DNA of 58,933 bases from a virus (taxonomy: Duplodnaviria > Caudoviricetes), in IMG/VR virus record IMGVR_UViG_3300012284_000001, positions 1-58,933 of that record. One strand, 5' to 3'. Positions within the stretch are counted from its first letter, which is position 1; every line of letters begins with the position of its first letter. The notes under the pieces were generated by a model that was given only the letters and a program-made list of their open reading frames with translations, searched no databases and was not told where the DNA came from. The translations under genes were made by a program, and so were the position numbers. Shown here in pieces: positions 1 through 58,933 of the stretch.

Positions 1-8
1 ATGCTGAG

Positions 9-323
9 ATGGCTGACGAAGACGTCCACTTCTTTGCCACGTTCGCACTGGGCTGGGCCACGGCGCCGACCCGCGACGAGGCCATCGAGAAGCTGGTCGC
101 GGCCAACCGCTCTGACTTCAAGACCATGACCAAAAACATGCAGAAGGAAGGCAACCCCGGCGCGTACGTCTGGACCTGTCAGGTGAACGCACCGGCCGAC
201 GCTGAGTACAGCATCGAGTACTACCAGCCGCGTGGTGTCGAGATACAGGACGGCCGCGAGCACGCGGTCACCTACGTCACCGCCAAGGAGATCAAGCACT
301 GCGTGCACAGCACTCGCCAGTAA
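9..323 (+). CDS. Hypothetical early protein (104 aa)
   Basis: ORF with phage-like GC3-rich codons; TAA stop directly abuts hammerhead 1. Confidence 0.75.
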   Translation: MADEDVHFFATFALGWATAPTRDEAIEKLVAANRSDFKTMTKNMQKEGNPGAYVWTCQVNAPADAEYSIEYYQPRGVEIQDGREHAVTYVTAKEIKHCVHSTRQ

Positions 324-385
324 GGTCGAAACGTGGGCGCCATGCCCACGTCGTCGGATGATGTCCGGCCTGATGAGACCATCAG
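324..385 (+). ncRNA. Type II hammerhead ribozyme 1 (predicted cleavage after C352)
   Basis: Stem II GGTC(324-327)/GACC(377-380); GAAA 328-331; stem III CGTGGGC/GCCCACG; GUC triplet 350-352; stem I GTCGGA/TCCGGC with loop TGATG; core CTGATGA 370-376; loop I TGAT can pair with 3' tail ATCA. Confidence 0.92.
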
Positions 386-386
386 A

Positions 387-397
387 AACGCAAGGAG
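387..397 (+). promoter_or_regulatory. Conserved leader/RBS motif AACGCAAGG (other copies at 1589-1597, 2897-2905, 7678-7686)
   Basis: Identical 9-mer that includes the AAGG of the Shine-Dalgarno, 8-9 nt before ATGs at 405, 1606, 2915 and 7696. Confidence 0.65.
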
Positions 398-404
398 AAA
401 ATGA

Positions 405-1238
405 ATGAGACAAGTAACAGACACACCAGCCATCGCGGACCTGATCGCCAAGGGCGCCCACTTCTACGTGGGTCACTCTGGCGGCAAGGATTCGCAGGCA
501 ATGTACGCAGCTCTGGCTGCACGCATCCCGGCCGACCAGTTGCACGTCGTGCACGCTGATCTGGGCGACATCGAATGGGCAGGCGTCAAGGACCACATCC
601 GGGCCAACATCGACCACCCGCTGATGATCGCTGACGCCATCTTCAACGACGGCAGTGCCAAGGATTTTTTCGGCATGGTCCGCCAGCGTCGTGCCAAGCT
701 CGACCGCGATGGCAAATTCGATGCGAGCCCATTCCCGGCGCCGGGACTGACTCGCCAGTGCACCAGTGATCTCAAGACTGGGCCGATCTGGAAAGTGATC
801 AAGGCACACGCCAAACAGGTCGGCGCAGCCATCACTGTCAACTGCGTCGGCATCCGCTCTGAGGAGTCACCACGTCGCGCCAAGAAGGCGAAAGCTGGCA
901 CGCTGACCCGCAACAAGGTCCAGTCCTGTTCGACGCGTCAGGCGTACGACTGGTGGCCTATCGCGCACTGGCCGATAGCCGACGTCTGGGCCGAGATCGC
1001 TGACGCAGGTCAGCAGCCGCATCCTGCGTACGCTGACGGCAACGAACGCCTGTCCTGCATGTTCTGCATCATGGGCAGCGATAACGACCTGCAGCACGCA
1101 TACAGGGTCAACCCTGAGCTGGCCCACCGATACATCGCCCTCGAACGTGAGGTGCGCAGCACGATGTTTTACAGCGGCGGACGTCGCGTCTCACTGGCCG
1201 AGAAGCTGGGCATCGAAATTGAAATCAACGCAGCATAG
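405..1238 (+). CDS. PAPS reductase-family (adenine nucleotide alpha-hydrolase) protein, non-canonical
   Basis: PP-loop SGGKDS, RQCTSDLK, GIRSEESPRR, HPAY and RLSCMFC motifs; AGGAG RBS; lacks the C-terminal ECGLH of true CysH. Confidence 0.85.
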   Translation: MRQVTDTPAIADLIAKGAHFYVGHSGGKDSQAMYAALAARIPADQLHVVHADLGDIEWAGVKDHIRANIDHPLMIADAIFNDGSAKDFFGMVRQRRAKLDRDGKFDASPFPAPGLTRQCTSDLKTGPIWKVIKAHAKQVGAAITVNCVGIRSEESPRRAKKAKAGTLTRNKVQSCSTRQAYDWWPIAHWPIADVWAEIADAGQQPHPAYADGNERLSCMFCIMGSDNDLQHAYRVNPELAHRYIALEREVRSTMFYSGGRRVSLAEKLGIEIEINAA

Positions 1239-1249
1239 GAGCTACCAAC

Positions 1250-1513
1250 ATGACAACCGAATACAAATCAGCATCAACCAACATCCGTGGATATCACGTC
1301 GACTTCGAACTGGACGACGACAATGGCTATCCCGTCTCGCAGTGCTGGGTCACCCTGCGCTTCGCTAACCGCCCCGGCAAGGAGTGGTGCAGCTCGCTGG
1401 CCGTCATCGAGAATGAGGGCATCATCGAGTCATGCGACGGCGACGACTATCGCGACGTGCCTGAGCGCGTCGCCGCTGAGATCGCAGCGTGGGCCTACAA
1501 GCAAGGCTACTAA
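1250..1513 (+). CDS. Hypothetical small acidic protein (87 aa)
   Basis: AGGAG RBS; TAA stop abuts hammerhead 2. Confidence 0.75.
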   Translation: MTTEYKSASTNIRGYHVDFELDDDNGYPVSQCWVTLRFANRPGKEWCSSLAVIENEGIIESCDGDDYRDVPERVAAEIAAWAYKQGY

Positions 1514-1577
1514 GGTCGAAACGTGGGCGGACCATGCCCACGTCTGCAGCTAGTGGCTGCACTGATGAGACCATCAG
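1514..1577 (+). ncRNA. Type II hammerhead ribozyme 2 (predicted cleavage after C1544)
   Basis: GGTC-GAAA-CGTGGGC(ggaccat)GCCCACG-TC-TGCAGC(tagtg)GCTGCA-CTGATGA-GACC-ATCAG; all core nucleotides present; stem I differs from copy 1 but still pairs. Confidence 0.92.
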
Positions 1578-1605
1578 ATTTTTTAACTAACGCAAGGTGA
1601 ATGCA

Positions 1606-1902
1606 ATGAAGAAATTATCACAGAAAGCACTGAAGAAAACCGCCGATGACCTCGGCACTATCCGGGCCCAGTTGGCCATCCTCAAGGAGCAGGAAACTGC
1701 GCTCCGCGAGACCCTGATCGCGCATGGCGTTGACGTCATCGAGGGTGACCTGTTCCGGGCTAACGTGGTCGAGTCACACCGCAAGGTTATCGACTGGAAG
1801 AAAATCGCTGAGAAGCTGGAGCCCAGTCGTCAACTGGTCAAGGCTCACACTCGTGAGACTGATGTGATCAGCGTCCGTGTAACCAGCCGAGTAGGAGGCT
1901 AA
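1606..1902 (+). CDS. Hypothetical protein with N-terminal coiled coil
   Basis: ORF 1597..1902; ATG 1606 preferred because the GTG at 1597 lies inside the RBS motif. Confidence 0.75.
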   Translation: MKKLSQKALKKTADDLGTIRAQLAILKEQETALRETLIAHGVDVIEGDLFRANVVESHRKVIDWKKIAEKLEPSRQLVKAHTRETDVISVRVTSRVGG

Positions 1903-1904
1903 TC

Positions 1905-2420
1905 ATGAGTACACATTTTCAACTTCAAATCTGGAACGGCAGCGAGTACATCAACCGTACCACTGGCCAGCCTGACGAGCTGCGTGCGCACTATCGCGAC
2001 AGCGAATTCATACTCGGGTACCGCATCGTCGATACCCTCGCACGCGATCAGGAGGGCCGTCAGCTGCCGTTAAAACCTAAGCGCACCAACTGGGCCAGTC
2101 GCCAGTCGCGTCCGGTCACCGAGATCGACAGACAGGCTGAACTGGCCGCGGAGCATTTCCACAAGGTGCGCACCCGCGATCTGCAGGACCACATGAACCC
2201 GGCGATCAAGACCGACATCGACGTGTTCCCGGTCAAGCCATCGGGCCGTGGCCAGTCGGCTGACTTCCGTATGCAACTGGCAGGTCGACTGACCGGCAAT
2301 GCACCGCGGTCGTCAGCACTCTACCCCAGCGACAAGGCACAGCGGTTAGCACTCGAAGCGCAACTGGCTGACCATGGTTTTCGCTTTATTGAAATCACAA
2401 ACCCTGAGGATTACTCATGA
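1905..2420 (+). CDS. Hypothetical protein (171 aa)
   Basis: AGGAGG RBS; ATGA overlap with the next gene. Confidence 0.7.
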   Translation: MSTHFQLQIWNGSEYINRTTGQPDELRAHYRDSEFILGYRIVDTLARDQEGRQLPLKPKRTNWASRQSRPVTEIDRQAELAAEHFHKVRTRDLQDHMNPAIKTDIDVFPVKPSGRGQSADFRMQLAGRLTGNAPRSSALYPSDKAQRLALEAQLADHGFRFIEITNPEDYS

Positions 2421-2815
2421 AACATTACAACATCATCGCCTCGAATAACGAGGCATACACGCTGGCCGACGTCGCACTGTGCGTCTGGGAAGAAGTGCTG
2501 CGACGCGAACATGCGTCGCGCACCCTTCGCCAAGGCACCGACAATGACCCGGCCTACACTTTCTTTCAACAGCATGAGGGCGTGGCCCACGCGCGCAGCA
2601 ACGTCATCGAGACGGCGTACTGGTTTGAACTGGCCTACCAGTTCGCAGTCGACCGCTACGACTGGGACTATGGCTTCGACTGGGAATTCATTCCCCGGGC
2701 ACTCGATTACTTTATCGACGTCTGTGCCACCCCGGATGACATCACCGAGATCCGGGCACGCGAGGCTGCGCGCTACGCGTCGAATGACTACGACGTCGGC
2801 AACCAGCCTGAGTAG
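2417..2815 (+). CDS. Hypothetical acidic/aromatic protein (132 aa)
   Basis: GAGG RBS; the G of the TAG stop is the first base of hammerhead 3. Confidence 0.75.
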   Translation: MKHYNIIASNNEAYTLADVALCVWEEVLRREHASRTLRQGTDNDPAYTFFQQHEGVAHARSNVIETAYWFELAYQFAVDRYDWDYGFDWEFIPRALDYFIDVCATPDDITEIRAREAARYASNDYDVGNQPE

Positions 2816-2886
2816 GTCGAAACGTGGACGGGACATCGACTCCCGTCTACGTCTGCAGCTAGTGGCTGCACTGATGAGACCATCAG
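2815..2886 (+). ncRNA. Type II hammerhead ribozyme 3 (predicted cleavage after C2853)
   Basis: GGTC-GAAA-CGTGGACGGGA(catcgac)TCCCGTCTACG-TC-TGCAGC(tagtg)GCTGCA-CTGATGA-GACC-ATCAG; the 11-bp stem III differs in sequence from copies 1 and 2 yet pairs fully (one G-U). Confidence 0.92.
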
Positions 2887-2914
2887 CCGATTAACTAACG
2901 CAAGGTAAATTGAT

Positions 2915-3385
2915 ATGAACAACGACAATGCAATAACGCTGCTCAACGAAAACGGCGTCAAGAAAGAATACGGCCGGATCCCCGATCTCTGGCACGTCGC
3001 TCAGTATCTCAAGGGCAACATCGATGCCGATGATCTCGGCCTGTCCAGTATCGCTGATCAGATCCTCGAAGTCTGGCACATGGCACACGACCTCAAGGCA
3101 GTCATCGAGGGCCAGGGTGATGCGCGAGTGTTAGAACCTGGGGCTGCTGAACCTGAATTCATGATAGGTGACGTCGACCGGGTCAAGAATAACCTCAGCT
3201 ACGTGATCGAACTGGCACGCCACCGTGCCGACATGTGGCAGGCGCTGGCCGATGGCAAAAACATGTTCGAACAACTGGACGCCTTCTACGAGTGCGACAA
3301 GCACGAGGCCGAGGTCATGGCCCACGACACCAACGTCGCAGTTGAACGGGTTCAGGAATGGTTCGCCAAGGCGGTGAAGTCATGA
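2915..3385 (+). CDS. Hypothetical protein (156 aa)
   Basis: Follows the AACGCAAGG leader; ATGA-coupled to the next gene. Confidence 0.75.
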   Translation: MNNDNAITLLNENGVKKEYGRIPDLWHVAQYLKGNIDADDLGLSSIADQILEVWHMAHDLKAVIEGQGDARVLEPGAAEPEFMIGDVDRVKNNLSYVIELARHRADMWQALADGKNMFEQLDAFYECDKHEAEVMAHDTNVAVERVQEWFAKAVKS

Positions 3386-3675
3386 AGACCAACGTATCCA
3401 TCAAACTGGATGACCAGCAGCGCAAGCTGCTGGCCGACGTCATCGACAACAAGCAGACCGCTCGACTGGCGACACGCGCTGACATCGTCAAGCTGTGCCA
3501 GTTGCACATCGCTGGCCTGCTGGAGCAGAACGTCCAACTGGATCCCCCGGAGAAAGCTGAAGCGGTCCGCTCTGGTCTCTACGACATCGACCCGGCAGAC
3601 GAGAAGCTGCTACACGGTAAAGAGCCCGGTTACATCCGCGGCTGGAATCTGGTGAAGCGGTCTGGTTTGACATGA
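3382..3675 (+). CDS. Hypothetical protein, possibly ribbon-helix-helix-like N-terminus
   Basis: ATG 3382 overlaps the previous TGA; N-terminus MKTNVSIKLDDQQRKLL. Confidence 0.65.
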   Translation: MKTNVSIKLDDQQRKLLADVIDNKQTARLATRADIVKLCQLHIAGLLEQNVQLDPPEKAEAVRSGLYDIDPADEKLLHGKEPGYIRGWNLVKRSGLT

Positions 3676-3703
3676 CGTAGACGGGACATCGACTGCCCAA
3701 TTG

Positions 3704-3730
3704 AACCCCGGCCGCAAGCCGGGGTTTTTT
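3704..3730 (+). terminator. Rho-independent terminator ending the early operon
   Basis: AACCCCGGC-cgcaa-GCCGGGGTT; the stem ends in a T6 run (3725-3730). Confidence 0.85.
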
Positions 3731-3736
3731 ATGCCC

Positions 3737-3898
3737 GGGGGGATATGGGGGGTATTTTTGCAAACCCACTCATAGACCTATATGAATAATGTTTTTTTTT
3801 TTTTTTACTATTCATTCTCATACGCGTTGGTCGTAAAAAATACACCCCATATCCCCCAAAAAAGGATTTTTAAACACCGATATCCCCCATATCCCCCC
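3737..3898. repeat. Nested inverted/direct repeats around a T15 tract; putative replication origin
   Basis: GGGGGGATATGGGGGGTATTTTT (3737-3759) vs AAAAAATACACCCCATATCCCCC (3835-3857); ATGAATA/TATTCAT flank T15 (3792-3806); more ATATCCCCC copies at 3880-3898; next to the primase 3' end. Confidence 0.6.
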
Positions 3899-3942
3899 AC
3901 GCCGCTGAAGCCGGGACAATCAAACACCTTCCTCAAAGCTCA

Positions 3943-6573
3943 TCAAAGCTCTTCATGGGGGGAATCCAGATGCGGCGGCGGTCGCAATTCCCACCCAGTC
4001 CAGACATCGATACCGTGTGATTTTACGGACGCACCCAGCAGCATATCGAGGCGATCATACAGCTCACGTTGTCGCAGCATGAAACCTTTATGCGGCACCC
4101 AGTCAGTGTAAGCACGCCAGACATCGGACCGCTTCACACGCTTACCCGGCATCAGCATCTCGTCCACAAACTGCATCACCTGATTCGACTGGCTCGACCA
4201 CTTCTCGTGGCTGATAACAGCATCGACCGGCACGTCCCAGTTATTCCGGGTACGCAGTCGCTGCAGGCCAGCAATAAACCGATTCAATATCCCGGGCAGT
4301 TCAAGCAGCATCGCATCACGGCGTGCATCGGACCGCTCGGGTCCGTCGATGCGATGTAGAAACTCGAACACCAGTGCACGCTCGTGGAATGCGTCGCTGA
4401 CATCTTTAGTAACCGGCCAGTGATTGGCACAGACCAGCGGCAGCGCGCGTGACTGGAAGGTGATCGCGTCCTTAAATTTGACGTTGGCCGTGATGCGCTT
4501 CTCCTCGGATATCTTCTTGATGAATCCGTCCGGCAGGCTGGCCGACTTGTCGAAGTCATCGTCAGCCAGTAGCAGAGCATTGACCAGATTGTAATCAGCG
4601 AAGTCACTGCCGACACCGAACTTGCCCAGCTCCATGGCGACACAGCTCTTGCCCAGCAGCTCCTTGAATACGTTGAGCAGGGTTGACTTGCCGGTGTTGG
4701 TCGCACCGTGGAACAGCACCCAGACCTTGAGCCACTTCGACATCGAGATGATGTAACCACCCAGCTCTTCGAGATGGCGAATCATATCCTCCGGATCCCC
4801 GGCCTCTGCGAACACCATACGCATGAAGCGATCCCACTCCGGGCAGTCAGCGCCAGGGTCGTAATCGGTGTTCACCTGCATGGTATAGAAGTGTTCAGGG
4901 TTGTGGTCTTCGACAGTCATATTGCCGTGATAATCGAAGTGCAGCTCGCAGTTCAGACAGTTGACGACTGGCTGGGTGATCCGACGCAACAGCAACAACG
5001 GATCCGAGTTACCGGATAACTCTGATGCACGCGCCAGTCGTGCGGTCAACATCGAATTCAAGGAACCCACCAGTGTAGTAGTCTTGTTCTCACCGATAGC
5101 CGCGACCAGTTGAGCCGCATCATCAGGCCGGGTCTCACGCAGCCTGATGATACTCTCCTGCAGCAGGCCACGGATCGGCTCGTCACCAATCATGCGCCAC
5201 ACGCCTGTCTCGTAAAGCCAGAACGCGCGACCGATACGCTTGAGATGTGCACCGCCTGCAAAATGCTCTTCGAGCATCTCGTCCACCAGCTCGCGCTCGA
5301 TGTCGGTGACCTCTTCACCATCACGGCCAGCGAGCTGGGTGCGTATTCGCTTGACCGAATCACGCAGCGTCTGGATCCCGGGCCTGACCGGATAGCGTGC
5401 CTGCAATGCCTTGAGCAGCATGTCGGTCTCGTGCGGTTCGTACTGGGCGATACGCGGCAGCAGGCTATCGAGGTGCGCGCTCTCGTGTCCGGCCGGTAGC
5501 ACCATCTCCTCGATCTCGGCCCGGAACTGGTCGACCGTTGGCGCCGATGGTTTACTCTTCTCGGCGGCTTCGTCGATGTCGTCCAGCTCGTCATCCATAT
5601 CACGGTTCGCCAGTACCTCGGGATCCGCGGCCACGAGCTTGTACATCTCTTTCATGGAGGCATCGTGATCGTCGTCACCGAACAACAGCATCCGCACCAG
5701 ATCGAACGCGTTGCAATTCTTCTGGCTGATCGCTGCCGGGTTCTCGTGGTGCGAGTACAGGAACTGGTCATCGTAGACCACGGCACCGGCAGGCCCGGTG
5801 GCGCCGAGCGGTCGGTACCGGTTATCGAATTCCGTGGTCTCGAATACCTCGGGCAGGTAGGTGGCAATGGCTGCGTGGATATCGTAGGTGCGATTGAATG
5901 CACCGATCAGGCCCGGGCGTGTCAGTGGATCCGCTGCCTCGGCAACAGGTGGACGGATCTCACCGACGCGAGAGGATCGCGGCCAGTCGAAGTGATCCTG
6001 ATCCGGCGCCCAGTCATCCGGGTCAATCCAGTCACCATGCAGGTGTACAGCCTCGGTTGCTGCGTCACTGCTGCAGCTGGGCCAGTACATGATGCGGCTG
6101 ACCTCGAACGTGGTGTCGTCGAAGTAATCCATACCGAACCAGTCCGCGAGGTTACGCGCCACCGGTTCGTACTCAAATGGACTGACGTCGCGCGCGAGCG
6201 GGAAGACCACCCGCAACCTGGGCCGGTCCGGGCTGTGCTTGTGCGTCGAGTGCACCACGCACTCATAGCCTGCGTAGGCTTCGAGCAGTGCGTTGATATC
6301 GTCGCAGTGGTCGACGTCGAGCGTAACGATGGATCGACAGATCAGCTCATTCTTTCGGCGTGCTTTTCCTTCAAAGGGACCGCCCACGAGGTAACCGACA
6401 TCCTTGATGTCGGCCTGCTGGTCGGCAGGCATCGCCATGTACTCGGCGTAGGTCTCAGGTGTGACTACGAAATCGAGCAGCTTTTCACATAGCTTCGCCC
6501 AGCTTATCTTGCCGGATCTAACTACTGGATTTAATCGCGACGCACCCTTCGAAATTCGAAGGCTGCGATTCAT
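3943..6573 (-). CDS. Primase-helicase (N-terminal primase domain + D5/P4-type SF3 helicase)
   Basis: TLDVD and HSTHKH...RLRVVFPL primase motifs; Walker A GATNTGKST; LLLADDD Walker B; VCANH motif C. Confidence 0.9.
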   Translation of the reverse strand: MNRSLRISKGASRLNPVVRSGKISWAKLCEKLLDFVVTPETYAEYMAMPADQQADIKDVGYLVGGPFEGKARRKNELICRSIVTLDVDHCDDINALLEAYAGYECVVHSTHKHSPDRPRLRVVFPLARDVSPFEYEPVARNLADWFGMDYFDDTTFEVSRIMYWPSCSSDAATEAVHLHGDWIDPDDWAPDQDHFDWPRSSRVGEIRPPVAEAADPLTRPGLIGAFNRTYDIHAAIATYLPEVFETTEFDNRYRPLGATGPAGAVVYDDQFLYSHHENPAAISQKNCNAFDLVRMLLFGDDDHDASMKEMYKLVAADPEVLANRDMDDELDDIDEAAEKSKPSAPTVDQFRAEIEEMVLPAGHESAHLDSLLPRIAQYEPHETDMLLKALQARYPVRPGIQTLRDSVKRIRTQLAGRDGEEVTDIERELVDEMLEEHFAGGAHLKRIGRAFWLYETGVWRMIGDEPIRGLLQESIIRLRETRPDDAAQLVAAIGENKTTTLVGSLNSMLTARLARASELSGNSDPLLLLRRITQPVVNCLNCELHFDYHGNMTVEDHNPEHFYTMQVNTDYDPGADCPEWDRFMRMVFAEAGDPEDMIRHLEELGGYIISMSKWLKVWVLFHGATNTGKSTLLNVFKELLGKSCVAMELGKFGVGSDFADYNLVNALLLADDDFDKSASLPDGFIKKISEEKRITANVKFKDAITFQSRALPLVCANHWPVTKDVSDAFHERALVFEFLHRIDGPERSDARRDAMLLELPGILNRFIAGLQRLRTRNNWDVPVDAVISHEKWSSQSNQVMQFVDEMLMPGKRVKRSDVWRAYTDWVPHKGFMLRQRELYDRLDMLLGASVKSHGIDVWTGWELRPPPHLDSPHEEL

Positions 6574-6830
6574 CAGTCAGCTAACACACCGCGCAGCTCA
6601 TTACTGAGTTTGAAATACTCCCCCAGTGCTGTCTCTTTATCCTTGAAGGCCAAGACCTGATCGCCCTCGGTCGTGGATACCACGACCTGAAACAATCCCT
6701 CAACCAGTTCACCCTCGGAAGTAAGCCCAGGCTGAACGCGTACATGATTAATGTGCCGAGTATTGATTGTCGCACCCCACGGCTGACCTTCAGCGGAAAT
6801 CGCCAGCCACTCGCAGCCCTTGCGAATCAT
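6573..6830 (-). CDS. Hypothetical protein (85 aa)
   Basis: TGATG coupling to the primase. Confidence 0.7.
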   Translation of the reverse strand: MIRKGCEWLAISAEGQPWGATINTRHINHVRVQPGLTSEGELVEGLFQVVVSTTEGDQVLAFKDKETALGEYFKLSNELRGVLAD

Positions 6831-7192
6831 TCCCCGTCACCATTAGGCTTCGAGGCCGCGGCTTCATCGTCGGCGCGCTTCTCGACATTGGTACGCCCGG
6901 ATCCATCGCCACAATCGGCGTCGTCATCATCTGGATTCGTGATAGGTAGCTCGGCCTGTTCCGGCGGCTCGGCTGAGCTACTGCGAACCCAGTTATCCGC
7001 GGCCGCTTGATTCGGGAACACCATCCACTGCTGGATCTCTTCGACGTTGACCACGCGCTGGAATGGCGGGGGATTCAAAAAGGTTGCCAACCATTTACCC
7101 GGGACGACTTCCTCGCCGACGCGGACTGTGTTTGCAATCTCGTTACCGCCTTGTTCGTTTCTCACTATTATTAGACAGATTGAATTCTGCAT
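6827..7192 (-). CDS. Hypothetical protein (121 aa, acidic tail)
   Basis: GGAG RBS; ATGA overlap with the next gene. Confidence 0.7.
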   Translation of the reverse strand: MQNSICLIIVRNEQGGNEIANTVRVGEEVVPGKWLATFLNPPPFQRVVNVEEIQQWMVFPNQAAADNWVRSSSAEPPEQAELPITNPDDDDADCGDGSGRTNVEKRADDEAAASKPNGDGE

Positions 7193-7213
7193 TTTCTCTA
7201 TTCTCCGGTTTGG

Positions 7214-7309
7214 TTAAAGGCGCGGCCCGAGAGCCGCTAAAAAATGAAGCGCCATGACCCCTAGTGCCACCATGGCCAGGATCCACAGCAGTATATGCAC
7301 TGTTTTCAT
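7214..7309 (-). CDS. Small hydrophobic membrane peptide (31 aa, MKTVHILLWILAMVALGVMALHFLAALGPRL)
   Basis: Read from the sequence; ATGA overlap with the upstream gene; one TM segment; below the ORF-track cutoff. Confidence 0.45.
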   Translation of the reverse strand: MKTVHILLWILAMVALGVMALHFLAALGPRL

Positions 7310-7584
7310 GCCGCCTTCCGAGACCATTCTCTCAAATACGGACACAGGTCGAGTACATGACAATCCTCGCAGTACTCATCGAGAAGCAACGCCCACTGGG
7401 GTGGCACCCGGTAATCTACTCGCCATCCATGGATGCCGATATGGCTTACACTTTTATAGTGAGCCATCTCGGTCAGAATTCTTGCCAGCTTCCTGTAACT
7501 ACCCGCTTTATCTTTAGCAGCCAGCAGGGACCGTGTGAATGCGGCTTTTTCTTTTGCATTCAAGGGTTTAAAGGGTTTTCGCAT
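7306..7584 (-). CDS. Cro-like HTH transcriptional regulator
   Basis: GSYRKLARIL...SHIGIHGW...RVP...DLCP resembles Cro/YdaS-like proteins; first gene of the leftward unit. Confidence 0.55.
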   Translation of the reverse strand: MRKPFKPLNAKEKAAFTRSLLAAKDKAGSYRKLARILTEMAHYKSVSHIGIHGWRVDYRVPPQWALLLDEYCEDCHVLDLCPYLREWSRKAA

Positions 7585-7609
7585 TGTGTGACCGATATCT
7601 ATAAAAATG

Positions 7610-7649
7610 TCAGGAAATACTACCTGATCCTGTAAAAAAGAGCTATAAT
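7610..7649 (+). promoter_or_regulatory. Divergent promoter region: TATAAT -10 (7644-7649) and TCAGG-N8-CCTGA palindrome (7610-7627)
   Basis: AT-rich gap between divergent units; perfect -10; the palindrome covers the expected -35 position. Confidence 0.45.
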
Positions 7650-7695
7650 TAAATCTCCACTAACGCAATAATGCTTAAACGCAAGGAGATACACA

Positions 7696-8517
7696 ATGAG
7701 TTTACTTTACTCTCACGCAGGTAACCCCCATCTGTCACTGGCCGAACTGGCCCAGGTTCCGACGCCCCCGGCCATGGGTCCGCGTCACAACCCTTACCCG
7801 TTTCACACCTACGTCGAAGATGTCGAAGAGTCACTCGACCGCGTCGGCTACGAGGTACTGGAGCGTGATCTTGAGGTCACCCACGACCAACAGCGTTTCT
7901 TCGGCGCACTGGCCATCGCACCCCGCGGTGAGCGCGTCGGTGAGATCGTCGAGAATACCGACGAAGATATGCCGATAGCCGAGTGGCGCAAGAACGACGC
8001 AGGCTATGAGCTGCTGATCGGATTGCGCGGTGCGCACGACCAGTCGATCCAGCGCGAGATGGTGTTGGGCGATAACATTTTTGTCTGCAGCAACCTCGCC
8101 TTCTCTGGATCCATCGGTCACATTGCTACCAAGCAGACCACGTTCATCCACCGTCGTCTGCCCGGGCTGATCTCTTCGGCCGTGGCCAAGATTCCGGAAC
8201 TGGCTGAGCAGCGTGCGAACATGTTCGACGCGTTCAAGAACTACGAGTTCAAGAACCCGCGCGCAGCTGATGCGGCCATGGTCGAGATCTTTCGTCAGGG
8301 CGGTCTGTCTGCTGCACAACTGGGCAAGGCGATCCACGAGCTGGATAAGCCCACCTACGAAGAGCATCTCGAATGGGGCCGTAGCGCATGGTTAGTCCGC
8401 AACTGTGTCACGCAGGCTCTGAAGCCCGGTGGCGCCAACGTCAACCATAACCTGATTGCTGATCGGACGACCATCGCGGATCGTTTTCTCAGTAACCTTG
8501 TTGGAATTGCTGCTTAG
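7696..8517 (+). CDS. DUF932-like phage protein
   Basis: LAQVPTP...HNPYP N-terminus, RFFG, IGLRGAHDQS and FVCSNLAF motifs; AAGGAG RBS. Confidence 0.65.
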   Translation: MSLLYSHAGNPHLSLAELAQVPTPPAMGPRHNPYPFHTYVEDVEESLDRVGYEVLERDLEVTHDQQRFFGALAIAPRGERVGEIVENTDEDMPIAEWRKNDAGYELLIGLRGAHDQSIQREMVLGDNIFVCSNLAFSGSIGHIATKQTTFIHRRLPGLISSAVAKIPELAEQRANMFDAFKNYEFKNPRAADAAMVEIFRQGGLSAAQLGKAIHELDKPTYEEHLEWGRSAWLVRNCVTQALKPGGANVNHNLIADRTTIADRFLSNLVGIAA

Positions 8518-8546
8518 TTACCTTGCGGACACGAGCGGCAACAACC

Positions 8547-8605
8547 GGGCGGTGGCCTTGGCGAAATCGACACAGCCATGTCACCACTAACTAAGGTCAC
8601 CGCCC
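8547..8605 (+). other. Intergenic 15-bp stem with an inner hairpin (possible structured RNA)
   Basis: GGGCGGTGGCCTTGG (8547-8561) pairs with CTAAGGTCACCGCCC (8591-8605) with two G-U; inner GACA/TGTC. Confidence 0.45.
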
Positions 8606-8637
8606 ACCTTATTAATGCGAATAATGCGAGGTACCAA

Positions 8638-8814
8638 ATGAATCCTGAATCAATCCTTTTACTACTGAGTCTGCTGATGGCCGATGAATCCATCACGCTG
8701 CCTCACCCGTCAGATTATTACGATCTGTTTTGTGAACACCACGAGGACGCGATCTGCAACGCCGAGAAAAAGGCGGAGATCGACGCGCTTAAGACCGGGG
8801 AGTATTCGATATGA
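8638..8814 (+). CDS. Hypothetical protein (58 aa)
   Basis: GAGG RBS before ATG 8638; ATGA overlap downstream. Confidence 0.55.
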   Translation: MNPESILLLLSLLMADESITLPHPSDYYDLFCEHHEDAICNAEKKAEIDALKTGEYSI

Positions 8815-8918
8815 AAATTCCCAAGACTTGGCAGCACTGGTCCGACTGGGTGTTCCCGCTCGTTTTCTGGTTTGTGTTCGCTTACCTGTGCGGCACGTTC
8901 TCTTCTATCGGAGGCTGA
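8811..8918 (+). CDS. Small membrane peptide (35 aa, MKIPKTWQHWSDWVFPLVFWFVFAYLCGTFSSIGG)
   Basis: GGGGAG RBS, ATGA coupling, Trp/Phe-rich TM segment; fills the operon gap exactly. Confidence 0.55.
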   Translation: MKIPKTWQHWSDWVFPLVFWFVFAYLCGTFSSIGG

Positions 8919-8919
8919 T

Positions 8920-9138
8920 ATGAAAATCTACGATTTAAACGGCCAGATCACCGAGTTGACGCAGGCCCAGTACGATCAGGCGCTGCGTGACTCGCAGCAT
9001 TGCCGCTGCGACGGCGTCAACTGTCTCGCCTGCACCGTGTACTGGCACGCGCGCAACAAGAACCACGCGCCCACGGTGACGGCGTTCCTGAACGAGGCGC
9101 CTGACCGCCGCGGCACCATCATCGACGAGGAGGTGTAG
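8920..9138 (+). CDS. Small Cys-rich hypothetical protein
   Basis: GGAGG RBS; HCRC...CLAC motif. Confidence 0.6.
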   Translation: MKIYDLNGQITELTQAQYDQALRDSQHCRCDGVNCLACTVYWHARNKNHAPTVTAFLNEAPDRRGTIIDEEV

Positions 9139-9139
9139 C

Positions 9140-9352
9140 ATGCAACAGGTATGTCCCTATTGCGATCAGGACGCTGGCTACTACCGCGTCGAACAGGCGC
9201 GTCTCATCCGCCACTTTGGCTGGGACGGGGTCGAACGAACCGAGGCCATCGACGAGGTGACCTACGAGGGCAGCAAGCTGAAGTGCATCCGCTGCCAAGA
9301 GGTGGTCACCAGTTTCGTCAAGGGCTTACACAAGGAGCTAGACAATGGATAA
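9140..9352 (+). CDS. Zn-ribbon protein
   Basis: CPYC and CIRC pairs; GGAGG RBS. Confidence 0.7.
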   Translation: MQQVCPYCDQDAGYYRVEQARLIRHFGWDGVERTEAIDEVTYEGSKLKCIRCQEVVTSFVKGLHKELDNG

Positions 9353-9458
9353 ACTGATACACGAGTTTTACTGGATCCACGACCTGCTGGTCTTCTGGAT
9401 CTGGGTAGGGGGGTTCCCCTACTTGCTACAGTACCTGACGGTCGAGGTAATGACCTGA
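9345..9458 (+). CDS. Small membrane peptide (37 aa, MDKLIHEFYWIHDLLVFWIWVGGFPYLLQYLTVEVMT)
   Basis: AAGGAG RBS; overlaps the previous stop; hydrophobic core. Confidence 0.5.
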   Translation: MDKLIHEFYWIHDLLVFWIWVGGFPYLLQYLTVEVMT

Positions 9459-9476
9459 TGGTTTTCACCAACCACG

Positions 9477-9499
9477 AGCCCGGGCATGTCCCGGGCTTT
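9477..9499 (+). terminator. GC hairpin, possible weak terminator
   Basis: AGCCCGGG-catgt-CCCGGGCT with only a short T tail. Confidence 0.35.
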
Positions 9500-9530
9500 A
9501 CTACGTCTGGAGAATAGAGGAGAACGCATA

Positions 9531-9848
9531 ATGCCATTATTTAAAAACACATTAACGCATCACCAGTATCATCAACTGTGCGCTTATATGGAATCACGCG
9601 CTGTCAAGGGCAGGATTGATTTGAAACCGGGAGCGTTGGCTGGAGAAGCCACCGCGCAACTCGACTTCGAGGTTTCCGCGGACAAGGCAAGAAGGACCGC
9701 AAGAGAGATCGGTATCAAACTGATCAGTAACACACCCCGGAATAACGAGAAGACTGTCAACGATGACGATGACGATGATCTAATGCATTTGAAGCGGATC
9801 GATCATAAGCTCAATCTCATCATAGGGCACCTCAACATTGATACCTGA
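9531..9848 (+). CDS. Hypothetical protein
   Basis: GAGGAG RBS before ATG 9531. Confidence 0.65.
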   Translation: MPLFKNTLTHHQYHQLCAYMESRAVKGRIDLKPGALAGEATAQLDFEVSADKARRTAREIGIKLISNTPRNNEKTVNDDDDDDLMHLKRIDHKLNLIIGHLNIDT

Positions 9849-9862
9849 ACTGGAGAATAGAT

Positions 9863-10009
9863 ATGGGCGAAATATCAGACATGATTATTAACGGCGAGTG
9901 CTGTCAGGTTTGTGCCAGCAACTTCGAAACCCCGGGCCGCGGGTATCCCTTCACTTGCAAAGAGTGCGAGGGCCAGGATAAAGAAGAGGAGAGTGACGAA
10001 GATGAATGA
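9863..10009 (+). CDS. Small Zn-finger protein with acidic tail (48 aa, MGEISDMIINGECCQVC...FTCKEC)
   Basis: GGAG RBS; two CxxC pairs; not in the ORF track. Confidence 0.65.
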   Translation: MGEISDMIINGECCQVCASNFETPGRGYPFTCKECEGQDKEEESDEDE

Positions 10010-10238
10010 GGAGGAGTTGCGTCGACACCTAACCAAACAACTGGATAACTACAAGGCCGAGAGCGAGCGCATCAACAGAGCGTACAGAGATAATCTGAAT
10101 CAGATCTATGAACAACAAACCGAGGCACTGGAGCGAGACTATCGCCAGTTTGTCGGTAAGGTTGGCATCATCTCGGCGCTGGCTGGAGTGCTGGTTGGTC
10201 TTATTGTCGCAACCCTGGTCGAGGTGATATTCGGATGA
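10002..10238 (+). CDS. Coiled-coil protein with C-terminal TM anchor
   Basis: GAGGAG RBS before ATG 10002; hydrophobic C-terminus. Confidence 0.6.
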   Translation: MNEEELRRHLTKQLDNYKAESERINRAYRDNLNQIYEQQTEALERDYRQFVGKVGIISALAGVLVGLIVATLVEVIFG

Positions 10239-10477
10239 GTGACGTTGACGCTATAGCCTGTCAGAAGGGCTTCACCTTTCTTCTGAAATTCAACGAGTGT
10301 AACTACTGCACCGTCGATACAATCCGTAACCTGCTGGGTCACTGTGAGATCCGGCCGGACAATCGTAATGGTGTGCTCGCCGTAGTCAGGGGCACACCTT
10401 ACTTGTGGTTCCCTGACTACCCTACCAAATGTACATGTAAACTGGAGACAGATAATGACAATAGAGAAGAACATTGA
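10235..10477 (+). CDS. Cys-rich hypothetical protein
   Basis: ATGA coupling; fills the operon gap. Confidence 0.5.
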   Translation: MSDVDAIACQKGFTFLLKFNECNYCTVDTIRNLLGHCEIRPDNRNGVLAVVRGTPYLWFPDYPTKCTCKLETDNDNREEH

Positions 10478-10823
10478 GCGCATCGCGGATGCATTAGAGT
10501 CGATGGCAATTAACATCGCGATCATCTCGGTCGCGGTCGAGGGCGACGACGAGCCCGAGATGCCTGCTGCCCCGAAAAAGAAAGCCCCTGCCAAGAAAGC
10601 TGCCAAGGCCAAGAATCAGGTGCAGGTCGGTACCGATGACGAGGCTGACGACGTCACCAAGGAAGAGGTGCGCGCCAAGCTGACCGAGGTGCAGAAGGCC
10701 ACCAGTCCGGCCCAGGCCAAGTCGATCCTGAAGGCCGAGGGCGCCAGCACTATTGGCAACCTGCCGCTCGCAAAGTATCAGCGCGTGATTGATGCCTGCG
10801 ATAAAGTACTGGCGGAGCAGTAA
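10455..10823 (+). CDS. Replication-module protein of the type usually found before the DUF2800 nuclease
   Basis: Helical N-terminus, PAAPKKKAPAKK linker, C-terminal EEVRAKL...AKSIL..EGA domain; synteny. Confidence 0.7.
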   Translation: MTIEKNIERIADALESMAINIAIISVAVEGDDEPEMPAAPKKKAPAKKAAKAKNQVQVGTDDEADDVTKEEVRAKLTEVQKATSPAQAKSILKAEGASTIGNLPLAKYQRVIDACDKVLAEQ

Positions 10824-10824
10824 C

Positions 10825-11988
10825 ATGTCGATGCTGACATACGAGGAGCTGTGTGCCCAACCGGACGAGCACTCCGAGTTGGGCGCCTCCAGTTCCGAAC
10901 GCTGGGCGCACTGTCAGGGCAGCGTCAAGCTGGTCCGCGGACTGCCGGACACACCCAGCGAGTACGCTGATCTGGGTAACTTCGCGCACGACGTATCCGA
11001 GCTGTGCCGGGTCAACGGTAAGCCAGCCTCCTACTACATCGGACTGAAGAGTCACTGTGGCCGCTTCGAGTGCGACAAGGAGATGGCCAACCACGTCCAG
11101 ATGTTTCTGGATTACGTTGACGAGAAACCCGGTGAGATGCTGGTCGAGCAGCGTGTCGAGTATGACGCGTGGGTACCGGGTGGCTTCGGTACCGCGGACG
11201 ACATCCGCATTCAGGATGGCGTGTGTGACCTGACCGATTTGAAGTACGGCCAGGGTGTGAAAGTCTACGTCAAGGATAACTGGCAGATGTGGACCTACGC
11301 CCTTGGTGTATTCCAGACCTTCGGTCACTTGTATGACATCGACCAGTTCAAGCTGTGCATCTGTCAGCCCCGGCTCGACCACATCGATGAGGATACCGTA
11401 TCGACCAAGGAGATCCTGCTCTGGGCCCGTGATAGGTTAAAGCCTGCTGCCGAGACTGCGCTGTATGCCGAGAATCCGCCTTTCGAGGCAGGTGAATGGT
11501 GCCGCTGGTGTCGTGCCCGGGATGTCTGTAATCACCGTAAAGAGTGGCTGATGACCCAGATGCTGGACGAGCTGGATGACATGGAGTCCGTCAAGGATCC
11601 GGACCTCATGACCAACGATGATCTGGCCGAGGCGATGGACGTCATCGATCTGATGCGCAGCTGGTGCAATGACATCGAGCGGCGTGTGCTGTCCGAGGTA
11701 CAGGCTGGCCATGAAGTCGGCAAGCCCAGTTGGAAACTGGTCGAGGGTAGATCAGTGCGCAAGTGGCGCGACGAGGATGAGGCCGAGGCCGCACTCCGCA
11801 AAACCAAGCTGAAGGTCAAGGAGATACTGCCAGCGAAGTTGATCAGTCCCACCCAGGCCGAGAAGTTGCTGGGCAAGAAGAACGAAGTCCTTGATGGGCT
11901 GATCATTAAACCCCCGGGCTCACCCAAGCTGGCTCCACCGACGGATCCCCGGCCCCCAGTGCAACCCGATATTTCTGAATTAGACTAG
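10825..11988 (+). CDS. DUF2800 / Cas4-like PD-(D/E)XK exonuclease
   Basis: HSELGASSSERWAHC, FGTAD, DLKYG, QMWTYA and CRWCRARDVC motifs. Confidence 0.85.
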   Translation: MSMLTYEELCAQPDEHSELGASSSERWAHCQGSVKLVRGLPDTPSEYADLGNFAHDVSELCRVNGKPASYYIGLKSHCGRFECDKEMANHVQMFLDYVDEKPGEMLVEQRVEYDAWVPGGFGTADDIRIQDGVCDLTDLKYGQGVKVYVKDNWQMWTYALGVFQTFGHLYDIDQFKLCICQPRLDHIDEDTVSTKEILLWARDRLKPAAETALYAENPPFEAGEWCRWCRARDVCNHRKEWLMTQMLDELDDMESVKDPDLMTNDDLAEAMDVIDLMRSWCNDIERRVLSEVQAGHEVGKPSWKLVEGRSVRKWRDEDEAEAALRKTKLKVKEILPAKLISPTQAEKLLGKKNEVLDGLIIKPPGSPKLAPPTDPRPPVQPDISELD

Positions 11989-11998
11989 GAGAAAAATA

Positions 11999-12586
11999 AT
12001 GCCTACAAGCGATAAGATTAAATTGTCAAACGTACGTCTCTCATTCCCGCGGCTGTTTGTGCCCCGGGCTTTTAACCCGGGCCAACCACCACGGTACGAA
12101 GCATCTTTTCTGCTGGATCCGTCGGATAAAGATCACGCGGCCGTCATTGCCGAGATCGAGGAAGTAGCAGATGACATCGCCAAGGAGATGTGGCCGAAGA
12201 AACGCCCCCCGGGACTGGAGCGTTGTTATGGTCTGGCCAACGATGATGAAAAGAAATCCCAGTACGATGGTTACGAGGATATGTTCTTTATCAGCACCTC
12301 GGCCACCCAGAACACGCCACCGCTGATTGTCGATGCTGGACGCAACGCACTGGTGATCAAGGACGGTGTCGAGCCGAAGATCCCCTACGCGGGATGCTAC
12401 GTCACGGCATCGATCACCCTGTGGACACAGGACAACCAGTTCGGCAAGCGGATCAATGCCAACCTGCGTGCGGTCCAGTTCAAGAAGGATGGTGAGGCGT
12501 TCTCTGGTGTCAAGCCGGTGGATGTTGACGAGGAGCTGGATGACTTTGATGGCGATGAGGATGATGAAAGTTTTTTAGATGACTAG
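11999..12586 (+). CDS. DUF2815 single-stranded DNA-binding protein (T7 gp2.5-like)
   Basis: VRLSFP, YAGCYV and LRAVQFKKDGEAF motifs; acidic C-terminal tail. Confidence 0.85.
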   Translation: MPTSDKIKLSNVRLSFPRLFVPRAFNPGQPPRYEASFLLDPSDKDHAAVIAEIEEVADDIAKEMWPKKRPPGLERCYGLANDDEKKSQYDGYEDMFFISTSATQNTPPLIVDAGRNALVIKDGVEPKIPYAGCYVTASITLWTQDNQFGKRINANLRAVQFKKDGEAFSGVKPVDVDEELDDFDGDEDDESFLDD

Positions 12587-14606
12587 TTGTCACATTGACA
12601 TTGAGTCCTTCTCACGGATCAATCTCAAAAAATCCGGGCTCTACCGCTACCAAGAAGAGGACAGTACAGAGATACTTTGCCTTTGTTTTGCGTTTGGCGA
12701 GGAGCCCGTTTCAACCTGGGCGCCGTACAAAGATTTGCCTACCGAGATCATCGAGGCTATGCATGCCCACCACGAGGAAATCGGCGGCGAGTTTATTGTT
12801 GGCGCTCAGGTGCCTTTTGAGTTAATCACCCACGCTAAAGAGGGCGGCGACTTCCGGGCCCACAACAGCGAGTTCGAGCGCACCATGCTGAATGGCAAGC
12901 CCGGACAAAAAATAAAATTTCCCAAGACCGAGCTGGAGCAGTGGACCTGTACCGCGGCCAAGGCTGCTGTGCATGGCCTGCCCCGGGCACTGGGTAAGCT
13001 CGCCGTCGCGATCAAGGCGCCCCATCAAAAGGACGAGGCCGGACGCATGGCGATGATGCAGGTCGTCAAGACCCGCAAGCCCTCGAAGGCAGTGCCCGAG
13101 GACCGCTGGACCCCGTGGAACGCGCCGGATCGATTCATCGGCCTGTACCAGTACTGTATCGATGACGTTGAAACCGAACGTGCCATTGATGACATGATCC
13201 CCGAACTCAGCAAGCACGAGCGGCAAGTCTATCTGATGGACCAGCGTATCAATGCGCGCGGCATCGAGGTTGACCTCGAAGGGACGGCTAACGCCAAGCT
13301 CCTGCGCGATGAGTACAAGCAGATCCTGCGCGACAAGTGTGTCGAGGTCTCGGGCTTTACCCCGGGGCAGACAGGTAAACTGGGTTACTGGATCCGGCAG
13401 CGATACCCGATGCAGAACCTGCAAGAGCCGACCATGAAGAAAGCCCTTGCGGATCCGAATATTCCACCCGAGGTTAAAACAGTCGTCCGGTGCCGTCGCC
13501 TGCACGAGTTAAAGGCCGTGGCCAAGTTTGATTCCATCGAGGCCATGGTCTGCGCGGATAGCCGCCTGCGTGGCCAGTTCCTGTACTACGGCGCCGGTAC
13601 AGGCCGCTGGTCTTCACTGGGCGTCCAGCTGCAGAACCTCGTGCGTCCGGTCATCAGTGACCCCTACGTCGCCCTTGACGCCTGCTCAGCGCGCGATATC
13701 AAGTGGATCGGCGCGTTGTACCAGTCCAACCCGATGTACGTCCTGTCGTCGATTGTGCGCAGCCTGTTGGTGGCAGCTGATCAATGCGAGCTGCTGTGCC
13801 TCGATTACAACTCTATCGAGGGCCGGATCACCGCGTGGCTGGCTGGCCAGAAGGATAAGCTGGAGATATTCCGCACCCACGGCAAGGTGTACGAATACAC
13901 AGGGGCCAAGATGTACCGCCTGCCTCTCGATCTCGAATTCCTGATGACCATGAAGCAGACGCACCCGGATGAGCGGTTCGCGGGTAAGACGGGTGAGCTG
14001 GCACTGGGATTCCAGGGTGGCGCCAAGGCATTTAAAAAGATGGCGGCTCGGTCTGACATCGAGATTGACGATGATAGGGCTGAAGAGATCAAGCGCGAAT
14101 GGCGCGAGGCTAATCCGATGATCGAGAAAATGTGGTACGCCCTCGAGGAGCATGCCATCGCAGCCGTGACCTACCCGGATAAACTATTCAGAACCAACAA
14201 GATTCTATTTGGCGTGCGTGACGACTGGCTGTATATGAAGTTGCCGAGCGGCCGAAAACTGGCTTACTATAAGCCCGAACTGGATGCCGAGGGTAAGCTC
14301 ACCTACCTCGGTATCGATACCTACACCCGGCAATGGGGCCGGGTAAAAACGTATGGTGGGCGACTCACTGAGAATGCAGTCCAAGCAACGGCTCGTGATG
14401 TCATGGTGTGTGGTATGGAGAACCTCGAAGCCCGGGACTACCGGATCGTGGGTACCGTACACGATGAGATCATTATGGAAGTGCCCGAGGGTTTCGGCTC
14501 TATTGGACGTGCAGCGGAATTGATGTGTTACCTACCGGACTGGGCCGATGGCCTGCCGGTCTCGGCTGACGGATTCCGCGCCAAGCGTTATAGGAAGGAT
14601 GACTGA
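12579..14606 (+). CDS. Family A DNA polymerase with 3'-5' exonuclease
   Basis: DIESFS (ExoI), HNSEFE, YCIDDV; TGRWS; motif A DYNSIEGR; motif B R..GK...LALGF; motif C TVHDEI. Confidence 0.92.
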   Translation: MTSCHIDIESFSRINLKKSGLYRYQEEDSTEILCLCFAFGEEPVSTWAPYKDLPTEIIEAMHAHHEEIGGEFIVGAQVPFELITHAKEGGDFRAHNSEFERTMLNGKPGQKIKFPKTELEQWTCTAAKAAVHGLPRALGKLAVAIKAPHQKDEAGRMAMMQVVKTRKPSKAVPEDRWTPWNAPDRFIGLYQYCIDDVETERAIDDMIPELSKHERQVYLMDQRINARGIEVDLEGTANAKLLRDEYKQILRDKCVEVSGFTPGQTGKLGYWIRQRYPMQNLQEPTMKKALADPNIPPEVKTVVRCRRLHELKAVAKFDSIEAMVCADSRLRGQFLYYGAGTGRWSSLGVQLQNLVRPVISDPYVALDACSARDIKWIGALYQSNPMYVLSSIVRSLLVAADQCELLCLDYNSIEGRITAWLAGQKDKLEIFRTHGKVYEYTGAKMYRLPLDLEFLMTMKQTHPDERFAGKTGELALGFQGGAKAFKKMAARSDIEIDDDRAEEIKREWREANPMIEKMWYALEEHAIAAVTYPDKLFRTNKILFGVRDDWLYMKLPSGRKLAYYKPELDAEGKLTYLGIDTYTRQWGRVKTYGGRLTENAVQATARDVMVCGMENLEARDYRIVGTVHDEIIMEVPEGFGSIGRAAELMCYLPDWADGLPVSADGFRAKRYRKDD

Positions 14607-14615
14607 TGGCCACCT

Positions 14616-14891
14616 ATGGCAAACGAAAAGAAGATCGAGCGCGACGCATGCCGGATCGCCGCCCAGTCTGGGTGGAAGGTCAAGAAGATCGTTACTCCGG
14701 GCCGACGGGGGAGCTTCGACCGCCTGTTCATCAAGGACAGCAGGCATGTGTGGATCGAATTCAAAGATCCGGCCGGTACACCCAGCAAGCTCCAGCTGGC
14801 CGAATATGGGGATCTCATTGCCCATGGTGCGGAAGCTCACTTCTGTGACAACCTCGCGGACGCCAAGAAGATCCTCGGACTCGCTGCGTGA
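14616..14891 (+). CDS. VRR-NUC nuclease
   Basis: EKKIE, G..DRLF, WIEFK.P..G.PS.LQ motifs; between polymerase and helicase. Confidence 0.85.
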   Translation: MANEKKIERDACRIAAQSGWKVKKIVTPGRRGSFDRLFIKDSRHVWIEFKDPAGTPSKLQLAEYGDLIAHGAEAHFCDNLADAKKILGLAA

Positions 14892-16254
14892 CTACCAGCG
14901 CAGTGCCGTCGAGTTTGTAAAATTTCACGAGAGCTGCGCCCTGTGGATGGATATGGGGCTTGGCAAAACCATTATTGTATTGACCGCGATACTGGAGCTG
15001 ATGCGCCTGTTCGAGGTCGACAAGATACTGGTGATCGCACCCCTGCGCGTCGCCAGAAAGACGTGGCTAGATGAAATAAAAACCTGGGCCCACACTCAGG
15101 GGCTTACCGTATCAATCATTGTAGGCACCGCTCAAGAGCGGAGGTCGGCTATCAAGCGTGACGCCGACATCTATTGCATAAACCGGGAGAACACCCAGTG
15201 GCTAGTCGATGAACATGTGCACGGCACCCAAGTAGTACAGCCGTGGAAATGGGACACTGTTGTTCTCGATGAAAGCAGTTCGTTTAAATCGCGAGCTGCG
15301 AAGCGTTGGCAGAAGCTGCGCAAGGTGCGGCAGCTGTTTACCCGGTGCATTGAATTGACCGGTACGCCGAGTCCTAACGGACTCATGGACCTATGGGCTC
15401 AGGTCTACCTCTTGGATAAAGGTCATCGACTCGGCAAGACTCTGACAGCCTTCCGTAATCGTTGGTTCGACCCTCCGGGTTACAACCAGTTTAAGTGGGA
15501 GCCGAAAGCGCACGCCGAACAAGAGATCATGGAGAAGGTCAACGACATCTGCCTTACCCTCCGAGAGGAGGACTATCTGGAACTCCCCGATGTGGTTCGC
15601 AATCACATTCCCGCGTACCTGACCGCCGAAGAACGGCATCAGTATGAGACGCTTGAGCGTCATTACGTGGTCGAGATTAACGACAAGGACATCACCGCAG
15701 TGAACGCCGGGGTACTGGCCGGTAAACTCCTGCAGCTGGCCAACGGTGCCGTGTATACGGTGGCCCCGGCCTGGGAAGAATTCCATCGGGGAAAGATTGA
15801 GGTACTGCTGGAAATCCTTGAGGATCTCAACGGTCCGGTCATGGTGTGCTACAACTTCAAGTCTGACCTTGCGCGGCTGAAAGTGGCTCTGACCAAGGCA
15901 AAGGTTAACTGGGATCTTCTCACCGACACCCACAGCGAGGACCGTTGGAATGCGGGGGAAATAAGGGTCTTGCTGCTCCACCCGGCGAGTGCAGGCCACG
16001 GACTCAATCTGCATCTCTCGGGCTCCGAAAACATCATCTGGTTCGGTCTCAATTGGAGTCTCGAACTCTACCAGCAGGCCAACGCCCGTCTCATCGGGGG
16101 CCACCGTAGGCAGAACCGCAATGTCGTCATTCACCATATCGTCACCGAGAATACCATAGACGAGGATGTCATCGCAGCTCTCGAATACAAGGAGAATGGT
16201 CAGGAAAGGCTACTTAACGCCATGCGCAAACGTGTGCTAAAATTTGCAAAATGA
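14824..16254 (+). CDS. SNF2-family helicase (start uncertain)
   Basis: LRDYQ, DMGLGKT, VLDESS, LTGTP, GHGLNL and QQANARL motifs. Confidence 0.88.
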   Translation: MVRKLTSVTTSRTPRRSSDSLRDYQRSAVEFVKFHESCALWMDMGLGKTIIVLTAILELMRLFEVDKILVIAPLRVARKTWLDEIKTWAHTQGLTVSIIVGTAQERRSAIKRDADIYCINRENTQWLVDEHVHGTQVVQPWKWDTVVLDESSSFKSRAAKRWQKLRKVRQLFTRCIELTGTPSPNGLMDLWAQVYLLDKGHRLGKTLTAFRNRWFDPPGYNQFKWEPKAHAEQEIMEKVNDICLTLREEDYLELPDVVRNHIPAYLTAEERHQYETLERHYVVEINDKDITAVNAGVLAGKLLQLANGAVYTVAPAWEEFHRGKIEVLLEILEDLNGPVMVCYNFKSDLARLKVALTKAKVNWDLLTDTHSEDRWNAGEIRVLLLHPASAGHGLNLHLSGSENIIWFGLNWSLELYQQANARLIGGHRRQNRNVVIHHIVTENTIDEDVIAALEYKENGQERLLNAMRKRVLKFAK

Positions 16255-16272
16255 CACACTTGGAGACAATAA

Positions 16273-16500
16273 ATGGCAACACTTCCTTATTACGAGCTGG
16301 AGGAACTGGCTGCGCTGCTGGGTTACGCTAACGCCCGGGCAATTAAACGACGCATCAAGCAAGGCACGTTCGAGATCCCTACCTACCAACTGGCTGGCCG
16401 ACGCGTGGCCAACGTATCCGTGGTGAAAAAGTTTTTCGCTGACCGGGACGCCCCGATAGCACCGGACCCTGGCATGGACACGAGTTTCCTCGATGACTGA
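16273..16500 (+). CDS. Small HTH DNA-binding protein (excisionase/MerR-like)
   Basis: ELAALLGY...IKRRIKQG..EIPT...GRR pattern; GGAG RBS. Confidence 0.55.
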   Translation: MATLPYYELEELAALLGYANARAIKRRIKQGTFEIPTYQLAGRRVANVSVVKKFFADRDAPIAPDPGMDTSFLDD

Positions 16501-16675
16501 TAACTTTAAGTACGAGACCGAGGGCATCCACAACCTTCAGATGCCGCCACCCTCGGTCGGGGAATACCAGATCCTCGGTCATCTGTCTTTTCACTTTCCG
16601 AAGAAACCGAACTGGTTCCACCGCATGATGACCCGGCTGTTACTGGGCTGGGTCTGGATCGACCACGATGTGTGA
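16493..16675 (+). CDS. Hypothetical protein (60 aa)
   Basis: Overlaps the previous stop; KPNWFHRMM...LLGW.W motif. Confidence 0.6.
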   Translation: MTDNFKYETEGIHNLQMPPPSVGEYQILGHLSFHFPKKPNWFHRMMTRLLLGWVWIDHDV

Positions 16676-16769
16676 CTGGTTATTCTGGTCCGCCATGTCA
16701 CTCATGGTGATCGGATTCCTGATACCCGGGCTGGGCGTTATCGGCGCCCAGCTCCTGTTACTCCGCTAA
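16668..16769 (+). CDS. Small membrane peptide (33 aa, MCDWLFWSAMSLMVIGFLIPGLGVIGAQLLLLR)
   Basis: Fills the gap up to the convergent late arm; hydrophobic. Confidence 0.4.
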   Translation: MCDWLFWSAMSLMVIGFLIPGLGVIGAQLLLLR

Positions 16770-17008
16770 TCTCCCAAGAAGTCGTCAACCTCGGCATCCA
16801 GTTTAGCTTGGATGTCGCTCCAGTCATCGAGGTCATCACCCGCTTCGAGCTTCTCAGCAATAGCCTTCATGTGCGCATCGACGTTCTTACCGGCGCCGTA
16901 TAGATCGAGCACCTGATTGATGGTGTTACCGATCTCACTCTTACCCTGTAATGTGAATAGCGTACTCAGGCCGCGGAGTGCTAACATTGAAACAAGTACT
17001 GGATCCAT
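16766..17008 (-). CDS. Hypothetical protein, last gene of the lysis/late arm
   Basis: GAGGG RBS; closely follows the lipoprotein gene. Confidence 0.65.
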   Translation of the reverse strand: MDPVLVSMLALRGLSTLFTLQGKSEIGNTINQVLDLYGAGKNVDAHMKAIAEKLEAGDDLDDWSDIQAKLDAEVDDFLGD

Positions 17009-17010
17009 GA

Positions 17011-17409
17011 TTATTCCCTCGCTGCGTTAATGATGTCGATCAGCTCTGATATCGCAATAGCCGCATCACTGATTGCCTGATTGAGCACTGCCTCAGACTC
17101 GGCGGTTTGCGCAGCCGTGTAGGCTTGAGCTGCCGTGGCCAGCCTGTCGATGACTGGCTTCGTAGTACGCACCAGATTCTGCGCTTCTACCAGATCACCC
17201 CCGGCAAGCGTCCCTGCAGCCTTCATGTCGTTGGCCTCTTTCACCAGCGCATAGTAGTGTTCGGCGACGACCTTGGCATTCTGATCAATACCCTCGGCAG
17301 CTTCGTACGCACGCTGCGTACCCTGGCAGGCCGTCATTGCCAGCGCCAGGAATATCAGCAGACCAGCGAATAATACGAAGTTAAGCTGTTGCCGTTGAAT
17401 AAGTTTCAT
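17011..17409 (-). CDS. Lipoprotein, possible spanin component
   Basis: Hydrophobic signal ending in lipobox MTA-C; helical Ala-rich body. Confidence 0.65.
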   Translation of the reverse strand: MKLIQRQQLNFVLFAGLLIFLALAMTACQGTQRAYEAAEGIDQNAKVVAEHYYALVKEANDMKAAGTLAGGDLVEAQNLVRTTKPVIDRLATAAQAYTAAQTAESEAVLNQAISDAAIAISELIDIINAARE

Positions 17410-17636
17410 ACCGTACCACCTCCGTCGCCACTGCCAGTGGCCTTGTTAACCAAGCGCCGGGTACTGATCGCCTGATAATCTTTAAGGAAAGCGATCAAGG
17501 CGCCACCACCGATGGACACCCATGTCGCTGTCGAGATCGCACCAAACTCCAATGTGGGGTCATTGGTGAATAGCGTTACCAGACTCGACAAGAAAAGAAT
17601 TAACGCTGCGATCAGCGCACCAATTGTTACGTTCAT
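17406..17636 (-). CDS. Holin-like two-TM protein
   Basis: Two hydrophobic helices, basic C-terminus, AGGAG RBS. Confidence 0.55.
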   Translation of the reverse strand: MNVTIGALIAALILFLSSLVTLFTNDPTLEFGAISTATWVSIGGGALIAFLKDYQAISTRRLVNKATGSGDGGGTV

Positions 17637-17680
17637 ATCTTTCTCCTATGGTCTTCCAAATATTGCCCTCAGCCAGCGAA

Positions 17681-18046
17681 TTAATTTACAGAGAAACCCG
17701 CAGGGGCTAACGGAGCAGGCTGAGGAACAGTAAAATTTACCGATTCTGAATCTGCCGATTCCACGCCTCCATTACCAACTGACCGCATAACACAAGTGTA
17801 ATCACCGGGAATAAACTGACCGGCGGCGGACAGGTAAGTTGTGGTGTCAGGCGGCACTGTAAAGTCGACGACACTGGCACCGGCACAAATCACCCGGTAT
17901 GACTCCAAGTCATTCGCGGCATCCAGTGGACTGCCATCTGTGAACTCGGTTGGCGGCTCCCAGGTGAAGCGCGGTTTGCCATCTTCAATAGCGCCCATTA
18001 CTGGGACAGCTATAAGTAACAACATTGCTGTTAGTAGTCTCTTCAT
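17681..18046 (-). CDS. Secreted fibronectin type III/Ig-like protein
   Basis: Signal peptide; FTWEPPT...DGSPL, YRV, Y.C...V...G.ES..S pattern. Confidence 0.6.
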   Translation of the reverse strand: MKRLLTAMLLLIAVPVMGAIEDGKPRFTWEPPTEFTDGSPLDAANDLESYRVICAGASVVDFTVPPDTTTYLSAAGQFIPGDYTCVMRSVGNGGVESADSESVNFTVPQPAPLAPAGFSVN

Positions 18047-18438
18047 CAGTGCTCTCCTTCTAGTCTTTGGATTCGCTCATCGAGCGCGGTATCGTCGCGT
18101 TTGCTTTGGCCCTCAAGCGCAGAAGCTCGTTTCTGCAGCTTGGAGATCGCGGCGTTCAGTGAATCGAGTGATTGTTTTAACTCAGGCGGCAGCTCCTCTG
18201 GGACCACGGTCTCGCCGGGGGCAATGGGTGGTGGCCCACCATTAAGTCGCTCAATGACTTTCGGTGCCTGATACCCGGCCACCCCGCCAATGGTTAGCAG
18301 CGGAATGATCTTGAGCAGCAGCGGTGCGTGGGGTATGAGCATTTTCGTCCAGTCAAATGCCCGGACCTGCCTGATCTCGGAATCTTCTAATTCCTGCCAG
18401 CCTTCCGCTCTACGGTCTTTTCCGGTTCGGGATCTCAT
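18046..18438 (-). CDS. Membrane-anchored coiled-coil protein (possible i-spanin)
   Basis: One TM segment followed by a heptad coiled coil. Confidence 0.5.
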   Translation of the reverse strand: MRSRTGKDRRAEGWQELEDSEIRQVRAFDWTKMLIPHAPLLLKIIPLLTIGGVAGYQAPKVIERLNGGPPPIAPGETVVPEELPPELKQSLDSLNAAISKLQKRASALEGQSKRDDTALDERIQRLEGEH

Positions 18439-18839
18439 TAGTCATCCAGCACAATCAGTGCTCCTCCTTGTATGATAATCTCATCAGTGTCCTCATCTGG
18501 CACGATACTCAGATTGAACATGACATTGGTATCTTCAGGCCGGTAGGCTGCACCGATACACATCTCCAGCTCACCGTCATAGTACGCGGCCTGGGGAGAG
18601 ATCTGCCACTTACCCTGCTTGCCCCAGTAGAACGAGTGATCGCAGGCTGAGCCCTTGGCTACCAGTTCCGCGATGTCGCTGTCACTCAGGATCCGGGTCT
18701 CGACAATCTCGATCACCTCGGTAGTGTTATCGATGTTTACCGTGACGTCGTGGCCATGCCAGTGATGTGCCTGAGCGACACTGAAAAGAACTGTCTGTAT
18801 AGACACCAACATGCATAGAAAAACCAGATTTTTAATCAT
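18438..18839 (-). CDS. Secreted protein with YadA-anchor-like C-terminus
   Basis: ATG 18839 (GGAGG RBS); signal peptide ending AQA; helix followed by four predicted strands (GKWQIS...YDG....IGAAYR). Confidence 0.5.
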   Translation of the reverse strand: MIKNLVFLCMLVSIQTVLFSVAQAHHWHGHDVTVNIDNTTEVIEIVETRILSDSDIAELVAKGSACDHSFYWGKQGKWQISPQAAYYDGELEMCIGAAYRPEDTNVMFNLSIVPDEDTDEIIIQGGALIVLDD

Positions 18840-19072
18840 TCCCACTTCCCTCCTATAAGATTCCAAATAGCCAACGAAGCAACCACCACACCGCCAGTCC
18901 AAATAATAAACCGGCCAACAATGCGACCAGACCGTGAGAGAGCAGCGACGTCTTGCCATGTGTCGATGATTGGCTCCAGCTTTGCTTCAAGCTGATCCAG
19001 TCTTTTGATGATATGGGCGTGAGTAACTTCAGTGTCCGCGTCATCTGGTAAAGGAGTGATGTCATAATCCAC
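18836..19072 (-). CDS. Holin/antiholin-like protein with C-terminal TM
   Basis: Coupled to the lysin; coiled coil plus one TM. Confidence 0.5.
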   Translation of the reverse strand: MDYDITPLPDDADTEVTHAHIIKRLDQLEAKLEPIIDTWQDVAALSRSGRIVGRFIIWTGGVVVASLAIWNLIGGKWE

Positions 19073-19551
19073 TACTCACCACCCATATTAGAGAACCAGT
19101 TTTCCTCGTACTCTTCCACTGTGCCAGCACCCAGGTGGGTGTTGTAGTATTCCTTCCAGTATGCCGCCATTCCGGGTACGTCACCCACAGCAGGCAGTGC
19201 CTCGGGTACCCGGCGATAGTGGATCCGGCACATGGCCGCGGCGTACCACAAATTACCGATTAGTTCATTGGTCGAGGGATGGTCGGCCGTAGTTGGCGCG
19301 GCAAGTGATTTTACGCGCTCGGCCAGCTCCGGATGGTAAGCCAGATAGTTCTTCCAGATGTCCTCATGCGTAGCAGGCTCCATCTGAAAGACACCCAGCG
19401 CCGGACCACTGCCCAGTTGTTTGATGTACTGCAGCCTGGATTCCTGTAAGGCGGTACCCAGTACAAGCTCCTCCGCGGCCGGAGTGCAGAGATCGATCAC
19501 GGTTAGAGCTGGCTTTATTATGAGGTCTTTGAATTGTGGTATTGAAATCAT
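19072..19551 (-). CDS. Endolysin, lysozyme/transglycosylase-like
   Basis: LGTALQES (catalytic Glu), GPALGVFQMEPAT and YWKEYYNT motifs. Confidence 0.75.
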   Translation of the reverse strand: MISIPQFKDLIIKPALTVIDLCTPAAEELVLGTALQESRLQYIKQLGSGPALGVFQMEPATHEDIWKNYLAYHPELAERVKSLAAPTTADHPSTNELIGNLWYAAAMCRIHYRRVPEALPAVGDVPGMAAYWKEYYNTHLGAGTVEEYEENWFSNMGGE

Positions 19552-22500
19552 GGTTTAACCCCCGGTGGCAGTGGTAAGGGCTCGCCTGTTTGCGGTGGAT
19601 CCAGCCATGTCATCGCTTTCCGTATCCGCAAATTGAGCCGCGGATCCAACAGTGAACCGCCGTAAGTATTGACATTAGTGCGCCATCTTGCCATTGCGGC
19701 TTGCTCTAATGTCTCTGGTGTGATTTGCATCTCTGGGTATGTATTAGCAAAGGTTACAAAAGCTAATTCAGCCTCTTTCTTTTCAGCCGGAGTGCCGTAT
19801 TGCGCTGTGATAAAATACCGGTCTTTCAATACTTTGTATCGTTTCAGAATAGCCTGTTCCATGTTCTTAAAGCCCCGGTTCTGTTCATACCGTAGCGTTA
19901 ACTCGGTGGGTGCCAGACCCGCGGCCTGCATAAACAGATCCCTAGTGGTGAACTCGTCGGGCAACATAATAGGCTCACGACTGTAAGTCAGTGCACCCTC
20001 GGCGTTATAGCGGTAAGCACGCATCGCATCGCGCGCAAACTTCGGTGCGATTCGTTCGATACCACGCCACACCGCGAAGGGTTTATTAGGCTCTGACCAG
20101 TCCAACGCGGCCATAGCAGGTGCGCCAATCAAAAGACTGGGTACCGGACCTGCAGCCTCTTCGAGAATATGCGCATACAACTCTGCCCCTTCCAGCGGTT
20201 TGTATGACTCACGGCCCAGACCAAGGTAGTTCAATGATATCCGGCTTGACATAGTGCCGCCTGTAAACGCGTCCCAGCCGCCATCCATAAGCGCGACGAT
20301 CTGGCCTTCACTCCATCCGAGATCTTCTTTCAGATATACCCTGAATTGTTGGCCTGCATTGAACGGCTCGTCCTCATCGCCCCAGACGGCATCGAGTATT
20401 GATTCGACCACCCAGGCAAAGGGTATCGACGACACGCCACCCAACAACCCGGTCATCATCAGAATCCCGGTGAGCTTGCGCCGTGCCTCCTGTCGTGCCT
20501 CCTTGGGCAGTCCTTCCTGTGCAAAGAACCCATCCTTAGTGGCGCGCGCCAATTGGTACGTGGAATGGATGCCGTAGTTCTTAAACAACAGCATGACTTT
20601 CATGAATTCCTTCTGCATGATCGGGGGTCGATTACTGGCTGAGTAGTCATAGTGACTGCGGTCATTCAGGTCCGCGGCATCCCACAACGCATCATTATGT
20701 GATAGGCCACGCGCCCGGGCGAGATCGTATGCCGCCATGAAGGTAACCTGCCGGTTAGCCTGCTCTGTGTGGTGAAAAAGATACGACACCACGGTCATAA
20801 CATTCTTGCGGATCCCGTACTGAGAACCATCCATTTCAATCAGATCCGCGAGATCGTGTGACATGGTCTTGGACAGTATCCCAGTTTGTTCGGCCCACTC
20901 GTAGGCTTTCAGGCGGTCGTCACGCAACTTGTTCTTATAGCCACCAATACGGGTAGTAAAGTACTCGCCAATGGCCCTACCGAAAGCCACAGTTGTTTTC
21001 ACGCTACCATTGCCTTTCCGGGCAGCAACTGTGGGCATAGCGAACATCGGGGTCTGAAACAGGTTCAATATAGCTGCACCCGGGGTGACACCCAGTAACC
21101 ATGCAAATCCGAAACTGGTCGCCATATTTGCTAACTGACCTGAAGGTGGGTCCATAGCCAGTTTGTGACGTGTCAGCATCTCATTGTATATCGGCATCGC
21201 CCAGGCCGAGTGTGCATCTTCTCGTTGTTCTGCTGCCTGTGCCTGCTCAAACAAGCGTGTCATTGCGGCTTCAAGCCGGGGCTGTGTTTCCATCCGGGCG
21301 ATCTGGGTAGCGCCATGAAACATGTTCGCAGCGTACGAGCGCAGGATATCCGCGCTGAACCCGATGCGCCCTTTACGATGGATAAAGTGCTTGCGCATGG
21401 ACAGCTCGGGCAGCGACTTTAGATACAGCTGATACATCTCGTCGGCAATCGCGTCACCGCCCTCGATGTTATCGGTTAGTTTCTTCACCCGGGCAACCAG
21501 ATCCGGATCCAACTGGCGCACCATCTTGAGATCTTCTTTGACCTTTTTACCTGTCTGTACTTCAAACCCGGCTTTACGCATAGCCGCTTTCCAGTCATTA
21601 GCCTGGGACTGCGTTTCGAATTTACTGAATGAATAGACCTCGCCATCTTCGTTCCGGGCAACACCCCAGAAGTCACCCCAGCGATCCAGTGGGAAGTATG
21701 GACCCTGTACCCGGCCAGCCTCGAACAGCTTGCGCATCTCCAGTTTCATTTTGGTCTTGGCTTTACCGTCTGCCTCGGCCATGTCGATACGCGCCATGAT
21801 GGCGTTCTCCTGCTGCTTGCGCAGGTGGGCGTACTGGTCACGTACCTCCTTGTATAACTCCCGGCCCGTCTCATCGAGCTGGTTGTCATAATAATCCTTC
21901 ATGATCTTGTACTCGGCGCGACGCAAGGTATCAGCCTTCTTGTCCGCCTCGGTCATGTTCTCGCGCTTCTTAATACTCTTGTAGGGTATCGATGGATCCG
22001 CTCCGGTAATCGTGGAGTAGTGCATCAACTCACCGAGTTTGGCATGGGCTTCTCTGTGCTTGGCTTTATGCCAGAACATCTTTTTGCCCGTCTCGCCATA
22101 GCGTTCGGTCAGCTCGTTCTTGCGTCCGTCCATGGCCCGGATCTCGTGATTGTAGGTAGTGATGGCATCCATCCGGTTATCCGGCATGAAGTCTGCGAGA
22201 TAGTTACGATGGATCGCCATCAGATTACCCGCAATAGCCGGGGTGCCCAGGTTGGTCACCCGGTCCTTGACGATCTTCGAAGCAGAGGGCGCTGTTTGTG
22301 CTTGCTGTTCTACTGTAGCCGCATACTTGAATAACTGGGATTGTGGTATGTTGGGGTAATCATCAACGAATTCCTCGGGGCCGTCCTCAATGCTTAATCG
22401 AATATCGCCGGGATCCACGTAGGCCGTATCGGTGACCGCTGCCAGCTGTAAGTCGGAAGCCTCGCCGTAGTCAGCAAACATCTGACCCTCGCCCATGTAC

Positions 22501-24737
22501 ACATTGAAGTTATCCGGATCCCAGGCCATAAACACGACATCAGGCTCACCGTCGTTATAGTCCTTGAAGTCTTCTTTGTTCCAGCCTTCTGGTTTTTGCG
22601 TCTCGTCCCACGGAATACGAGACACCACTCTGAAGCCCGTCATTCCATAAAAATGCGGCAGGATCGTATCGAAGGCATCAAGACGCCGACCACCCTGGCT
22701 GGTGGCTAGCAGCATCATTGAGTGAACGACACCCGGCATATCGGCATCCGGATGTTTGAACACCGAGACAATGTCATCGCCCATCAGGGCAAAGCCAGCC
22801 TTACCGTCCTCGGTCAGGAATAACCGGGCGTTCTCGTATTCTTCTTGCGGGTATACATAAACCGAGGCGCCAGATTGGTTGGCCTTGGCGGCAGCGGTTA
22901 TTGCGTTGGTGAACTCCTGCGCGGATGCGATGGCATCTTCATCGGTACTGAGTTCTTGCATGACTGGAGCGGAATTGCCGGTCCGCTCCAGTAGGTTTTT
23001 GACAGTTTTATCGGGTTTGAAAGTCTGCTGTACAGGCGCAGATCCTACCAGTCGTTGAGCCCCCTTTGGTACTGCTCCTCCGTAGGTGGTTCGGCCGGAC
23101 CGCCGGATCTCTGAGAGGGCTGTGTGGGTGAGATCGAACTTTCTTTCCTTCGCGGTGAGTCCTTCTTTGAGAGCTGTGAAACTGTCGGTACGTCGGGGCT
23201 GAACGCCTCCTGCAGATCGTCCGGTCTGTCTTCGAAGGATCCCTCGAATTGTGGCTGGATCAACTCCTTGTCGCTCGGCAATTCGGGCGTACTCTTGTTC
23301 GTAGTCTGTCGGGGCTGCTTTGGCATCACCTACTCCGTATTTAGCGTATAACTCTTTTTCCGGAAACCAGACCAGCGCCTGCAAGGTCGCTGTGTCCACA
23401 TCCGTGCCGCGCTGCTCCAGTATGGAACGAGCTTCTGCGACAACCTCACGTATCCAGTTACGCTGGACTGCACCCGTTGGTGCACCGATGGTATCGTTGA
23501 TACCAACGTCCAGATTCTTTGCTGCCATGTTCCATTCGGTCTTGTCCTTGAAGTCACCCTTGGCGTACTCCTTATGCAGACGAGCAGCAACATCCAGCAA
23601 TGATTCCTCATTCGCGAGATTACTTATAGTATAGCCCAATTCTGTTAGTTTTTCCTTCCCTTTTTTAGTCTTGAAAGCCTTACGCAGCCTGTCTTTCCGG
23701 CCCTCGTTGGCCGTCGAATTGGGATCCTGCATCAACTTGCCGACCATACGGCCCCAGGTCCGCATAAACCAGCGATCCGTGGTCAGTGGATTAAAATTAC
23801 CAATCAGGTTCTGGTAGAAGCCTGCACCGATCTTGGGACCAAACACACCGCTGCCGTGTGTCCTGAAGTCAGTACCTTCCCCGGCCAGAATCGAACCGAA
23901 ACCCAGGTCCATCAGTTCGCGCTTGGTGTACTCTGTGGCCAGGAACTGCCGGGTGCCTGCTATGCCCCGGGCCTTGATCAGGTTGTTGAGTACCTGAAAG
24001 GCTTTTTTCATTTGCTGGCTTTCCTTGCCAACACCAAAGTCAGGGAATTCCTTGAACCCGGATTCCTTAAAAGCCGCATACTGAATCTCGGCGTTCTCGG
24101 CATTGGCGCCAACTGGCTGACCGTTCGAGGTAATGGCAAGTCCGGCCAGAAACATCGACAATTTGTCGGCATCTGTTTTCAGTTCAGGGTGAATCTCAGA
24201 GATCAGGGCCACCGCGTTACGCATCTTGTCGCTATACCAATGTCCAGCGTGACCCGTTGCTTCGAGCGCGGCCTCGACCTCGTCGGCAAAGTTTGTTGCC
24301 AGAATGGCCTTGTTCTCTTCGGTCATCTCCTCCAGATTAGAATCAACGCCAAGCGCACGCTCCTGCAGTGCAGTCGCGACATCTTTCATGGTGATCTGAC
24401 CGTCGGCACCAGTTGCCCTGACCGTCAATCTCTCACGATCACTGAGCAACCTGCGAATATTGAGGCGGTTGGCAATGCGTTTGATCCGGCTGCTATCGGC
24501 GGCAAACCGGACCACCCCTGCACCGGGTGCTATGCCCCCTTGTGCCTCGATCTGAGTGACGATATCGGTGCGTTCATCAGCGAGCGAACCGAGGTACTCA
24601 TCGATAGCTTGCGTACCGGCCTGGGCAGCAGGCACGCCGTCAGCCCGGAGATCGTCATAGATCTCACGGATTGCGTCAGCATCGCCACTGTTCAGCGCCT
24701 TACCGGCTTTGCGGATACAGGTAGCCAGTGTCGGCAT
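19548..24737 (-). CDS. Giant internal virion/ejection polyvalent protein (1729 aa)
   Basis: YFPLDRWGDF (PLxRFG-like), GNAT-like GGRRLDAFDT.LP..Y...GF, DRWFMRTWGR domain, hydrophobic helical C-terminus. Confidence 0.75.
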   Translation of the reverse strand: MPTLATCIRKAGKALNSGDADAIREIYDDLRADGVPAAQAGTQAIDEYLGSLADERTDIVTQIEAQGGIAPGAGVVRFAADSSRIKRIANRLNIRRLLSDRERLTVRATGADGQITMKDVATALQERALGVDSNLEEMTEENKAILATNFADEVEAALEATGHAGHWYSDKMRNAVALISEIHPELKTDADKLSMFLAGLAITSNGQPVGANAENAEIQYAAFKESGFKEFPDFGVGKESQQMKKAFQVLNNLIKARGIAGTRQFLATEYTKRELMDLGFGSILAGEGTDFRTHGSGVFGPKIGAGFYQNLIGNFNPLTTDRWFMRTWGRMVGKLMQDPNSTANEGRKDRLRKAFKTKKGKEKLTELGYTISNLANEESLLDVAARLHKEYAKGDFKDKTEWNMAAKNLDVGINDTIGAPTGAVQRNWIREVVAEARSILEQRGTDVDTATLQALVWFPEKELYAKYGVGDAKAAPTDYEQEYARIAERQGVDPATIRGILRRQTGRSAGGVQPRRTDSFTALKEGLTAKERKFDLTHTALSEIRRSGRTTYGGAVPKGAQRLVGSAPVQQTFKPDKTVKNLLERTGNSAPVMQELSTDEDAIASAQEFTNAITAAAKANQSGASVYVYPQEEYENARLFLTEDGKAGFALMGDDIVSVFKHPDADMPGVVHSMMLLATSQGGRRLDAFDTILPHFYGMTGFRVVSRIPWDETQKPEGWNKEDFKDYNDGEPDVVFMAWDPDNFNVYMGEGQMFADYGEASDLQLAAVTDTAYVDPGDIRLSIEDGPEEFVDDYPNIPQSQLFKYAATVEQQAQTAPSASKIVKDRVTNLGTPAIAGNLMAIHRNYLADFMPDNRMDAITTYNHEIRAMDGRKNELTERYGETGKKMFWHKAKHREAHAKLGELMHYSTITGADPSIPYKSIKKRENMTEADKKADTLRRAEYKIMKDYYDNQLDETGRELYKEVRDQYAHLRKQQENAIMARIDMAEADGKAKTKMKLEMRKLFEAGRVQGPYFPLDRWGDFWGVARNEDGEVYSFSKFETQSQANDWKAAMRKAGFEVQTGKKVKEDLKMVRQLDPDLVARVKKLTDNIEGGDAIADEMYQLYLKSLPELSMRKHFIHRKGRIGFSADILRSYAANMFHGATQIARMETQPRLEAAMTRLFEQAQAAEQREDAHSAWAMPIYNEMLTRHKLAMDPPSGQLANMATSFGFAWLLGVTPGAAILNLFQTPMFAMPTVAARKGNGSVKTTVAFGRAIGEYFTTRIGGYKNKLRDDRLKAYEWAEQTGILSKTMSHDLADLIEMDGSQYGIRKNVMTVVSYLFHHTEQANRQVTFMAAYDLARARGLSHNDALWDAADLNDRSHYDYSASNRPPIMQKEFMKVMLLFKNYGIHSTYQLARATKDGFFAQEGLPKEARQEARRKLTGILMMTGLLGGVSSIPFAWVVESILDAVWGDEDEPFNAGQQFRVYLKEDLGWSEGQIVALMDGGWDAFTGGTMSSRISLNYLGLGRESYKPLEGAELYAHILEEAAGPVPSLLIGAPAMAALDWSEPNKPFAVWRGIERIAPKFARDAMRAYRYNAEGALTYSREPIMLPDEFTTRDLFMQAAGLAPTELTLRYEQNRGFKNMEQAILKRYKVLKDRYFITAQYGTPAEKKEAELAFVTFANTYPEMQITPETLEQAAMARWRTNVNTYGGSLLDPRLNLRIRKAMTWLDPPQTGEPLPLPPGVKP

Positions 24738-24991
24738 TAGTGTCTCCTCTTACTTATGGCCATTATGATACTGATGATCTCGTCATCTTCTCGTGTCAGC
24801 AATGCGTCCAGTGACGTATCGAGCGTTCTCCTTCTTCTACCCTTCGAACTGTCGCCGCCATCTCGCCGAATGATGACATCGACTATACCTACATAACCCT
24901 TTGTTCCGATTGCGATATCATCCGGGCAGTGCTGCACTCCGTCAAAACAGACATATCCTTTTGTCGCAATTGAAAGCGGATCGAGTGTCAT
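24737..24991 (-). CDS. Hypothetical virion-region protein
   Basis: Coupled on both sides; internal IATKGYV/IGTKGYV repeat. Confidence 0.65.
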   Translation of the reverse strand: MTLDPLSIATKGYVCFDGVQHCPDDIAIGTKGYVGIVDVIIRRDGGDSSKGRRRRTLDTSLDALLTREDDEIISIIMAISKRRH

Positions 24992-25416
24992 GATCTCGTC
25001 AAGGTAGTTACGCCAGCCGCTTTAATTACATCCTTCTGGATCTGGTCCACGTTCTCATCATAGTCCGCCCCAACGATTACCTCGGTAATCGTCTTCGGGT
25101 TGGCGGGATCCAGTCCCTCGTTCTGCCAAACCTCGGCCGCGAAGTTATCGCCACAGCCGGACTGGTACCGAATCCCCGGGGGAACCTGGGTCACCGCTGT
25201 CGGATCCCCGTCCGCCCGGGCCACGTACTCGATACCTTCGACAGCCGGTGTGTAGCGGAACTGGAAGTTGCCATCACCCACCTCGGTCATCGCTGCATCA
25301 GTGACAACCAGTGCCCCGGTATCGGATCGCCGGATCCGGATCGTCGGTACGTTAGCTGGACCCACAAGCGGCACGCCAATCGAGGCTTCCCAGTAAGCAC
25401 AAAATAGTAGATCCAT
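24988..25416 (-). CDS. Hypothetical beta-rich virion protein
   Basis: TAATG-coupled start at 25416 with GGAGG RBS. Confidence 0.7.
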   Translation of the reverse strand: MDLLFCAYWEASIGVPLVGPANVPTIRIRRSDTGALVVTDAAMTEVGDGNFQFRYTPAVEGIEYVARADGDPTAVTQVPPGIRYQSGCGDNFAAEVWQNEGLDPANPKTITEVIVGADYDENVDQIQKDVIKAAGVTTLTRS

Positions 25417-26813
25417 TATGCAATCCTCCAAAGTTGTAATCTGATGTTTTTGTAGTAGGCACTGTCTTGTCCTTCTGCGTCGAAGTCAAAGTCATGGACA
25501 CCACTAAGCGATAAGTTTGCACTGCCTGAAAATGCAGACCAGAATAACCCGCTGTCTCTGCCGCCTTCATTTTTACCTTCGACCTGCATCAGCGTGGTCG
25601 AGTTATCAAGCTGCAATCGGTGTGCGTAATCCTTGTTATCGTCTGCACCAAAATCGGCTGACCATGTCACGTAATAGTCACCAGCCGGTAGGGATGGGGT
25701 CGTGAATCGCTCGATCAGCGCGTAGCTGCCAGATGAAGTTGACTGCTGGCCTAGTGCCTCGAACTCATTGTACTCGCTTCCGAAAACGCCACCACCACCA
25801 GCATCTTCCCAAGCGTAGTCGTAGTCACTGGCAGACTGCTTGGTCAGCACCTGATCGATGGCACCACCAGCTGGAGCGCCTGCATTGGCTGTTGGTAACG
25901 CGCCAGTCACATCAGTGGTCAGGTCGATCAGGTTCCGTGTGATCACCTGTCCGACAATCGTGATGTAGTCTGGCGTTCCGGCCAGGGTCACGTCAGTCGA
26001 GTTATCGGTACCCGCTACATCGACGTTTAACGTACCGCGTGCCGTGGCCGCATCGGCATCATCGACCAGGGTCGCGCCAAAGGCACTGATTGTAGTGTTA
26101 GCCGGTAGGCTTAAAGTCGCCGCGTCATTATCAAGATCACTGACCTGTGACACCGTGACACTGAGTGCTGCTTGATGTTGCGTTACCGCGCTTTGCGGGA
26201 CATTGGCATCGAGCAGCGTACCGACTTGAATATCGTCGGCATTAACCACGATTGTGCCATCGGCATTGGCGACGACATTGAATGTCCGATCCGCCGAGAG
26301 ATTGCCACCACCGGTTAAACCCGCACCGGCAGTCAGTAAGCGCGTACTCGGCACCTCATCGATCCAAGTCGTGCCGTTGTAATGCTCGATCAGTTGTACG
26401 TCCGTGTTGTAAAGCGTCAAGGCGGTTGCCGGTGCTGCGATGGCATCCCGCTCAACCGTGGTCATGCGCGGTAGCAACATGCCTTGCGTGGTTGAGGTAA
26501 GCGTGAGTATTGACGATGCGACTTGACCGCCGCCAATTGCCACAGCGCCAGCGTCATTAATCAGGACTGAGCTGTCCTGCAGCAGGTCGCCGGTCACCCC
26601 GTCATAACGTGCAATTGCCTCGTCGGTTGACGCAACGGGGCCGTCGAGTGGTGTCACCCACTGAGTGTTATAGTCGGTGGCGTCAATTTTGGCGAGGTGC
26701 TGGCCTGCCGCTCCTCCAACGGGTACACCCTGGCCATCGTTGCCGGGTGGACCTTGTGGCCCTTGTGCCCCGGTTGCACCTGCTACACCTGTTAGTACAC
26801 TATCGTCTGCCAT
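25416..26813 (-). CDS. Tail fibre/appendage protein with a short collagen-like segment
   Basis: GATGAQGPQGPPG; fibre modules shared with 27919..29397; TAATG-coupled start. Confidence 0.7.
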   Translation of the reverse strand: MADDSVLTGVAGATGAQGPQGPPGNDGQGVPVGGAAGQHLAKIDATDYNTQWVTPLDGPVASTDEAIARYDGVTGDLLQDSSVLINDAGAVAIGGGQVASSILTLTSTTQGMLLPRMTTVERDAIAAPATALTLYNTDVQLIEHYNGTTWIDEVPSTRLLTAGAGLTGGGNLSADRTFNVVANADGTIVVNADDIQVGTLLDANVPQSAVTQHQAALSVTVSQVSDLDNDAATLSLPANTTISAFGATLVDDADAATARGTLNVDVAGTDNSTDVTLAGTPDYITIVGQVITRNLIDLTTDVTGALPTANAGAPAGGAIDQVLTKQSASDYDYAWEDAGGGGVFGSEYNEFEALGQQSTSSGSYALIERFTTPSLPAGDYYVTWSADFGADDNKDYAHRLQLDNSTTLMQVEGKNEGGRDSGLFWSAFSGSANLSLSGVHDFDFDAEGQDSAYYKNIRLQLWRIA

Positions 26814-27919
26814 TATGCTGTGAACTCCGTAATTTGACAAAAAGAGACATTGCGAAAGGCTGGTGCCGCCGTCCCGAATGGTGTCGCATCACCGTCGAGC
26901 TGGTTGATATACAGCGTGTAACCACCACTTGTCTCAACGCCTGCGCGAACTTCGTAAGTATGCGGCCCCACAGTTCCCGGCGTGTCCCACACCTCAATCT
27001 GTAGGTAGTCACCAACATCTTTCTCAGCAATCTGATCTGCGGCGATACCAATGATTGTGCCATCGCGCACGATCATCAGTCGCGCACCCCTGTTATTAGC
27101 ACTCATATCGTAAGACACACGCGCCTCGATCTTGACGCGGTTAGCGGCATCTTGCAGCGTGGTCATCATCGAGCTAAGTAGTAACCCATCTGTTGCGCTG
27201 ACATTCGTATCTTCATCGATCTTCAATGTGGTGCTGTCGATCTGATCAATCGGATCGACCATAACCTTGACCAGAATATTCGGCACCACTTCTTCGCCGG
27301 AAGAGCCACGCCGGATCCGGATAATTCCCTCAGTTGGACTAAGCGCATACAGGATCGGTTTGCTGACATCGGGAAAAACAGGATCGGTTGTCTGAATCCC
27401 ACCGGCTACGGTTGGCGATAGAAAATACACGTTGTCAGGGGTCAAACCGGAAAAGACATTCACGCGGCCACTCAGAGAGACAGTGAACTCATCCGCATCT
27501 GGAACCTCGGTCACAACACCCAGTGCTTCAGAGTTTTCAGGCAAATCAGCCTGTGCCTTTAGCCACGCCCCTGATTCATACCGCAACACGTCACCCACCA
27601 CAAAACCATGTGCGACCTGATCGACTTCTTCTTTTACCGCATTTTCATCGTCCGGCGGTGTACCGTTATGCGCAAGCACTACAGCATCGGCGGCTGCTTG
27701 CTCGGCACCCGTCAGTGGGTTAGGGAAATAAAGTAGTATGTCGAGATCGACCTCAAGCGTTGCGCCAGCTGTATCGACATTGTTAACCTGATTGCCTGCT
27801 AACGCGGGGTCGGCACGCAGCTCATCGACTAACAGCGGCGAGTAGAGTGTATTTCCTGGCGTCCAGTCCGAGGGAAGTGTCGTGTCGTAAACTCGTGGTT
27901 GACCGTTTCCTGTTGGCAT
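26813..27919 (-). CDS. Virion appendage/fibre-associated protein
   Basis: HGFVVGDVL...AQAD...ALGVV...GLTP..VYFLS pattern; beta-sandwich C-terminus. Confidence 0.6.
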   Translation of the reverse strand: MPTGNGQPRVYDTTLPSDWTPGNTLYSPLLVDELRADPALAGNQVNNVDTAGATLEVDLDILLYFPNPLTGAEQAAADAVVLAHNGTPPDDENAVKEEVDQVAHGFVVGDVLRYESGAWLKAQADLPENSEALGVVTEVPDADEFTVSLSGRVNVFSGLTPDNVYFLSPTVAGGIQTTDPVFPDVSKPILYALSPTEGIIRIRRGSSGEEVVPNILVKVMVDPIDQIDSTTLKIDEDTNVSATDGLLLSSMMTTLQDAANRVKIEARVSYDMSANNRGARLMIVRDGTIIGIAADQIAEKDVGDYLQIEVWDTPGTVGPHTYEVRAGVETSGGYTLYINQLDGDATPFGTAAPAFRNVSFCQITEFTA

Positions 27920-29397
27920 TATGCTACCCTAAAAATTGAAAATTGCTTTCGACGAATATACGCCGTGGTATCGGCCCGGTATTGAAAAGCCAGTGTATGC
28001 GCGGCATTGGTTAGTGTCACAATCCGATGACCAGCGAATGCCGTCCATGCAATACCGTCGGCTTCTTCTCCTTCCTTGATTCGCCATTCTATGTTGGCGA
28101 TCTCCGTGCCATCGAGCGTGATCCGGTGAGAAGCACTCTTATCGGTATCTTCACCGGCATCACAAAACCACTGGATCATGTAATCGCCAGCCGGTACGAC
28201 CGCCGTGGTAAACGAGAATGGCGTGATATAGGTACCACTGGTCGTGGACTGCTGGCCGTCGCTATATGATTCCTCGAATTCGCTACCGAATATAGCAGCA
28301 CCCATCGGATCAGCCCACGTACCATCGGCCCTGAGAAAGTTTACAGTGCCGCCGCCACTGGCCGGGGTAAAGCCATTGGTCGCTGCGTCGAAGACAGTGT
28401 GCAATGCACCGTTGCCGCGGTTACCGTGCTGTGCATCCGTGGCCAGCACACCAACTTGGATATCGTCGGCGTTAACCGTAATACTGCCGTCCGCGTTAGC
28501 CCCTACGTCAAACGTACGGTCCGCGGTCAGATCCCCGCCGCCGGTTAGGCCAGCGCCTGCTATAAGATCACGCGTATCTGGAGGTACCCCAAGCGTGGCT
28601 CGTGCTGTGGCGGCGTCCGGATCGTCGACCAGTGATGCACCAAAGGCGCTGATGGTTGTATTGGCTGGGAGCGAGAATGTCTCCAGATCGGTATCAAGTG
28701 CACCGACATCGAGACCGTCTATCGTTCCGGGTGTAGTGAGGTTGCCGGAATCATCGATAAGAACGAGTGAATTCTGGATGAGCTTACCGGTTGTGCCGTC
28801 GTAACGTGCAATCGCGTTATCGGTTGCACTCGCTGGGCCTTGAACGTCCGCTGTACTGACGTTCGGGATCCGGGTCCAGTTACCTGCGAATGTCGTCGTA
28901 CTCGGATTGTCGATAACCGCGACCAGCAGATCACCTACGGCAAAGGGCTCACCGTCGACAGTCCCGGCAACAGTGGTGTTATACCAGTCGCCCTGATTAG
29001 TACCTGCACCACCGGGGAACGTACCGGCGCTCGCATCGAACGTACCGCTGTATTCGCCAAAGGCAGGTGGTGTCGCCCAGGTTCCGTCAGCACGCAGGAA
29101 CGCACTGGTACCGCCGGGAGAGGTAGGAGCGAAGCCAGCGGCACCGGTTGTAAACACCGCATGCAATAACCCACCGCCCAGATTGCCATGCTGCGCATCG
29201 TTGGCCAGCACACCAACCTGAATATCGTTAGCGTTGACGACGATACTGCCATCCGCATTAGCGACAACGTCAAAGGTTCGATCCGCGGTAAGATCGCCAC
29301 CACCCGTCAGACCGGCGCCAGCAGTCAGTGTCCGCGTTGGTGGGACCGCTGACGCCTCCTGGCTCAGTGGTTTCAGGCTGATGGTTTTGCTGTTCAC
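27919..29397 (-). CDS. Tail fibre/appendage protein with internal duplication
   Basis: Two copies each of AGAGLTGGGDLTADRTFDV.ANADGSI.VNA.DIQVGVLA.DAQHGN and FLRADGTWA. Confidence 0.7.
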   Translation of the reverse strand: MNSKTISLKPLSQEASAVPPTRTLTAGAGLTGGGDLTADRTFDVVANADGSIVVNANDIQVGVLANDAQHGNLGGGLLHAVFTTGAAGFAPTSPGGTSAFLRADGTWATPPAFGEYSGTFDASAGTFPGGAGTNQGDWYNTTVAGTVDGEPFAVGDLLVAVIDNPSTTTFAGNWTRIPNVSTADVQGPASATDNAIARYDGTTGKLIQNSLVLIDDSGNLTTPGTIDGLDVGALDTDLETFSLPANTTISAFGASLVDDPDAATARATLGVPPDTRDLIAGAGLTGGGDLTADRTFDVGANADGSITVNADDIQVGVLATDAQHGNRGNGALHTVFDAATNGFTPASGGGTVNFLRADGTWADPMGAAIFGSEFEESYSDGQQSTTSGTYITPFSFTTAVVPAGDYMIQWFCDAGEDTDKSASHRITLDGTEIANIEWRIKEGEEADGIAWTAFAGHRIVTLTNAAHTLAFQYRADTTAYIRRKQFSIFRVA

Positions 29398-29966
29398 CTA
29401 GTAATCTCCTTGACCTTGCTGATCAACCCGTTATTACCCCGGACAATGTCATACTCGCGTAGTCTGGTGTCGGATTCTGGTTTAACCACAATCTCCTGAT
29501 TACCCTGCTCAACCCTGACATCAATATCCTTATTGGCAAAGGCGTCCATTGCTGCCGTCATTCTAGTCACGGCATCTACTACTGCCATCAGGTGACCACG
29601 CTGCGCGTCGTCCTGCGAGGCCATGAAAGTCGAGATCATCGAGTTACTGGACTCGATGGCATCCCTCAATGCCTTTTGCACGCTATCCTGATTCTCGTTG
29701 TACATCGCATCCATACTGCGATGCAGCTGGTCGTGATCTCGCTGGTATTGTGATGACTGGTTAGCCATGGCCTCGATCTGGGTTAATCGACTCCCGATGG
29801 CTTTCAGATCACTGACAACGGCTTGCTGTTCTTTCCGGATCTCGTATATGTCATCCAGTGCCGCCAGTGCCTGCTGCAGCTGCCCACCGATATCGGTCAG
29901 CTCCATTGGTTGCCGAGCGGCAGGCTGCGCACCGTCGTTTATTTGTGATGCTGATACTCGTTTCAT
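29394..29966 (-). CDS. Coiled-coil hypothetical protein
   Basis: ATGA-coupled start at 29966; helical body. Confidence 0.65.
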   Translation of the reverse strand: MKRVSASQINDGAQPAARQPMELTDIGGQLQQALAALDDIYEIRKEQQAVVSDLKAIGSRLTQIEAMANQSSQYQRDHDQLHRSMDAMYNENQDSVQKALRDAIESSNSMISTFMASQDDAQRGHLMAVVDAVTRMTAAMDAFANKDIDVRVEQGNQEIVVKPESDTRLREYDIVRGNNGLISKVKEITR

Positions 29967-32900
29967 GCTTGACACTCCCTCAATTGTTGAATAACGCCCT
30001 GCCGCTTTTCAAGCTGTCGCAGTGCCACATCGGCTTGTTCCTCGACTTCAATGACTTCGCCAGTCTCAGCCACCTCGACCTGGGACACCACATTGATACG
30101 AGCCAGTGGTACTGTTTTGCGCAGTTCGCGTCGCGCATCGGCCAATATAGCGGTGATGTCATCGTTTGTATATTCCAGCTCTAAACCCACCGACCGAAGC
30201 ATATTGCGTATCTTGGAAACGATTTGCTGGACAACCGATTGTTGTGGATCTGTTTCAGCCAAATGCGCAATATGCTCTTCGGCCATCTCACGCTGGCCTT
30301 CCGGGGTGGTGAGATCGATGTTCGCGTATGCGCGTGAGCGTGCACGCATGGCCTCGATCTCCGAGTTGAGCATCCCGGCGTATACCTTATCGAGAAGCTG
30401 GTTCAACTCGTCCTCATTCTTGTACAGCACCCGGAGCCCGTGATGCGCGACACCTTCGTGCAGCATCGTACGGACCACGTCCTCTGTACTCTCGTGATTG
30501 TTGGCAAAGATATAGAGCTTTCCGTTGTAATAAACACCTTTTGCCCTTCCTGCTCCCCGAGCCCGGATAGCGCGCTGCAGTTCTTCAGGGACTGATGCGT
30601 CAAACGGCGTATTGGTGACCGTTGCATTGATCCGGGGCATTTCAGCAGTTAGTTGTTTGACGGCCTGTTTCGCTTCCTTGGCCTGTACTACCCGAACCTC
30701 TTCTCGGCCAGCAATCCATTCCTGTACCGCCGGATCCTCGACCGCCTCGACCTTGCCTTCTTGAATAGCATTGTATATCGCTCGGGCCTCGACCCGGTCG
30801 TAACGATCAGCCAGGAAAGTCATTAGCGATGACTTCTCGCCACGAGACATTCCGGCGAAATCATAAGCTCGGCCATAAGGCGCGGCTTCAGTAGTAACAG
30901 GCTCACCCTCTTCTGCCCGGTATCGAATAACCGGCTTACGGCGTCGGCCTTGACGGCGTGCAGCCTCCGCGGCTACCTGTCGGAACTCTTCCTCGTTGGT
31001 GAGCGGTATCGCCTCAGCCTCTTCCCGCATCCTCGGACTGACGGGTTGTGTCTGATCACCGCGCTCAAGCCACCCTGTGAACTGCTCCTTGGTCATCGGG
31101 GTAACCGGGCCCACCTGCCACCCCTTGCTGTAATTGCGCTTGTACGCACGCATAGCGGCCATCTGGTTGGGGTACCCAATCATGACCTTGTGTTCATCAA
31201 AGGCGCCCGTTTCCTGATTGACCTGATCGACAACGAAGACCATGTCACTGGCGAGATCATCACCGATGAAAGCATCGAGCTGCTCGGTCGGACCCTCGGC
31301 ACTCTCCGTACCCCGGATATAGCCATAGTGGTCCTTCATCTCCCGGGTCCATGGCTTACCTGTGGTGGCGTCTACACCTTCACGTACGGATCCGGCAGGA
31401 TTCTCAATAGCGACCGTAGCACCCGGCAATCCGGTATCGGTCGGCTTCAGCTCACCTTTCTCGTACTGGCCAGTCTCTAACTGGGCCTGAGTCGGCATAG
31501 GTTTATCGTTGAGCGGCGATGTCGCTGCCTCGTTAGCCTTGGCATCGACTATGGCTTTGGTCTCTTCAGCGGGGCGCTCACCGGGCAGGGCAGGTTCTTC
31601 GGCAACAAATGGTCGCTCAATCCGGCCCTCGGCTTCGGCTTCGGCCCGTCTTGCCGCGCGCTCCTCTTCACGGACAGCGACCTCGGACGGTGGCAGTACT
31701 TCACCTTCCGGCGTAACCCGTGCTGCCGGGGGCGGCAATGCCGGAGTCGGCGCGACCTCTTCGACCGCGACCTCTTCGACCGTGGGTGTAGGTTCTTTCC
31801 TGGCCCTGGCCGCAGCCTTCATGCGTTCCAGTCCTTCCCTGACCTCGGGCTCGATGGCCTCGCCGATAGTCGTCGGCGCGACTTCCTGTGCCTCGACCGC
31901 CTCGGCTACCGCCTCTTCCCGTTCGGTCTCCTGCATGGCGCGCTGTACTTCGGCTTCCTGTATCTCGGCTTCTCGCTGAACTGCAGCCTCTTCCTCGGCA
32001 CGCGTAAACGCCAGTTCCTTGGCCGCGGCGACCTCTTCAGCTACTGCAGCAGCGACAGCCTCTGCTTTCTGTTCGAAGGGCACGCGTGCAATATTTGCCT
32101 CAGCCTGTATGACCTCGGCCAGTGGGCTCTCGGCAGTCGGCCGTGCCGCGCGCAGCTCCTGTGCTGCCTGCAATCTTTCTTTAAGCGTACCCTGCTGCGC
32201 GAAAGCCCACGGTCCCTGTTCTGCCATGACCGCGGATGCGGCCTCGGTTTGATCCAGTGCGTCACCACCCGCTGCCTCTGCTGCAGCCCGGGCCTCTTCC
32301 ATCTGCTGTTCGAGCGTGGGCTCGGCTCCAGTTGCAGCACGCGCTTGCATGGCACGCCGACGGCCGGTAAACAAGGATCCGATGAACTCGACAATCGCAC
32401 CAGTCGTGAAACCGACTGCGCCAGCCTCACCGGTACCAGTCCACAATTGCCGCTCGGGATCGTAGAGATCTGCTGCCACCATGTTCTCCATGATGGTCTG
32501 GAATCCCTCCTGTATACCCTCTTCAGTACCTTGAATCATCATGCGCTTGAGCGTGTCCTTAATCACACCCCCAGTCATTTTGTCAGCACGATTAAAGAAC
32601 GTGGCAATCGGCACAGCCTCAGACGCACCAGCCAGGGTTGTCTCGGTGGCGTACATCGCATCAAAAGCGACATCGATATCCGCGCCACCGCGAAGCGCGT
32701 TTTCGAAAGCGAATGATTGTTGAACCGTGATACCGAGACCAGCCGTCGGTACGGCCTGTACCGCCATGGCGCCTGCTCGGCCCCTACGCGTTGCCAGATC
32801 CAGTGGTAAGCGACTGGTAACCGCCGCGGTGGGGCGTCGGGTTGTCGCGAACACACCCATATACCCTACTACCGAACCGAGTCCACTGGGGATCTTGCTG

Positions 32901-33964
32901 GCCCACCACTCATCCTGATACTCGGGGTTAGCCGGAAAAGTATCGCGCACCATCTGATCGAATGCCTCACCGGCTCGATACAGCGGTCGGTCGATTGTCT
33001 TACGCAGCTCATCGAGATACTCGGCCCGGGCACGTCTCCGGTTAAAAGCTAATGCCTCACCTTTGTTCTCCGGCCCTTCGATGTACATATCGAGTAACGG
33101 TGCCGTGAAGAGATTTGCCTTGGTACCGTACTTCTGCATACCGAGGGAGATGTGTTTGACTCTTGCATCGAATCGCTCAGGACTATCCGGCATAGCATCG
33201 ATACGGTCCATTTCATCCATCCAGCCCAGTAACTCGGTATCAGGGGCAAACCACAGTTGCACCGCTTTCGGTACAGCCGATAACAGCTGTCCCGCGCTCT
33301 GAGTAAAATTACCCAGTGCTGTCCACATACGTCCGATATCAGCATTCTCACCGGGCGGCGGCAGGTTAATCGGGTTAACCGCGGTTGTCTCTATTGGCCC
33401 CGCAAAAGCAGCAGGATCCTCTGGATCGAGTCCAGACCACAGCATGAGCTGTTCATCGGTAGGCTCGACACCGCTTTCCGGATCCCATGGCTCGATTGTG
33501 ATAGGTGGCTCTGGCTCGGGTAACGGCGCAGCAGGCTCAAGTTCAGGTGCAACAGGCTCGATACCCAGAATACGTGCTTCCCGCTCCTCGGGTGTGATAC
33601 CCGTGATACCGGGTGTCTGTCGTAGCAGCTCCTCGCGCGTGGGTTCGCGCGCGGGTAGGGGTTCTTCGGGTGCCGTCTCTTGATAACCAGACCAAGCCCT
33701 TAACTCCTCGTCCGTAGGCTCGCGTCCACTCTCAGGCGTCCATGGCTCCGGTTCGGGTGGAGGTTGAGGTTGAGGGGCTACCTCTCCCGGTGGTGCCGTG
33801 TAAGGCGCGGTGATCTCTTCAGGTTCCGGCGCTCCGGCTCCCATCTGTTGGGTTGACCATCTCCACAACTCCTCGTCCGTAGGCTCGCGTCCACTCTCGG
33901 GCGTCCACGGTGCGCGCACCGTCATCCCGGGTAGATTTAAAACGTCCTCTGGTCGAGTTGCCAT
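29963..33964 (-). CDS. Polyvalent ejection protein with InPase-like and metallopeptidase-like domains (1333 aa)
   Basis: IENPAGSVREG...YGYIRGT...DAFIG...VVDQ...FDEHKVMIGY (~31060-31470); HEGVAH with downstream EMAEE (~30280-30460); Pro/Glu N-terminal repeats. Confidence 0.78.
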   Translation of the reverse strand: MATRPEDVLNLPGMTVRAPWTPESGREPTDEELWRWSTQQMGAGAPEPEEITAPYTAPPGEVAPQPQPPPEPEPWTPESGREPTDEELRAWSGYQETAPEEPLPAREPTREELLRQTPGITGITPEEREARILGIEPVAPELEPAAPLPEPEPPITIEPWDPESGVEPTDEQLMLWSGLDPEDPAAFAGPIETTAVNPINLPPPGENADIGRMWTALGNFTQSAGQLLSAVPKAVQLWFAPDTELLGWMDEMDRIDAMPDSPERFDARVKHISLGMQKYGTKANLFTAPLLDMYIEGPENKGEALAFNRRRARAEYLDELRKTIDRPLYRAGEAFDQMVRDTFPANPEYQDEWWASKIPSGLGSVVGYMGVFATTRRPTAAVTSRLPLDLATRRGRAGAMAVQAVPTAGLGITVQQSFAFENALRGGADIDVAFDAMYATETTLAGASEAVPIATFFNRADKMTGGVIKDTLKRMMIQGTEEGIQEGFQTIMENMVAADLYDPERQLWTGTGEAGAVGFTTGAIVEFIGSLFTGRRRAMQARAATGAEPTLEQQMEEARAAAEAAGGDALDQTEAASAVMAEQGPWAFAQQGTLKERLQAAQELRAARPTAESPLAEVIQAEANIARVPFEQKAEAVAAAVAEEVAAAKELAFTRAEEEAAVQREAEIQEAEVQRAMQETEREEAVAEAVEAQEVAPTTIGEAIEPEVREGLERMKAAARARKEPTPTVEEVAVEEVAPTPALPPPAARVTPEGEVLPPSEVAVREEERAARRAEAEAEGRIERPFVAEEPALPGERPAEETKAIVDAKANEAATSPLNDKPMPTQAQLETGQYEKGELKPTDTGLPGATVAIENPAGSVREGVDATTGKPWTREMKDHYGYIRGTESAEGPTEQLDAFIGDDLASDMVFVVDQVNQETGAFDEHKVMIGYPNQMAAMRAYKRNYSKGWQVGPVTPMTKEQFTGWLERGDQTQPVSPRMREEAEAIPLTNEEEFRQVAAEAARRQGRRRKPVIRYRAEEGEPVTTEAAPYGRAYDFAGMSRGEKSSLMTFLADRYDRVEARAIYNAIQEGKVEAVEDPAVQEWIAGREEVRVVQAKEAKQAVKQLTAEMPRINATVTNTPFDASVPEELQRAIRARGAGRAKGVYYNGKLYIFANNHESTEDVVRTMLHEGVAHHGLRVLYKNEDELNQLLDKVYAGMLNSEIEAMRARSRAYANIDLTTPEGQREMAEEHIAHLAETDPQQSVVQQIVSKIRNMLRSVGLELEYTNDDITAILADARRELRKTVPLARINVVSQVEVAETGEVIEVEEQADVALRQLEKRQGVIQQLRECQA
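33702..33898. repeat. 32-bp exact direct repeat (33702-33733 and 33867-33898) within the repeated PWTPESGREPTDEEL peptide
   Basis: AACTCCTCGTCCGTAGGCTCGCGTCCACTCTC occurs twice; two more degenerate peptide copies. Confidence 0.85.
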
Positions 33965-33968
33965 TCAA

Positions 33969-34706
33969 TCACTGTGCCGCTGGTTGAGTTGTTGTGGTTG
34001 CGCCTTTTTCCGTTATTTTACGAGCCTGACCTCTACGTTTAGAAGCAAAATACTCTGGTGGCAGGTATCCATAAATTCCTAAATACTGAAACATTCGTTC
34101 ATTTTCGATCTCTGGGGTTGGCGCTGGCTTCAACAACCACGCTTTAGATACCTCACCGGCTCTAACCTGATCCGTCGTTGGCGATTCAAATCCAAACGGT
34201 ACATATATTACGACAGACTTGTTATCAACTCGCGTGGCTTCTTGGGTGTAAGTTGTTTGAGTTACATTGTCTGTGATCGAAGATTTTGCTGGCGTTTTCC
34301 TGATACCACCCCCGGGCAGAAAATCAGTGGACTCCTTAGTCATACCAGTAGTAAAGCGATCTTCTTTCTCTGTGATACGCATCGTTTCCCGGGCTGTTTG
34401 TGCAGTTTGCCGCATCTCCTCGATCTGCACCTCATGCGCTTGTTGAGCAACATCTCTCGCCTCTGTTGCTTCAATTCTTGTCTGAAGCTGCTCGGACTGG
34501 GATTTAAGTTGTTGTTGAAGCCGATCTTCAGCAGCAGCAGCGTCCAATGCCCGTTGTTCCTGGGCTGCTTTATCGCGCTGACGCTGCATCTGGTATTGTC
34601 GAGCATCTGCCGCCATGCGTTCCTGCTCATCCAGTTCACGCTTGGCTATACCGGAAAGACCCTTACCGGCTCCGGCGATAGCGCCATATATAGCTAGTTT
34701 GCCCAT
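33969..34706 (-). CDS. Putative ejection (internal core) protein
   Basis: Gly/Ala hydrophobic N-terminus followed by a Gln/Glu/Arg coiled coil; synteny. Confidence 0.6.
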   Translation of the reverse strand: MGKLAIYGAIAGAGKGLSGIAKRELDEQERMAADARQYQMQRQRDKAAQEQRALDAAAAEDRLQQQLKSQSEQLQTRIEATEARDVAQQAHEVQIEEMRQTAQTARETMRITEKEDRFTTGMTKESTDFLPGGGIRKTPAKSSITDNVTQTTYTQEATRVDNKSVVIYVPFGFESPTTDQVRAGEVSKAWLLKPAPTPEIENERMFQYLGIYGYLPPEYFASKRRGQARKITEKGATTTTQPAAQ

Positions 34707-35566
34707 CAGGCTGCACCTCCTCCTGCCGGGGGCATTCCACCTGTCGGTGGTGCACCTGCCGGAGGCATTGGTACCGCTGGGCCTTGTGCCGCTGATGTGG
34801 GCGGTACTGGCTGAGCTGCCGCTGCCGCTGCGTCTCCACCCGGCTGCGCCTCACCGAGAAAGCCATAATGTGCTTTCGACATTTGCGGTAATTGATCGGA
34901 GTATTCAGTTTGCAATTGTTCTACTTGCTGGGCGTCCATACCAAACATCGCCATGACGGCCTCCCAGGTTGCACCCAGGATTGCCTCCGATGTCGGCATG
35001 TCGAGTTCGTTACCAAATCGATTCTCGGCCAGCTCGATCACAGAATCTACTGCATCGATAGTGATTTGCGGAATAACGATCTCGTCCATATCAACCTTGT
35101 CATCGAGATTCTGAATCACCAGCGCCGTTGCTTTGGTTATCGTACTGACTGGATCGTTCCGATCCAGCTGTGTAATGATATCGTCAGCAATTGCATCCTC
35201 TTCAAATAGCACCCTATCCAGTGCACTCCTGACGCGTTCATACTCAGCGTCTTCTTCCGGAGAGGCTGCTTCTTCAGGAATATCAATGCCTTCTGCCTGA
35301 TAACCCTGTGCCCCGGGTCGAGACACATGTTGACCGGGTATATCTGAATCAGGGGGTAAGGTTGGCGGTTCCGCGGACTGTCCTAACGGACCTCCTGCTG
35401 GAGGTGGTCCGGCCGGTACCGGTCCGCCTGCACCCACACCCGGACTACCCGGGGGTTGTGCCGGACCACCAGCTGCAGGAGCACCGGGAGGTGCGCCTGC
35501 CCCTGGCGGAGGTACTGCTTGTGCTGCTTGTGCTGCGCGTGTCAGCGCGCCTTGACCGTTTGCCAT
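34706..35566 (-). CDS. Virion-region protein with Pro/Gly-rich termini
   Basis: AGGAG RBS; acidic helical core. Confidence 0.65.
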   Translation of the reverse strand: MANGQGALTRAAQAAQAVPPPGAGAPPGAPAAGGPAQPPGSPGVGAGGPVPAGPPPAGGPLGQSAEPPTLPPDSDIPGQHVSRPGAQGYQAEGIDIPEEAASPEEDAEYERVRSALDRVLFEEDAIADDIITQLDRNDPVSTITKATALVIQNLDDKVDMDEIVIPQITIDAVDSVIELAENRFGNELDMPTSEAILGATWEAVMAMFGMDAQQVEQLQTEYSDQLPQMSKAHYGFLGEAQPGGDAAAAAAQPVPPTSAAQGPAVPMPPAGAPPTGGMPPAGGGAA

Positions 35567-35575
35567 GCTAGTCTC

Positions 35576-36508
35576 CTACCCCGCTGGGGCTGGTTCACCG
35601 GGCATCGCGCCCTGCGTTGTCATTGGACCGCCCGGTCCGATAGGACCGCCCGGATTGTAAATGGGCTGCTGACCGGCGCCTACAGGTGTGCCGAACTGGC
35701 CGAAGCCCGGTTGTCTGGTTAACTGGGCCAGCGGGTTATTGGGATCCATCCACTCCTTGCGGTAACGATCTTGGAATTCCTGTTCCATTCTTAGCCGCTC
35801 TTCCTCGGCCGCGCCTTGACCGTAACCCGTAATGATCTGACCACCTGCCTCGACCAGCTTCGCGCCCGTTGGCGACATGATGAAGTCTTTCGCAAATTCA
35901 CCGGCTTTACTGAGCCAGCCTTCTTTTGCCACTTCCGGCACCGCCCTTGTCAATACCCCGGGTGCCTGTTGTGCTGTCTGTTGCGCTGCCGTCTGGGCCA
36001 TGGTGGGGATCATCGACTCCCCTGCCGCCGCTTTGGCGATAGAGGTATCAATACCAGCCGGGACACCTTTTGCGAGTTGTTGAACCGCTTGCTGTCCTTG
36101 TTGGGCTTGAGTGAGTTTACCGGCAGCACCAGCCATCTGCTGACCGGCAGCAGTGACAGCTTCAGTGCCACCCATCAATGCCTTGGCCTGTTTAATTGGA
36201 CTGGATAACCCGGACATAAAGCCTTTGGCCCCGGCTACGAACTTATCCATAAAAGAAGCAGCGGCAGTACCGCCACCTGGGAGCGCCTGACCGAGCGCGC
36301 CAGTCCAGCCAGAGATGGCCCCGGAGATCGCCATGGCCCCGGTAAATATTGCCGCTCCCGTCAGGATGATTTTCCCGAGTTTCGAATTAGCAAACTTACC
36401 GACAGCTTTGACGACACCTTTTATCGCTTTACCAACTTTACTGAATACTTTCTTGATCCCTTTAGTGACTTTCTTGAAAGCCTTTTTGATCGATTTAAAC
36501 AAACCCAT
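35576..36508 (-). CDS. DNA pilot/ejection protein
   Basis: Amphipathic MGLFKSIKKAFKKV N-terminus and Gly/Ala hydrophobic segment; GAGG RBS. Confidence 0.65.
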   Translation of the reverse strand: MGLFKSIKKAFKKVTKGIKKVFSKVGKAIKGVVKAVGKFANSKLGKIILTGAAIFTGAMAISGAISGWTGALGQALPGGGTAAASFMDKFVAGAKGFMSGLSSPIKQAKALMGGTEAVTAAGQQMAGAAGKLTQAQQGQQAVQQLAKGVPAGIDTSIAKAAAGESMIPTMAQTAAQQTAQQAPGVLTRAVPEVAKEGWLSKAGEFAKDFIMSPTGAKLVEAGGQIITGYGQGAAEEERLRMEQEFQDRYRKEWMDPNNPLAQLTRQPGFGQFGTPVGAGQQPIYNPGGPIGPGGPMTTQGAMPGEPAPAG

Positions 36509-36518
36509 GATAATGTCC

Positions 36519-36953
36519 TCAGTTATATAGCAGGTACGCGCCACCGTGACGCTGAAACCCGATTCGTTCCGCCAGCTTCAATATACGCGGATCCAGCTCA
36601 AGATCCGGCGCGAAGCCTGCTACCCTAATTGCTCGTCGAGATTTTACCCAGTCTCGAAACTGGCGCAGCATCGCTGCTCCTGCTCCCGGGATCTGCGACC
36701 ACCACAACATCACTTGTGAGCTGTGTCGCTGTGCCCAGGCATTTTCGGTCGTGAATGCTACCAGCACCCCATCGACGTATCCATCGTCCCGTTCTGCTAC
36801 CAGTGCGTAATGCCTTGCCGCGCTGATGGCGTCGGTACCCAGTGCCCGGATCTTGTCCCGATCCGGCTTGAGCCGTGGATACCGCTCTGCCTGTTCTATC
36901 GCAATCTCGATCATGCGATTCAGGTCTGACAATGTAGCAGGACGTATAACCAT
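36519..36953 (-). CDS. GNAT-family acetyltransferase-like protein in the tail/ejection module
   Basis: IRPATLSD, LVAE..G...G, GAGAAML and ERIGF motifs. Confidence 0.7.
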   Translation of the reverse strand: MVIRPATLSDLNRMIEIAIEQAERYPRLKPDRDKIRALGTDAISAARHYALVAERDDGYVDGVLVAFTTENAWAQRHSSQVMLWWSQIPGAGAAMLRQFRDWVKSRRAIRVAGFAPDLELDPRILKLAERIGFQRHGGAYLLYN

Positions 36954-38695
36954 TAATCACCAGCCTTGTTGTGTACCAAATAGCCATCTGCGTAATAAGT
37001 GTTATCGCCGCTTAGTTTGAAATTGTATAACGGTGTTTTTGGATGATCCGCAGTCATGCTGATTGTCTTGAGTATTTCAGTGCCTTCCCAAGTCTGCAAT
37101 TCATCACCAATTTCCAATTTCATCACTTCAAGATGCGGGTTTTCTTCACGCGTCATCGCCGGGTCAAAAGATTTCCAACCGGTGCTTGTCGCAAATGGGT
37201 GCTCTGCCGTAACAAAGAACTTGCCGCCGTTAATGCTGTATAACAAACGATCACCTAATCTCGGGTGATCAAAAGCCAATACTTCATTTTCAACACCACC
37301 GCGACCAATCAGTTTGTCACCAATACGCACATCTTCGATACGTTTATCTTGTCCATCCATTTGTACCAAAGTACCCGCAACGAAACAGGATCTTTCTTCT
37401 CGAATCCATCGCCACTGCTGAAGACTGCTATCCCATCTCCAATTACCTCGATTGAAGCCCCACAGCCTAATGTCTCTACCAGAGGGATCTTTTGTTGGTT
37501 TGACGTCTTTGTTAAACCGCCAGTTAGGATCTGTCGTAGTCGCTCCCCCTCCTGGCGCCGGTTCCGTTCGAATGGGCGGATACTTAATCGGTGTACCCGG
37601 GCCAGCACCCGGTACATAGGTTGACAAGTCCGTGTTATCCATATTCTGGATAAAACTTAACGCGCCTTTCAGTTGCGCTGACTGGGTCTCTACATACTGT
37701 GCCACTCGGCTGGGCGAGATATCCTTGTTAGCCATGATATTCGCCATCCCGCTCAGGTAGGAGTCGAAGACCCGGGCCGCGGATTCATTCTTCGAGATCA
37801 GCGTCTGGTACTGTCCCTGAATCTGTGCCAGATCGATAGCCTGGGATCCGGCCAGGAACTGCTTGTTCAGCTCCTGAATCTGGGCGGACATCTGCGCGAC
37901 CATGTTGTTACGCTCAGTCGCGTATTGCGAGCTGGCCCGGAATTGCTGGTCTGCATTCGTCAGTGCCGCGCGTGTCTGCAGATCCGCGAACTGTTGCTGA
38001 GCCGCATTGTAGGCTTGAGCGTTACCCTGGCTCACCGCGGTCTGCATCTGGGCGTTTAGCATGGCAGCTTCCTGAAGCTGCTCATCATTGAACTTCGAGA
38101 CGTCCGTACCGAGCTGCGCATTCAATGAGCTGACCGCGGTCTCGCGATCTGCCGCCTCGCTGGCCAGTCTAACCGCGGTCGCTGCATCCTGTTGTGCCAG
38201 TGGCATTGCGCGGTCGACCATGGCGCCCATTGCCTGCTGTGCGGCAATCGTCGAGCCTAACAGGCCACGTCGAGCGGCTGTCTGCAGTCCCTGTTGTCTG
38301 GCTCTCGCCATAAGAGGGCTGTCCTGTGCCGTGATATCGGCCATTTGCTGCGCGGCTGACATTTCAGTCGGCCCACCGACAACCTGACCGGCAACAGCCT
38401 GCTGAGCCGTTGCCCCGGGTGCTGCGACCGCGGTCGCTGCAGTTGCATCCTGCACACCGGCCATCGTTGCCTGCACTTCATCGGGTGCCACGGCCGCGGT
38501 GGTCGGCGGTGCAGCGGTTGGATACAGGCTGCTTAACGCGGGACTGGTTGGCTCACCGCGTATGATGGGCTCATCACCAATTGCCGGGGTGATCTGTGGC
38601 GCAGGTGCACTCGAAACTGTTCCCGGCGCTCCCGGTGTTTCCGGGGTAGTCGAGGGGTATGCTCCGTATTGTTGTGCGTCTGTTAAAGCTGGCAT
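36953..38695 (-). CDS. Ejection-module protein with a C-terminal Hint (intein-like) domain
   Basis: CFVAGTLV (block A, Cys at 37385-37387), VTAEHPF (block B), YNF...NTYYADGYLVHN (blocks F/G, Asn at 36968-36970). Confidence 0.8.
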   Translation of the reverse strand: MPALTDAQQYGAYPSTTPETPGAPGTVSSAPAPQITPAIGDEPIIRGEPTSPALSSLYPTAAPPTTAAVAPDEVQATMAGVQDATAATAVAAPGATAQQAVAGQVVGGPTEMSAAQQMADITAQDSPLMARARQQGLQTAARRGLLGSTIAAQQAMGAMVDRAMPLAQQDAATAVRLASEAADRETAVSSLNAQLGTDVSKFNDEQLQEAAMLNAQMQTAVSQGNAQAYNAAQQQFADLQTRAALTNADQQFRASSQYATERNNMVAQMSAQIQELNKQFLAGSQAIDLAQIQGQYQTLISKNESAARVFDSYLSGMANIMANKDISPSRVAQYVETQSAQLKGALSFIQNMDNTDLSTYVPGAGPGTPIKYPPIRTEPAPGGGATTTDPNWRFNKDVKPTKDPSGRDIRLWGFNRGNWRWDSSLQQWRWIREERSCFVAGTLVQMDGQDKRIEDVRIGDKLIGRGGVENEVLAFDHPRLGDRLLYSINGGKFFVTAEHPFATSTGWKSFDPAMTREENPHLEVMKLEIGDELQTWEGTEILKTISMTADHPKTPLYNFKLSGDNTYYADGYLVHNKAGD

Positions 38696-38710
38696 GTCTG
38701 TTTACCTCTA

Positions 38711-41700
38711 TTAGAATCCATACTGGATCGCGTAGTTACCGGCATCAAAATTGACTGCACCGACTGACTGGATCCGGACGCCATCGATGTCTGATCCCAG
38801 ATCAACCTCACCATAAACATCGAAAGTGTCATTGTTGTTTTCATCAAAAAACCGGCCAGTGACTGACCATCGATCCGTGGTTTCATCAAGGCGCTGACCC
38901 TGGAAAAAGCCACGAAGCTGACTGGATGCGTTACCCGAGTTTACCCGGAAATTAACCGTCGATGCGTTAAAGCCTCGCGTACCGGCGCTGTCGACATCGA
39001 TACAGTGAGAGTCGTAACCGGTCGTAACAAGCCCGGTATCATACAGCCGCAAGGTGAGATCCGCGGAAGCATTACCCAGGTCCACATCCCAGAAGTAAAC
39101 TCGGAACCACTGCACATTATCCACCCATCCATTCTCGTCAAAGGTGCTGGCAGCGGCCATACTGGCCTCGCCATCGTTGACAATACTGCTATTGTTCTGG
39201 CCACCCGTAGCCAGTACCGTGTTCGATCCGTTGAGGTGAATGAATAGCTGGGAGCCAGTTTTCCAGATATCACCTTCTTCTAGTGGCGAAGGTGCAACGC
39301 CAGTCGGTATATTCAGACTTGCGTTACCGGCTTGTGGCCCACCCGAAGCATCCAGCCTGAGTTCACCAGTGAGAGTAATGGCAGTGGTGGAGTTATTAAA
39401 ACTCTGGGTGACTGACCCATTCTGTATATTGAGTATGGGTACCCCACCTTCTCCGAAGTTCTGAATTAACAGCTGGTTCGCGGCATAAGTCATCTGGGAA
39501 ACAAGAATGCCTTGATGACTGAAAGTGAACGCATGATTAGCGCCATTAATACCCGAAAGATCTAACGTGGTCAGGCTTGATCCAGTTACTGGCGTGTCGT
39601 CACCAACTCTTAATACGGGTTGGACTCCGTTTGTGAAATAGTCAAAGTTGAGTTTGTTATCCGCTATAAACCCGGGAGGCCCACCGCCATCATTGAGTTG
39701 CACATCACCCTGGTTGCCTTGCGGCGAGGCAGTAGCATTGATACTGAGATTGATCTCGGTACCTGCATCATTACGCCAGAACAGTTGATTCGGTGTTGTG
39801 TTACGAACAAATAGTTGCCCGTACCCGGCTCTGTCAGGTGTAACAGCGACCGCCTTTTCCTCGAAGAACAAGCTGCCATGGATGTCTACATACCGGCCAT
39901 TGAGTCCAGTACTGAAATCACCGCCGATCAGCGGTGTATCAGCGAAAGCTGTATTGGTTTCGATGTATAGCTTTTCGCTAATGTCTTTCGGGAAAGGAGA
40001 AGACGGCCCAGCGCCATAACCAATGAGGATGCTGTTTGCAACGTCGCGCGCAAACTCACCTGCCTCACGGCCAATAACTACGCTTTGTTCCCATATCCGC
40101 GCATCCACCCCTGCTCTGTTACCAATGACCACATTCTCAAATGAGGCTGTAGCGTCCTGCATAGTCTGATATCCGATAACTACGTTATCATCGCCGCCTG
40201 TCGCTAAATTCTGAGCGGCAAACTGACCGAAGACGTGGTTTCGGAAAACGGAATCCGAGGTAAGGCCAATCGCGTTTTGACCGATAGATATACCAAAGCT
40301 ATTGGTACCTAGTTTTACGCCGTCATTACCGATAACAATCGAAGATCCGGCACTAATGGCTGAGGCATGCGCCTCTGTACCGATAGCTAAATTGTTGGAT
40401 TCGGTGTCAATCGAGGAAAGGGCATTTTTGCCGATTGCGATATTCTCATCGCCCGAAGTAATCCCGTTACCGGCGTTGTTACCGACTAAAATATTATCGA
40501 GCGCCGTACCGAGTAGAGCTGCGCCTGCACCCGTACCACCGTACAAGTTGAATTGACCGTCTTCGGTAAAGACACCGCCGCCAGCAGGTGCTGCCCATTG
40601 CGGAGGTGATCCCGCACCTTGAGAAGTCAGGACATCACCTGAGTTACCCGCAGCTCCACCGACTTCCCAATCTCCGTTGGGCTGAATCGCGAGTCGAGCA
40701 GTCCCGGCGGTCAATAGCCTGACTTCGCCAGCGTTACCCGTAAAATCACCGGCTTGTAAATCAAGTCGACCATCATCACCGGAACCGGTACCGTCACCAG
40801 CTCGAATGAGTAGAACTCCGCCATCCTGATTTGTACCGGCACCATCACCGGCCCGGATCGTGAAATCTGCGCCTGCCGAAGCGACACCATCGGGCGCGCG
40901 TACCGTGCCCGGAGTCGCGACCGAGCCGACCTCCATGATGTTAGTGGTTTGGTCCCAGGTCAGGTCTGCTTCACCGCCAAAGGCACCGGCATTGTTGAAC
41001 TGGATATTGGTATCGGCACCACCGGGACTGAGCGCGCCAAGATTACTGGTCATGGAGTATTCAACGCCAGCACTATCGCGCCACTTCACGTCACCGTCGC
41101 CGCTGTCGTGGAAGATCTGCCCGTAGGTAACCGCATCAGGATGGTCTGCCGCTACCCTAGATTTTATCCTGAAACTACCATTCTGCATTTCAAGTCCATT
41201 GCGGTTAGCAATCAACCTGACCTGTCGGCTAGTTCCACTGCGAGTAGCGAGCGTGATAACGCCTGTAACGTCATCGTTGACAGGACTGACGATGTTCTCA
41301 ATCCGAAACTCGTCAGTGAATGTACCTGATGCAGAGTACCGAATCTCACCCCTGACTGCGCCTTCCTCTCGGATATCGATCAGCGCGAAATCGTCTGCGT
41401 CCATGTTAAGCTGCAAGACAGGGTTACGATAAGATCCGCTGGTGGCATCCAGTATCAGGGTTGGTGACTGTCCACTGGATGGCGTAAAGTCAACAGACAT
41501 GAATGGATCACCACCAAACGCTCCAGCATTGTTGTATTGAAGCTGGCCATCAGCACCACCGGGCGTACCACCACCACCCAGATCAGAGGTTGTCAGTACC
41601 CGCTCGAAGCCACCACCTGTACTAGTGTTGTTAACTTCTACGCCACCCGTTGCAGCACTGACAGTTCGCAACACATCAGCACCAGCTTTTTGGAGCTGAA

Positions 41701-43456
41701 CTTTCCCGAGACCACTACCGCCGTTGAGTACGAGGTCTTCGCCGGGATTTTGGTTGGTTATTTTCAGCTCGCCGTCACCGGCCGAGTAGCCAATGACGCC
41801 CATGTTGGCGTCGGCTGAGTCTCTAAAAGTGATCGTGGGTGTCGCTACCGCTAAAAGACTGTCGGTGTCTTTTATGAACAAACTGGCGGCACCGCTTTGT
41901 ACGAACATGAAACCGCCGACTTCAAGCTGCGATCCATCCCAAGTCAGATTAGCATCGCCCTCGATGGTAGTGGCATTAGTCCAGACAGCGAGCTGATTAT
42001 TGAGCGGGGTGCCAGTGTTCGAGACATTGCCGCCACCGCCACCAGCAGTCAAGTCAAAATTAACTCCGGCTTCGGTTCTGTAGTTCAGGGTATCGTCGGC
42101 CTGATTTACCCAAAGCTGGCCATAGGTCGCTATATCGCTCCCGGCTGCAGCAGACTGTTCGAGATAGAGCTGGCCGTTTTCTACTCGCGTTTCACTGGCA
42201 AGCGTTAAGGTGGTGCTGCTGAAGGTGATACTCGATACTGACTCGAACTCAATGTTATCGACATCACTGCTACCGATATTGAGACTGTCAACGAACACAC
42301 CTGTGCCGCGACCCGCGGTCAGTATCGAGATCGCGCCTCCCCAGGAATCATTGAGTGCACGAATAGACAGCTCGTCATCGAAGAGATTGATATCCCAGTT
42401 TTTCTCATCGACACCCTGACCGGTTGCCGAGAAGCGAATTGTTGGTAACTGCGAAGTCGCGCTGATCAGTTCCACGCGGCCATCGATAGTGACGTTAGTG
42501 CCATCCCAGACAAAATCTGCACTGCCACCAAACACACCGGCATTGTTGAACTGGACGTTAGTATCAGCACCACCAACCATGGCACCAGCCGGAGAGGTAT
42601 AGTTACCTTGCTCATCGAGGAAGTTAGTTGCTACACCCGCGGTTGTCAGGGTTACACCGTTGACCGACACGCCGGTAATGGCTGCATCGAGGTTGACAAT
42701 TGGGTCTGTCGCGGTGCCCGTGACATTGACATTGGTGCCACCCGATACAGAGGAAACCGCAATACCGGCGACCGCGGTGGCGAAGTCAGAGATCTGGCTG
42801 GCCGTGATCGAGATCGAGGCTTGCGTGTAATGGATCGTGCCATCACCGATGTGCGAATCTAGCGTAGCACCGTCAGCCGAAACATCCCGGCCGTCGACAT
42901 TACCCACTACAGTCAGATCACCCGGGAGCGCGGTTACCAGTGTGCCCTTGTTGAAGGTGAATCCTGCCGTACCGCCAAACACACCGCCATCGTTGTACTG
43001 GATCTGGGTATCGGCGCCTCCGATCTGGAGATCGCTACCGGCGAGTGATCGAACAAACTGGGTATTAGCGTTGTCGTAAACGAACTCGTAATACTGGCCG
43101 GTCATGATGTCGTCTGCTACGAGCGGCGTGCCATCGTTATCAACTGCATTTACAACGCCCAGTCCGTCCACATTAAACGTAGCAGGGCCGTCATTGGTAT
43201 GCGTCGCAAAGAACGCAACACGTTGTCCGTCAATCAAAGCTGACTGAGGATCCGGGGTTGTAATCAGGTAGTCATTGACTGTTGCACCCTGCGTTTCCGT
43301 TCCAAACCATCCAGTACCGGTTGAACCAGCCGTGGGATCAGTGGGCAATAAGTCAAAACCTGACTCGACACCAGCGTACTCGGTATTGATTTGCTCCGAC
43401 CGAACTTTTGTACCGGGGGTAAACGGGGTACCAAAATTGTAATAATTGTTAGGCAT
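38711..43456 (-). CDS. Long tail fibre/spike protein (1581 aa)
   Basis: N-terminal attachment region (NTEY..VESGFD; TNDGPATFNVDGLG); repeated GGADT.(I/V)QFNN.G.FGG linkers; N.AIG repeats. Confidence 0.75.
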   Translation of the reverse strand: MPNNYYNFGTPFTPGTKVRSEQINTEYAGVESGFDLLPTDPTAGSTGTGWFGTETQGATVNDYLITTPDPQSALIDGQRVAFFATHTNDGPATFNVDGLGVVNAVDNDGTPLVADDIMTGQYYEFVYDNANTQFVRSLAGSDLQIGGADTQIQYNDGGVFGGTAGFTFNKGTLVTALPGDLTVVGNVDGRDVSADGATLDSHIGDGTIHYTQASISITASQISDFATAVAGIAVSSVSGGTNVNVTGTATDPIVNLDAAITGVSVNGVTLTTAGVATNFLDEQGNYTSPAGAMVGGADTNVQFNNAGVFGGSADFVWDGTNVTIDGRVELISATSQLPTIRFSATGQGVDEKNWDINLFDDELSIRALNDSWGGAISILTAGRGTGVFVDSLNIGSSDVDNIEFESVSSITFSSTTLTLASETRVENGQLYLEQSAAAGSDIATYGQLWVNQADDTLNYRTEAGVNFDLTAGGGGGNVSNTGTPLNNQLAVWTNATTIEGDANLTWDGSQLEVGGFMFVQSGAASLFIKDTDSLLAVATPTITFRDSADANMGVIGYSAGDGELKITNQNPGEDLVLNGGSGLGKVQLQKAGADVLRTVSAATGGVEVNNTSTGGGFERVLTTSDLGGGGTPGGADGQLQYNNAGAFGGDPFMSVDFTPSSGQSPTLILDATSGSYRNPVLQLNMDADDFALIDIREEGAVRGEIRYSASGTFTDEFRIENIVSPVNDDVTGVITLATRSGTSRQVRLIANRNGLEMQNGSFRIKSRVAADHPDAVTYGQIFHDSGDGDVKWRDSAGVEYSMTSNLGALSPGGADTNIQFNNAGAFGGEADLTWDQTTNIMEVGSVATPGTVRAPDGVASAGADFTIRAGDGAGTNQDGGVLLIRAGDGTGSGDDGRLDLQAGDFTGNAGEVRLLTAGTARLAIQPNGDWEVGGAAGNSGDVLTSQGAGSPPQWAAPAGGGVFTEDGQFNLYGGTGAGAALLGTALDNILVGNNAGNGITSGDENIAIGKNALSSIDTESNNLAIGTEAHASAISAGSSIVIGNDGVKLGTNSFGISIGQNAIGLTSDSVFRNHVFGQFAAQNLATGGDDNVVIGYQTMQDATASFENVVIGNRAGVDARIWEQSVVIGREAGEFARDVANSILIGYGAGPSSPFPKDISEKLYIETNTAFADTPLIGGDFSTGLNGRYVDIHGSLFFEEKAVAVTPDRAGYGQLFVRNTTPNQLFWRNDAGTEINLSINATASPQGNQGDVQLNDGGGPPGFIADNKLNFDYFTNGVQPVLRVGDDTPVTGSSLTTLDLSGINGANHAFTFSHQGILVSQMTYAANQLLIQNFGEGGVPILNIQNGSVTQSFNNSTTAITLTGELRLDASGGPQAGNASLNIPTGVAPSPLEEGDIWKTGSQLFIHLNGSNTVLATGGQNNSSIVNDGEASMAAASTFDENGWVDNVQWFRVYFWDVDLGNASADLTLRLYDTGLVTTGYDSHCIDVDSAGTRGFNASTVNFRVNSGNASSQLRGFFQGQRLDETTDRWSVTGRFFDENNNDTFDVYGEVDLGSDIDGVRIQSVGAVNFDAGNYAIQYGF

Positions 43457-46213
43457 TTATCTCTGAAGCCTCCGAGGTTCGTAATGGACTGTCAGCCCTT
43501 GGAAAATGAAGGGTCGTGACGTTGCAGACTCGTTGAAGAGTACAAAACTCACCGCTTCCCCTGTTCCTCTGATGTTGGCTCTCGCATTCGATGACGCTTG
43601 GCCATCCCAGAAAAACTCATCAAAGTCCGCTACATCCCAGAATCCGCCCCCTGCCGCCACACCGACATCCGGTGCAGCTGTGACACTTTCAGAATCGCTC
43701 ACACCAAAGGACAGATCCGCAATAAATCGAATAGTGGTTGGTCTTTCTGCATCCATTTCAAGATCCACGCGACGCATCCGCTTCCGGACCGAGGGTGACT
43801 GGAAGAAATTGAAAGCCGACCGTAAGAAGGACCGAATAGGATCACCGTCAAAATTGACTCCAACACGGTCCTCGTAAACAAAACCCAGTCCTGCCGGGTC
43901 TTCAGTTGCAAAGTAACTTTTTTCCATGCCGCTGCCGTCTTCTGTATTCCAGATACAACTCACAGCAAACGGATATTGCAGGATCCCGAACTGCACTTTA
44001 GTCCGTGTCTCTATACCTTGCTGCGCGCGTTGGCGGTTCATGCCGCCGACTTCCGGCACGTACATGATAAAGCCGGATCCGTCCTCATAGTAAAACCGAT
44101 ACTGATTCGAGGCCCGAACAATCGTCGAAGAAACAAAGGCTTCCTGTATCGCTCCCGTTACCAGTGGCTGCACGAGCTGGGAAACCGTGGACGCGATAAA
44201 ATCACCAAAAGCGTCGGTCCTGGCCAGACTGGTAACACCCAGGTCATCGAAGGAATAAACCGTATCGATCTTCTGGGCGCCGTATAATCGGGTGCCTGAC
44301 TTCTCGGCTACCAGCTTGAATTCAAAGTCAGTTTCATCGAAGCCAAACAGGCCGCGTGTCTCTCGTTCAGTAAATACCACCAGAACCGCACCGACGACAC
44401 TGACCAGCCCGGTGATCTCATCACCGGCACCGAATTCATTGGATCCCAGAAAGCCGGTGATCAGTAATGGCTCACCGATAACCGAGTTAATAAAGCGGCC
44501 ACCCGGGAAGGCAAACCACAGGTAGTTTCGATGCTCCTCGATGAGAAAAGGCGCTCCACCCGGATTACCTTCATCCGGCGCAGCAGCAGCAGGCGCTGGC
44601 GGGAAGAAGATGGGTGACACGATACCATTTTCGTCTAATTCAAAGGCAAAGGTGTCGACAGCATTCACACCATAGGCCCGAAGAGTGCCTGCCCCTGCGA
44701 AAAAGTTGTGGTTATGCCACTCGTATCGGCCTCCGGGTGAAAACGCTAAAGTGGTCTCGACACCATCCGCGTCTGCGATTTGTGTCAGAGCTGGAGATTC
44801 TAGTGCTTCGCCATCGATAAAAGGTCCGCCAACCACGTTGGTCAGAACAAAGTAACCGGCACCCGAGCCATCCCAGGCCGTGGATCCGGCGTTTAATACA
44901 ATGCGATGGATCGTTCCAGATGCGCCAGATGCGCCCCCGGTTAAGGTGTCACCTTCTACCACCGTCGCACCGGCCGCGAGACCTGCATCAAAGAAAATGT
45001 ATTCCGCCATGGTTACACCGGCCGTGGTCCATCCGGCCGCGGTGGCTACATGCATAATCCCGGCCGTCGCACCGACGTTATCGCGTACGGCGTAAACATT
45101 ATCCTCCAGTTGCCACGCGGAACGAACTGGCCCGGATCCGGGCACCACCGCAATATCACTACGGTACTCATCTTGTGCGGCCAGGGTCCACTCGGCTTCA
45201 ATCTGAGCGGTCGGTGCGTCACCCAGAATAGGCGTCGTAAGGATCTCGACATCACCATCGTAATCGACAACCACGTCAATCTCATCGACTTCGAGTGTTA
45301 GACCGTCAAAGAGATCGCCATTCATGGCAAAGGCGGTCTGCTGCCACGTCACCAGTGCTGCATTGATCTGGGCCGGTGTGGCCGTGGCGCCCGAGGTACT
45401 GACAGTGCGGTCGATATAACCCATACCTGCATCGACATCGGTAAAAGTCAGCGACTCACTGTCGCCGCCCGGTGCGAAGGTAAACGTGTAGGTAACGGTG
45501 TCGTCTTCCTCGGTACTGGGCACGTAAACACTGTTATCGCGGAATACCGCATTACCTTTCCGAATCACCCGCGCGCGCACGCGCAAGGTCCAGTCATTGA
45601 TCGTGGTGACGTGAGCCGGTAGATCGTTCATCGGCACACTGACCGTGTCGACACCGACGCCACCCGGCCATTCGTTACGGACGCATTCAAGGCCAACGAC
45701 ACCATCAGGATCATCGACACCGGAGTTTATGTTCTTGAGATCGTTAATGATTAACGCGCTGCCAGGGTCTGTGGCAGTCGCAGTGCCCGAAATATCCGGC
45801 ACGATATCCTCGTCACCGTTGGTGACGGTAGTCAGCACATCCCCGATAGCAAAAGTACCGGTGACTTTAGTCAGCCCCAGCATGTCGTTACCCCGGATCC
45901 GGCCAGCAGGATCGTCGGTATCTTCGTATGTTGCGATTACCGTTCCCGTAGCACCGGAAGGCACACCGGTCAGAATGGTTCCCAGTGCAATACCTTCGAC
46001 CGCGCTAACTTCGAAGCCGAGAAAATCCTGCTCGTGGGGTTTGGGCCTGCCGTCGAAGCGTTCAAAACCATCGATCCGGCGATAGCCGCCGTTAAACCAT
46101 GGCTCAATGTTCGAACACGCAATCGCGCGCCCCGGGTTCATTGATTGAACCGGTGTTACTACATCAAGTCCGCCGCCTAACGGGTAATAGAAAGCTCTAA
46201 CATTCTGTGCCAT
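43457..46213 (-). CDS. Tail nozzle / DNA stabilisation protein (P22 gp10 / T7 gp12-like position)
   Basis: GGLD...GYRRIDGFERFDG N-terminus; beta-rich; GGFWD...D.F.WD near the C-terminus; follows the adaptor. Confidence 0.7.
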   Translation of the reverse strand: MAQNVRAFYYPLGGGLDVVTPVQSMNPGRAIACSNIEPWFNGGYRRIDGFERFDGRPKPHEQDFLGFEVSAVEGIALGTILTGVPSGATGTVIATYEDTDDPAGRIRGNDMLGLTKVTGTFAIGDVLTTVTNGDEDIVPDISGTATATDPGSALIINDLKNINSGVDDPDGVVGLECVRNEWPGGVGVDTVSVPMNDLPAHVTTINDWTLRVRARVIRKGNAVFRDNSVYVPSTEEDDTVTYTFTFAPGGDSESLTFTDVDAGMGYIDRTVSTSGATATPAQINAALVTWQQTAFAMNGDLFDGLTLEVDEIDVVVDYDGDVEILTTPILGDAPTAQIEAEWTLAAQDEYRSDIAVVPGSGPVRSAWQLEDNVYAVRDNVGATAGIMHVATAAGWTTAGVTMAEYIFFDAGLAAGATVVEGDTLTGGASGASGTIHRIVLNAGSTAWDGSGAGYFVLTNVVGGPFIDGEALESPALTQIADADGVETTLAFSPGGRYEWHNHNFFAGAGTLRAYGVNAVDTFAFELDENGIVSPIFFPPAPAAAAPDEGNPGGAPFLIEEHRNYLWFAFPGGRFINSVIGEPLLITGFLGSNEFGAGDEITGLVSVVGAVLVVFTERETRGLFGFDETDFEFKLVAEKSGTRLYGAQKIDTVYSFDDLGVTSLARTDAFGDFIASTVSQLVQPLVTGAIQEAFVSSTIVRASNQYRFYYEDGSGFIMYVPEVGGMNRQRAQQGIETRTKVQFGILQYPFAVSCIWNTEDGSGMEKSYFATEDPAGLGFVYEDRVGVNFDGDPIRSFLRSAFNFFQSPSVRKRMRRVDLEMDAERPTTIRFIADLSFGVSDSESVTAAPDVGVAAGGGFWDVADFDEFFWDGQASSNARANIRGTGEAVSFVLFNESATSRPFIFQGLTVHYEPRRLQR

Positions 46214-46216
46214 TCA

Positions 46217-46942
46217 CTAATAGAAACCGTCACCACCGACGATAAATCCTCCACTGTCTCCGTTTGCATTGACATCGAAAAAGCTGCCAGTGCTCTGGAA
46301 TCGAGAGAATCTTTGGTTTGGCAGCTCATGATTTTCGAGGCGTCCGTACGCCTCTTCAAAAATCTCCTCGCCTTGGGCCTTGATCTCTGGTGCGGCTTCA
46401 TAGTTCGCATAAAGAGCCATTGCTCGGCCGAGGATTGCTTGATGATATTGCTCTGGTATTCGAGAAACATCATTGTTAGCCGCCAATTTGGTGGGCTTCC
46501 TGAAGTAATCAGCTTTAATCTGGTAAACGGCGTCAGGGACCGGCTCGAATTCCAGAGTGTTATCCGGCATGATAATAACGGTCCCGGGCTTGGCCTGGGT
46601 GTTATCACGTACCAGTGTTTTGAGCATGTCATGCTCGATGGCAATAATCTGTCCGTCTTCATCGCCCGGAGTGCCATCATTAATTTTGAAAGTTTTGTAA
46701 TCCCAGAAATTGAGATCCGTTGGTGCCGCTAATCCGACATTGCCGGGTACCGTGGGTATCTGCACCTGATTCCACAAAAACTTCCAATTGAGCCAGCGGT
46801 TCTGTATGTAAAAGTCAGCATCCTGAACCCACCTCACCATGCGTTGATTCTCGCCAACCTGGGCGACAACACTGGCAATCTGGCTTCCGGACGCGCCGAC
46901 TTCTCGCTGCAGATCCTGTACTAACTCAAGAAAAGTGCTCAT
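46217..46942 (-). CDS. Head-tail adaptor (tail tubular A-like)
   Basis: MSTFLELV, W.W.FL, PVPD..Y and IPEQYH motifs. Confidence 0.75.
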   Translation of the reverse strand: MSTFLELVQDLQREVGASGSQIASVVAQVGENQRMVRWVQDADFYIQNRWLNWKFLWNQVQIPTVPGNVGLAAPTDLNFWDYKTFKINDGTPGDEDGQIIAIEHDMLKTLVRDNTQAKPGTVIIMPDNTLEFEPVPDAVYQIKADYFRKPTKLAANNDVSRIPEQYHQAILGRAMALYANYEAAPEIKAQGEEIFEEAYGRLENHELPNQRFSRFQSTGSFFDVNANGDSGGFIVGGDGFY

Positions 46943-47241
46943 CCCGCTAACCTCTCCGCGGCTTGAGCCTTCATGTTTTCTTTCTTCGCGTCGGATATTT
47001 CATCCGGCACTGTATACCCGTCGAGCTTGGCTGCAGCTCGCTTCAGCACACCTTCCTTACCGCTGTCGACGGGTGGCTCGATCACCTCCTCTGGTTCTTT
47101 CGGCGGTTTGTAGTGTGGATCCTTGCCGACATACTCATGCGACTGGCTGAACAGATGTCCATCCTGGCAGATATAAATCGGCTTATCCCACTCTCGATGT
47201 TGAGCAAAAGGACGATTAGGGTCGAACTCCGGCTTGCTCAC
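46939..47241 (-). CDS. Hypothetical protein
   Basis: Coupled on both sides; AGGAG RBS. Confidence 0.65.
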   Translation of the reverse strand: MSKPEFDPNRPFAQHREWDKPIYICQDGHLFSQSHEYVGKDPHYKPPKEPEEVIEPPVDSGKEGVLKRAAAKLDGYTVPDEISDAKKENMKAQAAERLAG

Positions 47242-47510
47242 TTGGATTTCTCCTGCATCGCCTTGAAGTCCTCCATTGTCATCACTTTACGCTGGCCACC
47301 GACATTCACGATAACCTTTGATTTGTCCGGCAGTGCAGCGGGTGCAGGCGGCTCTGCAGTCGGCTTTGCCTCTTTCTTCGGCTCGTCACCTGCTGCTTCA
47401 GCCAAGGCATCTTCAGTCAGCTGTTCCGGTGTTTTATCTTCCGGCTTGACTGCTGCCTTTTTCTTCGCCGCTTTCTTTTTCGGCGCTGCCTTCTTTTTTG
47501 GTGTTGCCAT
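47238..47510 (-). CDS. Small protein with H1-like Lys/Ala N-terminus
   Basis: MATPKKKAAPKKKAAKKKAA; TAATG coupling. Confidence 0.65.
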   Translation of the reverse strand: MATPKKKAAPKKKAAKKKAAVKPEDKTPEQLTEDALAEAAGDEPKKEAKPTAEPPAPAALPDKSKVIVNVGGQRKVMTMEDFKAMQEKSK

Positions 47511-47824
47511 TATCGCCTCCGCTGTGGGTAAAGTGGCCGCTTCACATCCGGACCCGGGACCATATCAGGCGGACCCTGTTCCTGGCTGCGTGGATTGATT
47601 ACATCGGTTCCGGAGTTGACGGTGTTGTTGTACAACGTGTCGATCTCCAGTTTTCCCGAACAGCCATCCATCATGCACGCATTCGCTTTAAACGCGGCTT
47701 CCAGATTGGCCGGGACCATCACGCCGTCCATATCGATCATATCGATAGGCTCACCCAGCGCATTGTCCATGTAGGTTTGTGGGCCACCTCTCGGCTTTAC
47801 GCCCTGTGCATTGTCGTATGCCAT
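47510..47824 (-). CDS. Hypothetical protein
   Basis: AAGGAG RBS. Confidence 0.6.
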   Translation of the reverse strand: MAYDNAQGVKPRGGPQTYMDNALGEPIDMIDMDGVMVPANLEAAFKANACMMDGCSGKLEIDTLYNNTVNSGTDVINPRSQEQGPPDMVPGPDVKRPLYPQRRR

Positions 47825-47836
47825 AACTTTCTCCTT

Positions 47837-47867
47837 AAAAACCCCCGGGGTCCGAAGACCCCGGGGT
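47837..47867 (-). terminator. Rho-independent terminator after the capsid module, with C(UUCG)G loop
   Basis: Minus strand ACCCCGGGGTC-TTCG-GACCCCGGGGG-TTTTT. Confidence 0.85.
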
Positions 47868-47872
47868 CATCT

Positions 47873-48163
47873 TTAACAGATGGTGAAAGAGTGACCTTTC
47901 CCAGAAACACTATAAGCGCCGTCCGAGTAGGGATCTGGACGCTCAGGAGCATTACCTGACATAGGGTCACGAGTGCCGTTATAGCGAGGGAACGCGAGAG
48001 CTTCCGAATCAAACTCCGAATAGGAATTCAATCCGTACTGGATGCTCGCACCTTCCATCCGCATAAATGAACCACGAACCGTTGTCGATTTGTGATCCTT
48101 CGGCATGTACGCGCCTGGGCCCGGCTCCGGACCCGAAGGTCCGCCTGCGCCATTCATAGACAT
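47873..48163 (-). CDS. Hypothetical capsid-module protein
   Basis: GGAGG RBS; ends just before the terminator. Confidence 0.6.
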   Translation of the reverse strand: MSMNGAGGPSGPEPGPGAYMPKDHKSTTVRGSFMRMEGASIQYGLNSYSEFDSEALAFPRYNGTRDPMSGNAPERPDPYSDGAYSVSGKGHSFTIC

Positions 48164-48175
48164 AGCTACTTCCTC

Positions 48176-48565
48176 CTACCACCAAGCGACGAGAACACGG
48201 GCATCACCGGCACCGGCAGTTGAACCACCGTCACTGACAACGTCTGTAGTCGCGTCTGGGTTAATATCCATACCATCAGCATACTGCTGTGCGGTACCGA
48301 CGCTGATATTGTCGCCAATGGCAGATCCTGTAAAAGCGATAATGCCTGCAGCAAGTTGAGCATCGACGTCACCGCCGTTCTCACCAATATCAACACTGGT
48401 GTCCGCGACAGTGAATGCCGTGGTCACGTTAAGGGTGAAATCCAGAATTCGACCATAACGGCCCGTTGGTCCCACAAAGGAGAACACGGTTGCAGCTGCT
48501 GAAAAGTCAGCCGCTGCTGCCTCATGTTGAGTCTGGATGGCGTTATCATAAAATTGTCCTGGCAT
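48176..48565 (-). CDS. Putative capsid decoration protein
   Basis: Small beta-rich protein (VTTAF motif) directly after the major capsid gene. Confidence 0.55.
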   Translation of the reverse strand: MPGQFYDNAIQTQHEAAAADFSAAATVFSFVGPTGRYGRILDFTLNVTTAFTVADTSVDIGENGGDVDAQLAAGIIAFTGSAIGDNISVGTAQQYADGMDINPDATTDVVSDGGSTAGAGDARVLVAWW

Positions 48566-48577
48566 GATTACACCCCC

Positions 48578-49510
48578 TTATTCAGTTGAATCCCATTTCA
48601 GGATACGCGCTTGATCTGCATCGGTGTGGACAAGTCCATAACCGAGTTCTGCATACCATGCGATACCCCGAGACCGACCGTAGTCAGTTGGGATTTTGCC
48701 CCGAATCTCTTCGGGAATTGCGAACGCTTCCACAACTGTGTCAGCGCCGAAGAAAAAGATACCGTCAGAAACAGCCCAACCTTCGTTTGGAATGTTGGTC
48801 TGTTCACAATAACGGATCCCCTCGTAGCGACCTTTCTCACCATTCATGATGACATGCCAGCCTTCGGAAACGTACTGGTGAATTAACTCCAGATCGTCTT
48901 TGAAAGCACGCAAGGTGCTCGGGCGAGCAATCGCCATGTAGTTATTACCGTCGAAAGTCGGAATATCACGTTCCGCCATTTCATCAGCAATCAACTTGGC
49001 TGCTACGTTATTGAAGTTACCGGATGGTGCAGCCGCAGGTATACCATTGGTTGTGACTGTGATACCCGTAACCGGAGGACCACCAGTACCGACAACGCGA
49101 ATCGGAGTCAGCTCGAACTGGGCATTCGCTGCCGCGTCCAGAGCTTTCCGTGCATCGTTCTTCAGCACTTTGTGGATGATCTCAGTTACCGGATGCTCAG
49201 ACAGATCATCCAGTTTCTTCGTAAAAGGTACGCTGTTGCCATACTCTGTGATGGTGAGAGCGTTCTGGGTAATGAGGAAATTCGACTCAGGCATGGTCAG
49301 CGTTTCTGCTAAGGTACCACCCTGTGTCTGAACATCTGAATAGACGTTCCAGTTAAAAATTTCACCCTTACCCAAACCGAACGCTTCACGAGCGTCACAG
49401 AACTGGCGGAAGCGTACCATGGGTTGTAGTGCCGTACGCAGTTTACGGGACAGGTTGGGTGCCCACATAAAACCACCTAATGCACTGGTCTGCCAAACTT
49501 GGCCTGCCAT
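48578..49510 (-). CDS. Major capsid protein (N4 gp56-like, HK97 fold)
   Basis: EYGNSV, GEKGRYEGIR and DYGR..GIAWY motifs; follows the scaffold; AGGAG RBS. Confidence 0.85.
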   Translation of the reverse strand: MAGQVWQTSALGGFMWAPNLSRKLRTALQPMVRFRQFCDAREAFGLGKGEIFNWNVYSDVQTQGGTLAETLTMPESNFLITQNALTITEYGNSVPFTKKLDDLSEHPVTEIIHKVLKNDARKALDAAANAQFELTPIRVVGTGGPPVTGITVTTNGIPAAAPSGNFNNVAAKLIADEMAERDIPTFDGNNYMAIARPSTLRAFKDDLELIHQYVSEGWHVIMNGEKGRYEGIRYCEQTNIPNEGWAVSDGIFFFGADTVVEAFAIPEEIRGKIPTDYGRSRGIAWYAELGYGLVHTDADQARILKWDSTE

Positions 49511-49524
49511 AGTAGTCTCCTAAA

Positions 49525-50679
49525 TTAAACAGGTTGTCCTCTCGACTCCCTGATCTCGTTTAGCGCATCACTCGGAGTCTGTACAGGCTCCTCGGTCGCG
49601 CCATGCGGGGAAACCGCACCAAGCGCAGGGTTCGGGATTCGAACCAAATTATCCTTCCGTTCTTGCCGGGATGGATCGTTTTCGGCAGACGGTTGCGGTG
49701 CTGGTCCGCCAGAAGGGGCTTCCCCTTTCTGTTGTGCGAGCCAATTCCGCGTCCGCTTACCGGCCTCCAACATGAGTTGAGACGGCAACCAGTCAGGATG
49801 CTCGGCCTCAATCATGTCGGTCATGTTGTCAGCCATGTTGTACAGATTCGGGTCAGCCATAATCTCAGGATAGTCGGTCTTGAACTGTTCAAGTCCATCG
49901 AGCGCGTCCTGGGTGCGTTCCCGTTCAGTCATCTGGCTAACAGCTACTGCAGCGGCTTGGTTGACAATTTGGGTGGTATCAATCGCAGGGGCGGGGTTAA
50001 CCGGTACCTGGGACCGTTTAAGTAAATGTGCCAACTTCGTTGCTGCTGTATCTTCATCCCCCTGAAAGAGGGTTGATACAATCTCCTTGGCTTCACCAAC
50101 GAGTTCTTCTTCTGGTACGCCCGGGTCGGGTGGTGCCGTGGTCAGCTCAGTCATGCGATTCTGTAGAGCAGCTTCATTTTGCCGTATCCACTCCTCGCGT
50201 TGCTGAAGTTCTTTCTGCATCTGGGAAGCCTGCTGCAGGCTGACCTCTGCGGCTTCCAGTTTTTGCGCCTGTTGTTGCACGCGCGCCATCGGTATTAACT
50301 TATCTACACCATGCACTTTTGCTTTCATGTGCGGCTCACCATTGTGCATCACAATGTAGTCCGCCATCTCGTGACCTTGCAGCTCTTCCGGCAACGGATT
50401 AACCGGTTCCGCGGGTGGGTGCATCGGCTCTACAGCCTGCGCACCGTCCGCTTTAGGATCCGGCTCGGGCGGCGGTGGAGCCATGCCCAGCTCCTCCGCA
50501 TTCTCTTCAAGATACGCCCGTTGCTCTTGATGGCGTTGCTGGTCGATCTGCTCGTCTATACTGTCAAGAATAGCGTCACGAGGGTTTACCGGCGCCTCAG
50601 GGGTAGCCGATTCTTCGGGTGGCGCAGCCTGCTGGTCTAAATCTTCAGCAGAAGCGCCCTGTTGGGTGGCTTCATTCAT
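49525..50679 (-). CDS. Capsid scaffolding protein
   Basis: Acidic helical protein with KVHGVDK.IP motif and C-terminal EIRESRG; directly before the capsid gene. Confidence 0.7.
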   Translation of the reverse strand: MNEATQQGASAEDLDQQAAPPEESATPEAPVNPRDAILDSIDEQIDQQRHQEQRAYLEENAEELGMAPPPPEPDPKADGAQAVEPMHPPAEPVNPLPEELQGHEMADYIVMHNGEPHMKAKVHGVDKLIPMARVQQQAQKLEAAEVSLQQASQMQKELQQREEWIRQNEAALQNRMTELTTAPPDPGVPEEELVGEAKEIVSTLFQGDEDTAATKLAHLLKRSQVPVNPAPAIDTTQIVNQAAAVAVSQMTERERTQDALDGLEQFKTDYPEIMADPNLYNMADNMTDMIEAEHPDWLPSQLMLEAGKRTRNWLAQQKGEAPSGGPAPQPSAENDPSRQERKDNLVRIPNPALGAVSPHGATEEPVQTPSDALNEIRESRGQPV

Positions 50680-51005
50680 TCTCGATATTCCTCCAGCTGT
50701 CTCGCTGCGTTATCACCGTTTACGATTGCCTCCGCGCACCATTTCATAAATGCTTCCGCGTTGGCCATGTCCTGCTTAATGGCTTTCCATTGTGCGATAC
50801 CGCCCTTTACGGTCGGGTCTAGGTCTGCCAGTTTGTCCTTGCATTCACTGATGGTCTGCTTGGCGCGGCCGTGCAGGTAACGGCCGACCGGACTGACGAG
50901 AAAGTCTCTGACTTGCTCGCCCAGATGTGCCTCGGCGAAGTATTCACGCTCCTGTTCGTTGATAAACTCAACTGCGGAGTAGTCGAACGCTTGACCCTGG
51001 CTCAT
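50676..51005 (-). CDS. Hypothetical head-assembly protein
   Basis: Helical protein between portal and scaffold; ATGA-coupled. Confidence 0.65.
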   Translation of the reverse strand: MSQGQAFDYSAVEFINEQEREYFAEAHLGEQVRDFLVSPVGRYLHGRAKQTISECKDKLADLDPTVKGGIAQWKAIKQDMANAEAFMKWCAEAIVNGDNAARQLEEYRE

Positions 51006-51007
51006 AT

Positions 51008-51283
51008 CTAATTCTTACTCTTTTCTTTGAAACGGGACTTCCGTTTCGTTTCCATGGGGCTCGGCCCCATTCTCTGGCCGTAGGCAACTTCACCTTCCGA
51101 GCCTCTGTGCTTGGTTCGTTTAGCCTCGGCATAAGTCGTCGCGCCTTTCTTGCGCGTCACTCTTTTCGTTTTCTTCTTTGACTTGCTACCGGTCTGTTTT
51201 TCAATCGCCGCTTTGACTTCGCCCTGTCTGCGTTGCAGCTTCTGAGCTGCACCGACTGCGCTAAATGGATTCTTTTCCGCCAT
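51008..51283 (-). CDS. Small highly basic protein
   Basis: Lys/Arg-rich; GGAGG RBS; TAATG coupling. Confidence 0.6.
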   Translation of the reverse strand: MAEKNPFSAVGAAQKLQRRQGEVKAAIEKQTGSKSKKKTKRVTRKKGATTYAEAKRTKHRGSEGEVAYGQRMGPSPMETKRKSRFKEKSKN

Positions 51284-51669
51284 TACTTGTCACCTCCACG
51301 CCTGAATCTGGCTTTCCGGGCTACATCGTGCGAGCCCCTGTCTTGTAACTGGGTTTTGCTGGGACCGCCCATCATACCCTCGCCCCATCTGCTAAAAGGA
51401 CTGGGTCTTGCTTCTTCGGCCCTGCGCGGTCTGGGCCTGCGCGGTTTGGGTGCTGCGGCTTTCGGCCCTCGCGATTTAGGTTTCGATGCGCCAAAAGCTC
51501 TCATTTCCGGTTCTTTACGTTTGCCACCGCGAGGTGCCATACCACCGAAACCACTGCGCTTTCTCCAGTCTATTTTCTTTGCTATTCGACCGATGGCGCC
51601 TTTCTTCTTTCCTCGACCTCGCGCGGCTCGTGTTGCTCGTGATACTGCTTTGCCTAACATACCTGCCAT
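51283..51669 (-). CDS. Highly basic Arg/Lys/Gly-rich protein (128 aa)
   Basis: ATG 51669 with GAGG RBS, 1 nt after the previous stop. Confidence 0.6.
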   Translation of the reverse strand: MAGMLGKAVSRATRAARGRGKKKGAIGRIAKKIDWRKRSGFGGMAPRGGKRKEPEMRAFGASKPKSRGPKAAAPKPRRPRPRRAEEARPSPFSRWGEGMMGGPSKTQLQDRGSHDVARKARFRRGGDK

Positions 51670-51670
51670 G

Positions 51671-51862
51671 TTAATTACCTCGTGTGCGTGTGCGGCCACC
51701 GCGATGGGCGCCGTCAATTCGATGTGATTTACCGGTGGCCTTTTCCACGCCCGAGATACGTCCTTTATTTCGCGATGCGTAAAATACCTGTTCACCTTTC
51801 TTGGCGCCATACTGGGACTGCATGGCACCCATGATTTTCTTACCTTTTTTCGTCAGAGGCAT
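51671..51862 (-). CDS. Small basic phage protein (MPLTKKGKKIM...YG..KG..VFYAS.NKG)
   Basis: Motif resembles small proteins near phage head genes; directly after the portal. Confidence 0.7.
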   Translation of the reverse strand: MPLTKKGKKIMGAMQSQYGAKKGEQVFYASRNKGRISGVEKATGKSHRIDGAHRGGRTRTRGN

Positions 51863-51863
51863 A

Positions 51864-54185
51864 TCAAATCCCCGAACCGGTTGCCTGTGCCAGTGAAAGT
51901 TCCGCGATCTTGTTATTCTCGCGGGTCGCGGCTTCCTGCCGGTCTTTCACCAGCTTTTGTTTCTCAAGCCCTAACGTCATATAGAGCTTTTCCAGTGTCA
52001 TCTCCTTCTCTAACGCTAATCGCGCAAACCCAAGCTGGGCTTCCATGTCGAGTTTCATCAGTTCACGCTGATGCCTGAGCTGGTTGTCTTCGCGCCGGAT
52101 CTGAATCTCTTCCTGCTTCTGCTTGACCTCCGGTGGCGTTTGATCCCCAGCTTCCTGCATCTTCTGTTGCAGTTCCTGATCTGACATATAAAAACGCGAT
52201 CCATCTCGATAACCCAGTGCCCCGAAAATCTCGTTGCTGGCCTCGTCGCTCTTGAGCTTTTCAGCCATCCCCGGTAGTGCCGCGGTCTTCTCGATGCCGA
52301 ACAGTAACCGTTCAACCCGGCGGATCGGATCTGTGTTACCCATGCCGACATTAACCCGGATAGTCAGATCCTGGCGGATCAAGGCGTCCGTAACGTCGGA
52401 GATTCCGTAACGTAATAGCAGCTGAGCTTTTTGTGCGGCGAGGGCCATAATGGTACCGTCGTTCTCGTACATCTGCTCCAGCTTGACTAACTGTTTCAAG
52501 ACCGGCTCCATCCACGTCTCGAAGAAAATGCGCAGCCCGTAATCCGACAAGGATCCGGCTGTCTGGCTCATCATGGCCGTGCCGCCGAGCGTGGCTTGGC
52601 CACCCTGCCGGTTCGCCTCGACCGAGCCTTGTGAGAAATTACCCACCAGCTCATCGAATTCGAGTGCGAGTTTATCCTGCTCCATGTAGCTCGACTGGGT
52701 GACATCTGGTGTATTCACCGTTTTCACATCGCGCTCTGGATCGTTCATCATGACACCGCCACCTGGGACGTTCCGCACCAGAGCATCAAGGTCGACCTGA
52801 GAACCGCGGCGAACGTAATACCGCTTATTGAGCACCAGCTTGATGTTATCGATACGCTGGTTGGCGATGATATTAATCTCTTCCTGCAGCCCCGAGCTTT
52901 GTTCGACATCACCTGCCGGGTAGTTACGGAATGCTTCAATGGAAGAGAATCCCACGACAAAAGGCCGCTCGCCTTCCTGTAGGTGCGGGAATGCCTCGGT
53001 TAGTTTGACGGGGTCGGTCAGTAGCAGCTCGGTGCCCATCGTCCAGTACACATAATCCGTACCATTGATCTTGACGATATTCATGTGGGCCCACAGCGTG
53101 GTATAGGCGTTTCCGTGTTGTTCATCTGCCGGATCGATCCTTTCCCGGCCCTCGCGCGCCTGACGCGTGCGGTCGTAATTCTTGCGCCGGGTGGCCAGAA
53201 GGGCGCCCAGCGGGTGTGGTTTCCATTGAGGTTCGCCGGTTTTCCTGTCGACGGATTCCATCTTTTCCAGTGCCTCACCGGCATAAACCGGCATCATGTA
53301 CAGCAGGTAAGGTGATGTGCCACAGGGATCGCGCCAGTCGCACATCGGATCGAAACGGAAATTTTCGGGCGCGATCAGGTCACAGACCAGTTCATCCTTA
53401 CGCACGATGGGTACTTCGTAACCCATTGGCGCCCCGTCATCATCGGTCATCAGGGATCCGTCATCCATGAAAGCCGGTTCGTAATCAGTATCCGCCTCGT
53501 AGCGCCAGTACTGCATCGAGATACACAGGCCGTAAACCTTGGTGGACTGGTAGGCACCGATTGCGGTCTGGTACCACGGCATTCTCCGGTCGAGCCGGTA
53601 GTCGATCAGTGCCTTGTTGACCGCGGCACTGGCACGCTGCAATGGATCCCGGTCATCTTCGGGCTGGATATCAACTACATCCTGGGTTGAGAAGGCGGCA
53701 ACGGTAAGGGCGGCTTCGGCAGTTTTGGTCGCGGCTCGGGTCTTCGGACGGAATACCCGGCTCCGGCGCCAGTCGACGCGTCTAAAGTTATTCTGGGGTG
53801 CGTGCTCATTGTTCCAGTGGGCAAGATTGGTTTCCCATGTGTTGGTGATATTGGCATCAACATAGTCGGTCGAAGTTGTATAGATCTCGTGGGCCTTGGC
53901 GATCAGCCAGGAAGTGCGATCCACATCGCTGGTGTTCTCTTCCAGACCAGTATCGTCAGAATCAGCATAAGCCGCTCCACCGGCACTGTCGCTGGATGGC
54001 GTATCCCCCGGCGGCAACTGGTCGGGGTTGCGCGAGTAGGCCGGTCCGCTTTTACCGAATCGCTCGTTGTCGGCAATCGCATCTGGTGACATCGGTGCAC
54101 CGGGTGATGTCGGATGATTCACATCCGTACCGACAAATTCCGGATTCCGGTCGCCTTGTCCGCCTGATGGTATTGGTCCTGCCAT
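51864..54185 (-). CDS. Portal protein (P22-like with C-terminal barrel)
   Basis: SRVFRPKTR, ENFRFDP and LQEEIN...NQRIDN motifs; C-terminal coiled coil; between terL and scaffold. Confidence 0.85.
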   Translation of the reverse strand: MAGPIPSGGQGDRNPEFVGTDVNHPTSPGAPMSPDAIADNERFGKSGPAYSRNPDQLPPGDTPSSDSAGGAAYADSDDTGLEENTSDVDRTSWLIAKAHEIYTTSTDYVDANITNTWETNLAHWNNEHAPQNNFRRVDWRRSRVFRPKTRAATKTAEAALTVAAFSTQDVVDIQPEDDRDPLQRASAAVNKALIDYRLDRRMPWYQTAIGAYQSTKVYGLCISMQYWRYEADTDYEPAFMDDGSLMTDDDGAPMGYEVPIVRKDELVCDLIAPENFRFDPMCDWRDPCGTSPYLLYMMPVYAGEALEKMESVDRKTGEPQWKPHPLGALLATRRKNYDRTRQAREGRERIDPADEQHGNAYTTLWAHMNIVKINGTDYVYWTMGTELLLTDPVKLTEAFPHLQEGERPFVVGFSSIEAFRNYPAGDVEQSSGLQEEINIIANQRIDNIKLVLNKRYYVRRGSQVDLDALVRNVPGGGVMMNDPERDVKTVNTPDVTQSSYMEQDKLALEFDELVGNFSQGSVEANRQGGQATLGGTAMMSQTAGSLSDYGLRIFFETWMEPVLKQLVKLEQMYENDGTIMALAAQKAQLLLRYGISDVTDALIRQDLTIRVNVGMGNTDPIRRVERLLFGIEKTAALPGMAEKLKSDEASNEIFGALGYRDGSRFYMSDQELQQKMQEAGDQTPPEVKQKQEEIQIRREDNQLRHQRELMKLDMEAQLGFARLALEKEMTLEKLYMTLGLEKQKLVKDRQEAATRENNKIAELSLAQATGSGI

Positions 54186-54613
54186 TAATCAACCCCTGAA
54201 TCCGGTGTTATGACATTATCGCCATGGTCACGTTTCAACGTCTCAAAAATATCCTCATCCACAATACGACCACGCGTGATCCCGTGACGTTCAAGGATCT
54301 CGCCTGCTGCATATTTTGCTTTTTCTTGCAGGTCGTGAAGTGATCTACCCACCATGCTGATGTGGTAACCCTTTTCGTTGGATACTGAATCGCAGACGAT
54401 TATTAACATCTGCCCAAACAGGTCCACCTTCACGCCCCACTCTCGGTTGGGGTAGTGCCTTACTAGCGTATCACCAACGCCCTTCGCAATCCACATTTCG
54501 AGTTTTGCTATTTTGGTATCGTCGGTCTCCAACAGATTGATCTCGTTGTAGTCCTCAGAGATCTCTCGGCCGTAGCGGCCGTTTCTGTTAGGCAATATCA
54601 GTGGTGCGCTCAT
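54185..54613 (-). CDS. Hypothetical protein
   Basis: L..HYP...W.V and AGEILER motifs; coupled on both sides. Confidence 0.65.
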   Translation of the reverse strand: MSAPLILPNRNGRYGREISEDYNEINLLETDDTKIAKLEMWIAKGVGDTLVRHYPNREWGVKVDLFGQMLIIVCDSVSNEKGYHISMVGRSLHDLQEKAKYAAGEILERHGITRGRIVDEDIFETLKRDHGDNVITPDSGVD

Positions 54614-54852
54614 TCTCTCCATCCCGCATTTGCACTGCGTGTTCTGACACGCAGGTTTGACTTGGCGTTACTGCCACCCCGTCGGATCGGGTTCTTGTGG
54701 TCGACAACCTTGCCATCACCTTTCTTGACGGCCCCTGTCTTCGCCAGGGTGGCGCGCGCGGCGTTCCTTTGCGCTCGTTTCTTGATCTGCGCTGGCTTGC
54801 CGTGGTAGCTGTCGTACTCGTGTCGATAGTTTCGAACGCGTCCAGTTCTCAT
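54610..54852 (-). CDS. Small HNH endonuclease
   Basis: RNYRHEY...GDGKVVDHKNPI..GGSN..SNLRV....AN. Confidence 0.8.
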   Translation of the reverse strand: MRTGRVRNYRHEYDSYHGKPAQIKKRAQRNAARATLAKTGAVKKGDGKVVDHKNPIRRGGSNAKSNLRVRTRSANAGWRE

Positions 54853-55220
54853 ATAATCAGCTCGTCTTCGTAATCTATTTTCGCCCCGCAACCGCCGCAA
54901 ACCATCTTCTGGTTGCGCTCGGGCTGGGATCCGTTTGCATACATGGCCCGGGATGCCATCATCAGCTCACCTGTTTTGGGCTTGTGCGTGTAAAAGAACG
55001 CCACCCGGCGACAGGGTTTGTGAAATATCGGCACCATGTCGTCGATATTCAGCTTCCCGGGATCCCCGAGCGAGGGCAGTATCTTGGCATCCGGGTTCTT
55101 GTGCAGCACCTCTTCCGCCAGTACCCGCTTGGGATACAGGAAGTTCTTGATGATTTCATCGTTACGCTGCTTTCGGTCCATCATCGTCCTCTTCAAGACA
55201 ATCGTAGTATTCCTTGCCAT
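54849..55220 (-). CDS. Hypothetical protein with possible Zn site
   Basis: HKPC...CGGC motif. Confidence 0.6.
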   Translation of the reverse strand: MARNTTIVLKRTMMDRKQRNDEIIKNFLYPKRVLAEEVLHKNPDAKILPSLGDPGKLNIDDMVPIFHKPCRRVAFFYTHKPKTGELMMASRAMYANGSQPERNQKMVCGGCGAKIDYEDELII

Positions 55221-55383
55221 ACATCTGATCGTAGAGATCGAACAGCCCCGCGTGGCAGGTTGGACAAAAACAACACGGGAGCATCCCGAGCGTACCCGAG
55301 ATACCGCCCTCGTCTTCGAGGCTGAACTCCCCGTTACACAGGGTACAGATATCCGGCGCTTCGGCTGATTCAGGCTGCGTCAT
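55162..55383 (-). CDS. Small Zn-finger protein
   Basis: CTLC...FCPTC motif. Confidence 0.6.
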   Translation of the reverse strand: MTQPESAEAPDICTLCNGEFSLEDEGGISGTLGMLPCCFCPTCHAGLFDLYDQMYGKEYYDCLEEDDDGPKAA

Positions 55384-55945
55384 GGATCAGCACCCCCGGG
55401 TGGTTTACCGCCAGTACGTGCATGAGCTGGTCCTCGGCATAGTGGTCCTCAAGATCACTGTGTATGTCGAGCCCCAGCTTATGCACGAATTCATCACGAG
55501 ACATCCGCGTATCGTTTCGATTGAAATGGGGCAGCGGATAATCCGGAAATTCTTCGGCCCAGGTCTCGGCCAGATCCTCGAAGGCATAAACCCGGGTTGG
55601 TAAAAAACCCACCCCCGGCACGGTATGCAGTGCCACCTGGGGTGAGAAGTGAGCATTTGTCTCTGCCATGATCTTGTGCGCGAACTCGTCCGGCATCAGT
55701 CCGGTTCTTTCATGACTCCAGATAGCGTAAGCACAGGCCGCTCGATCAAACGGCTCGCGGATCCAAATGATAACTGGATAGCTTTTCTGGTCACGGAGCC
55801 GTCGGGCTTCGCCTCGACTAATTCTCTCGACGTCGTGTCTCCCCGCGGGGCCAATGGCTTCGGCCATCGAGACCGATGCGACACGCTGCGTCGCGGCAAG
55901 TACCTTGTCATGGATCCTCCAGTAATTAATACCCTTCATCAGCAT
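55370..55945 (-). CDS. Sulfotransferase family 2-like protein
   Basis: QRVASVS (5'-PSB-like), IREPFDRAACAY (3'-PB-like), NAHFSPQ, FEDL, LPHFN and HYAED match the family pattern. Confidence 0.6.
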   Translation of the reverse strand: MLMKGINYWRIHDKVLAATQRVASVSMAEAIGPAGRHDVERISRGEARRLRDQKSYPVIIWIREPFDRAACAYAIWSHERTGLMPDEFAHKIMAETNAHFSPQVALHTVPGVGFLPTRVYAFEDLAETWAEEFPDYPLPHFNRNDTRMSRDEFVHKLGLDIHSDLEDHYAEDQLMHVLAVNHPGVLIHDAA

Positions 55946-56169
55946 TCAACCGCTTTGCTCTCCGCGATCTTGCCTTCACCCTGGTAGTCGTGAAACTCAT
56001 CGTTCAGCTCACCTGTCCGGCAATAAATTAAATTTCCGCTCTCGCGGTGCTTGTAGATTTTGACCGCGACTTTGGGTTCGGCAAGTAAATACCAAGCCCC
56101 CAGTGCGATCAGGACGATCACTACTACCGTGATCATCATTTGATTCTTTGCATCCGTTACCGTGTTCAT
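55939..56169 (-). CDS. Small membrane-anchored protein
   Basis: N-terminal TM helix; ATGA coupling to terL. Confidence 0.6.
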   Translation of the reverse strand: MNTVTDAKNQMMITVVVIVLIALGAWYLLAEPKVAVKIYKHRESGNLIYCRTGELNDEFHDYQGEGKIAESKAVEC

Positions 56170-57632
56170 GCATACATCTCCTCGTATTCCGGATCGAACG
56201 AATCCTCCGGCTCGAACCAGTTGTTAGTGTAGTCACCGATGCTTTCCGCAAAGGTCATCGCGAGCGAGTCTCCCTCGTCCGGGGAGTCCAGGCCGCGTTT
56301 CTTCATGTCCTGTTTCCTTTCCATCCGCATCAGCTCCTTACCATCAAAGGAGTACTCGATGCCGATCAGGGAAGCGCGCAGCTCGGCGTCGTTCGGCAGA
56401 TCCGCACCGTCACGCAGCCACTGCCGCATGCGGTCCCACATCTCCGCGCGCTTGTTAAAATAGGTATCCTCGTCATCCGCCTTGACCCCGGCGTTGACCT
56501 CGATAATCTCGTAGTTGAGCATCCGCAAGCGATCCACCACCCCGGCGCCAACCCCGATGCCGTCCACAAAGACCGCGGCAGGCCGGAATTCCCGAATCGT
56601 GTCTGCCGCCATCGTGGCCACCTGCATCGTGTTCAGTTCTCGAAACTTCCGCTGCTCCAGTACTTTACGGCCCTGGCGGACCGTGATGACGGTCTTGTCA
56701 TCCCCGTAGCGCGCGACGTCAACGCCCATCAGTACCGGCAACTGGAAGTGTGCCTCGTACGGACACTCCCACAACATGCCGCGATCCACCAGATCCGAGC
56801 TGATGAACTGCATGTCGCCGGTCCGGGGGAAGACCCCGCGGACGCGGACCCGGATAAAGTCAGAATCCTCGCCGTAGGTGTCTACCCACTCCGAGATTTC
56901 TGCCTTGTTGGTCATCTTGGCCTGACGGGAATCGATCTGCCGGGTAAACCAGCGGTGCTTGTCCGAGTGGAAACATTCCCTGAAGCGCCCGGTGTTCTTG
57001 GTCGGGTTACCGTAGACGAACCACATCGCCCGGGGTGTGGTCATCGCGCCTTCCGAGACCTCCCATATCTTATCAGGAATACCAGAAGCCTCATCGTAGA
57101 TAACCAAGACATGGGTCGCGTGCAGTCCGGCGAACGCCTCCGAGTTATGCTCAGTATTAGGAACCGCAGCGACAAACCACGTTTCGGGGTGGGTCTTGTG
57201 ATAAAACTTGGTCGCGCTCCACTTGAACCAGTGTTCATTTATCAGTCTTTTGTGCCATACCGCCAGCTCGCGCCAAGTCTTCGTATTCAGCTGTGGTAAG
57301 GTATTTGCAGTAACGACACCGTTCAAATGCGGCCTTGTCGACATAGCCCATAAGACAATCCAGGCTACTTCGGCACTTTTTCCGATACCGTGGCCGGACG
57401 CGGTGGCCTCGCGTATTGTGCATAATGGATCCTCCCTGAACTGTTCACCGATGCGAATCAGTTGTTCAGTCTGCCAGTCGTCCGGTCCGTCGAACTCCTC
57501 CAGCGGCCCATCCTTCTCACCCCAAGGAAAGGCATACATGATAAATCCGAGCGGATCATCATAAAACTCTGCGATATCAGCGGCAAGTTCCTCTTCGAAC
57601 TCCAGCGGCGAGATCTTGCGCGCGAGGTTCAT
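56166..57632 (-). CDS. terL: Terminase large subunit
   Basis: Walker A SGHGIGKS, Walker B VIYDEASG, GNPT, nuclease GVDVARYGDD and SPDEGDSL. Confidence 0.95.
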   Translation of the reverse strand: MNLARKISPLEFEEELAADIAEFYDDPLGFIMYAFPWGEKDGPLEEFDGPDDWQTEQLIRIGEQFREDPLCTIREATASGHGIGKSAEVAWIVLWAMSTRPHLNGVVTANTLPQLNTKTWRELAVWHKRLINEHWFKWSATKFYHKTHPETWFVAAVPNTEHNSEAFAGLHATHVLVIYDEASGIPDKIWEVSEGAMTTPRAMWFVYGNPTKNTGRFRECFHSDKHRWFTRQIDSRQAKMTNKAEISEWVDTYGEDSDFIRVRVRGVFPRTGDMQFISSDLVDRGMLWECPYEAHFQLPVLMGVDVARYGDDKTVITVRQGRKVLEQRKFRELNTMQVATMAADTIREFRPAAVFVDGIGVGAGVVDRLRMLNYEIIEVNAGVKADDEDTYFNKRAEMWDRMRQWLRDGADLPNDAELRASLIGIEYSFDGKELMRMERKQDMKKRGLDSPDEGDSLAMTFAESIGDYTNNWFEPEDSFDPEYEEMYA

Positions 57633-58366
57633 CAGTGCACCCGTGGCTCGCCCTGATCCTCTCTCATCGCATTATCTCGCATTTGTTCCGCTTTTTGCTG
57701 TGCTGCCTCTTTACGTTTACGCGCCATGTCCAACACATCATGGTGATTCACCGTCAGCTCACCCTCGTGCTTCTGGGTCAACTTATCCCCGAACCGCTCA
57801 TGATGAAGCCTCGACATCAGCCACTGCCGGGTTCCGATCTTCAGCTTCGCCCGGTTCACACTATCGTGATCAACCCGGAGCCGACCCTGGTCATCCACAA
57901 AATGATCTCCCTGCGTCTGATCCGAGATCTCGATCATCTCATCCGCCCAGGTCTCACACTGCAGTTTCCGCGCCTCGTCATACATCTCCCGTATGCTCGG
58001 ATCGTGCAATATGATGGTCATCAACTGATTCAACTCCCCGTCCATCATCTCCAGTGCCTTCGCCGCGTCCACGTTCGTCTTCCCGCTGGCCACCTGCACC
58101 AAGAACTCATCAATCCGCTCAATCGGCCAGTCCCTCCGGATCCACTCCCGCTCGGCCGCGCGGATCTCCGTCATCGCACTGGGCTCCGTAATACAGTGCG
58201 CCCTCACGGTCTGCACCGACAGACTCGCCGCCACCGCGGCCTCCTGCCTCGTACCACCATTGGCCAACCACTGCAGATACACCTTCCAGTTCTCCGGCGT
58301 GACCGGGTTCTTGCGCTTACCGCTCGGTGTCTTCTTCCTGTTGGCGCGGATCTTGGGGTGTGGCAT
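57632..58366 (-). CDS. terS: Terminase small subunit (Sf6/P22-like C-terminal half)
   Basis: Y.EAR......ADE..EI.D and D.V.RAKLKI.TRQW..SRL....FGDK; TGATG coupling to terL. Confidence 0.8.
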   Translation of the reverse strand: MPHPKIRANRKKTPSGKRKNPVTPENWKVYLQWLANGGTRQEAAVAASLSVQTVRAHCITEPSAMTEIRAAEREWIRRDWPIERIDEFLVQVASGKTNVDAAKALEMMDGELNQLMTIILHDPSIREMYDEARKLQCETWADEMIEISDQTQGDHFVDDQGRLRVDHDSVNRAKLKIGTRQWLMSRLHHERFGDKLTQKHEGELTVNHHDVLDMARKRKEAAQQKAEQMRDNAMREDQGEPRVH

Positions 58367-58539
58367 CAGAGTCCCTTAAACGGATTGTGATTCGGCCGCT
58401 CAATAAAACTGCGATTGCTGAACTGATAAACAGGATATGGCCTCTCCTTACCGTCGATGGCAAACACCACCGAGCGGCCCGAGAGGACTCGTTTTTGCGG
58501 CTTTTTCTGGGGTACCGGGAACCCGTTTGTAGCAGCCAT
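58366..58539 (-). CDS. Small basic protein upstream of terS (57 aa, MAATNGFPVPQKKPQKRVLSG...PFKGL)
   Basis: Read from the sequence: AAGGAG RBS, TGATG coupling to terS; not in the ORF track. Confidence 0.6.
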   Translation of the reverse strand: MAATNGFPVPQKKPQKRVLSGRSVVFAIDGKERPYPVYQFSNRSFIERPNHNPFKGL

Positions 58540-58933
58540 CCAATAACTCCTTGATTTAAAAGAGAAAACCCGGCATGGGCATACCGGGAATCTCGCATCA
58601 ACTCACCAAGGCCAAACGGCCTACCAGTTCTCTGGAGAATAGAGTGTTCTGGATGGCTCTCTTGAATACCACGGAATCGAGGTGGAAGTCAAACCTGGGC
58701 GGCTGAACAAGGGTCCAGCTTTGCGCCCAGCTTTGCGCCCAGACCTGGGTCCGAAGGACCGGGTTTCTGGAAATTCAAAAATAAAAAATTTGAGCAGAAA
58801 CGTATGGTACCTAGCGGGACCGCTAGCTGGCGCTCGGCGACTTTGGATTTCGGAATGTATGAGACTCATTCCCCCGGACCCGGGCCCGATCCCCCAGACC
58901 CCGCGGGGCTGGGGCGCCCGGGCACCGGGCCAC

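What the first reader, a model, noticed from the sequence alone, without database searches (positions are those of the whole stretch)
321..2886. Early operon punctuated by three type II hammerhead ribozymes: a candidate self-processing mRNA system
Seen: three intergenic copies of GGTC-GAAA-[stem III]-TC-[stem I]-CTGATGA-GACC-ATCAG at 324-385, 1514-1577 and 2815-2886. The core is invariant, while stems I and III change sequence and length yet keep pairing (stem I GTCGGA/TCCGGC vs TGCAGC/GCTGCA; stem III 7 vs 11 bp), which argues for selection on RNA structure. Established: CUGAUGA + GAAA + NUH in this order with stem II open is a type II hammerhead; cleavage leaves a 2',3'-cyclic phosphate and a 5'-OH; hammerheads are known from bacteria and phages, but their roles there are mostly unknown. 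Inference: the transcript cuts itself after 352, 1544 and 2853 into gene cassettes (353-1544: two genes; 1545-2853: three genes; 2854-3730: two genes). This would be a protein-free analogue of RNase III processing of T7 early mRNA. The 5'-OH, hairpin-capped ends should resist 5'-monophosphate-stimulated RNase E decay.
Basis: partly seen in the sequence, partly recalled or inferred. Interest (0 to 1): 0.92.

Follow-up and report, generated by a model that had tools for sequence, protein, structure and literature searches.

The report
Three hammerhead ribozymes between phage genes
Three complete self-cutting RNA motifs (type II hammerhead ribozymes) sit between gene blocks of one operon in an uncultured phage, most likely cutting the long message into shorter ones; the motifs look real, but this layout was described in phages in 2011.

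Summary
Three same-strand copies lie at 323-385, 1513-1577 and 2814-2886. Each has a complete hammerhead core, a GUC cleavage triplet and type II topology. Each starts at the upstream stop codon and is followed by a shared Shine-Dalgarno leader.

My covariance model finds only these three in the 58.9-kb phage record (86-97 bits; next hit 14). Rfam Hammerhead_II matches all three full-length, but below its gathering score (22.6-25.5 against 37 bits).

The same design is abundant in viral metagenome contigs. An exact-motif scan returned at least 120 stretches, and 169 model hits came from 100 sources. In the alignment of those hits, 98.7% of helix cells pair (shuffles 67.3%), with heavy compensatory change. 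In 113 of 157 copies an open frame ends within 10 nt upstream, against 5% at random positions.

A syntenic relative has four hammerheads in the same operon. One is at the same site but has different stems.

This scan has also noted the arrangement repeatedly on other DNA. Cleavage, the 'early' label and the stability effects are untested here.

One extra feature: the conserved AUCAG tail can mask the catalytic core in a competing hairpin, and it marks a subclass of 69 viral stretches. Verdict: a new member of a known kind.

The parts
9..323 (+). Gene g1 (104 aa, no family). Its TAA stop at 321-323 supplies the conserved A that precedes ribozyme 1.
   Evidence: ORF list; 66% aa match to the syntenic relative L127; no PHROG or Pfam hit.
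323..385 (+). Hammerhead 1 (type II). Stem II 324-327/377-380; GAAA 328-331; stem III 331-338/344-351; C17 = 352 (predicted cut after 352); stem I 353-358(9)/363(4)-369; CUGAUGA 370-376; AUCAG tail 381-385.
   Evidence: Sequence; RF02276 25.5 bits; model R1 88.4 bits; fold.
387..397 (+). Shared leader AACGCAAGG plus Shine-Dalgarno, 7 nt before ATG 405.
   Evidence: There are 4 exact copies in the window against 0.43 expected; the fourth is at 7678-7686.
405..1513 (+). Cassette 1: PAPS-reductase-like gene (405-1238) and an 87-aa ORF (1250-1513).
   Evidence: phrog_424 3e-38 and PF01507 32.3 bits; ORFs.
1513..1577 (+). Hammerhead 2 (type II); predicted cut after C1544. Stem III is as in copy 1 and stem I as in copy 3.
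   Evidence: 24.7 bits; 97.1 bits. The core-masking hairpin plus the U run at 1562-1587 is flagged terminator-like.
1589..1599 (+). Shared leader and Shine-Dalgarno before ATG 1606.
1606..2815 (+). Cassette 2: three small genes (1606-1902, 1905-2420, 2417-2815), closely packed or overlapping.
   Evidence: The first two have homologues in L127. None has a family except a weak phrog_6244 hit.
2814..2886 (+). Hammerhead 3 (type II); predicted cut after C2853. Stem III is 12 bp. The TAG stop at 2813-2815 overlaps the ribozyme's first bases.
   Evidence: 22.6 bits; 85.8 bits.
2897..2907 (+). Shared leader and Shine-Dalgarno before ATG 2915.
2915..3675 (+). Cassette 3: two genes (2915-3385; 3382-3675, with an ATGA overlap).
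   Evidence: the first has a partial homologue in L127.
3675..3694 (+). Relic of a fourth ribozyme: only the 5' arm and loop of a stem III like that of copy 3, right after the last stop codon. It has no GAAA, stem I or CUGAUGA.
   Evidence: Read. R1 with filters off finds no fourth copy.
3706..3730 (+). Intrinsic-terminator-like hairpin (7 G+C-rich pairs) plus a run of 6 T, which ends the operon.
   Evidence: Read. Sub-threshold Rfam alignments to sRNA terminator ends cover the same bases. The simple scan did not list it.

Best explanation
The three elements are genuine type II hammerhead ribozymes, transcribed as part of a rightward multi-gene phage mRNA. Each folds as soon as its stem II closes and cuts the RNA 3' of C17, after 352, 1544 and 2853.

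Because the topology is type II, only the 4-bp stem II holds the two products together, so they separate easily. The upstream product keeps its stop codon and ends in the stem III hairpin with a 2',3'-cyclic phosphate. The downstream product begins, with no unpaired 5' base, in the stem I hairpin with a 5'-OH. About 30 nt further on comes the same AACGCAAGG/Shine-Dalgarno leader.

The result is three cassettes of 2, 3 and 2 genes, each with a standard structured 5' end and a standard ribosome-binding leader. Their lifetimes and translation no longer depend on the neighbouring cassette.

Shown here: the motif, its conservation and covariation, its placement, and its presence in a syntenic relative. 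Inferred: cleavage in vivo, a single transcript, and the effects on stability and translation.
For: Core and topology were read directly. The Rfam Hammerhead_II model aligns over its full length. The tail-less minimum-energy fold is the canonical junction in 3 of 3 copies. Within the window 57 of 57 cells pair and 5 pairs change on both sides. Model R1 with filters off finds only these three copies in 58,933 b (85.8-97.1 bits; next hit 14 bits).

Class-level support:
- All 157 of 157 copies (154 plus the window's 3) parse as hammerheads with at least 9 contiguous stem I + III pairs. Only 0.3% of inner-sequence shuffles do so.
- U16.1 is present in 157 of 157. H17 is C in 140, A in 16 and U in 1.
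- R1 on the window plus 99 loci gave 169 hits at E <= 1e-3.
- On the best 150 hits (145 distinct), 98.7% of cells pair against 67.3% in shuffles (0 of 500 reach it). There are 768 double-change cells against 233, and slid controls give 29-43%.

Placement: 113 of 157 copies have an open frame of at least 60 codons ending -1 to 10 nt before the ribozyme, against 5% at random same-strand positions. The median distance to the next start is 21 nt.

Relative L127 (63% aa identity in the PAPS-reductase-like gene) has four hammerheads in the syntenic operon. One is directly upstream of the orthologue of the gene at 1606-1902. Its core is identical, its stems differ, and it has the same leader.

Literature: Perreault 2011 showed cleavage of comparable tandem hammerhead arrangements in vitro, and of the A. 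tumefaciens triple arrangement in vivo in E. coli. Type II hammerheads next to phage-like genes in D. vulgaris cleave in vivo (PMC8782182, passages read).
Against: There is no direct evidence of cleavage or expression.

Rfam scores are below the gathering cut-off, and the whole-window E-value scan at E <= 1 lists nothing.

With the AUCAG tail included, the predicted minimum-energy fold is not the hammerhead. It is a 6-bp hairpin that masks C3-G8 and breaks stem II. That hairpin is 1.6-1.8 kcal/mol more stable than the enforced hammerhead fold.

The loop I to 3'-tail pseudoknot that Perreault found critical for fast cutting in many type II members is not evident in this class. Observed complementarity equals the permuted value for the non-AUCAG copies, and there is only a small excess for the AUCAG copies.

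Predicted RBS accessibility does not change on cleavage: 0.77/0.63/0.49 unpaired before against 0.66/0.60/0.46 after. A translational benefit is therefore not visible in silico.

The 5' end of the operon is missing because the contig starts inside it. 'Early' and 'one transcript' are assumptions.
Confidence: 0.8

Rival explanations
1. These are gated or slowed ribozymes. The conserved AUCAG tail, together with the last C of stem II, pairs with CUGAUG of the core. Each copy then toggles between an inactive hairpin and the active junction.

Cutting would be delayed, or conditional (for example on ribosome traffic at the abutting stop codon). Alternatively, the hairpin forms after cutting, expels the upstream product and blocks re-ligation. 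This refines the main reading and does not exclude it.
For: The minimum-energy fold with the tail is the masking hairpin in 3 of 3 copies, and the 3' product folds as stem I plus that hairpin directly next to it. The energy difference is only 1.6-1.8 kcal/mol, so both states should be populated.

In the unselected sample of 143 distinct copies, 27 have a tail that pairs with all five of C3-U7, against 0.64 expected from composition. The distribution is bimodal: 96 copies with 1 pair and 27 with 5. All 4 tails that are one change from AUCAG (three ATCGG, one GTCAG) keep pairing through G.U.

Across the whole viral collection, the exact subclass gave 69 stretches, 84 copies and 67 distinct sequences. 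Those carry 41 different stem I strands and 42 different stem III strands, so the tail is held constant while the stems turn over.
Against: The core is invariant, so no covariation can prove this pairing. The tail is also associated with a loop I type: U...U pentaloops in 14 of 27 AUCAG-like copies against 10 of 116 others (Fisher p = 1.6e-6, not corrected for relatedness). This fits a tertiary-contact role or shared descent equally well. Nearest-neighbour energies ignore the tertiary stabilisation of the hammerhead. There are no kinetic data.
Confidence: 0.35
2. The cassettes between two ribozymes are converted into circular or spliced RNAs. The 5'-OH and 2',3'-cyclic-phosphate ends would be joined by ribozyme reversal or by a host RtcB-type ligase.
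For: The end chemistry is right for it (established hammerhead chemistry). Perreault 2011 names the possibility.
Against: Perreault 2011 looked for spliced or circular products of such arrays and detected none. In type II topology the two ends of one cassette belong to different ribozymes, which here share only a 4-bp stem II. Nothing in the sequence brings the ends together. I did not test this.
Confidence: 0.05
3. The repeats are chiefly module boundaries for recombination, that is, gene-cassette shuffling between phages. Their ribozyme activity would be secondary or lost.
For: Copy 2 is a mosaic: it has the stem III of copy 1 and the stem I of copy 3. A truncated fourth copy lies at 3675-3694. 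Gene order differs between the window and L127, and the ribozymes flank different genes: there is none between g1 and the PAPS-reductase-like gene in L127, and one directly after it.
Against: Recombination sites would not need an intact 13-nt catalytic core, U16.1 in 157 of 157 copies and a non-G H17 (the parse does not allow G at this position), or compensatory changes in all three helices. Nor would they need to be on the coding strand at stop codons. Shuffling is better seen as a by-product of having repeats.
Confidence: 0.1
4. This is a chance or non-ribozyme structured repeat (a REP-like element or a terminator) that merely resembles a hammerhead.
For: Rfam scores are below the gathering threshold. 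The hairpin of copy 2 followed by a U run is scored terminator-like.
Against: Every defining core position is present in 3 of 3 copies. Full-length model alignment, covariation and shuffle controls argue against chance. Only copy 2 has a U run.
Confidence: 0.03

Closest known systems
Type II hammerhead ribozymes of bacteria and phages (Perreault et al. 2011, PMC3088659; Rfam RF02276, clan CL00010)
   Same: The same catalytic core, GUC cleavage triplet and G10.1-C11.1 and A15.1-U16.1 pairs. Stems I and III are capped and stem II is open. A conserved A lies on each side of stem II.
   Different: Stem II has 4 bp, where the paper says as few as 2 are common. Loop I is short (3-5 nt). There is no clear loop I to tail pseudoknot. 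The tail is AUCAG, complementary to the core. The copies score 22.6-25.5 bits against Rfam's 37. In 13 loci of this class, no ribozyme passed Rfam's gathering score, while 2 of the 4 pseudoknot-type copies of relative L127 did at 38.7 bits.
Clustered hammerheads flanking single genes or short gene blocks in prophages, e.g. the A. tumefaciens triple arrangement around ardA (Perreault et al. 2011)
   Same: Several same-strand hammerheads within about 2.5 kb between small phage genes of varying identity. The proposed role, processing a long phage transcript into gene- or operon-length mRNAs, is the same.
   Different: This one is in an uncultured, apparently non-integrated tailed-phage contig. 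Each ribozyme starts exactly at the stop codon and is followed by an identical leader. Nothing is tested experimentally here, whereas those arrays cleaved in vitro and one cleaved in E. coli.
Type II hammerheads of Desulfovibrio vulgaris near phage-like genes, shown active in vivo by cyPhyRNA-seq (PMC8782182)
   Same: Type II topology, phage-like gene neighbourhood, and two copies close together. The fragment sizes are similar: a 5' part of 29-32 nt and a 3' part of 39 nt in that paper, and a 29-39 nt 5' part here.
   Different: A different host and different sequence. I did not compare the sequences; their table is in a supplement that I could not open.
RNase III processing of the phage T7 early polycistronic mRNA (recalled textbook knowledge, no call)
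   Same: It works like it: cuts between genes of a phage operon leave hairpin-ended, individually stable messages.
   Different: T7 uses a host protein enzyme and double-stranded processing signals. Here the RNA cuts itself, and the ends are 5'-OH and 2',3'-cyclic phosphate. This is an analogy, not family membership.
RiboJ-type synthetic ribozyme insulators (recalled, no call)
   Same: A self-cleaving hammerhead placed directly upstream of an RBS gives every gene the same 5' end, followed by a hairpin and then the RBS.
   Different: RiboJ is engineered and is not type II. Here RNAfold predicts no change in RBS accessibility on cleavage.

Membership tests
Hammerhead ribozyme (any type) | Conserved core C3-U4-G5-A6-N7-G8-A9 and G12-A13-A14 | tested here: met
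   CUGAUGA and GAAA are present and identical in 3 of 3 copies and aligned to the Rfam core columns.
Hammerhead ribozyme (any type) | Cleavage triplet N-U-H, with A15.1-U16.1 and G10.1-C11.1 closing pairs | tested here: met
   GUC in 3 of 3 copies, with A15.1-U16.1 and G10.1-C11.1 present. In the wider class U16.1 is present in 157 of 157, and H17 is C in 140, A in 16 and U in 1.
Hammerhead ribozyme (any type) | Three helices around the core, supported by compensatory change | tested here: met
   Window: 57 of 57 cells paired and 5 double-change pairs. Class: 98.7% paired against 67.3% in shuffles, 15 of 19 pairs with double changes, slid controls 29-43%. Caveat: that alignment was fitted to the model's structure.
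Hammerhead type II (RF02276) | Stems I and III closed by loops, stem II open (circular permutation type II) | tested here: met
   The order of elements was read; the tail-less minimum-energy folds are.
Hammerhead type II (RF02276) | Score at or above Rfam's gathering threshold (37 bits) | tested here: not met
   25.5, 24.7 and 22.6 bits; 0 hits at gathering threshold. The alignment shows the loss comes from insertions in the longer stem II, the shorter stem I loop and the different tail, not from the core.
Hammerhead type II (RF02276) | Pseudoknot of 4 or more bp between loop I and the 3' tail (in a majority of members, not all, per Perreault 2011) | tested here: inconclusive
   Copy 1 could form 5 bp (loop UGAUG with CAUCA). 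Copies 2 and 3 form only 4 of 5 with an internal mismatch (read). At class level there is no excess over permuted loop/tail pairs for non-AUCAG copies, and a small excess for AUCAG copies (3.15 against 2.77; 1 of 200 permutations).
Hammerhead ribozyme (any type) | Mg2+-dependent self-cleavage giving 2',3'-cyclic phosphate and 5'-OH ends | not testable with these tools
   No RNA run was listed as holding the stretch. A bench assay is needed.
Clustered phage hammerhead arrays (Perreault 2011) | Two or more hammerheads in close proximity, on the gene strand, flanking single genes or short gene blocks of a phage | tested here: met
   Three copies within 2.6 kb bound blocks of 2 and 3 genes and precede one of 2. 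The phage context includes primase/helicase, DNA polymerase, portal and large terminase. The record is an IMG/VR virus contig.

The most novel reading that the evidence does not exclude
The AUCAG tail is a built-in conformational device that defines a distinct, mostly viral subclass of type II hammerheads. By pairing with CUGAUG of the core, it would either hold the ribozyme off until something tips the balance (for example a ribosome leaving the abutting stop codon), or snap shut after cutting. In the second case it would eject the upstream product, prevent re-ligation and give the downstream mRNA a double-hairpin 5' cap.

Counts for the exact subclass: 69 stretches in IMG/VR and 2 in 185,579 representative prokaryote genomes. 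I found no description of such a core-masking tail in bacterial or phage hammerheads in the two full-text searches aimed at it, but supplements and subscription journals were not searchable.
Probability: 0.3. Interest if true: 0.5.

Novelty: new member of a known kind. Interest (0 to 1): 0.25.

Why it matters
What bacterial and phage hammerheads are for is still called largely elusive (review PMC6765202, passages read). This operon adds a clean example of the stop-ribozyme-leader layout. It does not open that question in a new way: the host is unknown and nothing is expressed in the available data.

Three by-products are useful:
- This abundant design (4-bp stem II, short loop I) falls below Rfam's gathering score. 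Standard annotation therefore misses it, here and in 13 of 13 other loci checked.
- In a sample of 157 copies the ribozymes start at the upstream stop codon far more often than chance allows.
- A subclass carries a tail that can mask the catalytic core. This is a cheap hypothesis to test at the bench and of possible use for designing insulators.

Tried and rejected
- Rfam at gathering threshold on the whole window gave 0 hits. Whole-window E-value mode at E <= 1 also gave 0 hits, so no other ribozyme class (twister, pistol, hatchet, HDV-like) or further hammerhead type is detectable.
- Search for more copies in the window: R1 with filters off and the RF02276 genome search found only the three. 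A 10.4-bit hit at 38072-38121 and a 14-bit hit at 24771-24850 are noise.
- Public phage records: blastn of 1-4000 found only short PAPS-reductase matches in 3 records, so there is no annotated close relative.
- Link to the PAPS-reductase-like gene: only 2 of 65 viral loci encoding a relative (L127, L152) have hammerhead hits near it. The ribozymes are not tied to that gene.
- Loop I to tail pseudoknot as the reason for the tail: not supported at class level.
- Cleavage un-masking the RBS: not supported. Predicted accessibility is unchanged.
- Expression: no RNA holder was listed by the look-up of sequencing runs. The three metatranscriptome runs it offered hold next to none of the words. I did not lay reads on them.
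- Overlap of the ribozymes with mechanical ORFs of at least 60 aa on either strand was uninformative in this G+C-rich DNA, and I did not use it.
- Gene function: 7 of the 8 operon proteins have no convincing PHROG or Pfam family. I ran no further search on them.
- Supplements were closed. Perreault's Dataset S1 and figures S4/S5 may already contain this 4-bp stem II / AUCAG design. So may the D. vulgaris sequence table. I could not check either.
- Rows dropped or not searched:
  - Searches used 143 of the 157 copies. Exact duplicates and copies with fewer than 12 nt downstream were removed.
  - searched the window plus L007-L105, i.e. 99 of the 120 loci.
  - Alignment A3 keeps the best 150 of its 169 hits.
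  - One search examined 14 loci only.

Full report
What is there. The window is one IMG/VR virus record of 58,933 b, linear and estimated 93% complete. It belongs to a tailed dsDNA phage with primase/helicase, DNA polymerase, helicase, a DarB-like giant protein, portal and large terminase.

Its first 3.7 kb is a rightward block of eight closely packed genes: 9-323, 405-1238, 1250-1513, 1606-1902, 1905-2420, 2417-2815, 2915-3385 and 3382-3675. A G+C-rich hairpin with a T run at 3706-3730 closes it. Only the second gene has a family, PAPS-reductase-like (phrog_424 3e-38; PF01507).

The contig starts inside or just before the first gene. The syntenic relative L127 has further same-strand ORFs upstream. 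The operon is therefore truncated here, and neither its promoter nor its timing can be read; 'early' is a guess. No + strand sigma-70-like site was found in 1-3730. That is weak support for a single transcript.

The three elements. They lie at 323-385, 1513-1577 and 2814-2886. Each copy reads, in this order:
- A
- GGUC
- GAAA
- a hairpin that starts with A and ends with U
- C
- a second hairpin
- CUGAUGA
- GACC
- AUCAG

In hammerhead numbering this gives C3-A9, G12-A14, the A15.1-U16.1 and G10.1-C11.1 pairs, and a GUC triplet with C17 at 352, 1544 and 2853.

The 16-nt core-plus-tail word occurs three times exactly. Allowing 3 mismatches there are 6 matches, against 0.53 expected, and none of 100 shuffles reached 6. 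All 57 helix cells of the three copies pair, and 5 pairs differ on both sides, 4 of them in stem I. Copy 2 shares stem III with copy 1 and stem I with copy 3, so the copies are mosaics of each other. Without the last five bases, RNAfold returns exactly the three-way hammerhead junction for each copy.

Database recognition. Rfam at gathering threshold reports nothing in the window. In E-value mode RF02276 (Hammerhead_II) aligns to all three over its full length, at 25.5, 24.7 and 22.6 bits against a cut-off of 37. The alignments show that the core matches. The losses come from the 4-bp stem II (the model has 2 bp), the short loop I and the different tail.

A model built from the three copies (R1) and run without filters finds only these three in the record (85.8-97.1 bits; next hit 14 bits). 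No other Rfam family appears at E <= 1.

Relatives. Many of these hold several copies. All 154 copies in them, plus the window's three, parse as hammerheads:
- U16.1 is present in 157 of 157.
- H17 is C in 140, A in 16 and U in 1.
- Stem I has 6-7 bp and stem III has 3-14 bp.
- Each has at least 9 contiguous stem pairs, which only 0.3% of shuffled inner sequences reach.

R1 found 169 hits in the window plus 99 of these loci, with up to nine in one 3-kb stretch. On the best 150 hits (145 distinct rows):
- 98.7% of cells pair, against 67.3% in shuffles (0 of 500 reach it).
- 768 cells change on both sides, against 233.
- Slid controls pair at 29-43%.

That alignment is fitted to the model, which favours the structure, but the margin is very large.

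Placement is also a property of the class. In 113 of 157 copies an open frame of at least 60 codons ends between -1 and 10 nt before the ribozyme, against 5% for random same-strand positions. The base before stem II is A in 156 of 157 copies, often the last base of the stop codon. The median gap to the next start codon is 21 nt. In the window the gaps are 0, 0 and -1 nt to the stop codon, and 24, 33 and 33 nt to the ATG.

The closest relative. L127 comes from a 59.7-kb contig whose PAPS-reductase-like protein is 63% identical. It is syntenic for five of the eight genes and carries four hammerheads in the operon. One sits directly upstream of the orthologue of the gene at 1606-1902, the same site as copy 2. 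It has the same core and the same AACGCAAGGAG leader, but different stems I, II and III.

The L127 copies are of the classical pseudoknot design, with a long loop I complementary to the tail. Two of them just pass Rfam's threshold at 38.7 bits. In contrast, no ribozyme of the 4-bp stem II class passed it in the 13 other loci checked.

Other positions differ. L127 has no ribozyme between g1 and the PAPS-reductase-like gene and has one right after it. It also matches the published remark that the flanked genes are not constant.

How it probably works. The RNA cuts itself 3' of C17. In type II topology only stem II holds the halves together, and both new ends are hairpins. The upstream message keeps its stop codon and ends in stem III with a cyclic phosphate. 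The downstream message starts flush with stem I with a 5'-OH, followed by the shared leader and Shine-Dalgarno.

The same leader also precedes the first gene of the next rightward operon at 7678-7686, which has no ribozyme (sequence). This suggests that the ribozyme gives internal cassettes the same kind of start as a primary transcript. These consequences are inference. RNAfold predicts no change in RBS accessibility on cutting. The stability argument depends on host RNases, and the host is unknown.

The tail. With AUCAG included, the predicted minimum-energy fold in all three copies replaces stem II and the free core by a 6-bp hairpin, CUGAUG with CAUCAG. That hairpin is favoured by 1.6-1.8 kcal/mol over the enforced hammerhead. 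The 3' product folds as stem I plus this hairpin, leaving the leader open.

Evidence that the tail is held by selection:
- Among 143 distinct copies from the unselected scan, 27 have a tail pairing with all of C3-U7, against 0.64 expected, and there are almost no intermediates.
- The four tails one change away all keep pairing through G.U.
- The exact subclass numbers 69 stretches in IMG/VR (84 copies, 67 distinct, with 41 stem I and 42 stem III variants). It numbers only 2 in the representative prokaryote genomes.

The tail is therefore under selection, but its partner cannot be proved because the core never varies. The tail also correlates with a loop I type. It may be an off-switch, a post-cleavage trap or a tertiary-contact element.

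What is known. Perreault et al. 2011 (passages read) reported:
- the first natural type II hammerheads, common in bacteria;
- multiple hammerheads flanking individual genes or short gene blocks in prophages;
- efficient cleavage of three such arrays in vitro and of the A. tumefaciens triple in E. coli;
- no detectable circular or spliced products.

The 2019 review still calls the bacterial roles largely elusive. The 2021 cyPhyRNA-seq paper shows type II hammerheads near phage-like genes cutting in vivo. This scan has also noted the arrangement repeatedly on other DNA: the word look-up counted 324 notes that hold the search words, and five of the eight it listed (four phage arrays and one bacterial operon) carry follow-up reports that file hammerhead arrays between genes under the arrangement of Perreault 2011.

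Verdict. The elements are type II hammerheads by every sequence and structure criterion except Rfam's score cut-off. The proposed mechanism is the standard, still unproven reading for such arrays. This is a new member of a known kind. Its only modestly new aspect is the core-masking tail subclass, together with the fact that this common design escapes Rfam annotation.

Noticed in passing
window 3675-3694: A truncated fourth ribozyme sits right after the last stop codon (TGA 3673-3675). It has only the 5' arm and loop of a stem III, matching copy 3 in 19 of 20 bases. Its arm is a perfect complement of copy 3's 3' arm, where copy 3 itself has a G.U pair. This suggests a past deletion or recombination at a ribozyme copy.
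   Followed up: partly
window 7678-7686 (context 7580-7700): The leader that follows each ribozyme (AACGCAAGG plus AG) also precedes the first gene of the next rightward operon (ATG 7696). It lies downstream of an A+T-rich stretch with a TATAAT word, and there is no ribozyme there.
   Followed up: partly
window 1562-1587: In copy 2 only, the core-masking hairpin is followed by AUUUUUU, and the simple scan flags it as terminator-like. It may be a weak attenuator between cassettes 1 and 2.
   Followed up: no
window 3737-3898: Between the convergent ends of the ribozyme operon and the primase/helicase gene lie G-rich/C-rich inverted repeats (19-nt arms, 95% complementary; a 37-nt pair at 78%) around a run of 16 T. 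Function unknown; candidates are a bidirectional terminator, a replication origin or a protein-binding site.
   Followed up: partly
window 58700-58745: A short tandem duplication of a 12-13 nt word lies in the non-coding right end of the contig.
   Followed up: no
L022 2150-5081; L085 9148-13227; L101 1239-3313: Other viral contigs carry much denser arrays of the same ribozyme design: 9-10 model hits within 3-4 kb in L022 and L085, and 6 in L101.
   Followed up: partly
L127 3337-3405: One of the relative's four hammerheads has an extra A between CUGAUGA and stem II and scores lower (22.8 bits). It may be a core-insertion variant.
   Followed up: no
L063 8246-8317; L030 6081-6146: Two viral loci holding AUCAG-type ribozymes give short hits above threshold to the Rfam tmRNA model (59.4 and 53.6 bits, about 70 nt). 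These are probably tRNA-like elements.
   Followed up: no
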